Assembly (NCBI GenBank): GCA_038087875.1 | Contig: CM075979.1 | Coordinates: 86,614,001-86,678,000 of the forward strand | Reading direction: 5' to 3' | Source of the DNA: Malacoraja senta | Taxonomy: Eukaryota | Length of the DNA: 64,000 bases | In this document: positions 1 through 64,000 of the stretch, in pieces | How positions within the stretch are numbered: the first letter of the stretch is position 1 | How the letters are laid out: each line of letters starts with the position of its first letter | The notes under the pieces: generated by a model | What the model saw: only the letters and a program-made list of their open reading frames with translations | Database searches by the model: none | Told to the model about the DNA's origin: nothing | Translations under genes and position numbers: made by a program

Positions 1-464
1 TATCCTAATAACTTCCAAGATTTACACAAATAACATAGAAAATACTTAATATCTTTGATCAGGTCATGAGTGAGTTCATTTATAATATTATGTAAAGTCG
101 ATCATTTAGAATTATTGGCTAAGATATTCTTGAACAAGTTCAAAAGGATGTTAACGTGGCGTTTTGTAAAGCTTGGACAAGTTTTAGGTGTCCAGGTGTG
201 AGGAATTTGTGGCCTTTAATAGTCACTGTCGTGTTAGAGTATTAGTTGTGAGATGAAAAGGATCTTGTACAAAGGGCTCTCCACTTAGACTGGCCAAAAC
301 AAATTGGCAAAAGTAGTGTGGACAACCAAATCATTCATGACCATATCTTGGGCAAATGTATCATGGATTCAACCAAGTACATAACATAGCCTGTGCTTGG
401 TTGGTTCTATGATATAGTTGTCTAAGAAACATCTTGTAGGTTTGCATGTTAGGTTAAAAAAAAT

Positions 465-620
465 GAAATGCCAGGGATACTCATCAGGCCAGGCAGCATC
501 TATGGAGAAATAGACAGTTAATATTTCAGTTCAGCAGAATTGTAAAGGTGGGAGAATAAGCATGTTGTAAATTCCAGAGAGTGCGAGGGGTAGAGAACAC
601 ATAGGGAATATCTGTGATAT
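465..620 (-). mobile_element. Old, diverged Penelope-like element (PLE) terminal fragment
   Basis: Degenerate match to the window's repeated motif (..actcagcgggtcaggcagcatctatggagagaa..); boundaries approximate. Confidence 0.45.
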
Positions 621-1745
621 ATGTATTTAGTGCCCAGTTTAAGGAAATGAACTCTTAAGATGTTTTCCCATCTTTGAAGCCCCCATAACCCTTCCAGGAG
701 TATTAAAGGCTTCAAAGAGAAAATTGAATAACCTCTAAAATATGCCAAACAAAGTGTCAAGAAACAACGATAATAAGATGCTTGCAACTCTGTTTAGAAG
801 ATAAATATCACTCCATATTTCCCTGCAGTAAGCTCTTATTTCATTACTGCAACAAATTAAACGAGTCTGCTTTCGATATTTCCTTGGCAATGAAAGCCAT
901 ATGCCTAAAAATTGATCTTTGGTTGGTAGTGCTAAATGTACTCTATAGAATCATGAGCACATTACATTGCCTCTGAAGTCTTTTCCTTTGAAGTCAATGG
1001 AATGAATTTCAGAGGACGAATGCAATATGCTGAATTGACAATGTAGCATGTTTATTGCTATCAATCAGTGAACTTTGTAGGCAATAGTGTGTTGCTTAAG
1101 TTATAACAAGGCCAATGCCTCATTGTACTTCTTAACTACTTGTCTCATTAGAGTTGCATTTGGTGCTCTTTCTGAGCTGTCAGTTATTTAACTCGTGGTA
1201 TTATCCAGATTTACTGGAAAACGTGTTACATCCACAAATTACAGCAGACTGATATTAAAATAGTCCTGGCAAGTCACAATAATAGAGATGGGGCTTCCAA
1301 TTTTGAAGAATGACTATTGCAAAAAAATGATGGGAGGGAAAGAAAAATCAGTGGTACAATTCAACTGTGAGTATGAGGATATGTGCACGTGATCCCAGTC
1401 CTAAATGCCTGTGATAGCAATGAGAAAGGGATTGGCTCAGATAAGGAGAAAGGGATTGGCTGAGGTAATCTACTACAATGTATTCTGGGAAACTGGGAAT
1501 GTTTCTTTGCCTTACTAACTTGCTTCGTTGACAAACTGCTTGGAGCAATGCAGCACCATCTGGAGGGAATGTTAAACAGCTGTGGTATATGCTTCTAATA
1601 GTCTTCATTTGCATTCATTCATGCCCTTCAGACAGGTCCCATCTTCCTGCTGCATAGGAACTCATTTGAAAAATCTCTGCCTGCTGTTTTGAAAGGGTAT
1701 TTCTTGCATCAGCCAATTCACCTTCCCCGAACATTGTTTCCCTGT

Positions 1746-1780
1746 GGTAGACAAAAATGCTGGAGAAACTCAGCGGGTGA
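1746..1780 (-). mobile_element. Short PLE-derived terminal fragment
   Basis: gtagacaaaaatgctggagaaactcagcgggtga is nearly identical to 11478-11511. Confidence 0.7.
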
Positions 1781-1884
1781 AACTGCTGGAGGGGTTACGT
1801 TGCTCTGCTCCGCCAAACTGCTGTTGCGATTTTAATCCCTCTGTCATCTCAGAACACAAGCTAAGGAAGGCAGGTATGACCTGC

Positions 1885-1954
1885 CATGAGTTGGTCTCAG
1901 AAACTGGGTGACAGTGAGCAGCATTATGACCTGCAGCCATAAGTCCAGTACCAT
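1885..1954 (-). CDS. Candidate signal-peptide coding exon of an unidentified secreted/membrane protein (MVLDLWLQVIMLLTVTQFLRPTH-G)
   Basis: ATG at 1954-1952 (context AAT ATG G); hydrophobic core; 70 coding nt ending in phase 1 at a possible GC donor (CATG|gcaggt); possible acceptor ttgttttaaag| at 2003-2002. No homology confirmed. Confidence 0.25.
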
Positions 1955-3211
1955 ATTTTGAATTGGAAAGAAAATCAGGCCTTTCAACTTTTTGTGGAAT
2001 ACTTTAAAACAAGGCAACACAGATTTCTGCATGTGTACATGCATGCACATATGCCCACTGCGGACGCACACACACGCCTCCCCCCTCCCCATCTATATCT
2101 TCACACACAGCTGTCAATCCTCTCCATATAATATTGCGTAAGTGAATAACTTTGAACAACAGATATTGGTCAGCAAAACCTTTGACAGAATTATTTTACC
2201 AATGTAATCAAATAATAACCAAATGTTGTAGGAAACAGCTTTACATTAAACATCGTGCACTGGCAAAAACATTTGGACATACTTGTCTAGATAGAATATT
2301 ACAAAAGATAAATAGACAACTTCAAATTACATGAATTTGTAAGAATTGCTTTTGGTCATGAAACTGTAAAATTAATGTGTCGTGCTCCTAACTACCATGC
2401 CAAGCAAACTATAAAAATATTTTAGTACTAGAGTGCGATTAAGTAAATGGTTCTCCCAAAGACTGCATGGATTTGATTTTATATGGCAGAATAGACCGAA
2501 TCTTTAGAAGGCAGCTGAATTAGTGAAGTAGCTTGTTGGTTGTAAAGCTCGCCACTCCTTCACAGACGATGTAGGTTTCCTTATCATACATACTACTGGC
2601 AACGAGAATCTTCCATCCTTGCTTTGGTGAGCAACATTTGCTATTCAATGATCCAGCGCGATTAGTTAGAATTAGTTAATTGGTACAGATCTTTGTCACC
2701 GATTCGAAACAGGAGTTGCCAGTCCAGAGAGCTGCAACCTACACTAAGATGTTAAGAATATAATTGTATTTTCTAGCCTATATCTCTCAGCTCTACACAA
2801 ATGTTACATTTAACAATTCTCTATTGTACTTTTTCGGCTGGAGAGGAAAGATTCCCAAATGTGTGCCGATTCCAACCTTAGTTCCGCATATTTGTTATTT
2901 CCCAAAATGTCAGGGATTCGCTGAATGTCCTTGCTTTTTTTCTGAGCTATCCCATCTTGGAACCATTGGAAATTCAAAGTAGTATGATGAAACAGCTAAG
3001 AAATAGAAGCTAAATATATAGGATGGAAAGGTTGCACAGAGTCACCTAGTGGTCAGAAAAATACCCGAGAAGTCTTTTGAAATTTTTTTTTAAAGAAACA
3101 GATATTTTGGAATGAAGATTGGTGAGTGGTGATCTGAAAAGACCACAACCCTGAACAATTATGTACCTCTGCTCTGTCTTAAAGCAGCTTACTACACATT
3201 GCAATCTCATT

Positions 3212-3400
3212 TTTACAAAAGGGGAACAGGTAGGATGGATGCACAGAATCTGTTATTCAGGCTCGGGGAATCAAAATCAAGAGGACATACATTTAAAGTG
3301 AGAGGGACAAGATTTAATACAAACCTGAGGGGCAACTTTTCACTCTTGGTCATCAAGGACGACTTGGTCTGAAGGGCCTGTTTCAGTTCCCTGTCGTCTA
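3212..3400 (+). mobile_element. CR1-type LINE 3' fragment
   Basis: gggaatcaaaatcaagaggacatacatttaaagtgagaggg..aggggcaactttttcact resembles the CR1 ORF2 C-terminus (TRGH..K) plus the gaagggcctgtttc tail. Confidence 0.7.
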
Positions 3401-3851
3401 ATCTTTTTAATCTCCTGCTCATTGTGAGAACCTTTGTAAAGCACTGAAAGAATTTCTTCGGTCTGAGGGTGACATAACAACCTTTGCTGTAGAGGTTATT
3501 GCCCCAAACCCAGAAATGTATATTTTCATGCCATATTTTAATAGTTGTTCAATGATTTACGGTAGACTCAAATGACGTATGGTTTCAGTAATTTTCCAAA
3601 GTCAACATAGTATGGCTTCAGTTCTCACTCAGACGAATATCTTGAATACACCGATGATGGTAACAGGAAATGGCATGTAATTGAACTTTAACAATGGTAC
3701 GCCAGTTCAATAAAAAATCAAGGCTTTTTGACAACCTAAGAATGCATGGTAACATGCAGATAAGGTAAAAGGCAGTGGGTATTACAAAATTAATTGTCAA
3801 GAGTGAAGTAAATGGAAGCACCAGCTAACAATGTAAATTCTTTCAATGTAA

Positions 3852-3952
3852 GATCTGAAGAAGGGTCTCGACCTGAAACATCACCCATTCCTTTCTCTCC
3901 TGAGATGCTGCCTGTCCCGCTGAAGTTACTCCAGTATTTTGTGTCTATCTTC
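3852..3952 (+). mobile_element. PLE-derived short element with hammerhead-like core (3855-3882)
   Basis: ctgaagaagggtctcgacctgaaacatc followed by the family body ending tgtgtctatctt. Confidence 0.8.
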
Positions 3953-4103
3953 AAAGTAAATTTGTATGCAGGTGATTGAGTATTACAACCCATGACTCCC
4001 ATTATTTGCTGCTGCAGTGATAATGACACGGCATTATGCAGTTATGAGAATAACAGTTCCACTTATCTGTCCAAGGCCCCATCCTAATTTGGTTAGTTCT
4101 GTA

Positions 4104-4147
4104 ACATGCATAGAAACATAGGTGCAGGAGTAGGCCATTCAGCCCTG
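4104..4147 (-). mobile_element. CR1 3' tail
   Basis: catagaaacataggtgcaggagtaggccattcagccct is the reverse of a CR1 3' stem-loop plus simple-repeat tail. Confidence 0.65.
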
Positions 4148-4184
4148 CAGGTCGAGAGAAGGGAGCAAGTGACAAATGAGTATG

Positions 4185-4306
4185 AAGGGTTTCGGCCCGA
4201 AACGTTGCCTATTTCCTTCGCTCCATAGATGCTGCTGCACCCGCTGAGTTTCTCCAGCATTTTTGTGTACCTTCGATTTTCCAGCATCTGCAGTTCCTTC
4301 TTTAAC
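4185..4306 (+). mobile_element. PLE-derived short element, 10-bp TSD
   Basis: aagggtttcggcccgaaacgtt...; flanked by aatgagtatg at 4175-4184 and 4307-4316. Confidence 0.85.
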
Positions 4307-5227
4307 AATGAGTATGGTCAGTGGCTTTAAGAAAGCTTTGCATACGTGCATGCAGCAGAACGTCCAGATCAGCATCTGCTCCTGGCTGAATCCAGAGAAG
4401 GCAGTCACCCATAATCAACGGAGTTAAGTGTACCAAAGTCAGGCTCTGCAAGTTATTCGTTACTGCGGTAAGCTTTCTTTCATATAATGCTGTAGAAAAT
4501 ATGATTTGTCTGCTTCAAAGGAACTTTTAAATGATTGTAGTTGTGGATTTGTAGGAACAGGATGGACAAATAAGCCTTTTTTTCCTTTCTATTATTCATT
4601 ATTTTTCAGGTCTGAATTGGTTTTTTTTTAAAACTTGAGTGTGGTATAAAAATTTGCCCAGAAGATCAGGGATTAAAACAAGCACTTCTGGAAAGAGATG
4701 TGGAGCGAGGTGAATCGGGCTTGATTGAGGTCAGTTCAGGGAGATAAAACAGGATGAGTAGTTACTTTGGTGAGGTCCCAGTAGGGTACACACCCCCCCC
4801 CCCATCCCCCCCCCCCTAAAAATCCAATAATAAATTGCAATTAATCCAAAATTAATTCCAGCCAATTTTGAAAAAGCTGCAATTGATGTTTTTACTAATG
4901 TGTGTTAAACAACAAAAATAAGAACTTCATTAGAAGGCAGCAAATAAGTTATATGGCCTTGGGTGTAGTGACACAATAGTGGCATATGAGTTTGTGATTA
5001 TGATGATTTTGCAAGGAAAACAATATGATGAGTATTGACTAACAATTAACAATTAACAGGTGGATTATAGCAATCCTATTTACTGGTTTCCAGAGTGTTC
5101 TAGGCTCGGAGCTCATTTACTTATCAGGCCTGTTATTGTAGAGACGAGTAGCATAAATTGAGCAAAGAGGGGGAACAAAAGACAAACAGCCAACATTGAA
5201 ACTCCAAAATAAGTTTATTTAAAGCTT

Positions 5228-5500
5228 AAAAAGACATAACGTGTTAGTGTAACTCAGCGGGTCAGACAACATCTCTGGAGAACATGGATAGATAATGTTT
5301 CAGATCGGCACCCTTTTGCAGACTGATGTGGGAGAGAAAGCTGGAAGAGACATGGGGTCAGGACAAAGCCCACAACAATCAGTCTGAAGAAAGGTCCCAA
5401 CCCAAAAGGTCAACAATCCATGTTCTACAAAGATGCTGCCTGATCCGCTGTGTCTTTGTGTCTTTTTTTGTAAACCAGCATCTACAGTTCCTTGTGTCTC
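5228..5500. mobile_element. PLE-derived element with inverted (fold-back) arms
   Basis: Minus-oriented arm at 5228-5325, then plus-oriented arm cagtctgaagaaaggtccc..cagttccttgtgtctc. Confidence 0.7.
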
Positions 5501-7081
5501 TTTATTTAAAACGTATTAATTAATGCATGCCTATAATAATTCTGATATTCACAACAATGGCATCTTTTTAATTTATTCCTATCAATCCATATTTCTGTGT
5601 CCTGCCAAAAGATAATCCTGAAATGTAAGTGCACAGAAGCAAGTTTTGTTTTATTCTAGTATTTCCAGCAAAGGGAAATAATTAAGCATTGCTAGTTGTG
5701 CAGGTGAAAGTCCAGCATCATTTAATATACTTTTTAAGGTGGTTTAAAAATGAAACTGCTTGCCATTAGCAGCTTCTCATTGTAAGTGTGCTAGTTGTTA
5801 GAGCTATCGCAGATTTGTTACACCTGTGCATTGTTGTAGCTGTGCCAAACCCGTATGGGAGATAGAGTTGTTATCAGAACATTTTTATTGCACCACAAAT
5901 GAACCCTGCATATTTTACAATAAAGTGGTTTGCATTGCTGGCTGCCAGGGTTGCAGAATGTACTGTACACCTGGTAATTACTCAGTAAACTAACAGCAGC
6001 ATACCAATAACCAGGAAGCTCAATTTTTCTAACTTGCCTTTATTTTCAAATTGATAACTTGCCTTCATTTTGAGATCAAGAACTGTGATCTGCAGAATTA
6101 GTGGCGAATTGAAGCATTTGAATACTTCTTTAAATCTAATGCAGGCCTTCCACTTGCAACAGATTTGATTATAACTTCTGCCATCTGTGTGAACCCGAAT
6201 TGCCACTCAAAAAATATCTTCATTGGAATGTCTGTGATTGTGCACAATAGAGTATGCACAACGAATCAGGGAGAATGAACCTTTTTCAAGAATTACTGAC
6301 ATTGTTTTATCTTTACCTATTAAATTCCACAGCAGTCTTAAAAAAATAAAAGACCATCAGAATCAAAGCTTTAACCATCTGGTGCCTGTCTGACAGGGAG
6401 TGGTAATCGCTCATTTAACACGGCTTCTAGTTTGTTTATGCTTGACACACCATCTAATCCCTGTACTTTGTCATGATCCCTTCACTATTTGCATAACCTT
6501 CCCTATCTGAAAGCTTTCCTTGTAGTGATAAGGGGCGTTTATTTCCCTTGTCCACTCAAGGATCAAAATGTAACTTTGGCGTTATCTCTTCCCACTCCAT
6601 TGCCATATCTTACCATTGTGTGCAGTGATCACCTTTCTGATAATTAACTGAATAAGAGGGCAAAGAAGAAGAATTAAATTATTATAAACAAATTATTGTT
6701 TTATTGTAAACTCACCAGCATAAAAAAAGAGTGAAACCTTTACAGTTGCATTCAGTTCTCTATCATATTTGCCAATGGCAAATTTGGAAAATTATATTTA
6801 CTACTTGAATTGAAATGATTTTTAAAAAAAAATTAAACAGGGACAGTGCATATTGATGAACATTTACATGTAAATATGCAAGATTATAGCCAATAGCTAA
6901 TTTCCATCTTTAGTCCTTTTTTACTTGGCTCATGTCTTTAGAAAGTTTCTTTTTTGTTTATGTTGTTATTACATTGTCTATGCTATCCATCAAATTTTAA
7001 AAAAAAAAGTTTTTCTTATACCAGGACTTTGTTTTTATTCTCCATTTTAAATTTTCTTCTTCTTCTTGCGAATGAAACATA

Positions 7082-8690
7082 CAGTGGCTTGCAAAGGTTT
7101 TCATACCCCTTGAACTTTTCCACATTTTGTCACGTTACAACCACAAACGTAAATGTATTTTATTGGGATTTTATGTGATAGACCAACACAAAGTGGTGCA
7201 TAATTGTGAAGTGGAAGGAAAATGATACATGGTTTTCAAATTTTTTTTACAAATAAAAAACTGAAAAGTGTCGCGTGCAAAAGTATTCAGCCCCGCTGAG
7301 TCAATACTTTGTAGAACCACCTTTCGCTTCAATTACAGCTGCAAGTCTTTTGGGGTATGTCTCTACCAGCTTTGCACATCTAGAGACTGACATTTTTGCC
7401 CATTCTTCTTTGCAAAATAGCTCAAGCTCAGTCAAATTGGATGGAGAGCATCTGTGAACAGCAATTGTCAAGTCTTGCCAGAGATTCTCAATTGGATTTA
7501 GGTCTGGACTTTGACTGGGCCATTTTAACACATGAATATGCTTTGATCTAAACCATTCCATTGTAGCTCTGGCTGTATGTTTAGGGTCGTTGTCCTGCTG
7601 GAAGGTGAACCTCCGCCCCAGTCTCAAGTCTTTTGCAGACTCTAACAGGTTTTCTTCCAAGATTGCCCTGTATTTGGCTCCATCCATCTTCCTATCAACT
7701 CTGACCAGCTTCCCTGTCCCTGCTGAAGAAAAGCATCCCCACAGCATGATGCTGCCACCACCATGTTTCACAGTGGGGATGGTGTGTTCAGGGTGATGTG
7801 CAGTGTTAGGTTTCCGCCACACATAGCGTTTTGCATTTAGGCCCAAAACTTCAATTTTGGTCTCATCTGACCAGAGCACCTTCCTCCACATGTTTGCTGT
7901 GTCCCCCACATGGCTTGTGGCAAACTGCAAACGGGACTTCTTATGGCTTTTTTTCAACAATGGCTTTCTTCTTGCCACTCTTCCATAAAGGCCCGATTTG
8001 TGGAGTGCACGACTAATAGTTGTCCTGTGGACAGATTCTCCCACTTCAGCTGTGGATCTCTACAGCTCCTCCAGAGTTCCCATGGGCCTCTTGGCTGCTT
8101 CTCTGATCAATGCTCTCCTTGCCTGGCCTGTCAGTTTAGGTGGACGGCCATGTCTTGGTAGGTTTGCAGTTGTGCCATACTCTTTCCATTTTTGGATGAT
8201 GGATTGAACAGTGCTCCGTGAGATATTCAAAGCTTGGGATATTTGTTTATAACCTAACCCTGCTTTAAACTTCTCCACAACTTTATCCCCGACCTGTCTG
8301 GTGTGTTCCTTGATGCTGTTTGTTCACTAATGTTCTCTAACAAACCTCTGAGGCCTTCACGGAACAGCTGTATTTATACTGAGATTAGATTACACACAAG
8401 TGGACTCTATTTACTAATTAGGTGACTTCTGAAGGCAATTGGTTGCACTGGATTGTATTTAGGGGTATCAGAGTAAAGGGGGCTGAATACTTTTGCACGC
8501 GACACTTTTCAGTTTTTTATTTGTAAAAAAATTTGAAAACCATGTATCATTTTCCTTCCACTTCACAATTATGCGCCACTTTGTGTTGGTCTATCACATA
8601 AAATCCCAATAAAATACATTTATGTTCGTGGTTGTAACGTGACAAAATGTGGAAAAGTTCAAGGGGTATGAATACTTTTGCAAGCCACTG
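7082..8690 (-). mobile_element. Tc1/mariner DNA transposon, Passport-like (copy 1)
   Basis: ~213-bp TIRs beginning CAGTGGCTTGCAAA with inner/outer direct repeats (gcaaaagtattca); TA duplication at 7080-7081 and 8691-8692; 1609 bp. Confidence 0.97.
7301..8311 (-). pseudogene. DD34E Tc1 transposase pseudogene
   Basis: WSDETK / QQDNDPKH / [11 protein letters not shown] motifs and GRPPKL linker. A 9-nt deletion removes ATG-AAG-CCC relative to the other copies; CAG>TAG at 8060-8062. Confidence 0.95.
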
Positions 8691-9077
8691 TAAACCAAAG
8701 GAATAGTTAGATCTCAGCCAGGTTGTTGTCTCTGCCTCAATGCCTGCCAGGCCCTGAGCTCCATTTGGTGGGTGGTAGAGCGGGCACCCAGAGATGACAT
8801 GGTTGGCTGTCTGTTGTTCTGCTCCGCATTCACAGGCTGGGCTCTGGCGGAGCCCCCATCTCCACACGCTGGCATTGAAACGCCCAACTCTGTTGAGCTT
8901 CACCCATGCTCCTCTGGGGATGTCAGACCCTGGACAGCTTTTATCTGGTGAAGAGATGTAGCTGTGTAATGGAGATGAGGTTGCCTTCCACTCCTGTGAC
9001 CATTTTAAATCTTGCCAGTCCTCAAGTTGGTGGTAGACACAAGAAACTGCAGATGCTGGACCTCACTTTCTGAGAAC

Positions 9078-9960
9078 AGAGAAGAATACAGGACGGGAAC
9101 AGGCCCTTCAGCTTACAATGTCCATGTCGAACAAGATGCCATGTTAATCTAACCTTATAAAGCCATAAGTGATAGGAGCAGAATTAGGCCATTCGGCCCC
9201 TCTACGCCATTCAATCATGGCTGATCTATCTCTCCCTCCGGACCCCATTCTCCTGCCTTCTCCTCATAACCCTTGACACTCGTACTAATCAAGAATCTAT
9301 CTATCTCTGCCTTATAAATATCAATTGACGGCCTCCACAGCCTTCTGTGGCAAAGAATTCCACAGATTCACCACCCTCTGACTAAAGAAATTCCTCCCCA
9401 TCTAATTCCTAAAGGAATGTCCTTTAATTCTGAGGCCATGACCTCTGGTCCCAGACTCTCCCACTAGTGGTCACATCCTCTCCATATCCACTCTATCCAA
9501 GCCTTTCACGATTCGATAAGTTTCAATGAGGTGCCCCCTCATCCTTCTAAACTCCAGCGAGTACAGGCCTAGTGCTGTCAAACGCTCATCATATGTTATC
9601 CCACTCATTCCTGGGATTATTCTTGTAAACCTCCTCTGGACCCTCTCCCGAGCCAGCACATCCTTCCTCAGATATAGTGTCCTCTGCCTGCATGTGATCC
9701 ATATCCCTCCATTTCCTGCATATCCATGTGCCTATCTAAAAGCCTCGTAAACAGCAGTATTGTATCTGCCACCTCCACCACTGCTCCGAGCATCGCACAT
9801 GCCACTCTCCGTGCAAAACAAATTTGTCCCATTCATCTTCTTTAAACTTTGCCCCTCACGCCTTAAAGCTGTGCCCTCAAGTCTTTGACATTTTCACCTT
9901 GGGGATAAAGGTTCTGACTGTCTACCACATCTATGGATCTCATAATTTATATACTACTTG
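9078..9960 (-). mobile_element. Older CR1 3' fragment interrupted by a younger CR1 3' fragment (~9157-9676)
   Basis: ORF 9471-9659 (ERVQRRFTRIIPGMSGITYDERLTALGLYSLEFRRMRGHLIETY) is the CR1 ORF2 C-terminus; two separate 3' tails present. Confidence 0.85.
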
Positions 9961-10264
9961 CACTCCTATCTTATCCTGCTCAGTGCTCTTCTAACCTTTT
10001 GAGCTATTCTAAATTGTTGTTTCTCTTTTCATAAATTACTCCAATAATTCACCTTCAAGTTAGTTATTATAATCTAATTGTTCAAAATATATTTGCATTT
10101 TTCAGCCAGTACAGATGGTGATCACATCAACACTTGCCCTGAAGGTTTCTTTGAATAAGTTAACTGCCATTGAGTTTCCACTAGGGTTTGGAATGGGCAC
10201 CACAAGTTCTGCCTGAAATGGGCAAGAGCCTTGTAAAAAGGTAGTAATTGTAGAAAATATTTTA

Positions 10265-10470
10265 TTAATTTACAAGTTGTAGGCATTCCTGCTAAGGTCA
10301 GCCTTTAATGCCCAGGAGAAGGTAATAGTGAGCCACTCAGTCAGTATTTTTTTCTTCATTCAAGCAATATGGGCTTCGCGGCCTGAGCCAGCATTTAATT
10401 GCCCATCCCTGATTGTCCTTGAGAAGGTATGGTGAGTTGCCTTCTTAAAATGCTGAAGTTGTTGAGGTAA
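10265..10470 (-). mobile_element. Two degraded LINE 3'-end copies
   Basis: Two related blocks ..cagc(c/a)tttaat(t)gccca..gagaaggt..gtgag. Confidence 0.5.
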
Positions 10471-10534
10471 GGGAGAGGGTGTAGTTCAACCCAAAGTGTA
10501 GCCTTACCCCTTTTGCCTTCATAGATGCTGCTTG

Positions 10535-10692
10535 AAGTCAAACCAGGGTAGGACCTACTCAGTAAATGGCAGGTCTCTGGGGAGTGTTATAGAACATAGG
10601 TATCTTGGAGTGCAGGTACATAGTTCCATTAAAGTGGCATCACAGGGAGAAAGCATGGTCAAAATATTTTGTGCTGTATGACTCCACGACTC
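10535..10692 (+). mobile_element. CR1 fragment
   Basis: agtcaaaccagggtaggacctactcagtaaatggcagg..cttggagtgcaggtacatagttccattaaagtggcatcacag (DLGV-like region). Confidence 0.7.
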
Positions 10693-11442
10693 TACTTCCC
10701 TGTCTTCATAATATCTATATTGTTTTCTCTTATTTTGAACTCTGTCTCTAGCTCATACTATTCCCAACCTTCCTCTCTTTCATATTGTCTAATCCCATCC
10801 ACCAACTCCAGATTCATGAGCTCTCCCTCTTGTTGACTGCTTCAACATTTAGTTATCACTCTAGCTCCAGCAGTCTGTGGAACAATTTCTTTCCTAGTTT
10901 GACATAGTGTGTTTGATGTAATTCCATGATCCTGATCTTCCTTTGGGAAACGGTGTTGGGTCACATGTTCCTCGTGAGCATGTTTTCATTGTTCGTATGG
11001 AATTGTGGGATTCACCTTGTAAAGAATATTTACTTATTGCAGTATAAAAAGGGCAAAGAAAATAAATATTTCCCCTTCATGTTTTATCTGCATGGGGGTG
11101 AAAAATGACCTGCAATGCATTTTCACTTAACTTGGCTTTGAGAAATCCAGCAAGATTAACTTCGCAGACCCGAAGCTTGGAGCTGCCAAGTTGCACAATT
11201 AATCTCCAAAAGATTACTGTTAGAAATTCTGAGGTGGCCACCACCATGTTGTTCTTTACAAAGTCATCATTAAAGTACGTTAACTTAATTCATGGACAAT
11301 TAGGATGTCTCTGTTAAGCAGCAGTATTTATTATACTCTGCAATGTCAGTCATTTATTCTTATGTGCATTAGAACAATATCTGCTCAATTGTTTTAAGAA
11401 CATTTTAATAGTCTACCGGTCAAGTAATTAAAAAATAAGATA

Positions 11443-11692
11443 TTTAAGAAAGAACTTTAGTTGCCGAAAAATCGAAGGTAGACAAAAATGCTGGAAAAAC
11501 TCAGCGGGTGAAGCAGCATCTATGGAGAGAAGGAATAGGCGACGTTTCGGGTCGAGACCCTACAGACAGATGTCGGGGCGGGCGGGAAAAAGGAAAAGGT
11601 GGAGACAGTAGGCTTGTGGGAGAGCTGGGAAGGAGAGGGGAAGGAGGGAGAAAGCAAGGACTGTCTGAAATTGGAGAAGTCAATGTTCATAC
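11443..11692 (-). mobile_element. PLE 3' end: last codons of ORF plus terminal repeat, 9-bp TSD
   Basis: Minus strand reads MNIDFSNFR (PLE ORF C-terminus-like), then a pyrimidine tract and the family body; aataagata at 11434-11442 and 11693-11701. Confidence 0.8.
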
Positions 11693-13759
11693 AATAAGAT
11701 AACTGTTTGGAAATTGGATCCCTGGTGAATAGGGTCATTAAACTTGTATTATGTGGATAACTTGAACACATTTGTGCTGGTGCAGCTTGAACACAATGTT
11801 AGATCAAAACGTATTTATAAGAATTTGAAGTATGCAATGTTAGCTTTAAGTTATTAATGGTGAGTCATGGTGATTAATGCCTCAAAACCACATATTTGCA
11901 GACCCATTTCTGCCTTTACTGACATTAGGCATCTGGCCATTATTGTATCTCTTCATTAAACAAATACATCATTGGAATCTTTTATGATCTACTACATCAA
12001 TCCTAATCACAATAGGGGAGACTCTGCTGTGGAGTGTGGAGGGCATGTGCCTCCTCACTTTATTAACTTGGATCCTGCTGCATGTGGTGGAGAGCAGGCA
12101 TCATGTCTTCCATGTCACGGATTCCCAATGATCGAGCCTTCCTGCACCTGGATGCAACATTCTAAGTTCTATGACCCAGATAAAAATTCAAGGTTAGTTC
12201 TCTGCTGCCTACATTTTACCTACCTATTACGCATGTGCAGGTTTCCATTCCCATTGTTCAGATCAAAAACACACACTTTACCATAGCCTCAAAACAAAGA
12301 AGAGCAGAGACCTCCCGAAGCCTTCAATCAGATATAGGAGGAAAACGCAGTAGAGGAACAGCTATAGGAAGTGTCTGAAATGGAGAAGACAGGTAAAAGA
12401 GGCCCTGAATAGATGTAGTCAGAACTATTTTGAATGCCCGAAGAATCTCTTAGGAGCAACAATCCACAGGTTCCCCCAGTCAGGCAAGTGGTTATGTGAA
12501 AGCAATAAACTACTTCACACCCACCTTGCCTAGATTCTAAGCGAAGATGTTATAGTGTAATAGTCGTTCTTTACCAACTGAAAGTCTTCACCTTCTGAAA
12601 GTCTTAAACCCTTACCTGAGATGAAACCAGCAATAACGTTGCACTAAACTGAACATGACAGTCAGCCTCAGTTCTACTGAGAAACAGAGAATGGCTCGGG
12701 TATATATGCAGTAGTAACAAAGCCATGGGAAATCTTGAAAAATATCCTCTAACTGAAATGGCCATCTTATCTGTTGTTCAGAGTTAATTGAATGCACTAC
12801 AGCGATAGCATCATAATCAGCAGTTGTGTGGAGAGCATTTCTCAGGGTAGCTCGTGGGATTATGCAAAACTATCAAGTGGTTTTGTTAAGGATCCCTGCA
12901 AAAAAAGTCATGTGATTCCACATCTGAGGCATAATTACTATCCTTAAAATAATCGGCAGAATACTATTCAAGCCTGGATGGTACTAAATTATTGATTCCT
13001 TCAATTAATAGTCCTTATTGTCCCAACGGCAAGTTGCCAAGCAATTACACAAGCTTATCAGGTGCAGAGTTGAGCTGAGAATGATAAGAGTATTGTACAG
13101 CAGTGCAGGTGGCCAAAGCCTTGACCTTTAGCCGTGCAGAGAATGGAGACTACAAGTCTTTTTTTGCCATTGCTTTTCCAAATGTTCCAAATGTAAAACT
13201 TCCTTCCCAGTTAAATGTCACGTAAATTTTCCATGCGAGTAATAAAGTAATTCAATGTAATGTGAGAACTATTATGTCCTTTTCATGGTCAATTGCAAGT
13301 TACACACCAGGATTGATGGAGTTCCAAGATCCAAAGGGGTTTCTTTTCTTCTTTAACTACTTCTTGTGGTTTAGGTTCACATGTGTGTTCCTGGGCCACT
13401 TTTCCATTCATTCACTGACTGTCCTTGCTAGTTCTTTCTATTCTTCTTTTCTATTAAAAATAAGAAAAATTTAAAAATTTAATTTTTTTTTTAAAAGATC
13501 CAAAGGGGAACCTAATGTGCCACATGAGTGCAGTTCATCATTTCCTAAATCTATGGATAACCTACAATCCACGCTTCCTCAGCCTGATTTGTTTTTAAAT
13601 CTTGAGCAGAGATGATCTACTTTCCTTGAGTTGAGGTCCCTAATGTTGAGGTATACAGAGTGCATTGTCTTAGAGTTTGCATAATTAGCTCTCGACAAAG
13701 GCTGCTATTCTAGATTCACAGATGTAAATGGTACACAAGAGGGGGGGGGGGGCAATCAT

Positions 13760-14290
13760 GTTTTTTCTAACGGTTCAGCATAATTCTGTTAGACTCATTA
13801 GTTTCCTGCCAAATTATTTTCTCTCGAGTACCTATCTTGCACCGCTTGAAAGCCCAGATTGATCTTTTTCCACCACCCTTCCAGACAGTGGGTTCCAGAT
13901 TACTACCATACTTGCATATCCCTCACAATCTCTTGGCATTTTGTTCATTATTTTAAATTTATGTTTCCTGATTCTTCAACCTTTCACTAATAACTCCACT
14001 CATGATCTTGTATTTCTTTGTCAAATCTCCTCATAGCCCTCTTTGTTCCAATGAGTGCAACATGAGTTTTTCCACACTTAATGCTGAAATCCATCTGTTG
14101 GGACCTTCTGGTAAATCTATTTGGCATCTTCTCTAGGATCTTCTCATCCTTCCAAAAGAGTGGTGACCAGAAATGAACACAATCTCTCTTGTTTTGTAGT
14201 CTGTGCCAATGAAGCCCAGGATCCGATACACTTTCTGAACTATTCTGTCAATGTGCCCTGCTAACACTCAGTAAAATAATGCAAACCTCT
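13760..14290 (-). mobile_element. Old CR1 fragment
   Basis: Degenerate ccacccttccagacagtgggttccagatt..tggtgaccagaaatgaacacaa (reverse of CVHFWSP); boundaries approximate. Confidence 0.6.
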
Positions 14291-14351
14291 TATCTCTGTT
14301 AATGTTTTAATATCAGGCCATAACATTCATGACCCTGCTTTCAGGCATTCA

Positions 14352-14597
14352 GGAATTCACAGAGGTGAATCTGTGGAATTCTTTGCCACAGAAGTCTGGG
14401 GAGGCAAAGTCAGTGGATATTTTTAGGGCAGAGATACACTGTAGATAGATTCTTGATTAGTATGGGTGTCAGAGATTATGGGGAGAAGGCAGGAGAATGG
14501 GGTTAAGAGGGAGAGATAGATCAGCCATGATTGAATGGCAGAGTAGATTTGATGGGCCAAATGGCCTAATTCTACCCCTATTCCTTATGACCTTATA
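14352..14597 (+). mobile_element. Young CR1 3' end
   Basis: gtgaatctgtggaattctttgccacag..gatgggccaaatggcctaattctac..ccttatgaccttat; matches 9160-9380 and 54150-54360. Confidence 0.85.
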
Positions 14598-14869
14598 ACA
14601 TCCCAAACCAGAAAGTCAAATCCTGTGTTTGTATGCTTCCTATCAAATCTTAAGGTTACATTCTTTCACTCAATGTCTATGTAATGGTTTTCTATCCATA
14701 AACCACATTGGGGTGATTTGCAATGCATCACATAATGTATGACTTTTCATTTTGTAATTAAGCACTTGATTGTCATTTTAACCTTATTGTTCTAAACAAA
14801 GTTTAAGTGGGAGCAAACAGAGACCCTCTCACTCCTCCCCCTCAGTGATTCCTGTTACTCCCCTGCTCT

Positions 14870-15075
14870 TCAACCATGTTCTTTTCATCTCTGATCTTTG
14901 TCTAACCATCTGCCTATCAACCTCCCTCCCCCCATACTTTGTCCTGCCCCCACTTTTCAGCTTTCCTCCCTCCCCAACCCGTCTAAAGAAAGGCCCCAAA
15001 CCAAGGCCTGATCCATTAAGTTACTCTAGCACTTTGTGTCTTTTTTTTGTAAACCTGCATCTGCAGTTCATTGTA
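14870..15075 (+). mobile_element. Diverged PLE-derived element
   Basis: ctgcctatcaa..gtctaaagaaaggcccc..gttactctagcactttgtgtc..catctgcagttc. Confidence 0.6.
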
Positions 15076-15769
15076 TGTTATTTTTTAAATGGGACTAGTT
15101 TTCTTGAAACTTATTTGATGAGAATTCTAATCGTTTGAAGTTCTCTGCAGCATTTTTGTATAATTATACCAATTTTTATAATTTCACTGTCTTAATCATT
15201 ATAAAGCAATCATTATCTACTCGGAATTTTCGCTTCTTTCCAAAAAAATTATCAAATTAATCAGAAATAGTTGAGTATAAAATTATATTTTAATGCACAG
15301 GAGAAAAAATAATTGGAGCTTTTTTGAATTTGTTGTTTTTTTTGTTTTGCCTTTCTGGTTTGAATTCATGGTTTCTAATTTACAAACAACATTTGGATTA
15401 TCTTGTCTGCTTTTTGTATTCGGATAACAACTAAAAGTTACTTGAACTGCTATCTATCATTATTTATCCCAATTTTTAGAGTTGCCAGTATGAAAATTAC
15501 TGCTCAATCATTTGAACAGGGTCTGATCATGGCCTTCATTTTTGAAGGTCGCCGTGACAGGGGAAGAATTGGAAAGGACAATTTTTGTTTTTGCAAATAG
15601 TTATTGTAAGGCTCATCATTCTGGTCATGAGCGGAGATAGCCAGCACCGATGCAGTTGTTGATGTACCAGAAAAAAGAATGGGAGTGTCCGTGAGTAGGA
15701 CTGAAACAAAAACTGTTCCATATAACGCAAATGCAAGTCCCTATACAAAAAATTGTCAAACGGTTGACA

Positions 15770-16140
15770 GAAGGAGAGCTTTGGAGGGCAAGAAAATGTA
15801 GATGGACGAGTTAGCTGGACAGGAAAGTGGCCAATAAATTTTAATTTAGAAAAGTGCAAGGTAATGCTATGAAGAGGTGCAACAAAAAAAAATGTAGGAT
15901 AGTGAGTAATGTGGAGGAAAAAAGGGGTATTGGAGCGTATATCCACAAATTGTTAGAGTGCAGGACGGAACAATCAGGGACCAAAAGGAGATATGGAATG
16001 ATTTCCTTTGTGAGACAAGCCCCTGAATTTAAGGACAGGGAGGTTAGGTTGGAAATGTACATAATGTTAGATAGATCACAGCATGAATGTAGCATAATAT
16101 TCCCATCATCATGTTACCACAAAGATGTGATTGCACTTTA
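15770..16140 (+). mobile_element. Old CR1 RT-region fragment
   Basis: ..aagtggccaataaattttaatttagaaaagtgcaaggtaatgc (W..KFNxEKCKVM) and YGMISFVRQAPEFKDREV. Confidence 0.65.
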
Positions 16141-16204
16141 TGAAAATAAATCTCTGTGCCTTGGACTTCTAGATCTGGTTTCTTGCTTTATTCATTGTTA
16201 ATTG

Positions 16205-16680
16205 TGGACCAAACATCGACCACCTTTAGTTTTCAACTTCCCTCACTCACAGTAGCCTACCACCCTCCAATCTTCCAACACTTTGCTCACGAAGGTTCAT
16301 GATCAATTCTGTATTATCGTGACCAATGTTAGCAAGGGTGGCGCTGTTGTACTCTGGAGAATCAAAATGTAGAAACCAAATGTCATCCTTGAGACACGTC
16401 CTCTAACCTTTCTCTGGACCAAGACCCCATCATAGCATATCAGATCACTGCCTCCCACACAATCACAGACCTCGTCCTCAGGTGATCTTATCCCCCTAAC
16501 TTCCAAACCTCAGCCTACTTCTATCTTCAGCAAGAGATCTGTCCATGCTGACCGTTTGTTTAATCCTGCTGTGAACTTGTATTCTCCTACTCTGTCTCGA
16601 CCTCTCTCCCCTGGTCCAGTGCCTTCTCACTTGCGTCTGTGACACTTCATCTGCAAACATCATTACTTTGCCCTCTAAGT
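16205..16680 (+). pseudogene. Degraded Penelope-like reverse transcriptase fragment
   Basis: aagggtggcgctgttgtactctggaga (KGGAVVLWR), tacttctatctt (FYL) and cccctggtccagtgcctt..tgtgacacttca (PLVQ.L...DTS) resemble PLE RT motifs; many stops and frameshifts. Confidence 0.6.
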
Positions 16681-18730
16681 CTGTGAATATGCGAACACAC
16701 AAATGGATGTGAAGGAGATTAATGAGATATTGCCAAAAAATAAACATTTTAGGTACAAGGAAAGATTGAAATGGCAGGAGATCTGTGGAACCCCACTGGC
16801 AGCAGATTTTCGGGTAACTCTGCTTTCTCAAACACTTTTGCGCTGTATTATCTTTAAGAATATTAACGCAGGAAGGAATTGGTTTTTTTTGCATCTTGTC
16901 AAGGTTACACTCAGTCGCTTTATTCCAAAGTGTTTGATTCATTTAGGAAACATTTTAAATATCGATCAATGTCAGTCCATCTGTTTGTATTGTAAGTGGT
17001 CTTAGTTCATTTTAAAACTTAAAAATCATTGACAGTCAAGATATAAAATTATTAAGAAGCACCTGATGAAGGGCTTTGCTCATTTGTCTCCCTGGTAGCA
17101 ACTTAACCAATACAGGCACATTTTATTTTCTCTGAATTTAAGTTTATTATTTCAGTAGCAGATAAGAGTTCTGTTACAAATAGTTACAATGATTAATTCA
17201 CCCAGTTTATATCACAGTACGCCTGTACTTAAGCGCTGACCTGCGGTTCTCTATTTCCCCATGGTCTTTTTGAGATTATCAGATCTTATGGTTATAGCTA
17301 AGAGGTTTAAGTGGGCAGGAAATCTGTTGCATGATTAGTGCTTGAAAATGTTCAATTGAGTCAAAAGATAGACTTCAAATGCTGTTATGCCTTTAACGTG
17401 GGAGCAGGACCAAACTTTTGATGACCACTTTCTCCTTAATATCTAAATAAACTAACTTACATGTTACTTAAGAAATCACGTGTAAACTTGCCATTAACCA
17501 AACATCAAACCTTCATTCCTTTTTGAATTTCTTTTGAAACCAGCATGGGACTGCAAGTGCCCTAAAGCAAAATGTGTTCTCTGTAAGGGAGGAAGAGGAA
17601 GTAAACATGACAACAGCTTCTCTCTAGAAGTGGCAGTAGCTTGTTTCAGAGTATATTAATTTCAGGTGTTGATGTAGAACAGGCAGTATGGTTAGTGTCA
17701 GCAGATCTGCAAATTACTCAGCAGGGGTCCTTTATGGAGTCGGTGACATGAAACAGACAGGCAGTATGGAATGAATGAATGAAGTATAGATGGGGATTCA
17801 TTGAACATTATCAGTATTTGGGTTAACAGTGATCTGTCAGGAACAGGAAGGAGCTGATAATGGAGCCCTCTGGCACTTAAAAGCTCTGACAATGTCCAAA
17901 GGGTCACATATTAATAGACCCATAAAACTCATTAAATAACTCCTTCCAAACAGGAATTTGCAGAGTAGTGAAATTTGCAGCTCTGTAGTTGACAGGCTCA
18001 GTTGTCAAAGATACTTATGTGTTTTTTCCACTCTCTTTCATGGACGTTCTTTGGATTTGTTTAACTCTTCACAGAACCCCTTTTGCAGCATTGTTGTTTT
18101 CACACACTTTTCCTTTCTGACCCAATGTTCCATTAATTTCTGCCAAGTTTGTGCTGTCTTCCAACTGGCACCCTGAAACTCATTGGGATGACTCACCACA
18201 CTTGTGTTTTATATATCTGCCCCTTACAACAGGATCGGCAATTGTGCCCTATGCCTTTGCACTCTGTACAGGAAATTGTTACTTGTCCACCATGGTTACC
18301 ACTTACTTCCATTAGAAAAGTGCTAGATGAACAATCCAAAGGAGCAACTTTGCACTTCAGAACTGTGTAAATAATAAAATGTGTCAGCGAAGCCAAAAGG
18401 TTAAGATTTGTAGAAAACCTAACTTAAAAAAAGAATGCTTAAAATACTTTGGTCAGGCAGTATATGGAGAGAAGAAGAACTGAATGAACATTGAATGTTG
18501 ATGATCTTTCAAACTGGAAAGGCTGGTCATTTGGAATTGTTCAATGCAATGTGCCTTGTTGGAATGATGTTCCTTAAACTTGTGTTTGGCTTCCTCAGAA
18601 CAGTGTAAAAGGTTACAAACACTGTCAGAATGGGAGAAGATGGTGAATTAAAGTGATTAGTTTTGTTTATTTATTGTCACAGTGAACAGATTGTTTTTTA
18701 ATGCTATCCAGTCAAATCACATTACACCCG

Positions 18731-18782
18731 GGGGTCAAGGAAAGAACGTTCACGTCACGGCCCTGTTTCCACCGATCTTTCC
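18731..18782 (+). ncRNA. Minimal HDV-like (CPEB3-type) self-cleaving ribozyme, probably with decayed P3
   Basis: P1 GGGGUC/GGCCCU (G1-U wobble), P2 GGAAAGA/UCUUUCC, L3 UUCACGU, GU after P1, J4/2 CCGA; P3 ACG/CAC is mismatched. Confidence 0.7.
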
Positions 18783-18897
18783 ACCACCACACACAAGAAG
18801 CGCTAGACAGACACCATAGTGCAAATGCCGAGAAGTGTGTTCAGCTCTGGCTGAACAACTTCTAATCTTGTGCGTGGACTCAATAAGAAGAAGATAC
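18731..18897 (+). mobile_element. 167-bp Vingi-like non-autonomous retroelement (SINE) with 5' HDV-like ribozyme
   Basis: TSD tacacccg at 18723-18730 and 18898-18905; 3' part encodes a LINE-ORF-end-like TQEALDRHHSANAEKCVQLWLNNF* (stop 18863-18865), then (AAG)n tail at 18885-18894. Confidence 0.75.
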
Positions 18898-19544
18898 TAC
18901 ACCCGAGCACGATAGATCCTCTTCTGGAACAGCATGCAGAGAGTTGCCACATTCTGGTGCCATCTTGCAACTTCCAAGTCTCTGGAAAGTCTGATTTTGG
19001 CCCAAGCAGATGTGCAATTTCTATTTTCTTGCTGATGTCCTGGCGGCCTGACCCTGCACGATGCCATCGGCTTCTTCCAGTGCCACTCCATACGTCTGCC
19101 GCAGGCCGCGCTGATCCACACTCTTACCCACTTGCTATAGGGTGTCCGACAACTGTCTGGGAACCACCACGACCCGCAATCACCTCCAACGCTTCCAGCC
19201 AATGCTTTTTGGTTTGGGTCCGCTGAGGCCACCATGCCCTGCTTCCCGAGCTGAACACGGATGCTTTCCGGAGGCACGGGAAGCGAGTTCAAAAACCATT
19301 CATAGCCACTAACTTTCTCTCTCGCCATCCTCTGCCACCATCTAGGCAAGAAGCTGAGGGTCACCCTTACAAAGTGAACAGAGGTATTCTACAAAGTAGT
19401 CAGCCAACCTAAATTTGGTGTGTCCATTGTAGAAAAGGCCATATCAGGAACATCAATTGCAATGCACTGAATTGGAAGAAGTACAAGTGAATGACAGCTT
19501 TACTGGAGAGAGTGTTTGGGTTAGGATTCTTGACTCAAACTCAT

Positions 19545-19870
19545 ACAGCATGGAAAAGGGTCCTTTGGCCCACAGAGTCTGCATTAATATTTCCACCACA
19601 TATTTACAATAATCTTCCATTAATCTCATTTTTATCCTCCCTATTTTCTCGTTAAGTACCTCTCCACTCCCCAGATACTACCACTCATTAATACACCAAC
19701 GGCAATTTACAAAGGCCAGTTAATCTACCAACCCACATCTATCTGGGAGGTGGGAGGAAACCAGAGCACTCAGAAGAAAGCTGCTTAGTCACGGACAATG
19801 TGCAAAACTCCACACAAGGTCAGGATTGAACATGGGTGACACGAACTGTGAAGCAGCAGCTCTATGGGCT
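19545..19870 (-). mobile_element. Old V-SINE/HE1-like SINE
   Basis: gtgggaggaaaccagagcactcagaagaaag..tgcaaaactccacac..ggtcaggattgaac is the reverse of the V-domain/tRNA head; CR1-like tail at 19545-19580. Confidence 0.65.
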
Positions 19871-20024
19871 ATTATGTTGAACCCTTCTATTGAAAAAGGA
19901 AGAGATAAAAGGACAGAGTCCCATCTCCAGTCATATGGGAGGAGAGTGGGGGATGGTGGAGATGGAAGAGTTAACTGGGAAGTCACAGATGGAGATTATT
20001 GATTCAGTTCTTTGAATTCCTGTA

Positions 20025-20225
20025 CAGATGCTCCCCGATTTACGATGCTTCGACTTGCGATATTTCGACTTTACGATGGTGCAAACTCTGGGCAACGGCA
20101 GCAAGCCGCAGCTCACTTCCGGTCACGTGATCAAATTGTATTAAATGCGTTTTCGACTTACGATATTTTCGATTTACGATGGGTTAATCGGAACATAACC
20201 CCCATCGTAGGTCGAGAAGCAGCTG
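20025..20225. mobile_element. pogo/Tigger-derived MITE (Tigger5/MER47-like)
   Basis: TIRs CAGATGCTCCCCGATTTACGATG / CATCGTAGGTCGAGAAGCAGCTG; internal cgacttacgat repeats; TA at 20023-20024 and 20226-20227. Confidence 0.85.
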
Positions 20226-20488
20226 TATGTGGAAATGTTTGTTTCGGCCAAGGGACAGAATCAAGAAAATGTCAGGAATAATCCTTGGAACATAAAGCAA
20301 ATTTAATTCCATATCTCAACTTAAGTTTAGAATCATGTTGAAAGTAGGGTCTTATTGCAGCTGTCTTCTTTTCCCAACTCGGCCATAACTGAAACTTAAA
20401 GAAGAACATTATAATTAATAGATACCAAAGATTAAAATGAACTCTGAGTTATTTGCTGTCAATTTCTATGTTGCAAATTTAAATAAGA

Positions 20489-21468
20489 CTAGACCAAGTG
20501 GGACCCGTTGGGTCCCGTCCCCCAACGTGGGCGCACGGCGTCACAGAGGACGGTTGGTCCCCGAACGCAATAGTCCACCACTCACCCATAGGTCCCAATA
20601 CTCGCCATTCCCTAGAGAGGGATGGGTGGTAGAGAGGGATGAGGGGGGGGGGGGTAGAAGGAGGGGAGGCAGAGAGGGAGGGGGTAGAGAGGTAGAGAGT
20701 GAGGGAGAAGGGTAGAGAGGGAGAGGGAGAGGGGCAGAGAGGGAGGGGGGTAGACACCCTACCCTATCTCCCTCCTCCTCATTTCCCACATCCTCCTCCC
20801 CTCACTCCCATTCCCTGCCCCAGGACCTACCCAGGTCGTAGATCAGCGCCAGGGCCTGGTTCTCGTACTCGACCTGGCCCTGGCTGTAGACCCAGGCTCG
20901 TCCTTGGTTCACAGCGGCAGCCTCCAGCCATCAGCTCGGCCGCCGCCTGGGCTCCAGTGCAGGTTCCTGACCCTGGACCCAGACTCGTCCTAGGTTCCAC
21001 CGGCGGCTTCTTTCTCAGTCCCGGTCATGGCCCCATCCCAAGCCCCGGGCTCGGCTCCAGCCCAGTCACGGGCTCGGTCCGCGGCAGCAGCCTCCCCACC
21101 AGGCACCGGGCGGCCGGCAGCAGCTGCCAATCTTCATTCACCACGAGCGCTGGATTGCCCCTCCCTCCCGGAGAGTCCCGTCCTGCCTTGCGAGTGCATT
21201 GTGATGTCAGTCGGATTTTTTTTCTCAAAATGGGTGAGTTTGGGCTGTTTTAAAAATTTTAAGGATCAAAAAGTTCAGAAATATGGGTGGAAATGTGACG
21301 GGAAGATGTTTATCGCCTCCAGGGGGAAATTGTGAGTAGGATGTGTGAAAATGGGAAGGCTCTGGCCTAGCGTTTGGAAGAAAATAGGAATTAACCAGAT
21401 TGTGCACAGATGACACACACGCACGCACGCACGCACCCACGCACCCACGCACCCACGCACCCACGCAC

Positions 21469-21543
<75 letters not shown>

Positions 21544-21581
21544 CATACGCACAAACAAGAGAAGAGTTTTAGTAATATAGA
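20489..21581 (-). mobile_element. Non-autonomous Helitron
   Basis: Minus strand starts A|TCTATATTACT and ends CTAG|T; perfect hairpin GGGACCC-AAC-GGGTCCC (20500-20516) 7 nt before CTAG; no TSD; GC-rich body. Confidence 0.85.
21413..21552. repeat. Compound microsatellite (CACG)n/(CA)n/(TA)n inside the Helitron
   Basis: Directly visible. Confidence 0.95.
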
Positions 21582-21719
21582 TAGGTGAGGCCTTTAGATT
21601 CCAATAGTAAAAACAGAATAGATGCGTTTAAAAATGGAAAGATACGTACAGCTTTGGATCTGTAGTCATCTGAATCTTGTCCAGTGTCTTGAACTGTTAC
21701 ACAGTATTAATTAGATCCA

Positions 21720-21813
21720 CCTGAAGAAGGGTTTCGGCCCGAAACGTTGCCTATTTCCTTCGCTCCATAGATGCTGCTGCACCCGCTGAGTTTCTCCAGC
21801 ATTTTTGTGTACC
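21720..21813 (+). mobile_element. 94-bp PLE-derived element with 14-bp TSD
   Basis: attaattagatcca at 21706-21719 and 21814-21827; element begins at the hammerhead core. Confidence 0.9.
21721..21748 (+). ncRNA. Minimal type I hammerhead ribozyme core
   Basis: CUGAAGA-A-[GGGU UUCG GCCC]-GAAA-CG-UU; palindromic AACGUU in place of stem III; stem I weak or absent in this copy. Confidence 0.65.
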
Positions 21814-23271
21814 ATTAATTAGATCCAGTTCCACTCAATACATATGTTTCACGCTATGACTCCAGTTACCTTTGATAGAAAGGTATTGTTTTTCTTTGAA
21901 GGAATATTCACATAATATAATCCCATTAATTTTTGAAAACTCTATTTTAATTAACTTTTCCCTACTTTGGCTGAAGCTTTATTTAAAGTGGAAGGGGGAA
22001 CACAGTAGAATTCACAGCCAAGGCAATGGATTATGATTCTACGTTTCTCTTTGCACAAGCCATAGCCGAAAAGAATTTAAACAAGGTAACCTTCAAATAG
22101 CAGCATATGTTTGAAGAGGGGGTTTGAAAAGAGTCGGTTGTATGGCGCTTGTGGGTAATTGCTGATTGTAATTATTTTAAGATGTTCCAAGGTGTTAACA
22201 TAACTTCTGTCCTCCATCTTCCACACACTAAAAAGACATGTATAATACTAAGTAAGATGAAAGCCCGAACGGAAATGTTTTATTAGCCCAGTAAACTTGT
22301 GATCTACTCTCCACTAATTAATGTCTGTGTAACAGGTGCAGATTGGCATTTCAATGATGCCCTGTGCCGTAGAGCATTAGGCAGCAGTCTGGAGAGAACG
22401 CACATGGTTTCAATCACCTTGATCAGGGCCATACTGGATAGAGAGGTGCCAACAGAAGCAATGTGTTTCCTTGAGGGGATGGAAAAGTAGAACCAATCAC
22501 CACTGCTTTGTTTGCCTCCTGCTAACTAGCCAAAGAGCAGCATTGCGATGGCGGTGAAATAAGCTGTGCACAGAATCATACACCCAACTAGGGATGATCA
22601 GACATATTATATTTAATGTGTTTGAATTTATTTAAGGGTGATTACCTGCATAGGATAGGTTATGATAAGGTTATTAATCGGTTTTAAGCTGCCTTACTTT
22701 GGATACGACAGATCTGTGCGGGATTTGAACAGACGTGGAGTGGGCAAGATATCAAGATCAGACACTTTCATGCTGCTGGAAATGTATGTGTTTGATACTG
22801 GATAAAGATAAATTTAAACATAGTTATTTTGTACTCACAATGTCCACATTGAAACTCACTGATGTGAAGAATAGGTAGTGGGGCAAATTATTTTTAAAAT
22901 CAATTTTCAATTGTTCTGTACTATATATCAGCGTGAGATTTCAAGTCAAGTTGAGTTTATTGTCCTATGCACAAGTATGGTAAGGTCTGTGAAAATCTTG
23001 CTTGCAGCAGCATCACTGGGACATAGGCTGAGACAATTCCCCAAAACATAAATTATACCCAAATTACACTGAAATTCTACAAAATGAAAAGAGAAAGACT
23101 ATGCTAAACTAAACGTTGCAAAAAAAAAAAAAGACAATAGTTCAAAAATACACAATTACAAAACATTTAGCAGAATTGTTCAAAGAATTGCAGGAAAATA
23201 GGGGTTCTTTTCCACCCAAATGATGGTGAGGCTCTGAAACCAACTGCTTCAAATAGAGATGGTTGACTATA

Positions 23272-23420
23272 TAAGGTCATAAGTAATATGAGCAGAATTA
23301 AGCCATTTGGCCATCAAGTCTACTCTGGCCATTCAATCATCGCTGATCTATCTCTCCCTGCTAACCCCATACTCTTGCCTTCTCCCCATAATCCCTGACA
23401 CCCGTACTAATAAAGAATCT
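23272..23420 (-). mobile_element. CR1 3' end
   Basis: ataaggtcataag..gcagaattaagccatttggccatcaagtctactctggccattcaatcat. Confidence 0.8.
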
Positions 23421-25171
23421 CATTCTACTACTAATCTCCTTCAGCACTCCACATTTCTTTCCTCCCCCTCCTGTATATTTGAGGACAACAGCTTTCTGTT
23501 ACCTGACATACTTCTCGAAGCTGAGATTAGGTCAGGCAGGGTTTTTTTTAAACAGCACAGCTATGTCTGTGTCCTCTGTCACAAAAGGAAGCAGAAGGAA
23601 ACTGGAATGAGAGAGAGAGAAGAAATAAATAACAGTCAGAAACAATTTTTATTAGAATATTTTTTAGTTGGTCTTCATTTCTAGAGCATGTTGAAAGCAG
23701 TAAAAGACACACAATTCATGATATCACATATACTGGTATTGCCTCTTAAAAAGATGTAAATTCTATCTGATAATCCACATCTCTGCTAAATACATAAATC
23801 ATCAACTCATTTTTATGTTCTTTGGTTTTGGATGAGCACAACTCTTGTTGCACAATGCTCCCGCAGATGCTGTCTGACCTACTTGAGCTGCTAAACCCTG
23901 TGGTGACAGAGTCAGTTGAGACTTTTAGGAAACAAACTCTTCTTAGACTAAGCTTTTTGGAGGCAACCGTAGTGCAAAAAACAGCAAATGGTGGAAACCT
24001 GATATAAAAACTGAAAATGGTGGAAGTAGCACAATAGGAGGCATCTGTGAAGAGAGAAATAGTTGATTTTTCAGGTAAATGATCTTTTATTAGAACAAGA
24101 TATAGTTAGAAAACAAGTTGTGGATATGGGGGGGAGAGGAATAGAGGGAACAATAAATATGTGTAAGAGGGCAGAGCTCAAGAGAGAATAAATGAAACAA
24201 ATGTGCTTGTGAAGAGATGATGATTAAAGCTGTTTAATTGCAGAGGATATGCTTGGATGAGATGTGAGTCAAATTGGATGGATGTGGACAAAGGGAGAGA
24301 GAGAAAAATGCTTGAGATGTGAGATACAAAACTCTGCGGTTGCTGGAAATCTGAAATGAAGCAGAATAGTGGAATACTCAATAGGTCAGGCCGCCTCTCC
24401 GGAGAGAGTAAAAACTGAGTTAACATTACAGGTTGCTGACCTGCGCTGTGGAGCAAAGTGTGACAGGTGTTCCTGTGAGATCTATGGCATTTTGAAATAT
24501 GGTTTCAAGTTGCGCACCTGGAAGAGACGTTTCAGAAAGTGAGCATGGTGTAAAATGAAGGCAAAAAATGAAGAACGCTGCATTTTTAGATACCACTGAT
24601 TTTAGGTCAACAAATTAAAAAGCTACCTGGTTTTCAAGGAAGCTACTACATTAACAAAAATGTTTTCATGCTACTTCTAGAATAATGATAGAATAATAAT
24701 GCCACAGCTCTATCACCCCTGGAAATGTAGTTCAAAGACTTGATGACAGCAGGAATAGTAACACACCTCCTCTCCATTTTTTTAATCCTTTGGGCATTAA
24801 GGGGCTCAACAATGATAACCCTGTAAATGTAATTGGTCCATAAGCGACCTTGAAGTTTACACTGTGGTTAAGGGATTCATTAACTCTGAATCTAACAAAT
24901 TTGATGTCAATTTATCTTGTATGCAGAGGCTTAAAACCCATTCCTCTGTCTTATCAGGTTGGTATCACCAGGTCAGTTACTGAAGAGCAGTATCTGATTT
25001 CTTGAGATAGTTAGTTCCCACAATCTTGCTGCAAGAGAAATCCTACACACAGTGTTACTTTTAAGCTAAAAATTGACAGGAAATAGAAATTAACTGCAGC
25101 AACGCTGTTTTTTTACTGATCTTTAAAGTGTGAAGTAGCTCAGATTTAATATCTTACATTTGCTTTGCTCT

Positions 25172-25345
25172 GCACAAAATAAACTGCTGGAGGAACTCAT
25201 TGAGTCAGGCAGCATCTGTGGAGGAAGCGGGATGGTCAATGATTTGGGTTGATATCCTGCATCAGGAATGCTGCCTGACCCACTGATTTACTCCAGCAGT
25301 TTGTTTTTCTGCTCCAGATTACAGCGCCCGCAGTCTCTTATATCT
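25172..25345. mobile_element. Older PLE-derived fold-back element
   Basis: aaactgctggaggaactcattgagtcaggcagcat ... atgctgcctgacccactgatttactccagcagttt form inverted arms. Confidence 0.65.
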
Positions 25346-26877
25346 CCCTTCTCATGTTCTCTCCTCCTCTTGAAATGTTGTGTCATTTGAGACTATAGTT
25401 AGAGTTTATGTTATCCATATTCAAACATTTTCATCAAAAAGCATTGGTTAGTGAATAAACTGACATTTTATTCTTACAATTAACAATCAAAATGCCAATC
25501 ACTTAGCCAAAGCCCAACCCTACTAATTCAGCACAGAGAAGGGATCAAATCTGGGGATTTTCATTGTCCAGGCAGTTCAGCATCCAATAAGGGAACAAAT
25601 CAACCCACACAATTATAAGGGGAACTGTAGCTACTTTTTTCTAAATTATTTTTGTTCCAAAACCCTTCCAGATATTTTATTCCGGTGCTTTAGAATGCAC
25701 CATGCCCCCATTTCCCTTCCATGCGGCTCAATCCAGACCAAAGCTCACGGCATTTAAAAACAAAATTTACCTCACTTCAACAAGCAGAACATTGTAGGTT
25801 TGAGGTGAGAAAAAATGTATACTTAACCCCAAACATAACTCCTTATGCTTTAATATCTTCTGGTTGCACTTACTTTAGATGGGATACAAATGAAATGATG
25901 AAAATTCAAGGGTTTGGAGAATAACTCTTTGTTAACAGTGGGATCAGTGACTGCATTTATTTGAAATTGAAATGTATTTGGTGACATTATGAGCTAGCCT
26001 GAACGTCTTCCGGAGGTTAATGCTCTGCCATTCACTAAGTTCTCCCAGGAAAATTTGAATCAACCTAAGTGCATTACGTGGGCTGTTAGAAGCAAGTGTT
26101 TTCAACAGTTTGATTGGAATAGTAACAAATTATGGTTTCTATCAACTCTCACAGCCTCGTGTTCACTAATCTCACTGATAATTTGTCAGTGAGTCATGAA
26201 CTTCTTTCCTTGCAGCATGGAAGGCAGAGCGAATGGATTAAAATAACTACATGCTCTTGACAATCCTGTTGAGACGGGTCCATTCAATTGCAGTAATGTT
26301 AGAGTTGTGCACAAGTGAAATTGATCAAGTGGCTGTCGAGAGACATATAAATAGATGCCAAGAGTTATGCACACAAGTATAGTGAGAAAGAAATGGAGAC
26401 AGTCATGCAGGTAAAACTGTGAGAGATATCTATTCATGTAGACCATAATATTCATACGACAGATGAAAGGTGAAATGAAGCACTGATCCTGAAAAGCATA
26501 CAGAAAGTTCTAAAATATTTCAGAACACTAGAGAAACTGAAAATCTTTTTTTTTTAAAGCAAGGAGTTCTCAGGAGTTTTAATAGTATTGACATGGAAAG
26601 TTGATTCTACTTCTCTCTTCACAACTGCTGCTTGACCCTCTGAATGTTTTCCAGCATTTCTCATTTCATTTCTTGCACAGAAGTCTGGTTCTACGGTTGG
26701 AGAAGCACAAATGGGCACACAGGTTATTGTAGGATGTATTCACATAAACAACAAAGGATTTATACAGGGAACAACAGGGAATCGGTACGTGCACTTTCAC
26801 ACGTAGACCTAGCAAAGGTATACACATGCACAGTCTTTAGAAGCAATTGGAGATTCATAAGCTGAACATGGATGTTT

Positions 26878-27097
26878 AGATAGACACAAAATGCTAGAGT
26901 AACTCAGCAAGACAGGCAGTATCTCTGGAGAGAAGGAACGGGTGACGTATCGGGTCGAGACCCTTCAGACTGAAGAAGGGTCTCGACCCGATACGTCACC
27001 TGTTCCTTCTCTCCAGAGATGTTGCTTGTCCCGCTGAGTTACACCAGCATTTTGTGTCTATCTCCAGTTTAAACCAGTATCTCTAGTTCCTTCCTAC
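26878..27097. mobile_element. Palindromic PLE-derived element (two head-to-head arms)
   Basis: Arms ~26878-26966 and ~26974-27063 are reverse complements; imperfect flanking repeat ac(a/g)tggatgtt(t/c)agata at 26866-26882 and 27098-27114. Confidence 0.85.
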
Positions 27098-27879
27098 ACG
27101 TGGATGTTCAGATATTAGTCTTGAAGTTCTGTGGGGGGGTTTTCAGTCTCCAGCAGTAACTTTGTTGAGAGATTGGCAGAGACCCCAGGGAAATGATGTT
27201 AATGCTGAAAATAAGTAGTTTTGTCAGGATTTTGCTGGCCTCTGACAGAAGTTACAACAGAAGATATATTACTGAACTCAAACTTAAACAAGCTTCGCAA
27301 TGCATGCATGGCCATTTTCCCTGAGTTTAATTGAGTTTATTGAATGAAACCATGAAAACTTTTTTGAAGATTGTTGTATCAGTAAAGAACTTTTTTTTTG
27401 ATGGTTAGTTGCTGATAATCACTTGCTATGGCAAAAAGTAGATTGGGAAATGTTGAAAGGAACATTCAAGAGCTTTTTGAATTAATCCACATACCACATT
27501 GTCATAAATGTGAATTGCATCCTGGCAGTTCCTGGGATGTGCAGAATTTATATGAACCCTTCAATGAAGAAAACCAACCCAAGTCATAATAGCATGAGAA
27601 AACAATTAGTGTTGTTGAACCCAACCTCATCCAATTACTGCCTCAGGCACGTATCCATTTACCTATTATAACTTAGCTTGCTATCATAATTTTTCAAGTT
27701 GCCTGCCTTACATGGGCATTTGGCAGATTGAACTTTCAAAGTGAGCTGATCTAATACAAAGATTTTGGCAGTACAGAATTATTTTGTTAATGTTTAGAGT
27801 GTTTCTGATACAGATTCGGATATTTGCAGCACCATCGTTCATTCCGAATTGCTCTTACTGCACTTTATTCCTGTCACAT

Positions 27880-28285
27880 TAGGTATTAATTGGACAAACT
27901 TTGTTTTCACTCGAGCATCAGAGGTTGAGGGGAGTCCTGATAGAAGTATGTAGAATTATGAGAGGTATATAGAAAGTGGACAGTCAGAACCTTTCTCCCA
28001 GGGTGGGAATGTCAAGTAGCTTTCAGCAGGGCAATGTTTAAAGATGATGCGCAGGGCAGGTTTTTGCACGGAGAGTGGTGGGTGCCAGGAACGTGCTGTC
28101 GGGGTGGTGGTAGAAGAAAATAAAATAGTGGTATTTAAGAGGCCTTTGACAGGTACATGGATATGCAGAAAATGGAGGAATATGGATCATGTGCAGGCAT
28201 GCAAGATTAACGGCATCATGTTCAGCGTAGACATTGTGGGCTAAAGTGCCTGTTCCTGCGTTGTACTGCTCTATGTTCTATGGTG
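27880..28285 (+). mobile_element. CR1 3' fragment
   Basis: gaggttgaggggagtcctgatagaagtatgtagaattatgagagg (RLRGxLIEVxRIMRG)..gtgggctaaagtgcctgttcctgcgttgtactgctctatgttctatg. Confidence 0.8.
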
Positions 28286-28293
28286 CTGTTTGT

Positions 28294-28600
28294 GGGCGGC
28301 ACAGTGGCGCAGCGGTAGAGTTGCTGCCTTACAGGGCCAGAGATCCGTGTTCTATCCTGACTACGGGTGCTGTATGTATGGAGTTTGTACGTTCTCCTTG
28401 TGACCGCATGGGTTTTTTCTGGGTGCTCTGATTTCCTCCCACACTCCACAGACGTGCAGATTTGTAGGTTAATTGGCTTCTGTAAATTGTAAGTTGTCCC
28501 TCGTGTGCAGGGCAGTGCTACTGTAAGAGGTGATCGCTGGTTGGTGCGGACTTGTTGGGCCAAAAAGTCTGTTACCTCGCTGTATCTCTAAAGTCTAAAG
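28294..28600 (+). mobile_element. tRNA-derived V-SINE (HE1-like)
   Basis: A-box (agtggcgcagcgg), B-box-like gttctatcc, V-domain ggagtttgtacgttctcc, tail ctgtatctctaaagtctaaag. Confidence 0.85.
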
Positions 28601-31600
28601 CTTGATGTCTTGCTTAATTTTACCAGAAGCAATACTGTGATTACTTTTTAAGTAATGTTGCACTTGGAGAATCCAGTTTTAAATATATTTTGTCAGGTGT
28701 TGGTCTAAATGTTTTACTGACTGTCAGAATAGTTGGTTCCATGTTTAGCCATCCTTATCTCTGATTCTATCTTCGTGCAGATCAGTCCTTTAAGAAGCAA
28801 ACAAAGCTCATTAATTGATAAATGAATAGATGCGCCAACAGGCATTACACTAAGCCTCACGGATCAAGAAGATCACAGTTTGATCTGGGCCAGGAAAGGA
28901 CTGAGACAGGTTTATTTGAACATTATCCTGAGGTAGATAATCAGTCAGGCTAACAGCTCCCAGTTGATAAACCTTAGAACCTGAAACTGTGTGGGTATTG
29001 GTTAATGATAGGATAAGTCTTTACGGTGATGCATGTTAGTCAGGTACTTTCCATTTAATACTTGTTAACCAGTACCTCTCACCACTGAGAAGTGTACCAG
29101 GCAGCAAGGAAGGCAGACACTTGCATAGTTTCAATCGTTTTTAATTGACAGTGTTCTAGGTTTCAATTACTGTTTTGCAAAGAAATGTCTGTTTGCTTGG
29201 CTGACTGTAAGCACCCAATGTTTTTTTTTAAACATAATTTTCAGTCCATTTATTTGTGAAATTATCTCCATTACGCAAATTGAGTACATTCGACTGATAT
29301 AAGATACAAACGGGCAATATGATACACTTGGGCTTGGTGTGCAGCTCAGTTAATGACAGATCGTGATGGGTTGGAGAAATGTTTCAGACGTATTTTCTTC
29401 CTGTAACAGTTTAAGAGACTCCGCACTTTCTGTCAAGGCAAGCTTACACGATGCATGTAATTGTGCAGGTGGGAGCTAACTTATTTTTCTTGTTATTTAG
29501 AGAGCCAGTAAAATGGCATACAAGTTAATTCTCGCAATACCTCTGTGACAGCTCAAAATAAAGGAATAGATTCAGAGTAGCAGCTTAATTTTACATGTCT
29601 CATATCTAATCTTTAACTTCTTTAGGTGGCTATCGTGAAGAAAAAGTTACTCCATTATAATAATTGATTTAATATTTTCAAACAAAACATCAAATGTTTT
29701 TTAAAATGACCATTTTGCACTTTCTGAACTTTTGATGAGGAATTAGTATTTCTGTTCACGAGTAAGATTTGGAAATAATATCTGATTTTATTTACCTTTG
29801 GGGATCAGACTTTTTGCTTGGTGCATGTAAATATTATTTTATGTTTAATTTTGTTCCCTCCTACTTTTTTAATCAAATTTGTCCAGCTTATATGGTAGTG
29901 TTTTACCTCTTAAATCGGCATCCCTTCTTCCCAGAGTTATTTTGTTGCATGTTGCCAGAGGGGAAAGAGGATCAATCTACTTGTCCATCTTTCATATTCT
30001 GGAGAATTAGCATCATGGTGCAGTCCCTATATTTTGTGGTTGTATTGCAATATCAGATTTATTTTTCACTATTAATGAAGACAGAGCAACTGTTATTCTG
30101 CCAAATCAAAAATACAAATATTGCATCTTTACAGAGTAGAGTTTGGTTAAATTCAAAACTTCTCTTGGTGTCAGGTTACACTGTCTCTTAAACTTTTCAA
30201 ATGCAATATAATATCTAATATTTCATGGCAATCTCTCAGAAGATGAACAGCACTAAATTAGTAGTATTTGAAAACATCTTGCATTCATTAAGACATCTAT
30301 TATACAGCTCGGTGTAGTATCAAACCTTAGATTAATAACTCAACAAACCACAGAAATTAGTGATGGCAAATAAGTTAATAAATTAGAAACGCATAAACCA
30401 CTTCGATTTGGGAGTCTCGCAGGCAATCTTCCATCAAACTTGATGGAAACTAATGGCTTGAATATAGATAATGGGACAATTAACATGCTCAAATAACATT
30501 ATTACAGTATTTATTAACATCCAAATTCAATATCAGACTCCACATTGTATGGCTGACTTTTAAATGTAGGCATGGTTACTTTTAAATGATGACATAGATC
30601 TATGGAAGTATTTGAGAGTTTTCTGAACTCCATTGCAAATCATCATCTAGAAAACGGTAACATTGGACAGTGAATACTTCACTCTTGTTACTTTGCTGTC
30701 CCCTTCCTGATTCCTCACCTCCCTCTGTATGTAAGTAGAGAATCAAAGCATTTCACATGAAGTCCGTGGCATGGAAGTATAGAAAGAGTTTGCCCTTGAT
30801 TACTGTTTACAAGGTATCTGACTACAATGAGATTGTTATGCAAGTCAATGAAAGGCATTTAGGAAGTATAAGCAGAGTCTTCATTGTGTAGAAGGACAGA
30901 CTATTATATTATTTGAAGGCACTGAAGTCTTGAGAACTCCAAGGCTGGTGAAACTTGGTCGGACAGGAGACTATCATAAGTCTCTTTGACTTGTATAATC
31001 CAATTGTAAACAAGCTGAAAGTACTTTTAGGTAGCAGTATTATGCAAGTGTGTTCATAGGACTGTGAGTGAAGCTTCAGAAATCTTGGTATTTGTTAAAG
31101 TGTTTGGACTTCTCACATCGTGACACTCGTTCATCGGCTAAGGGTTGAAATTCCTCTTTATTCAATAGGGTATCGTGCTTTATACATCTTGGACAAATAT
31201 TTGATAATGTCCCCAAAGGTGGTCAGAAATAAAGTCAAAATATAAACATTTAAACATTGTGATTTTGACATCCACTTACACCACTATTCTTGTGAAGATA
31301 TTCCACTGGAAAATAGCTTGATAAGTGAATGGGCCTCCGCTGTGCTGTGCATCTGATGTGGGACAAATCAGTCTATGGTGCTTCTGCTGTACCATGTCTG
31401 AACTGGAATCTTTGTTTGGCTTCACCCCTTTCTTACAACAATGCAAAATGTGAGCACCTAAACTGTTGCTTCAAAGCTGTAGCTGCCATTAATAGTAACA
31501 TGAAAAACAACAATAAAAAAAGAATGGTACAAAAGAGCCTCATTCACCTGCTGTCCAAATGAGCCTCATTCATCTGCTGTCGGCTCTTGGAAAATGTGAT

Positions 31601-32224
31601 GGATGATACATTTTAACAAGACTAGACTTTAAAGAAATGTACTAGTAATAATAGAATAAACTTTCAAACTTCCATAAACTCCTCACGTTATGTGATTTTT
31701 TTTTTCTACTTCCCATTTTTAACAGGCTGAAAAATGTTTAAATTCTTATAACCAAACAGTACCATGGTTTTGCTGTGAAATGAAATTGATACAGCTGGGC
31801 TTGCTTTGTGCACATTTTCGATCATGATAGGGACATTAAAATGTTTCCAGAAGCCGCCTGTTCTGAAGCCCCACTTGGGGCATTAATCATGTATGGTCAA
31901 TAAGGACGTGACTTTCTCTATTCCATGATTGTAATTTGGTTGTTTTCACTTTTCTTGAACTGAAGTAGTGTTGTTTGACAATACGCCAGCAGTTTTACTT
32001 TCTAGGTATTTTAAACAAAAATGGCATGGTGGTGTGCAAATAATATTAATGACCAATATCATGGACCAAAGAACATAGTGATGTATATCTAGTTACCTGC
32101 TCAGGAATAGTCCCAGTTGCTATTATATTTCCTTTTCAAAATGTCAAGCAAAGATCAAATGTCCCACCACAGGTAGAGAGGAAGAATTGTTTCTTAACAA
32201 CTATAATCCATGCATTACCATTCA

Positions 32225-32305
32225 TTCAGTAGGTGACCCGCCAAGTTACTCCTGCATTTTGTGTCCTTTTTTTGTAAACCAGCATCTGCAGTTCTTTGTA
32301 TCTCC
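32225..32305 (+). mobile_element. PLE-derived terminal fragment
   Basis: tgacccgccaagttactcctgcattttgtgtcc..aaaccagcatctgcagttc. Confidence 0.6.
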
Positions 32306-32469
32306 ACTCCCATTCACTACTCATTTTCAAATTTGACTGGGAACGAATGTTCAGCCTCTTGTATTGACCATGGTTGATGCTTGGTGCGTGGAGCTTCAGT
32401 TAGATTAAAAATCTGAGGAAAATCCTCTGCATGGATCCTCATTGGAAAAAAAAAATCAAACTGTAAGGA

Positions 32470-32580
32470 AAGAAATAACTTGCATTTATAAAATACCTTT
32501 CACAGCCTCAGGAAGTCCCAAAGCACTTCACAGCCAATAAATTACTTTTGAAGTGTGGTCACTGTTATAATATAGGAACT
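32470..32580 (-). mobile_element. Ancient DeuSINE (SacSINE1/AmnSINE1-like) 3' relic
   Basis: aacttgcatttataaaatacctttcacagcctcaggaagtcccaaagcacttcacagccaat..ttttgaagtgtggtcactgtt matches the recalled reverse-strand 3' end of this family. Confidence 0.6.
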
Positions 32581-35500
32581 ATACTTTGCTACATATGCCA
32601 TCACAGCATATATTAAGCTGTATAGATGATTAAATTGCTGAGCATTCAAAGAGAAAATGTATAATAATACAGTATAACAAGGGCCGTGCTCCTTCAAAAA
32701 AGAAAGTAAAAACAGCAAAAAACACATAAAAGCAGTCAGTCTCATGCGGTTTATTTTGTCTTTTTACACATTATTAACCAGGTAACCCAAACATTATTTG
32801 ATGATTTATTACTGAACATACTTGCCATGGTAGTGTGTAATCATATCTTGAGTTGATCAGCACTTGGGTCGAAGGTTAAATGTCAAGGTCACAATAGCCG
32901 TCTTTGACTCGTTGAAGTTTGGTACCTTGTTGGTGCAATAACATGAGAGCAGTGTGATGGATTTGAAGCAAATAGAGTAAGAAAACAATCTGCATCTTGA
33001 ATTGATTAAGTTTGGGGATCAGGGGGCATAGGTCAATGGTTCAAGAGTAATTTTACTATTAAAAGATGGATTTTGCTTCTTAACGTTTAATGTCTTTCAG
33101 CGAAATGTAGTTATTTAATATATTTCAATTAACTCTACTCTATTTGGAATGTAATGTATTAGCTCTTTAATCTAGGATAGATTTGGAAGTTCCTTAACTT
33201 CCTGTTCAAGTCTTATTATATGATGTAATGGTGATTAAACAGCTATAGAAATTTATATTTTTCACTGTGTAACAGGGAGCAGAATTGCTATGTTTCTGAT
33301 GATTGTGGCCTCAATACTTAAAGAGTAAGGTTATAAAAGACTAATATTGGTGAAACCTACAAGAGGTTATTGTTCTTCAGCTGAGAAAACATTTCTTCAA
33401 GTTTGATGAAACATTGGATAATTCGAACAGAAGAGTTGAAGATGTCATTGAAAGACTCCATCTCACAATGGGTTAAATTTCTGGGAGTCCTGGATTCCAA
33501 TTCCAGTCTGATGGGATTAAAGCCCTCTCCAGTATTTTTAAATGTGGGGAGCGAAATTAGTTTTGGCAGCCTCAACTTAGATTTAGAGAGATGCATTTAT
33601 ACCAGGCCACTCCATAAGTCAGCAAAAAATGACATAATTGGCTACTTCATTGAGGGAAGTAGCATGAATGGCTGTGAACATTAGAAATGCCACAGGACTG
33701 ATCATTCTTATGAGCCTGAATATATAGCAAGTCATGAAGGTGAGTAAGAATTTTCCTCTTAATATTCCACCTAACTGACACTGAGCGAGAATGCTACTGT
33801 ATCTCACACTTTAAAATCTTAGACGTTGGGCCCAATTGAACTGGCTGTGATTTATGATTCCGAAGGCATTGAGCCTCGTGCAGGAGAGTACGGTCTCACT
33901 ATTGCTCTGAGATGAGCTGAGTTACAGATACTTGAATGTGATGGGTGTTGGAATCTGATTAATGACAATAATACTGCATCCTGATTCTTCCCTTGTGAAG
34001 GCTAAACAGTCCTTCACTGAAATTTTGACTGCTTATTGATCATGCAGAGCAGAAACACTGAATATCAACTAAATTTCTTTGTGGCTCTGTTTTCAAGTTG
34101 TGCTTTAACAGAAATGGGGTAGAAATGGGTCAAAGGCAAGTTTTTGAACCGCTGGAGTATCTGCTGTGATCACGGGCGGATATTCTGTTATTTTGGAGCC
34201 ACAACTCGCTCCTATCCTTCCTTCCTTCACGTTTTTTTTGCTTCACAACACTGTCTTTCTCATTGTCACCTTTATGATTTTGACATTCATAAAATATAAA
34301 ACAAAAGTTACAACAGATGCTCAGTGGATACACTGTTATATTTTTCTCACTTACTCACGTTGACACACTGCCCCTTAAAAAATGCCAGATCCCAATTAAT
34401 CTCAAGGGATGATTATTTGAAGTACAGGAAGTTCCTGCATCGAGCTCCATTTCCTGCTCTGGATTTCCTCAATTCTGTGTGTTTTTGTGGGGGTCCAAGC
34501 TGCTTTTCAATATGGACCCCAATAGGAGATCCCATAATCGACTTTATGGAGGTCATTACACCAGGCCCCAGCGGCTGTACGCTCAGCAGCAAAATGAATT
34601 TTCCTCAATCAACATTGTTTCTCCAGTTATTCAAACTTATTTGAACAGCTGCTGAGAAGAAAACTGAATAAACTCGCAACAATACCGCTGTGTGAAATGA
34701 TATGACGTCCAGAGCACTTGCTGAGACCGCGTGGTCGAACCTCAGATCACCAGCAGTGCTAAGCAAGGTAATTACATCTCTAAGATTGACTCTTGGTAGA
34801 AAATTAAGTGGTAAATTTTTAATGTTAAGGCGGACAGTAAAATGTTCAAAAGTAACTCAATAAAATGTAATCATTGTTCGGAAGAATCTAACTTTTCAAA
34901 TTTCAGATTTGCCGAAAACCTTACTTTAGATGTTGTGAATTTTGGTTGCTGAAGGAAATGCAGGAGGAAAAAGAATCTTCAGAAAGCCTTTTGAGTAAAC
35001 CATGGTATCTAGTGATCAAATTGTATCTTTTTAAAGAGGAATTTTATACAATTGACATAGCCAAAATCTATAGTGCTACTTGGCCTGTAATTTGACTAGC
35101 TGACTACCAAATTGTCGCAGAAATAGCAGCAGGAAGAAAACTGGTGCCACCCAAAAGTGCACAAGACACAAGTTATTTTATATAATAAATATTGTAAAAT
35201 TAAGTTTTGCATTTAGATATTTAACACAAGTTTAGATTCCAATGTTAATTGTTAGACTAAATTGCTTCTATTTCACTGGTTATAACCATAGTCTTGATGC
35301 AAAACATATTATTGATCAAATATTTACATTCTGCAACTAAAGATTAAGAGATGAGATGAGGTGGCTGGCTACCAACGTATTGAGTATATGTTTTCTCTTG
35401 AGGGGAATTTCACAACAGACACTGCACGGGAAATGTAGAAGTTGAGTCAATGAATATTTCAGCTCTGTGGAGAATAGGTAGAAAAGTTGTATTGAGAGCA

Positions 35501-36671
35501 GGATCATGGCCTCTGAGTGGCTTAGGCTCAAGGGCCAGATGGCATTCTCCTGCTCTGAATTCTTACATTGTTATGTTCATGATTTAGTGGACTAGTCCAG
35601 AGATTCTTCATGTCTTCCATTTTGGGAATGAAACCCAAAGGCCCTTTGTGTGAAGAGGGATTAGTGTCAATAAAAGTCACAGCTCATGATGGCAGACATT
35701 AGCGTTAAACATATTGGAGGATGGCTACAGTATTTGGATTGGGTAGGAAAAGTCTAAAGATGGAAATTTGTTTTTATATATTGTCAATGTTAAAATATAA
35801 ATAGAACAGAGAAATGTGAAAATATTTGAGTGATTATGTATGGCCATTTGAATGCACCTGATTAGATGGTTGACTTAGATATTGGAGGAATAGATGTGCT
35901 GTTTGTGAGAGCATCTTGTAAGCGAGAGGGATGGTTGGGGGAACACTGAGGTGAGGTTACAACTTAAGGCTATGCCGAGAGAGTATAGTGTCAGAAACAA
36001 AACATGGATGAATACATTTAAAGGAACATTTTAATGCCTTCCATTTCATTGAATACAGCGAGTAGCTCACAGACAAGGAGGAAATACCAGAGATGCTAAA
36101 AAGGAAAAACAAAAACAGGAAACTATCTTAAATTTTCAAACTTAAAATCGAGACTGGAAGGCTGTAATGTGCTTAGTCAGAAGGCCATTAGGAACACTGG
36201 GGCAATGGGAGTTGAGAAATCCAAAAGATTAGAGCCACTAGCTCAGGGTTAGGATTGGAACTGAAGGTTCTGGAATATGTGAGAGAGAATTGATGTAATG
36301 TGAGTGGGAGACTGAAAGAGTGTCTTGTTGCAGTTTCAGTCCAATGCTGGTGCAACATGATTTTCCTCGCAGTGCCTAAAGATTACGACTTGTTTTTTGC
36401 AAGGGAATTAGAAAGAAGCAGTTATGATGGTGGACGATTGAAATGCCAGGCCACACAGGTTCAAAATGTTGGGAAAAAGTTACAAGGGATATATGAAGTA
36501 AAAAAACATTATTCTTTAGTCAGAGGTTAGAGTCCCAAACTCACCATCTGTGGGATGGTGCAATTATCATCATTCCAAAAGGCATTGGGCAAGCACTTGG
36601 GATGGAATAATTTACAGAGCCATGGGAAAGAGCTGGGGGAATTCGAACTGTGCTCGGAGCCAGTATGACCA

Positions 36672-36768
36672 AAGATAGACACAAAATGCTGGGGTAACTC
36701 AGCAGGACAGGCAGCATCTCTGGAGAGAAGGGATGGGTGATGTTTCGGGTTGAGACCCTTCTTCAGAC
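36672..36768 (-). mobile_element. PLE-derived short element with hammerhead core (36739-36766)
   Basis: Minus strand ctgaagaagggtctcaacccgaaacatc plus family body. Confidence 0.85.
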
Positions 36769-36960
36769 AAGGTATAAGACCGATGGGTTTAGTCGTCTCC
36801 TGCCTGAGCTGTGACAATTCTATCACCATACAATACTATCCAAGATAAAGCAGTGCTCTTGGTTGGCTTCCATACTTTAATCATTTGTTTACTCTACTAC
36901 TAGCACACTGGAACCTTGCACTACCTGGAAAAAGTGCACCAAATACTTGCTTATGTAGCA

Positions 36961-37350
36961 ATCCCATCCATGCACGTAGACTCCTAGTGCAGTGATCCCA
37001 TCAGTGCACGTGGACCCCGAATGCAGTGATCCCATCCGTGCACATGGACCCCTAGTGCTGCGATCCCATCATTGCACGTGGACCCCTAGTGCAGTGATCC
37101 CATCAGTGTGCATGGACACTTAGTGCAGCGATCCCATCCGTGCACATGGATCCCTAGTGCTGCGATCACATCATTGCATGTGGACCCCTAGTGCTGCGAT
37201 CCCATCCGTGCACATGGACCCCTAGTGCAGCGATCCCATCAGTGCACGTGGACCCCTAGTGCAGCGATCCCATCAGTGCACGTGGACCCCTAGTACAGTG
37301 ATCCCATTCGTTCACATGGACACCTAGTGCGGCGATCCCATCCGTGCACA
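36961..37350. repeat. 34-bp minisatellite, ~11.5 copies
   Basis: Unit atcccatc(a/c)gtgcac(g/a)tggacccctagtgcagcg recurring at 36961, 36995, 37029 ... 37335. Confidence 0.95.
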
Positions 37351-38329
37351 AGGAAGACTTCCATCAAGATCGGATTTTTAATTTGGAACAACAGGTTTTA
37401 TACGACACAATTAATTGCATTACCATATCCTCCTTCCATGCCAGATTTGAATGAATGTCCTCGGATAATTTCTGAACATACTATAGGTGTCGCAACACAT
37501 ACGGCCATTGTTGGGATCTCTGCTGGCAGTGCACTGCAATGTTAAATATGTGAAAATAAGAAAATGCATTAAATAGTATGAATCATACATTCTAAAGTGA
37601 TAAATGCACAATGTTATTTTTTTGCTTTAGGGATGTTGGTAATATTTTTTCAAAGGAACATTATATTTATAGTAATTTAATAGCTCATTTAAATTGTTTT
37701 ATGCAAACGTCCAGTTGGTCCTGGCAGTTCATTATCATTTTACCTACAGAATTTGGGTTATTTGATTATGCATGCGCTGTAATTAAAACCAGATACCGAC
37801 GAATATAGTTTGTATCTGCTTTGGGTTAACCACAAGAAGAGGACTGGTTATAAAGTAATAAGTTTCAAAACTATAGGTTACGTTTTTCCTGAAAGTAAGC
37901 CCCTTTCAACAAATGTCCGGTGACTTAAAAAAATATTGTTTGTGCAGGGAGTCACCCTTTGAAAAGTCAGACTGGTATCAAGAATCTTCATTAAACTATC
38001 ATTACTGCTGCAGCAACTTTCAACACTTTTATGTGCACAAAAAGTTAGAATTGTTGAAGTTGCCACAATAGCCACTTTAATGCCACTTTTAGAGGCATGC
38101 ATGATTTTTATTCTATTAGCGCAGGAATTTCTAAAGAAAATTTGAACCAGCTTTATGTTGACTTCAGGGGGATGCCAAACTGTTGCAGGTTCTACAACAC
38201 CAATCTTTCTGACTTCTTCCAATGCTGAGCTTTCAAGTATAAGCGGTGATTCTGTCAAAAACTGCAAGAGCTACCTTTTTTGAAAAATGGTGGGGTCAGT
38301 GTAAGGACACTCATACCTTTTTCATCTGC

Positions 38330-38598
38330 GGTCTGTGACCAGCCATCTGCCTATCAAAAAATTCCCTCACCTCTATCACTCATCTATCACTTGTCTGGTT
38401 TTGTCCTCTCTTCTAGTTCCACTGCCCCCCCCCCCCCCACCTTCACCACCAGCACCACCATCACAATCAGTCTGAGGAAGGGTCCTAAACCGAAATGTCA
38501 CCTATCCATGTTCTCCAGAGATCCCACCTGACCCGCTGAGTTACTTCAGCACTTTGTGCCTTTTATTGTAAACCAGCAACTGCAGTTGCTTGTATCCC
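38330..38598 (+). mobile_element. PLE-derived element with hammerhead-like core (ctgagga..gaaatgtc, 38472-38499)
   Basis: ctgcctatcaaa..acaatcagtctgaggaagggtcctaaaccgaaatgtcacc..ctgcagttgcttgt. Confidence 0.7.
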
Positions 38599-38955
38599 AC
38601 TCTTTCAGAGGGCTGTGCTGTTTCACCAAAATTAGCTGCCAATTGTAATGTTTAGGAAATTGCAATTCTAGATCCTTCAATGTGAATTCATTGCTGCATG
38701 GTTCAGCGAATGACTTGCAATATTTGGTCATTATTTGGAAGGAACACAATGTTATCCTTTTGACTTTAGAGATGTTGGTGATGCCTTTTCAAATAACAAC
38801 AATTTAAATGATCATAGCCAAGCATGAAAGTTTGCTTTATGCTTCAAAAATAAAGATGGTAAATTACAAAGATTAGAAAGAGATATGGATTGTAAAATAT
38901 GTTCTTCTTAAAGAACCACTGCTAGAAGGATAGAGTATTTACAAGAAGTAGTTTA

Positions 38956-39265
38956 GGACGGCACAGTGACGCAACGGTCGAGTTGCAGCCTTCCAGTGCC
39001 AGAGACCCGGGTTCGATCCTGACTCGGGGGGGCTGTCTGTACCAAGTTTGTACGTACTGTGACCGCGTGAGTTTTCCTGGATGCTCTGGTTTCCTCCTAC
39101 ACTCTAATAACGTACAGGTTTGTTGGTTAATTTGGCTTTGGTAAAAAAAGTTAATTGTCCCTAGTGTGTAGGATAGTGCCAGTGTACCAAGATAGTTGGT
39201 TGGTGTGGACTCGGTGGGCCAAAAGGCCTGTCTCTGCGCTGTATCTCTAAACTAAACTAAACTAA
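38956..39265 (+). mobile_element. tRNA-derived V-SINE (HE1-like)
   Basis: B-box ggttcgatcc, V-domain, (CTAAA)n tail; homologous to 28294-28600. Confidence 0.85.
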
Positions 39266-39551
39266 GTTGTTGATGAGAGGCAACTGAAGAAAAAATAAGA
39301 GCTTACAGTGCCTTCCATAATGTTTGGAACAAAGACCCATCATTTATTTATTTGCCTCTGTACTCCACAATTTGAGATTTGTAATAGAAAAAATCACATA
39401 TGTTTAAAATGCAAATTGTCAGATTTTAATAAAGGCCATTTTTATACATTTTGGTTTCACCATGTAGAAATGACAGCAGTGTTTATATATGGTCCCCCCA
39501 TTTCAGGGCACCATAATGTTTGGGACACAGCAATGTCATGAAAATGAAAAT

Positions 39552-41154
39552 AGCTTTGAAAAACTTATTTGTTGGTTTAGCAGTATGTTTGGGATCATTG
39601 TCTTGCTGCAGATTGAACCACTGGAGTTTTGAGGTATTTGTTTGAACTTGAGCAGATAGGATGTGTCTATACACTTCAGAATTCATTATGCTACTTCCAT
39701 CACCAGTTGTATCATCAATGAAGATAAGTGAGCCAGTACCTTCAGCAGCCATACATGCCCAGGCCAAAACACCACCACCATCGTGTTTCACATTGCAGGT
39801 GGTAGGCTTTGGATCTTGGGCAGTACCTTCTCTCCTCCATACTTTGCTATTACCATCACTCTGATATAAATTAATCTTCGTCTCATCTGTCCACAAGACC
39901 TTTTTCCATAACTGTGGTTGCTCTTTTAAGTACTTCTTGCCAAACTGTAACCTGGCCATCCTATTTTTGCAGCTAACCAGTGGTTTGCATCTTGCATTGT
40001 AGCCTCTGTATTTCAGTTCATGAAGTCTTCTGCAGACAGTGGTCATTGACAAATCCACACCTGACTCCTGAATGTTTCAGATCTGTCAGACAGGTGTTTG
40101 GGGATTTCTCTTTATTATAGAGAGAATTCTTCTGTCATCAGCTGTGGAGGTCTTCCTTGGCCTGACAGTCCCTTTGCGATTAGTAAGTTCACCAGAGCTC
40201 TCTTTCTTCTTAATGATGTTCCAAACAGTTGATTTCGGTCAGCCAAGTTCAAATTCAAGTTCAAATTTATTTGTCACATGCAACATAAGGTGCAGTGGAA
40301 TGTAATTTACCATTCAGCGTTACAATTAAAAAAGGACACAATACATAACATAATTCAACATAGACATCCACTACAGCATCCTTCACTGTGGTGGAAGGCA
40401 ATATAGTTCAGACAGTCCTCCTCCTCCTCCCTTGTTCACCCGTGGTCGGGGCCCTGACCCTCTGTAGTCGCCGACCCGATGTTCAAGTCCTCTGGTTGGG
40501 ATGGTCAATGTCGGGACAGGTCGAGCACACACCACGGCCCGGAGCTCCCAATCGGCCACCTCCGTACCGGAGACAACGGCTTCCAGATGTCGTAGGCCGG
40601 CGACCCCCGGCGAGGGATCGCCTGCTCCACGATGGTAAAGTAAAGTCCACTCCACGCCTGCCACCAAAAGCTCCACAGACCGAGGCTCAAAGATGTTGTA
40701 GGCCACAGGCCAGCGGTCGGAGCGCTTCTCTGGCGACCCCCGGTAAGGGGGTCCGCGATGTTAAAAGTCCCCACTGCGCCACCGTTGAAGCTCTGGTCCG
40801 ACTCCGGGAAAGGCCGCACCAATCCAGCTATAAGGCCGCGAGGAGGGGGGCGAAGAAGCGACAAGGAAGAAAGTCGCATCTCCATCGAGGTAGGTGCCTG
40901 AAAACGGTTTCCCCCTATTCCCTCCCACCAGCCCTCACAGAAGACATACAGAGAAACACTAAAACATACTTTTGGACAAACTAAAAAAAACAAAAAAAGT
41001 CAAAACAACGAACCCGCTGCAGGAGAGGCAGCCGACTTGCAGCGCCACCGGAACTTGTGTTTAAGGTCTGGCTGGTGTCTCTAACAGTTTTATTCTTGTT
41101 TCTCAGTCTCATAATGGCAGCTTTGACTTTTAATGGCACAACTTTGGTCCTCAT
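39552..41154 (-). pseudogene. Tc1 transposase pseudogene (family 2)
   Basis: MRTKVVPLKVK..SQTL at 41154-41062 resumes at 40244 (..PKSTVWNII..LWTDETKINLY..QQDNDPKH); C-terminus including the catalytic E is deleted; internal stops. Confidence 0.9.
40245..41061 (-). mobile_element. ~817-bp GC-rich non-coding retroelement inserted in the Tc1 ORF
   Basis: Minus strand begins ..agttccggtggcgctg and ends gtgacaaataaa(tttgaacttgaa)n; Tc1 reading frame rejoins across it; no TSD. Confidence 0.8.
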
Positions 41155-42935
41155 GTTGATAAACAGCAATAAAAGTTTCCAAAGGTGATGGAAAGACTGG
41201 AGGAAAGACTAGGATCTGAGAGCTGTCTTATACCTGCATTAAACACACCTGAGCAATTACAAACACCTGTGAAGCCAAGTGTCCCAAACATTATGGTGCC
41301 CTGAAATGGAGGGACTATGTATAAACACAGCTGTAATTTCTACATGGTGAAACCAAAATGTATAAAAATAGCCTTTATTAAAATCTGTCAATGTGCACTT
41401 TAACCACATATGATTTTTTTTCTATTACAAACCTCAAATTGTGGAGTACAGAGGCAAATAAATAAATGATGGGTCTTTGTCCCAAACATTATGGAGGGCA
41501 CTGTACATGGAGCAATTATTTGTATTTTTATTAATATAATGAAGATTTATTGGGCAAAGGTGTACAGCTGCTCTGAGCTGCTGTTGTAACATTTTGTATA
41601 AGGAGCTTGCCGGAAAAAAAAATGTTATGAAAGACATTAATGAGTGCCATTGTATTAAAATAAATGCGCAAAGCTGAATGTTCCCTAACACTAACCCTTT
41701 TCCCATCCCTTTTAAATGACAAAGTTTAGCAGCAAAGCTGAATGTAGACATTGTATAAAATAGTAATTAGTCAACAGTAATGAATAGCCTTGTTTATAGA
41801 GGAATGTCAACCAATTTGAGATGAAAGAGGAATGTCAGACAAGCTTGAACCCTTTACATTCCCCAAGAGGACTCATTTTTAATAGAATCTTGCTTGCCAA
41901 GAGTTTGTTGAATTTTCATGGAGCATAGGTTTCGTGGAGCCAGGCAATGTTGAGGTGATGCTTCGCTTTGGGTGAGTGCCTATTCACTAATGTGCTACTG
42001 GTTGGTGTAGACTTGGTACATTTGACTTTTGTTCCTGCTACTCGTTTTATTATTTTGTTCTCATTAAGGTGAGGTCCATGAAAGTTCAAAAATAGGATAC
42101 ATTAGCATTTCTGGCACTGCGCCTTTATCCTACTTCTCCAGGTTGGATCGAAAATCATGAAATGCTCAGTAAAGATTCCACTCTGCTGCTCCAGCAAGGT
42201 TTGTGGGAGATCTGCATGAACAATGGGTCAATTAGGTTACCACCAGGACATCTAAATCGAGGTTTGCCCCTCACTCATTAAATGAACGAATATTGGCAAC
42301 AGTTGAGCCAGACTGCTTGATTCAGCATCCCATGTAAAATCGAACAGGGTTTGTATCTCCAATACCTTATTAGAATTGTAAAATGGGAATATGAAATGAG
42401 AAATAAAAATTGCTTTGTTTTGTACTCATTGCGGACGATTAATTTTTTTACCCCTATTTTTTAATGATGAATTGGAGTGAAACTGGCACAATCATTATAG
42501 CTAAGCAATGCCTTCAGGATTAGTTTGCCATGACATGGCGGGTCTCCTGATCATGGCTGCCATTTACTCTGTGTTTTGAGAAATAGCTTGTGGAAGCCTG
42601 GCATGAGCTTGAAATCATTCAAAGCGAACTTCTCAAGTAATCTTGGTCTTCTCCTTAAAACTTGCAAAAAATAAAATGTAATTATTATCAATGAGCACTT
42701 GCTGGTCAGCCCAGGCTCAGTAGGTCAAAGGCCCTGTTTCTGTGCTACAAGATTCTATGACCCTGGGTTCTTAAATGGTTTATTACTATTTGCTTACTAT
42801 TTGAAGTGTACATTGAGAGAGGCTGCCATTGATCTCGACTGTATGGATGTTTATTTTTTGTTAATCTAATTTTTGATTTTATTATTGAGCAGAAAAATCA
42901 ATAAAGTGTATTCACATATCTGTAAATCAATAAAT

Positions 42936-43020
42936 AAGATAGACAATACGCTGGAGTAACTCAGCGGGATAGGCAGCATCTCTGGAGAGAAGGAACGGGT
43001 GATGTTTCGGGTCGAGACCC
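42936..43020 (-). mobile_element. PLE-derived short element
   Basis: aagatagacaatacgctggagtaactcagcgggatagg..tttcgggtcgagaccc. Confidence 0.8.
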
Positions 43021-44759
43021 ATCTGGTTGGGCTTAACTCTTCAAAATTAGCAGCTAATTGAGAATATGTTTATACATTTCATTGAGGATTTATTTGACCT
43101 AAATCTTACTTTTTCCCCAAAAAAGCTGACGTTTAAGCTTATTTTTGTCATGTGTACTGAAATACAGTGAAAAGTATTGGTTTTGCAAGCTATTCAAATA
43201 AATCAGATAATATTATACATTAATACAAACAAGCCAAGAAGGTTATAAGGTGGAGACAATCTTTTTTTTACTGTAACCAAAGGAAAACATGGTCGATTTA
43301 ATGTTAGATCTGGCAAATCCTATTAGAATGAAGAGAACTACTTGTGGTTCTAAATCAATGAACTGAGAGCAACTTTTCCCAGGACCTATCTTAACCTTAA
43401 AAGGCTTATGCTTTTGTATGAAAAATAACTTATTGTTGGTAGAAATGTTGGTAGAAATTTGGAAAGTTTGTAATGTAAAGATGGTTGGTAATGGATAAAA
43501 TTGGGTGTTATTTAAAAGTACTTGAGAGGAAGGAAATCTAGTAAATCTTTACTGTGGAGTTATTTTTTTAAATAAATTTAACACCAAATAAAATGATAAT
43601 GCCTGTTTTTCCCTCAGTTTTCTCTTAAACTCAGAATGCAAATACAGTGATGAGTATTTAAATGCTTTGAATGTTTAAAAGTGGCGCCTCGTGGTTATTG
43701 ACCATAACATTGAAGTAATGATATAATGGTAGGTTTTTATCCAAAATAGTCCTGTTTATTTTCAGCGAATTCATCAAAGAACGGTGATACTATGTGGAGG
43801 CGAGAGTTCTTTGTCAAATTGATCTGACATTGCAGGCAAGCAGTGAATGTTTTGTGCCTGACTCCCATGACCAACATTTAGCTGGAAAGAGTTGCTGGTT
43901 ATCTTTAGTCATTAAAATTTGAATGGTGGTACGACAGGCCTTTAAAGTAAATCCAAACTTTACAAGATTTTTTTTTTCAACTGCGTTTTAGCTTGGCTTT
44001 TTATGTAACAGCCAGACAACATATTTATAAAAGGATTTCTTCCACATTAGGAACATTTCCAGTAGATGTCCGGCAAAAATTTCTTCTAACTGTAATTATC
44101 AAATATTACAACTTGATTATTGTCAAATTAATCATTTGTGCCAGCACAATATTAGAATCACGGAAGCAGGGATAAACAAAAATGAATGCCAAGTTAAAGT
44201 AAACATAAGTATTCTTAAAATCATGAAGTTCAATTTAGGGTTTTCACTGTAGCATCCATCATTGACACACGAGATTGTGTCTTTTAGTTTACAATTTACT
44301 TATTTCTATAACAAATAGTGCATCACTCTCCACACAAATAAACTCACTATACCAAATGTCCATAATGTATTTCACCTGCCTCTTCGGGTTATGAAATTTT
44401 GCTTGACAAAAGATTTTCTGGGAACATTCCCTGTATAAGTCGAGGAATAATTAAGGGCAAAGGAATAGTAAGAAGGGTCTTCACAGAAGAAAGTTAGGTG
44501 TTTGCAGGAAGGGGGTATGGATGAGTTCAGAGGGGCACAGAATTCTGGAGGGCTGAGATAAAGTGGTGAGGGATTGTGATAGGAGTTATACTGTGTGAAA
44601 TTCATGACCCAAAAGTAATGAAGGCAAATGGTTCATCATGTCAATTCCAGTCAGAAAGCAATGCCTCATTTCACCTTTCAGCTTTAAATCCATACCACAA
44701 TGGCTCACAGCTCTTCAAATCCAGTACGGGACATTTAACATGCAATGACCGGGATGTGT

Positions 44760-45950
44760 AACAAGTTCTATCTCCACCACTCCCTCAGGCAGTGAGTTCC
44801 AATGTCCACAACCCTTCAGTTGCAAATTATTTTCCTGATTATCCATCCAATGCTTCTACCAATTGCTTTCAATCTATGTCTGATGGTTTTTGATCCCTTG
44901 ACAAAGTAAAATAAATACTGCCTATTCAGTCCATTTAGGCCCCACATAACTTTCTACATTTCAACTAAGATCCTTTAAATGCATCTAAAAGAACTGTATG
45001 CAAGTTTCAGTGTGTAGTAGTGTTCAGTTCTATTACAACTTCCCTGCTCCTGCACTCTGTACCATAAAGAACTGCTTAACCCCAATTCCATTCAAGAATC
45101 AGTGGACAAACACTTTGAGATCCTTAAATTCCTCCGCTATACTCGGTGTACTCCCTTTTATTCTAGATTCCTTTGTCTTGCTGCTTATGGATCATGGATT
45201 CGGACCCTTGATCAGAATGGATCATACCTCTCTGCATTAAATTCTGTGCAACTTGTCTGTCCAATTGACCAGTCCAGCTGTCTCCCCACACCAAAAGCAT
45301 TTCTCTTCATACTTGACCAGAATTGGCAAACTTAATTGTCTTATTCACTACATTTACATTTAAATTGTCAATATATATTACCAGAAATAGGGAATTAAGT
45401 ACTAAGCCCTGTGGAACCCACTGGTAAGCATCCATCAGAAATACCCTTTGCTTCCTGCTGACTTCACTCTCCTTGGGATCTATTGTGTTGTTATTTGTGT
45501 GATTACTTTGGGAGCAGCCTGGTATGTGGATCCATGTCAAAAGCCCTGTTAAGATCCACGATGACCATGTCAAATGGTTGCTGATCTTATTGTTTCTTCT
45601 TATTACTGTCTCCATTTAGGTTAATTGAATATGACCTTTCCTTAGCAAATCCATGCTGACACTCCTTAGTGCCTTGTGCCTTACTATTTTGTAACTCGTG
45701 CCTTACCTCATGTTGTCCTTCAGAATTGTTTCCAATATCTTTAAACCAAAGTTAAGATAATTAATCTGTGATTGTTTAATTTTTCCCTTCCTTTTTTAAA
45801 ACAGTTAAATATTTGCAGTCCTCCAATCTCCTGTATGAATCCTCCACTCAATCTCTATCTCCAGTGTCATTGGAAAAGAAAACCCTCTACAATTTCCTCC
45901 CTTGACTGTTTGAACAGTTTGGGATGTTATTTCAGCGAGACCTCGAAATG
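44760..45950 (-). mobile_element. Old CR1 RT-region fragments
   Basis: ORF 45307-45615 contains VPQGLVLNSLFLVIYIDNL..KFA (decayed GVPQGSVLGPLLF..YINDL..KFADD); boundaries approximate. Confidence 0.7.
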
Positions 45951-46263
45951 TATCTTCTTAGATGTGGGAATGAGAAAGATAAAGTTTAATGAATTGGTGC
46001 ATTGGATGTCCAGAAACCCATTGGGGTTAGACACAACAAGGTGATGGACGATGTTATTTGTTGTAGTCACTACGGTTCAAGAGCAGCGGAAATCTATCTG
46101 AGGAAATGTCTGTCAATTTTATGGACTCCAGAAAGACGTCCCTCAAATTAAACCGTTACATAAAGTTTTTTTTAAATGACACAGCAAAATTTTGGTCTAT
46201 TTAAGACTTCAGAAGCTAAAATAGTAGAAAAAGCAGAGCGACACAGAACAAGAAAATGTTTCG

Positions 46264-46365
46264 AAGGTACACAGAAATGCTGGAGAAACTTAGCGGGTGC
46301 AGCAGCATCTATGGAGCGAAGGAAATAGGCAACGTTTTGGGCCGAAACCCTTCTTCAGACTGATC
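46264..46365 (-). mobile_element. PLE-derived short element, 7-bp TSD
   Basis: tgtttcg at 46257-46263 and 46366-46372; same subfamily as 21720-21813. Confidence 0.85.
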
Positions 46366-46372
46366 TGTTTCG

Positions 46373-46690
46373 GCTGTGTTCCCAGAGCCCTACGTTAGGC
46401 CTGCTGTTTTTCACCATATTTACAACTGAAGGAATAGAAAGCTACATGTTCAAGTTTACCAATGACACAATGATAATCGGCATTGTAAACAGTGTTGCAT
46501 GCACTGTGGAGGGAAGGATCAAATTACAAAGAGATGTTGATTGATTAAGAGAATTGATTTTGATGCGGGCATCAGTGATATCCACTTGATCCTAAAAAGT
46601 GCAGAGCAAGTGTAATTTAACCACAATATCATTGAATGATGGGACAGGCATGAGAGTAATGAATTGCCTATTTTTGTAATTATGTTCCTG
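46373..46690 (+). mobile_element. Old CR1 RT fragment
   Basis: gttcccagagccctacgttaggcc..caagtttaccaatgacaca (VPxG..KF.DDT-like). Confidence 0.55.
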
Positions 46691-49600
46691 TCCATTGCAT
46701 GTTGATTAGGAAATGTATCAATGGAGTTGTGAATCTTGTGCTTTTATACCTTTTTTTTTTTTTAATCTGCAAGGTGGCATTAAGGATAAGAATAGATTTC
46801 AGTATTATGTAGAATTACTCCCCAATATGTTAACAATCTTCTGTCATATGTTTGATTCTAGTTATGAAAAAGGAACATCAATGTACTATAGTTTAAATTT
46901 TCATGATAACTAGTGTACGTGACAAATTTAATTCAGCCTTTTGATTTCCTAAGACGTTAAAATTCATGATAGTCACTTTTATGAGGTTTTCCTCCTCTCC
47001 TTTTGTATCTTAACAGCAAAAACTATAATTTTCACAAAAGTTACAGTGAAATATCAGCAAAACCCCTTGAAGAAAATCCACCCTACTAAGTTTCTGGGAG
47101 CGCTAATTTCCCAAAGAGAAATAAACTCCAAAGCCATTGAAACAAAAGCTGTATATGGCTAATGTATTCCTTCAAGGAAAATGGAATGAGAGGACACATT
47201 GTTTAATTTGAGCTGTCTGAGGCCTAACAACCTCAATCCTCAAAGTACTTCTGTTCTTGCGAAGAAGCCTATTTTTGTAGATTGTGAACTGATCCTATAC
47301 TTCTACAAGAAGATACCAATTTTGATTCTGGAATATTCAGCTCATTAGAGTAATAATGGATTTTATGTGCTATTGAAGTTCCCTTTTCTAAATAGGTTAT
47401 GCAGTCAGAGACACAAGCTTATATCCACTGTACATTCAAATGAATTGTGATTTTCTGTTGACTTTGGTAGGACTTTCGGTCTCTCAAATCTCTCATGTTA
47501 ACTTGTCTTAGTGTACTCTAAGTAAACAGAATTCTAATCTGACACTTATGTCAAAGATCAATTCCAAGCATTGTTCTTCTAGAATATGCTTTGCTAGATC
47601 TTATTTACTACCATTTTGAAATGCTCTAGTCATCAAGCCTTAGTCATCTGTTGTCAATCACAAATCTTTCCAGATATTCGCTTCCTCCATCGTCTTTTTG
47701 TCTGGTAAGTTGACTGAGTCGGAAAGCACAAAAAATACTGATGGTCCATTGGATTGAATTTTGTAATCAAGCACTTTGAATAATGTGTCCCATCTGGGAC
47801 CATTTTCACTTCGGAAACCCTGCCACAATGAAGTAATCAAACCAGCAGGAAGGCAAAATCTTGCTGTCCATATGGAGAAAAATTATATTGTTACAAGCTG
47901 AACCTCTCCAGTGCACAGCAGCCTACGGGTTAGAGCAATTGGCAGGCAGATTGGTTTCTAAGTTTAAGAAATCAGTAGACTTGTTCTTTTTTTCAAGAAG
48001 CAAACAATACATTGCTTTTGTACTGTCATGAAACCAAGAACAAGCTGCCGTCTGCAACTTTCCATCACAATGAACTCAACCTAATGCTTTCCTTATGAGG
48101 AATTACAGTTGATTAAATCAGAATTCTGTGCTTCCGTGCTAACTGAGGCATTTAATTTTCATTGCTGGAGAACCATATAATTTTTTTTAAAGTCGATTGA
48201 CTTCGTAATGGACTGATAAAGGAGTTAACCAAAACGTACATTTAAATGATAAATTTGTTATGCAGTATTATGCTTGTTGCACTGAAATCGTTAGGAAAAG
48301 AGTTTGAGTACTTGAGTATGTTGCGTGAAGCCTTTTTCTAATGAAAAATCAATTGTATCGTTTGAATTAATTTACCAAAACGAAATTAATTTGACTACCC
48401 TTTCATGAAGATAAACTAATGATCTTTCCTTGGCAGCTATCAGTGCTGATATGCTAATTTGCTTTTGGATAGTCCTATTTGTTGTGGGATGTATGTATAT
48501 ATATTTTTACTTGCAGTGTGAAGTTTAAGACCATGGTGATATCATCAATTCAGTTGACTATAATCATACCTTGAATTGTCACTTGCCACAACCCGCCTTC
48601 TGGGCAGTTGTAAAAATGCTGAGAAATGGAAAATCAGTATTTTAGGTGTATAAATTAATTTAATTTCAAATATGTAATTCCATGAAAACTAGTAAAAGAT
48701 TTGATAAATGTAAATCTTAATTATTGGTAATAACAATGCTATCTGTTCTATCGGTTTGGCAGTTATCACTGTGTCTACAATGGGTTGATTTTGAAGACGT
48801 TTTAATGGTACTTTCATGTTTGGTTTAAATAAAAGTGCATCATTTTCACTGCACCCAGATGTAACACGTACCATCCATTGGATACATGAATTAGGTATTA
48901 CAAATTTGGAGCTAAAATAATAAACTCATTTTTGGCAATGTCTTTGGAAGTGAATGAGTTAAGAACCTCATATTCAGTGACCATCAAGAGCATTTTAGGA
49001 CTAACCAACATACACTGTAAATACAAATCTAAATCCATTGAAATCTATGGACATAAATTATTATTTTGTAGAACAGACCAGACTATGTGTCCATATTAGT
49101 GAAATAATCATATAAAAATCAATTTGCCGTAAAAATCATCTCAAGTTTCTAACTTGCTCCATCTGTATTAACAAAAGATTGTCAGAATATTAATGATGTA
49201 ATTTCATTTGTCCCATAATCAAAATTTTGTGATCAAATTTCCCAAGGGCTGAAGAAACATCCAGGCCTGGATTATTTGAGTGGAATTCACAAATATGCAA
49301 ACATCACCTAAACTTCTAGCATCATGTGTTCGGTGGCCATCTTTGGCTACATTGTACCCACAGAACCCAGCAGCAGAGTATAAAGTTGTGATGATTTTCC
49401 AGCATGTATAGTGGCCAATCTGCTAGGCTAGACCGAATCCATTTTAGGTTAGACTTGGTACGAGCATAGCTGTGGAAGACAAAGATAAATTAAGACAAAG
49501 GTAAATTAAGAGATTAAATTAAATGTTTTATAATTGTTTGTAAGTGATTTGGATTCCATTGACATTAAAAAAAACTGTTAATTATCTTAACTGGATTTGC

Positions 49601-49744
49601 AATGATAGGGAAGCCTAAGTTATTTCCTGCAACTTTAATCAAGGAATGGAAATATTCCATTTTCTGTTTTGATCAGATCAGACATCTAATCAAGTGAGAA
49701 AGCTTGCCATATTATATCTTCTTGTTCTGGATTCTTTTAGAAAG

Positions 49745-50015
49745 AAGGTCTTCAACCCAACTTGTCCATGCCAACCAATATGCCACATTTACATGTCCCA
49801 CTTGCCCGTGTTTGGCCCATATCCCTCTAAACTTTTCCGATACATATACCTGTCCAAATGTCTTTTAAATGTTGTTATAGTACCTGCCCCAACTATCTCC
49901 TCTTGACAGCTCGTTCCATATACCAACCACTCTCTGTGTGAAACAGTTGCCCCTCAGGTTCGTATTAAATCTTTCTTCTGACCTTAAACCTCTGGCCTCT
50001 GGTTCTTAATTCCCC
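49745..50015 (-). mobile_element. CR1 3' fragment
   Basis: cctgtccaaatgtcttttaaatgttg..tgcccctcaggttcgtattaaatc. Confidence 0.8.
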
Positions 50016-50017
50016 TT

Positions 50018-50265
50018 CACAAGAAACCTCAGATGCTGGAATCGTCAGCAATACCCAATGTGCTGGAGGAACTCAGTGGGTCAGCCAGCATCTGTAGAAG
50101 GAATGGACCGATGACATTTCAATTCATTTCCCACAATCTGAAGAAAGGTCCCAACCTGAAAGGTCACCTGCCCATTCCCTCCACAGATACTGCCTAACCC
50201 ACTCAGTTACAACAGCACTTTAGGTTTTGCTCAAGATTTCAGCATCTGAGATTTCTTATGTATCC
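50018..50265. mobile_element. Older PLE-derived fold-back element
   Basis: Inverted arms around acaatctgaagaaaggtcccaacctgaaaggtc. Confidence 0.7.
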
Positions 50266-53009
50266 ATTACTTCTTTCTCTCCGACCTATATAAATTATCC
50301 TAACTAAGAAATCCTCAATTCTTTTATTATCCTGGTGAATTGATACACAATATTCTGTGAGGCCAATATGTAGTTTCTCAGATGAAAGTACAAAATCAAA
50401 ATTAATTGCTCATTAAGTCTGATTGAGCCTCTGTAAAAATATGGCAGCACATTCTTCCTTTGAACAGGGTGACCTGAAGCTGATTATCATTAACATTAAT
50501 AATCATTTATACACTTGCAAAGTAGCATTTAAAGACAATGACCCAGACTACCTAAACCACTTGAGTTCTCTCTTCCAAAGGATTCCTCAATTAGATCAAA
50601 TATCCAATTACAGTTCTTGCATGCAAAGCAGTATCTCCCCTTAATTCATCGTTAGGCTTTCATAATATTCTGCCATTTTTTTCTGCAATGTGCCTTCTAC
50701 AAAATTAATTAGCTTCCACTCTGTTTACAAATGCAGATCATGTAAGTAATGAATGAAAAAGAGTTCAGAGGACACCGGTTACTGTGTAACGAATCTAAAA
50801 ATAATCCCTTCATCATAGTTACTGTTGATTTCCTTTTTAGCCAACGTCCAAACTATGTGGTAATTCCAAGCATTTAAATTGGGACATACTTATGGAGGAC
50901 AGGAGGCAAATACCCAAAGGTTCCGCCTTGTTAAAGTTGAATCTTTTTAACTCCTGGACTTCATTGCATATTCCTAAAAATGTAATTTCAAGTGGGTGAG
51001 AATAATGGAAGACACCAGTTCATTTTACCGGTTCTGGGATGATTATAGCGGAGAAGGCAGAAGGAAATAGTGAGGAGGAGAAGAGGCCTAAGGAGCACTC
51101 CCAGATGATAAAGATCCGGAGAAAACACCAAAATAAACTCAATTGGGCCTCTTCTATGGTAATAGTGTTAACTGATAGCTTTCATTAGCTTAACACAGGC
51201 TCAGCATTGTATAGAATCCTGATGGCAAAAATTATGTTATGGCACCAAATATGACATCAGCCTGTGACTCTATGACTTCCCCATTATATGTAGGCTGCCA
51301 TAGCACTCTAGCTTCTTGGAAACCTTGCAATGAAATGGCATAGGGATCAGTTTTAGCAAACATCTTTCCATCCGCACAGTCCCATGTTATTTTAACTAAT
51401 CCTATTGAAATGGATCTGGCCCAGATGAATGGAAAGAAAAGTCAGTGAACAAGACAAACTCTGAGGAAACTTCAAATCTGAGTTTATGAATCACAAAATT
51501 AATATTATTTATGATGAAGAGGGTTTCTTTGGAGAACTGGAAAGCTGCTAACATGATGCCTGTTCAGGAAGGAAGAGGAGGATAAACTAGGAATCTCCAG
51601 ATCAATTTTTCTATTATCAGTCATGGGAATCTGTCATTCCAGTTATAATTAATAAGTATTTTAAAATGCTGACACCAGTACCGACTGGCTGAAGGCAAGT
51701 CATATTTGATAAATTTCTTGAAGAAAGTTCTGCAGGTTTCAAAGCTGTTTTCTGATTCAGCTTCGTCCCTCATGGACCTGCTTAGATTAGTCCTGAAACC
51801 AAATAATTGTACCTCAATGCTGTGAATTGGGGAAGGACAAGTCAGATGAAATAGTGTGCCACTTAAATGTGCAACTGCCTTATGTTGCAGTTTCTCGGAG
51901 ATCCCTTCCCAAAACTCATAAAAATGAAATATTTAGTGATTCTAAAACATTGTAATGAATTTTGGTGAATCTAAGCTAAACTGAAGTAAAAGCTGATAAT
52001 TGGACTGTGAGGGCACAGGGGTAGATTTTAGTCCACAGTCACATCTAAAATTCATATAAAAGGCCCAAATTGGTCAGTTACGTCTACAATATCATCGCTG
52101 CATTGGGCGGAGTCACACTACCAATACACCATTTAGCACTCAAACATCTTCTCCCATCCCACTGCACAAATGGTGGTCGGGAAGGACTGTCGCTGATTCC
52201 GTATCAAGATAGCAATTGGAAGGTTCATATTCTGGAAATATAAGAAAAGGGCCAAATAGACTGCCTTGGCTCTCCATTACATGTTAATTTGTCAGTGACT
52301 AAAATGTCCATTAGTTTAGATGGAGGGAACTGTTTAAAGGAAAAACACTTATAATGTTTTATAGGATGTAAACTGGCTGTTAGTCAGTATGTTCCAGTTC
52401 TGTAAAAATGTTAAGCAAACACTTGTATTCCCTTCTATATAGTTGCAGACACAAATAGATACAAACAGAGACTGCAAAGCTTTGATGACACACAAAGCGG
52501 ATTGGGAAGTAACGTAGTGAATCAGTATCATTTTCATTATTTATATTGCATTGTTTAAAGAGCGGTGTACTGTGTGGTGTTACAGTGTTTGGATCAAACA
52601 AATCGGTGAAATAGTCATTGATGCAGATCTTTCATTAGATAGCAGGAGGTTCCAATATCATCCATCTGGCTGGTGAGTCACCCTCTGTGCCCTGGACCTG
52701 TGATAAGCAGGAAGTTATACAGACATTAATCATATGAATACTGAGATCAGAGGCCACTTATATGTTTGTTTCCCCATTGCCAGACAATGACAGAGGCCTG
52801 TCATCATGTTCATGAAAGAGAACCTACCAAACATATTATGTTTTAAAGGGATGAGACTTTTGGATATGTGAAACATCAGTTTCCATTGTCCTAGCCAAAT
52901 ATACATCTTCTCCAAACTATTTAAAACACTGTAGTTACAGTCGCATTATCCACCATAGTTCCAGAATGTTTCATTGCAGCATGAGGTTCATATCCAAAAC
53001 ATCTAAACA

Positions 53010-54362
53010 TAACCTACAATTTGAAAGGGAGAAGGTGAAATCGGTATTACAGCTGAGGAAAGGGGACTACTGAGGCATGAGGGAGGAGCTGGCAAAGATT
53101 GACTGGAAAGGGGGCCTAAGTAGGAATGATGATAGAGCAGCAATGGCAGGAATTTCTGCGGATAATTCGGAAGGTGCAGGTTCATTTCATTCCAAAGAGG
53201 GAGAAAGATTCCAGGGAGCGAATAAGACGACCATGGCTGACAAGGGGAGGTCAAGGATAACATAAAAGCAAAAGTGAAGGCATATAACATTGTAAAGATT
53301 AATGGGAAGTCAGAGGATTGGGATGTTTTTAAAGAACAACAAAAGGTAACTAAAAGGACAATACGGAGAGAAAAGATGAAGTACAAATGTAAGCTAGCCA
53401 ATCATATAAAAGAGAATAGCAAGATTTTCTACAGATATATAAAGAGTAAAAAAAGAGGCACGAGTGGACGTTGGGCCGCTGGAGAATGATACAGGAGGTG
53501 ATAATTGGAAATCAAGAAATGGCAGAGGAATTTAATAACTTTTTTGCATCAGTCTTCACAGTGGAGGACACCAACAGTGTGCGTGCAATCCTAGAGAATC
53601 AGGGGGTGGAAGTTAATAGAGCGGCGATTACTAAGGAGAAGGTGCTAGGAAAACTGAAAGGTCTGAGGGTGGATAAGTCACCTGGACTAGATGGACTGCA
53701 CCCCAGGGGTCTGAAGGAGGTGGCCTCAGAGATTGTGGAGGCACAAGTTGTGATATTTCAAGAATCACAAGAGTTACGAGTGGTTCCTGAAGATTGGAAA
53801 ATTGTGAATATCACCCCGCTGTACAAGAAGGGAGCAAAGCAGAAGATCGGAAACTATATCTGAGGAAGGATGTGCTGGCTCTGGAGAGGGTCCAGAGGAG
53901 GTTTACAAGAATCATTCCAGGAAGGGTTAGCATATGATGAGCGTTTGACAGCACTGGGCTTCTACTCACCTGAGTTTAGAAGGTTGAGGGGGGACCTCAT
54001 TGAAACTTACAGAATAATGAAAGGCATAGATAGAGTGGATGTGGAATGGATGTTTCCACTGTGGGAGTCTGGGACCAGAAGTCATAGCTTCAGAATTAAA
54101 GGGCGCTCTTTTAGAAAGGAGGTGAGGAGGATCTTCTATAGTCAGAGGGTAGTTAATCTGTGGAACCCATTGTCACAGATGGCTGTGGAGGCCAAGTCAG
54201 TGATATTTTTAAAGCAGATTTAGACAAATTCTTAATTAGAACGGGAGTCAAGGGTTATGGGGGGAAGGCAGGAAAATGGGATTAGGAGGCAGAGATCAGC
54301 CATGATTGAATGGCGGAGTGAACTCGATGGGCCAAATGGCCGAATTCTACTCCTATAACTTG
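53010..54362 (+). mobile_element. CR1 LINE ORF2 remnant with internal deletion of the RT core
   Basis: ..FFASVFTVED..KSPGLDGLHPRGLKE..VPEDWKIVNITPLYKKG..GNY joined at ~53860 directly to LRKDVLALERVQRRFT..; 3' tail to 54362. Confidence 0.9.
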
Positions 54363-54485
54363 TGAATAGGGGTTTCCTGATCACAGCAATGCTGTGGGAT
54401 AGAGAAGGATCAGTGTGGGGCAACATGCATCACTTTTGGCAACTGAGACACCTCAGCCAAAAGATAGGCTTCTCAATAAGAAGAT

Positions 54486-54570
54486 AGACACAAAATGCTG
54501 GAGTAACTCAGCGGGTCAAGCAGCACCTCTGGAGCAAAGGAGTAGGTGAGATTTTGGGCCGAGACCCTTC
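54486..54570 (-). mobile_element. PLE-derived short element with near-perfect TSD
   Basis: tcaat(a/g)agaagat at 54473-54485 and 54571-54583. Confidence 0.8.
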
Positions 54571-55343
54571 TCAATGAGAAGATTAGTAATAGAAAAAATA
54601 GGACATTTAACAAACCCTATCACCTTCCAAGACACCAGTTCAACCAGTTCATGGCCAATCTTCAACCCTAACACTCTCTTTTCCTTCTACATCTCTATAC
54701 ATCTTAACTGTTCTATTATATATAAAAATCTTTTGATCTCAATTCTGAATGTAATCAATGACTCAATTTCCACAGCACCGGAGGTGAGAATTCCAAAAAT
54801 TAAGCACCCTCTAGGAATCTTCACTGCACTCCCTCAATAGCAAGTTTATCCTCTTTTTGAATAAAGAAACCCAAATTGTATGCAATACTTTGGGTGTGTT
54901 GTCACTGAGGTCTATAATTATACTAAGATACCCCTACTCTCGAGCCCAAATCGTTTTACATCACAGGCCACATATCATTTACAATGTGGAAAGCTGTGAG
55001 GTTACACACCCTAGCAGTAAAAAAACAGAAATGTTTTTGTTTTTTTAAAGGTGAGTTTGGGATGGACAATATTCTGTTTTTGTTGCTAGGGAGTGGATAA
55101 CATCACAATGTATTATTTGCTTTCTTAATTGCCTGCTGCATGTGCATTGTTGTGTATGAGGATACTCGGGTACCTTTGAATAGCAACATTTCCCACACTC
55201 ACCATTTACAAAAAAAATAGACAGCATTTCTGTTTTTGCTGCTGGAGTTCACTGCTGGAACTTTGGACCAAAGTCTAAAGCTGAGTAGTCCTTGCTAACT
55301 GACATTTAACTTTGGTTGGAAAACTATTGATGAGTTGGTGGAG

Positions 55344-55428
55344 AGAGACACAAAAAACTGGAGTAACTCATCGGATCAGACAGCCTCTCTGGAGAAAAGG
55401 AATAGGTGCCGTTTTGGGTCGAAACCTT
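55344..55428 (-). mobile_element. PLE-derived short element
   Basis: agacacaaaaaactggagtaactcatcggatcagacagcctctctggag..ttttgggtcgaaacc. Confidence 0.7.
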
Positions 55429-58169
55429 GATATCACTTTCAATGACACTTTGAATCATTTTGCTGATAGTTCATTGTCGACATTAGGCAACAATTAGCAA
55501 GAATGGATTTGCTGTGTTTTTGGAGCAGGATATTACTGGAACGGCTTGGCTAGAGGTGCAGTTTGTCCTGGGACACAGGTCTTCAGTACTGCAGCTGAGA
55601 TATTATCTAGTTTCATATCTTTTGATGAATCAAGCAGTCACGACCATTTCTCTATGTCATGTTGGGTGATTCAGGTTGGCTAAAAAAACGGTTTCAGAAG
55701 TCACTGGGATCTCGGGAGGAAGCTGAGTGGATCATCCATGGCACTTCTGACTGAAAGTGCAGCAAAAGCTTCAGTCTTGCCTTTCGACTTAATGTGCCGA
55801 ATCTCACCATTGTGAGGATGGGGACATGAATGGATCTTAAGCTGTTTAATTGTCCATTACCATTCACAATTAGATATGGCAAGCCAAAATAGTTTTGATC
55901 CAATCTACTGCACATTGGATTATGAAACTCGTCTCTTACACATCTTTCTTGTTGGCAGCTTTGCAAGGTTGCACATTAAGTTGTGGTCTTTGTTACCATT
56001 GCTGATTTGCCCCTCTGTGCTCTTTATTGAACCGTGGTTAGTTCAAGAGTTTGACTGTATTGGTAGAATTCCTGCTGCTGACCACATGAATGCCTGGTTT
56101 TGAACTGCCAGCTCTGTCTAAGCCTATCTCACATAACAGTAATTTTAGACAGTATGATGAAATGTGCCTTTTGTGCAAAGACTTTATCCTCCATAAGAAT
56201 TATCCTCCATAAGAATTGTCATCCTTCTCAATGCTGTTAGGGACAGATGTCCGTTCACTGGATAGATTGCCGTGGACAAGATCAAACAAATCATTCTTTA
56301 TTTTGATCTATGACAACCGGATCTAACTATGGCCTGTGGGACTTCACCAGCCTGGTCAACAGTAATGTTGCGAGGCCAGTCTTGATGATAGGCACTGAAA
56401 TCTGTCATCCAGAGTACATGCTACTCTCAGTACTTCTTTCAAAATCAATGGATCTGTGAAAAGGACCAGTTTCAAAGTGTCATACATGTTTGCTATAAAA
56501 TCTAGGGTGAGATATCCTCATATTTTTTTTCTATTCAGTTCTGTTCTGTTCTTTTTCTGTTCTGCAGAAAAGATCACAAAATAAAAGGGAGGCCAATGGT
56601 GAAAGAGTTAAATTTACATTTCTGTGGCAGTCGGTGTTTTTTTTAAATGATGCTCCTCGTTGTTCACTCCAGCTGCTTAATTTTAAATGTATCTGAGAAG
56701 TGAAAATCTGACGATGGATCTCCAACCTGAAACATGAACTCTGTGTCTCTTTCCACAGGTGGCCTTTGCTGCATTTTCTGCTTTTATACTGAACAAAATC
56801 AGTTTTGAGTATCTGAGGAATGTATTATTATTTACTGCCTTTCACAATAAAATGGGAAAAATAACATGCAGAAACTGAATAACGCAGTGTGACTTACCAA
56901 GTACTTGTCTGCCAGTGCAGTATGATTTGTCTGTTATTATTTTGCGTAGGCTTGTGGTCATTTTGCTTTTTGTAGTTCTACACGCTCAATCAACAGTTAC
57001 ACTTACCGAGAATCCCCAGTGCACTTCACATGAAATCAGCTGTGGCAGAGTGAGCTGCAGAAAAGAGATGATGGGCTGTCAAACTGCCAGAGTGCAGAAA
57101 GCTAACGAGCGTCTGGATTAGGATAAATGCATTCAGAGAATTACATTCGATACATGGGCCCTTGTGTTCATAGAGCAATCGTGACGTTACTTTCATAAAC
57201 CCATATGAGATAAGACTTCTGAGGAAATATTGTTGTCAAATGACCCACCATTTAAATATGACAGATTCAACACATTCTTTCATGTGTTATGGAATTGTTT
57301 AGACTCTGAAGGTCTGTTTACAAACCAAGAACAAAGTTTGTTGAATTTCGGAAACTGCTTGGATTAACATCATCGCTAGACTTCCAGCAAGAGAACTTGC
57401 CACTTCCTTCGCAATTTACTTTAATTGTCCCAGAATGATCAAATGCCACTACAGAAGGGCATTGATCAAATGCCAAGAACAAATCATTTTAGGGATGGAC
57501 AATGGCATAAACAGCTGACTTATTTAAAGATTAGGCATAAGGCGCTGCTGTGGTTACAGATGTTAATGTTGATAGTCCAATAATTCAAAGTGTGCCTATT
57601 GCATCTTAACTCTCACAGGATAACTGGGTTGTTTTCAGGTCGGACCATAATGCTTAACATTAACTCTGGATGTGGAATTAATTTTTCCCGTTTTAAGCAG
57701 TTTTCTTAGAATGTGTACATTTAAATTCTCATTGGCAACTTTCTAGATCAGTGCTCAATTGATATTCCTGGGATATTAGGTTACCCACAGTGGGTAAGTA
57801 AAGAGCGGGAGCAGTTAAAATGGAGGGGCTGCGTTTCCTACTCTATTTCATGTGGAATGAGCATTTCTGCCCGAGGAGTAGAAGGAAGGGGAGGATAATT
57901 GGCAAAATAAATTAAGTAGCTTTGATGCATTGATCTTGATCTTAATTCAAATATTATGTTTATAATAAAACCAATGCTAATGGCATACCTTTACCCAGCA
58001 GGTCAGCATGCCCTTCTGTCTATTCAAATAGAGTAAGCTGTAACAAAATGTGTTTTATTTGCCTATGTACCAAAAAAAGATGCAGGAACATCACTCATCT
58101 GATGTATCTTTGAGGAAAAGCAGAGTCCGTGATCATTGGCTCCCACTGATGAAATAGCTCAGATACTTA

Positions 58170-58995
58170 GAGTTGTACAGCACGGAAACAGGCCCTTCCG
58201 CACAACTTGCCTGTGCTGACCAAGATGCCCCATCTTTGCCCCATCGCTCTAAACCTCTTGTATCTATGGACCTGTCCAAATGTTTTTTAAATGTTGTTAC
58301 AGTACCTGCCTCAGATACCTCTTCTAGCAGCTTGTTCCATACACCCACCACCCTCTGTGTGAAAAAGTTGCGCTCCATTTCCTATCAAATCTTTCCCCTC
58401 TCACTTTAAACATATGTCCTCTGGTTCTTGATTTGCCTACTCTGGATTTTTTTTTAAACTCTGCATTCACTCAATCTATTCCCCTCATGATCTTGTACAC
58501 CTGAGTAAGCCTCAGCCTTCTGCGCTCAAGAATGAACTCCCAGCCTGCCCAAACTCTCCCTGTCGCAGCCCTCAAGTCCTGGCAACACCCTTGTACATCT
58601 CTGCACACTTTCAAGCTTACTGGCTTCCTTCCTATAGCAACGTGACCAAAACTCAACACAATACCCCAATTGTGGCCTTACCAACGTGTTACACAACAGC
58701 AACATAACATCCCAGCTTCTAAACTCAATATCCTGACTGATGAAGCCCAATATACTGAAAACCACCTTGACCACACTATCTAACTGTGAAGCCACTTTCA
58801 AGGAACTAAGCACCTGCATTTCTAGACCCCTTTACTCTATAACACACCCCAGAGCCCTTCTGTCCATTGTGAATGTCCTGCCTTAGTTTGACCTCTAAAA
58901 TGCAACATTTCTCACATATGTCAGTTATCTGCATTAAACTCTGTTAGCCATTCCTCAGCCCACCTGCCCAGCTGATCAACATCCTGCTGTAATTT
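58170..58995 (-). mobile_element. CR1 3' fragment
   Basis: ORFs give LKVASQLDSVVK..LVRPQLGYCVEFWS..RRRLR..VYKIMRGID..FFTQRVVGVWNKL..FKKHLD. Confidence 0.9.
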
Positions 58996-60752
58996 TTAAA
59001 GAAATGGCAAAAAAATATGAGATTTAATACGGGATAGGATATAAAAATAAATAGGAGGCTTGGCCAAAATATGCTTCTTTGCCAGACATCACTGATCGAA
59101 CCTTCAGATTGAAAGCAAATGAAAGTTGAAACCCTAGAGACATTAAAAAAGGAAGTTGGAGGAATTAGGAACCATGTAAAACCACATACCCTGAATAAGA
59201 CTAGATTCTGTTTACAATTTCATAATTTTTATTGGTTTATCATTTTTAAATTAAGTGAAAAAATAGAATATGTGCTTCTACCTGTCAATTTAATCTGCAA
59301 TCTTGCTTGAAGTAATGTTCTGTGAAATGAAGATTAAATGAAGGATGTCAGAAGCAGTGCCCTAGATGTAAACGACAAGTTGTGTGGAGAGAGATCCCAC
59401 TTTTACATTACCACCGGCAGATGTCTCATGGCATCACTGAAGTCACTCAGATGATCCTCATTTTTTCGAAATGCAAGAATATTTTAGCATGTAAGGCACA
59501 AAGTTGAATTGTTTCCTTTTAGGCTGCTCAATCTAATTGCTATGTAAACAACCCCTCAGGCCACAGCACTTAATTAGTGTTAAATTGGAGGGAGATTGTG
59601 AGTTTGAGCTTGAGCTCAGCAGTACACAGCATTTTAAGGCTGCATTTGCATCGCAGTGGCTCTGCTCAAACTAGTAGTTGTGATGCAGTTTACTGTCAGT
59701 CCCGCTTCCGTTACTTAGCTGCTGCTGGACTGCAATGGCCGAGTCTGAGAGAAAATTATGTACATGCATGAATGCACACATACACAATGTTTTTTGTGAA
59801 TATTAGCAATGTTGATAGTGAGAAGACTGAGGTATATCCTGATGTATGCTATGCTCTCTGAACAGTTAGTTATGTACAGTGGCTTGCAAAAGTATTCATA
59901 CCCCTTGAACTTTTCCACATCTTGTCACGTTACAACCACAAACGTAAATGTATTTTATTGGGATTTTATGTGATAGACCAACACAAAATGGCGCATAATT
60001 GTGAAGTGGAAGGAAAATGATACATGGTTTTCAAATTTTTTTACAAATAAAAAACTGAAAAGTGTGGCGTGCAAAAGTATTCAGCCCCCTTTACTCTGAT
60101 ACCCCTAAATAAAATCCAGTGCAACCAATTGCCTTCAGAAGTCACCTAATTAGTAAATAGAGTCCACTTGTGTGTAATCTAATCTCAATATAAATACAGC
60201 TGTTCTGTGAAGGCCTCAGAGGTTTGTTAGAGAACATTAGTGAACAAACGGCATCATGAAGCCCAAGGAACACACCAGACAGGTGAGGGATAAAGTTGTG
60301 GAGAAGTTTAAAGCAGGGTTAGGTTATAAAAAAATATCCCAAGCTTTGAACATCTCATGGAGCACTGTTCATTCCATCATCCGAAAATGGAAAGAGTATG
60401 GCACAACTGCAAACCTACCAAGACATGGCCGTCCACCTAAACTGACAGGCCGGGCAAGGAGAGCATTGATCAGAGAAGCAGCCAAGAGGCCCATGGTAAC
60501 TCTGGAGGAGCTGCAGAGATCCACAGCTCAGGTGGGAGACTCTGTCCACAGGACAACTATTAGTCGTGCACTCCACAAATCGGGCCTTTATGGAAGAGTG
60601 GCAAGAAGAAAGCCATTGTTGAAAAAAAGCCATAAGAAGTCCCATTTGCAGTTTGCCACAAGCCATGTGGGGGACACAGCAAACATGTGGAGGAAGGTGC
60701 TCTGGTCAGATGAGACCAAAATTGAAGTTTTGGGCCTAAATGCAAAACGCTA

Positions 60753-62369
60753 CAGTGGCTTGCAAAAGTATTCATACCCCTTGAACTTTTCCACATTTTG
60801 TCATGTTACAACCACAAACGTACATGTATTTTATTGGGATTTTATGTGATAGACCAACACAAAGTGGCGCATAATTGTGAAGTGGAAGGAAAATGATACA
60901 TGGTTTTCAAATTTTTTTACAAATAAAAAACTGAAAAGTGTCGCGTGCAAAAGTATTCAGCCCTCCTGAGTCAATACTTCGTAGAACCACCTTTCGCTGC
61001 AATTACAGCTGCATGTCTTTTGGGGTATGTCTCTACCAGCTTTGCACATCTAGAGACTGACATTTTTGCCCATTCTTCTTTGCAATATAGCTCAAGCTCA
61101 GTCAGATTGGATGGAGAGCGTCTGTGAACAGCAATTTTCAAGTCTTGCCAGAGATTCTCAATTGGATTTAGGTCTTGACTTTGACTGGGCCATTCTAACA
61201 CATTAATATGCTTTGATCTAAACCATTCCATTGTAGCTCTGGCTGTATGTTTAGGGTCGTTGTCCTGCTGGAAGGTGAACCTCCGCCCCAGTCTCAAGTC
61301 TTTTGCAGACTCTAACAGGTTTTCTTCCAAGATTGCCCTGTATTTGGCTCCATCCATCTTCCCATCAACTCTGACCAGCTTCCTTGTCCCTGCTGAAGAA
61401 AAGCATCCCCACAGCATGATGCTGCCACCACCATGTTTCGCACTGGGGATGGTGTGTTCAGGGTGATGTGCAGTGTTAGGTTTCCGCCACACATAGCGTT
61501 TTGCATTTAGACCAAAAACTTCAATTTTGGTCTCATCTGACCAGAGCACCTTCCTCCACATGTTTGCTGTGTCCCCCACATGGCTTGTGGCAAACTGCAA
61601 ACGGGACTTCTTATGGCTTTTTTTCAACAATGGCTTTCTTCTTGCCACTCTTCCATAAAGGCCCGATTTGTGGAGTGCACGACTAATAGTTGTCCTGTGG
61701 ACAGATTCTCCCACCTGAGCTGTGGATCTCTGCAGCTCCTCCAGAGTTACCATGGGCCTCTTGGCTGCTTCTCTGATCAATGCTCTCCTTGCCCGGCCTG
61801 TCAGTTTAGGTGGACGGCCATGTCTTGGTAGGTTTGCAGTTGTGCCATACTCTTTTCATTTTCGGATGATGGATTGAACAGTGCTCCGTGAGATGTTCAA
61901 AGCTTGGGATATCTTTTTATAACCTAACCCTGCTTTAAACTTCTCCACAACTTTATCCCTGACCTGTCTGGTGTGCTCCTTGGGCTTCATGATGCTGTTT
62001 GTTCACTAATGTTCTCTAACAAACCTCTGAGGCCTTCACAGAACAGCTGTATTTATACTGAGATTAGATTACACACAAGTGGACTCTATTTACTAATTAG
62101 GTGACTTCTGAAGGCAATTGGTTGCACTGGATTCTATTTAGGCGTATCAGAGTAAAGGGGGCTGAATACTTTTGCACGCAACACTTTTCAGTTTTTTATT
62201 TGTAAAAAAATTTGAAAACCATGTATCATTTTCCTTCCACTTCACAATTATGCGCCACTTTGTGTTGGTCTATCACATAAAATCCCAATAAAATACATTT
62301 ACGTTTGTGGTTGTAACGTGACAAAATGTGGAAAAGTTCAAGGGGTATGAATACTTTTGCAAGCCACTG
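60753..62369 (-). mobile_element. Passport-like Tc1 element (inner copy)
   Basis: Full TIRs; TA duplicated at 60751-60752 and 62370-62371; 1617 bp. Confidence 0.97.
60971..61990 (-). pseudogene. DD34E transposase of inner copy, single nonsense (W45*)
   Basis: ATG at 61990-61988; 340 codons; TGG>TGA at 61858-61856; otherwise open. Confidence 0.95.
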
Positions 62370-63409
62370 TATGTGTGGCGGAAACCTAACACTACACATC
62401 ACCCTGAACACACCATCCCCACTGTGAAACATGGTGGTGGCAGCATCATGCTGTGGGGATGCTTTTCTTTAGCAGGGACAGGGTAGCTGGTCAGAGTTGA
62501 TGGGAAGATGGATGGAGCCAAATACAGGGCAATCTTGGAAGAAAACCTGTTAGAGTCTGCAAAAGACTTGAGACTGGGGCGGAGGTTCACCTTCCAGCAG
62601 GACAACAACCCTAAACATACAGCCAGAGCTACAATGGAATGGTTCAGATCAAAGCATATTCATGTGTTAGAATGGCCCAGTCAAAGTCCAGACCTAAATC
62701 CAATTGAGAATCTCTGGCAAGACTTGGAAATTGCTGTTCACAGACGCTCTCCATCCAATCAGACTGAGCTTGAGCTATTTTGCAAAGAAGAATGGGCAAA
62801 AATTTCAGTCTCTAGATGTGCAAAGCTGGTAGAGACATACCCCAAATGACTTGCAGCTGTAATTGCAGCGAAAGGTGGTTCTACAAAGTATTGACTCAGG
62901 GGGGCTGAATACTTTTGCACGCCACACTTTTCAGTTTTTTATTTGTAAAAAAATTTGAAAAACATGTATCATTTTCCTTCCACTTCACAATTATGCACCA
63001 CTTTGTGTTGGTCTATCACATAAAATCCCAATAAAATACATTTACGTTTGTGGTTGTAACGTGACTAAATGTGGAAAAGTTCAAGGGGTATGAAAACTTT
63101 TGCAAGCCACTGTATGTGCGCAGAGAAGACCTTCCACAATTGGCACTATATCATTTGCAAGTTTTTGACACTGGTATTTATTCGCCATGTGTTATCAAAA
63201 AATAAGTCTTTTAAGGCACCTTCTTCAATCATGGATTCAAGAATTACACTGTTGATATAGCTTTGAAGTGGATGTTTCAAAGATTAATTCTTCATTTCAG
63301 TTTGGGGAATTTTAAGAATAGAAAATTGTTTTTGTTCCGTTGGCTTTCTTTGCTGTGCTAGTAGAAAAGATGTTCGGTAATGATGCAAAGCAGGGCTCCG
63401 CTTCATTAT

Positions 63410-63500
63410 AGAAACAAAGTGCTGAAAATACTCAGCAGGTCAGGCTGCATCTGTGGAAAGAAGAACAGCATTAATGTTTCACAGCAAAACCCATCATCAA
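63410..63500 (-). mobile_element. Old PLE-derived fragment
   Basis: aaagtgctgaaaatactcagcaggtcaggctgcatctgtggaaag. Confidence 0.55.
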
Positions 63501-63745
63501 TTCTCTTGTGAGCTAACGTCATCCCAAACGGTTTGTCAGATGTTTTTTTTATTGCAGTTAGCAACCTAAAATGCAAATTTATAAAACGGCAGATAACAGA
63601 AATCTGAAACCAGATGTTTCTGCTTTTGTTATTCTGTTATTCTATTAATCACAAGAGCCCAGAGGAAAATTAGAGTGGCAATTTAGTCACTAAAGTGATT
63701 GGAAATCCCCATTCAGGAGAAGCTCAAAATATCTTCTTGGGATCA

Positions 63746-63840
63746 GTCTGAAGAAGGGTCTCGACCCAAAATGTCGCCCATTCCTTCTCTCCATAGATGC
63801 TGCCTCACCCGCTGAGTTACTCCAGCATTTTGTGTCTACC
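63746..63840 (+). mobile_element. 95-bp PLE-derived element with 15-bp TSD
   Basis: atcttcttgggatca at 63731-63745 and 63841-63855; starts gtctgaagaagggtctcgaccc. Confidence 0.9.
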
Positions 63841-64000
63841 ATCTTCTTGGGATCAACTAAATGTATAATATGCTTGATTCATCACAATTTGCTTCCTCTG
63901 CATTACCTTGGCCACATACCCTGTATCGTCATCTTTGCGAAGTCATTTATTTTGCATTGACTCCATGTAAGGAATTGAGCAATATGACTTTAAACTTTCT

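What the first reader, a model, noticed from the sequence alone, without database searches (positions are those of the whole stretch)
59875..63114. Tc1 element inserted into a same-family element in opposite orientation, creating interleaved long inverted repeats
Seen: the inner copy sits at the TA of the Tyr codon in NAKRY|VWR with a perfect TA duplication. The result is A-B'-A'-B: 59877-60752 pairs with 61494-62369 (876 bp) and 60753-61495 with 62370-63112 (743 bp). Four TIRs allow four excision units, including hybrids with two 5' or two 3' ends. Inference: no target immunity; any read-through transcript forms long dsRNA covering the whole element, so this may be a family-silencing (siRNA/piRNA) locus analogous to Mu killer, and an inversion-prone site.
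Basis: partly seen in the sequence, partly recalled or inferred. Interest (0 to 1): 0.7.

Follow-up and report, generated by a model that had tools for sequence, protein, structure and literature searches.

The report
Dead Tc1 transposon nested in another
One 1.6-kb "jumping gene" of the Tc1 (Sleeping Beauty/Passport-like) type landed backwards inside an older copy of the same family; both copies are now broken relics, so this is an ordinary nested insertion, and no available data test whether it silences the family.

Summary
An outer Tc1-like element (59877-60752 + 62372-63112) is interrupted at a TA by a complete 1617-bp element of the same family in reverse orientation (60753-62369). The TA is duplicated on both sides. 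Removing the insert and one TA restores a 1617-bp outer element. This gives interleaved inverted repeats of 878 bp (98%) and 745 bp (97%).

The family is an IR/DR, DD34E, Passport/Sleeping Beauty-like Tc1. It is present in roughly thousands of copies, and a third copy lies at 7082-8690.

The three copies are equally distant from each other (K2P 0.026-0.027), so they date from one burst of activity. All three are coding-dead. No gene-conversion tract is detectable.

- The two long helices cross, so one transcript can form only one of them at a time. The minimum-energy fold pairs A with A' only, about 54% of the element.
- No host RNA or small-RNA data were available.
- Every family copy already carries a ~220-bp terminal hairpin.
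- Tc1/mariner elements are not known to have target immunity (my background knowledge).

Other first-reader notes on this genome describe similar inverted Tc1 pairs elsewhere. Short-read contigs confirm only the outer junctions. The finding is ordinary and of low interest.

The parts
59875..59876 (.). TA target-site duplication, left side of the outer element
   Evidence: Sequence reads GTTATG-TA-CAGTGG. An X1 contig bridges 59300-59899.
59877..60752 (+). Outer element, 5' part (segment A). It holds the left IR/DR terminal repeat (about 59877-60098), the 5' UTR and codons 1-165 of the transposase (60256-60750), ending in the TA of a Tyr codon.
   Evidence: 98.06% identical to the insert over 876 bp. 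Pfam HTH_SB and HTH_Tnp_Tc3_2 match.
60751..60752 (.). Left copy of the TA into which the inner element inserted
   Evidence: Junction AAACGC-TA-CAGTGG.
60753..62369 (-). Inner element, complete at 1617 bp, on the minus strand (segments B' 60753-61493 and A' 61494-62369). IR/DR ends carry direct repeats at element positions 3, 188, 1411 and 1596.
   Evidence: Both ends read CAGTGGCTTGCAAAAGTATTCATACCCC.
60971..61990 (-). Inner transposase reading frame (339 codons plus stop). It has the DD34E triad and is broken by one in-frame stop, TGA at 61856-61858 (codon 45, where the outer copy has Trp).
   Evidence: Translation. Pfam HTH_Tnp_Tc3_2 and DDE_3 match. PDB 5cr4 SB100X catalytic domain matches at E 7.9e-85. 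D-34-E spacing confirmed.
62370..62371 (.). Right copy of the duplicated TA
   Evidence: Junction CCACTG-TA-TGTGTGG.
62372..63112 (+). Outer element, 3' part (segment B). It holds the rest of the transposase frame, with in-frame stops TAG at 62484-62486 and TGA at 62847-62849, and the right IR/DR terminal repeat (about 62891-63112).
   Evidence: 96.6% identical to the insert over 743 bp. Stops seen in translation. Pfam DDE_3 matches. An X1 contig from another family copy reads C at 62847 (table 3).
63113..63114 (.). TA target-site duplication, right side of the outer element
   Evidence: Sequence reads CCACTG-TA-TGTGCGC. An X1 contig bridges 63092-63445.
7082..8690 (-). Third full-length copy of the same family (1609 bp), used as the comparison copy. 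It is TA-flanked, and a 9-bp deletion has removed its start codon.
   Evidence: blastn gives 96.8% identity over 1618 columns. Three-way alignment. Flanks checked.

Best explanation
This is an ordinary nested insertion. While a Passport/Sleeping Beauty-like Tc1 family (IR/DR ends, DD34E transposase) was actively amplifying, one copy inserted by normal cut-and-paste into a TA inside the transposase gene of a copy already sitting in single-copy DNA. It entered in the opposite orientation and duplicated the TA. Both copies have since decayed neutrally and independently, each about 1.3% from their common ancestor, and neither can make transposase. The interleaved inverted repeats are a geometric consequence of a reverse-oriented self-insertion, not a selected structure. 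If the locus is transcribed through, the RNA would form one long hairpin: the 876-bp 5' half is thermodynamically preferred, or alternatively the 743-bp 3' half, but never both in one molecule. That hairpin could feed small-RNA pathways. This would add only marginally to what thousands of dispersed copies, each with its own ~220-bp terminal hairpin, can already supply.

Shown: the anatomy, the family, the equal divergence, the broken genes and the mutually exclusive folds. Inferred: the order of events, neutrality and the lack of a special role.
For: - Exact anatomy: TA duplications at both levels, a 1617-bp insert, and a 1617-bp outer element once the insert and one TA are removed, aligning without gaps.
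- Family identity: Pfam HTH_SB, HTH_Tnp_Tc3_2 and DDE_3; SB100X catalytic domain at E 7.9e-85; DD34E spacing and four direct repeats. The ends and the first and last codons closely match the Passport primers printed in PMC2651795.
- Same age: pairwise K2P distances are 0.0265, 0.0273 and 0.0260 among outer, inner and the third copy. Private changes number 21, 19 and 20.
- Decay: the outer gene is split and has 2 stops, the inner has 1 stop, and the third copy lost its ATG.
- No homogenisation: the longest identical tract between the arms is 149 bp against 161 bp expected at random (P = 0.56). The 5' versus 3' half difference gives P = 0.08.
- Abundance: summed word depth over the element is 1e5-5e5 against 27-31 on the flanks in X1. 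Three copies lie in this 64-kb window. Skates are reported to carry about 3.3% TcMar (PMC12361510). Self-hits are therefore expected.
- Precedent: nested insertions of a family into itself in opposite orientation are described for Drosophila elements (PMC5932611).
Against: No read or contig shown bridges the inner junctions, so the nesting rests on the assembly plus its internal consistency. No expression or small-RNA data for the host could be examined, so a functional role is not excluded. The copy-number figure is rough, because the tool warns that summed contig depth is not a copy number. I took the identification of the genome as a skate from earlier notes and did not test it.
Confidence: 0.88

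Rival explanations
1. The composite is a working trans-silencing locus. Read-through transcription makes a long hairpin RNA that is diced into siRNAs or fed into the piRNA pathway, and this silences the whole Tc1 family, as Mu killer does for MuDR in maize.
For: Long, nearly perfect inverted arms exist. The predicted hairpin is extremely stable: -2058 kcal/mol with an 860-bp A:A' stem, against -697 for a single element. There is precedent in Mu killer (PMC3440606), in Tc1 read-through hairpins in C. elegans as reviewed in PMC3878927, and in Ac/Ds inverted duplications (10.1101/2020.01.07.897926).
Against: There is no evidence of transcription. No host gene or promoter was found near the locus or in the ORFs tested, and no host RNA run was on offer. 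The two helices cross, so a single transcript covers only about half of the element. Every one of the many copies already has a ~220-bp TIR hairpin, and copies lie in both orientations, so this locus is not a unique source of dsRNA. Its arms have drifted like neutral DNA.
Confidence: 0.05
2. The inner copy is the outer copy's own offspring. After replication, the element excised from the sister chromatid (or made a very local hop) and reinserted into the copy left at the same locus. On this view the nest reflects the local-hopping habit of Tc1/Sleeping Beauty elements rather than a random hit.
For: Sleeping Beauty-type elements reinsert preferentially near the donor (my background knowledge, not tested here). 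The two copies are indistinguishable in age.
Against: If the inner copy descended from the resident outer copy after that copy had sat there for any length of time, inner and outer would be closer to each other than to the unlinked third copy. The three pairwise distances are equal, and the third copy has no excess of private changes: 20 against 21 and 19. With only three copies and no outgroup, a hop immediately after the first insertion cannot be excluded.
Confidence: 0.08
3. The nesting is an assembly artefact, produced by a false join of reads from different copies of a very abundant repeat.
For: The family is highly repeated. The short-read contigs laid break up inside it, and none listed bridges 60752/60753 or 62369/62370.
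Against: A false join in a repeat would produce a chimeric or collapsed element. It would not produce a complete 1617-bp element with intact CAGTG ends and a 2-bp TA duplication that, once removed, restores an in-frame gapless 1617-bp host element. The two copies carry different private variants along their whole length. The outer junctions into single-copy DNA are confirmed.
Confidence: 0.03

Closest known systems
Passport / Sleeping Beauty group of Tc1 elements (IR/DR subgroup, DD34E)
   Same: TA target duplication and CAGTG termini. Terminal repeats of about 220 bp each carry two transposase-binding direct repeats. The transposase has about 339 aa with a paired-like HTH and a DD34E triad. 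It matches the SB100X catalytic domain at E 7.9e-85. The ends and the first and last codons are close to the Passport primers (TACAGTGCCTTGCATAAGTATTC in the paper, TACAGTGGCTTGCAAAAGTATTC here; PMC2651795).
   Different: The copies here are dead relics. The family name and its exact place within the Passport/Barb/SSTN/RTTN/Eagle/Glan set were not resolved.
Nested insertions of a transposon into a copy of its own family
   Same: Both insertion junctions are identifiable, the orientation is opposite, and the target-site duplication is present. McGurk & Barbash report such opposite-orientation nested insertions among Drosophila elements (PMC5932611).
   Different: Nothing essential differs. This is a vertebrate Tc1 example in which both partners are full length.
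Mu killer of maize
   Same: A long inverted duplication of transposon sequence that would fold into a hairpin if transcribed through (PMC3440606).
   Different: Mu killer is a partial inverted duplication of MuDR. It is transcribed from a flanking gene, yields siRNAs and heritably silences MuDR, all shown by genetics. Here the structure comes from a plain insertion, no transcription or small RNA is shown, and the two repeat pairs are interleaved and mutually exclusive in one RNA.
Read-through hairpin RNA of C. elegans Tc1 (Sijen & Plasterk, as reviewed in PMC3878927)
   Same: Same superfamily. In that work, flank-initiated read-through transcripts fold back through the terminal repeats and trigger RNAi. 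Every copy of the present family could do the same with its ~220-bp terminal repeats.
   Different: The nest lengthens the possible stem from about 220 bp to 876 or 743 bp and brings coding sequence into it. Whether this matters in the host is unknown.
Sleeping Beauty 'sandwich' transposon (Zayed et al. 2004, described in PMC4229213)
   Same: Two complete IR/DR elements in inverted orientation on one DNA give eight transposase-binding sites and several possible end pairings.
   Different: In the engineered sandwich the two elements flank a cargo and the inner ends are mutated to block cleavage. Here one element lies inside the other and all four ends look cleavable.

Membership tests
Tc1/mariner, IR/DR (Sleeping Beauty/Passport-like) DD34E elements | Insertion at TA with TA duplication | tested here: met
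   TA lies on both sides of the outer element, the inner element and the third copy.
Tc1/mariner, IR/DR (Sleeping Beauty/Passport-like) DD34E elements | Long (~200-250 bp) terminal inverted repeats, each with an outer and an inner direct repeat | tested here: met
   Terminal repeats are 222 bp and 96-97% complementary (I3 and I4). Direct-repeat motifs lie at element positions 3, 188, 1411 and 1596.
Tc1/mariner, IR/DR (Sleeping Beauty/Passport-like) DD34E elements | Transposase with an N-terminal paired-like HTH and a DDE domain with 34 residues between the second D and the E | tested here: met
   Pfam HTH_SB, HTH_Tnp_Tc3_2 and DDE_3 match. 5cr4 matches at E 7.9e-85. D-90-D-34-E spacing confirmed.
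Tc1/mariner, IR/DR (Sleeping Beauty/Passport-like) DD34E elements | Autonomy (an intact transposase gene) | tested here: not met
   All three copies in the window are broken. They are relics of the family, not active members.
Mu killer-type hairpin silencing locus | Long inverted duplication of transposon sequence | tested here: met
   Arms of 878 bp and 745 bp, although only one pair can form per RNA molecule.
Mu killer-type hairpin silencing locus | Transcription through the repeat from a flanking promoter | not testable with these tools
   No RNA run of the host was offered. The RNA run laid (X16) has zero depth on the flanks. No gene was found in the ORFs tested.
Mu killer-type hairpin silencing locus | Small RNAs derived from the hairpin and trans-silencing of active elements | not testable with these tools
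   No small-RNA data and no genetics were available.
piRNA cluster | Large TE-dense region giving uniquely mapping piRNAs | not testable with these tools
   No small-RNA data were available. The flanks of the nest are single-copy DNA (depth 27-31 in X1), which does not look like a dense TE graveyard.

The most novel reading that the evidence does not exclude
The nest is transcribed through in the germline, and its 876-bp (or, on the other strand, first the 743-bp) hairpin is a major source of small RNAs against this Tc1 family. That would make it a vertebrate counterpart of Mu killer, created in a single step by a reverse self-insertion, and it would have helped end the family's burst of amplification.
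Probability: 0.04. Interest if true: 0.55.

Novelty: already known. Interest (0 to 1): 0.12.

Why it matters
It matters little as it stands. It is a clean, base-exact textbook case of a Tc1 element nested in its own kind. It could serve as a dated marker: the nest formed within one burst, about 1.3% divergence per copy ago. It is also a reminder that interleaved inverted repeats cannot all pair within one RNA molecule. It would matter only if host small-RNA data showed that this locus, rather than the thousands of dispersed copies, seeds silencing of the family. Self-nesting would then be a simple, general route by which a DNA transposon burst generates its own silencer in a vertebrate.

Tried and rejected
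- Gene conversion between the inverted arms. The differences are scattered as randomly as expected: the longest identical tract is 149 bp against 161 bp expected (P = 0.56), and the difference between halves gives P = 0.08. Rejected.
- The inner copy as a recent daughter of the outer copy. The three pairwise distances are equal. Not supported.
- Read support for the inner junctions. Logan contigs inside the element are only 60-90 bp, and only the longest pieces are listed.
- Gene context. Ten of the longest ORFs elsewhere in the window gave no Pfam family except a second Tc1-like remnant. Rfam found nothing in the window. Whether the nest lies in an intron is therefore unknown.
- Literature search for the terminal-repeat sequence found nothing.
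- I did not run the large protein searches, because the family scans and the PDB match already settle what the protein is.
Full report
**What is there.** The window at 59875-63114 reads TA, then 876 bp, then TA, then 1617 bp, then TA, then 741 bp, then TA.

- The repeat finder reports two long inverted pairs: 59875-60752 with 61494-62371 (878 nt, 98% complementary) and 60751-61495 with 62370-63114 (745 nt, 97%). It also reports four mutually related terminal blocks of 222 bp.
- blastn of the middle block against the window shows it is a complete element. The two outer blocks are the 5' (1-876) and 3' (875-1617) parts of another copy in the opposite orientation. A third complete copy lies at 7082-8690 on the minus strand.
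- The junctions read AAACGC-TA-CAGTGG and CCACTG-TA-TGTGTGG. Removing the insert and one TA gives a 1617-bp outer element that aligns to the 1617-bp insert without a gap. It also restores the codons K-R-Y-V-W-R inside LNAKRYVWRKPN.

**What family it is.**
- The reading frame has Pfam HTH_SB, HTH_Tnp_Tc3_2 and DDE_3 domains.
- It matches the solved catalytic domain of Sleeping Beauty SB100X at E 7.9e-85.
- It has D-90-D-34-E spacing. The element carries direct-repeat motifs at positions 3, 188, 1411 and 1596, which is the IR/DR architecture.
- Its termini (TACAGTGGCTTGCAAAAGTATTC) and its first and last codons closely resemble the Passport primers printed in Clark et al. 2009 (PMC2651795). It therefore belongs to the Passport-like group of Tc1 elements.

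**State and age of the copies.**
- The outer gene is split by the insert. It also has in-frame stops at 62484-62486 and 62847-62849.
- The inner gene has one in-frame stop at 61856-61858.
- The third copy lost its start codon through a 9-bp deletion.
- In the three-way alignment the private changes number 21 (outer), 19 (inner) and 20 plus two indels (third copy), with two sites where all three differ.
- Pairwise K2P distances are 0.0265, 0.0273 and 0.0260.
- This is a star: all three copies date from one burst. The insert is logically younger than its host, but the difference is not measurable.
- The inner and outer copies are no closer to each other than to the unlinked copy. There is thus no sign that the insert is the resident copy's own late offspring.
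- There is also no sign that the arms have been homogenised. The longest identical tract is 149 bp against 161 bp expected at random (P = 0.56). The divergences of the two halves (1.9% and 3.4%) do not differ significantly (P = 0.08).

**Abundance and assembly.**
- Of four public runs laid on 59300-63700, only X1 holds the unique flanks, at word depth 27-31. Its contigs bridge 59300-59899 and 63092-63445. The outer element therefore sits in single-copy DNA and its two outer junctions are real.
- Over the element the summed depth is 1e5-5e5 in X1 and similar in runs under other organism labels. Even allowing for the tool's warning that this is not a copy number, the family is present in roughly thousands of copies.
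- The contigs inside the element are 60-90 bp, and none listed bridges the inner junctions. Independent read support for the nest is lacking.
- I nevertheless rate mis-assembly as unlikely. A false join in a repeat would not produce a complete element with intact ends and a 2-bp duplication whose removal restores an in-frame host element.

**Is it more than expected?**
- Three copies lie in this 64-kb window.
- Earlier notes identify the genome as a skate, which I did not test. Skate genomes are reported to carry about 3.3% Tc1/mariner (PMC12361510).
- On those figures, a cut-and-paste element that inserts at TA with little other specificity will sometimes hit its own kind. A rough guess is tens of such events genome-wide (inference).
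- Opposite-orientation nested insertions with both junctions identifiable are described for Drosophila elements (PMC5932611).
- Other first-reader notes on this genome describe inverted pairs of Tc1 copies elsewhere.

- *Excision units.* The four ends can pair in four ways, and all four terminal 40-mers are intact apart from one base. Any movement would need transposase from another copy.
- *dsRNA coverage.* The claim of long dsRNA covering the whole element needs correction. The order is A-B'-A'-B, so A:A' and B':B are crossing helices with no linkers. One molecule cannot form both.
  - The ViennaRNA minimum-energy fold of the whole composite pairs A with A' over 860 bp (plus strand) or 865 bp (minus strand). 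It contains no B':B pair.
  - The A:A' conformer is about 214 kcal/mol more stable than the B':B conformer: -2057.5 against -1843.5.
  - By order of synthesis, a plus-strand transcript would complete A:A' first and a minus-strand transcript B:B' first (inference).
  - One transcript thus makes dsRNA from about half of the element.
- *Uniqueness.* A single element already folds at about -697 kcal/mol through its ~220-bp terminal repeats. This is the kind of read-through hairpin that triggers RNAi against Tc1 in C. elegans (reviewed in PMC3878927). The nest is not a unique dsRNA source for the family.
- *Transcription.* Whether the locus is transcribed at all could not be tested. No host RNA run was on offer. 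The RNA run laid has no depth on the flanks. No host gene was recognised among the long ORFs of the window, and Rfam found nothing.
- *Target immunity.* This mechanism is not known for Tc1/mariner (my background knowledge). Its absence is no finding.
- *Inversion.* The composite has kept its order while the arms diverged by about 2.6%. That speaks against marked instability, although inversion alleles in the population were not examined.

**Comparison with known systems.** The element is a decayed member of the Passport/Sleeping Beauty IR/DR group, and all structural criteria are met. The arrangement is a plain nested insertion. It resembles Mu killer (PMC3440606) only in having a long inverted duplication. 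The defining properties of Mu killer are flank-driven transcription, siRNAs and trans-silencing, and all three are untested here. It resembles the engineered Sleeping Beauty sandwich (PMC4229213) in having two inverted complete elements with eight binding sites, but one element lies inside the other rather than the two flanking a cargo.

**Verdict.** It is not supported for the silencing role, and it is corrected for the RNA topology. This is a known kind of structure and of low interest. The most novel reading not excluded, a self-made hairpin silencer of the family, has a probability of about 4%.

Noticed in passing
window 59877-63112 (family level); runs X3-X20: Pieces of this Tc1 family that are 97-99% alike occur in public runs under at least nine coded organism labels. 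These include RNA-seq runs labelled 'amphibian metagenome', which hold 22% of the sampled 31-mers. Only X1 holds the unique flanks. Earlier notes call this genome a skate. Near-identical Passport-like elements in distant hosts would fit the patchy, horizontally transferred distribution known for this group (PMC2651795).
   Followed up: partly
window 7082-8690 (-): A third full-length, TA-flanked copy of the same family, 96.8% identical. A 9-bp deletion has removed its start codon.
   Followed up: yes
window 39483-40058 (-): An ORF with a Tc3-type transposase HTH domain (Pfam E 1.3e-09). blastn with the nested family does not hit it, so it is a remnant of a second, different Tc1-like family.
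   Followed up: partly
window 62847: An X1 contig from another family copy reads C where the window has T. The outer copy's second stop codon (TGA) therefore corresponds to CGA in that copy, consistent with a CpG transition after insertion.
   Followed up: partly
window 63416-63562: Summed contig depth is about 844, against about 31 for neighbouring single-copy DNA in X1. This is a small repeated segment in the right flank, and a 22-nt imperfect hairpin lies at 63593-63640.
   Followed up: no
window 59828: The X1 contig that bridges the left flank lacks 2 bases relative to the window. This is a small indel difference between the run and the assembly.
   Followed up: no
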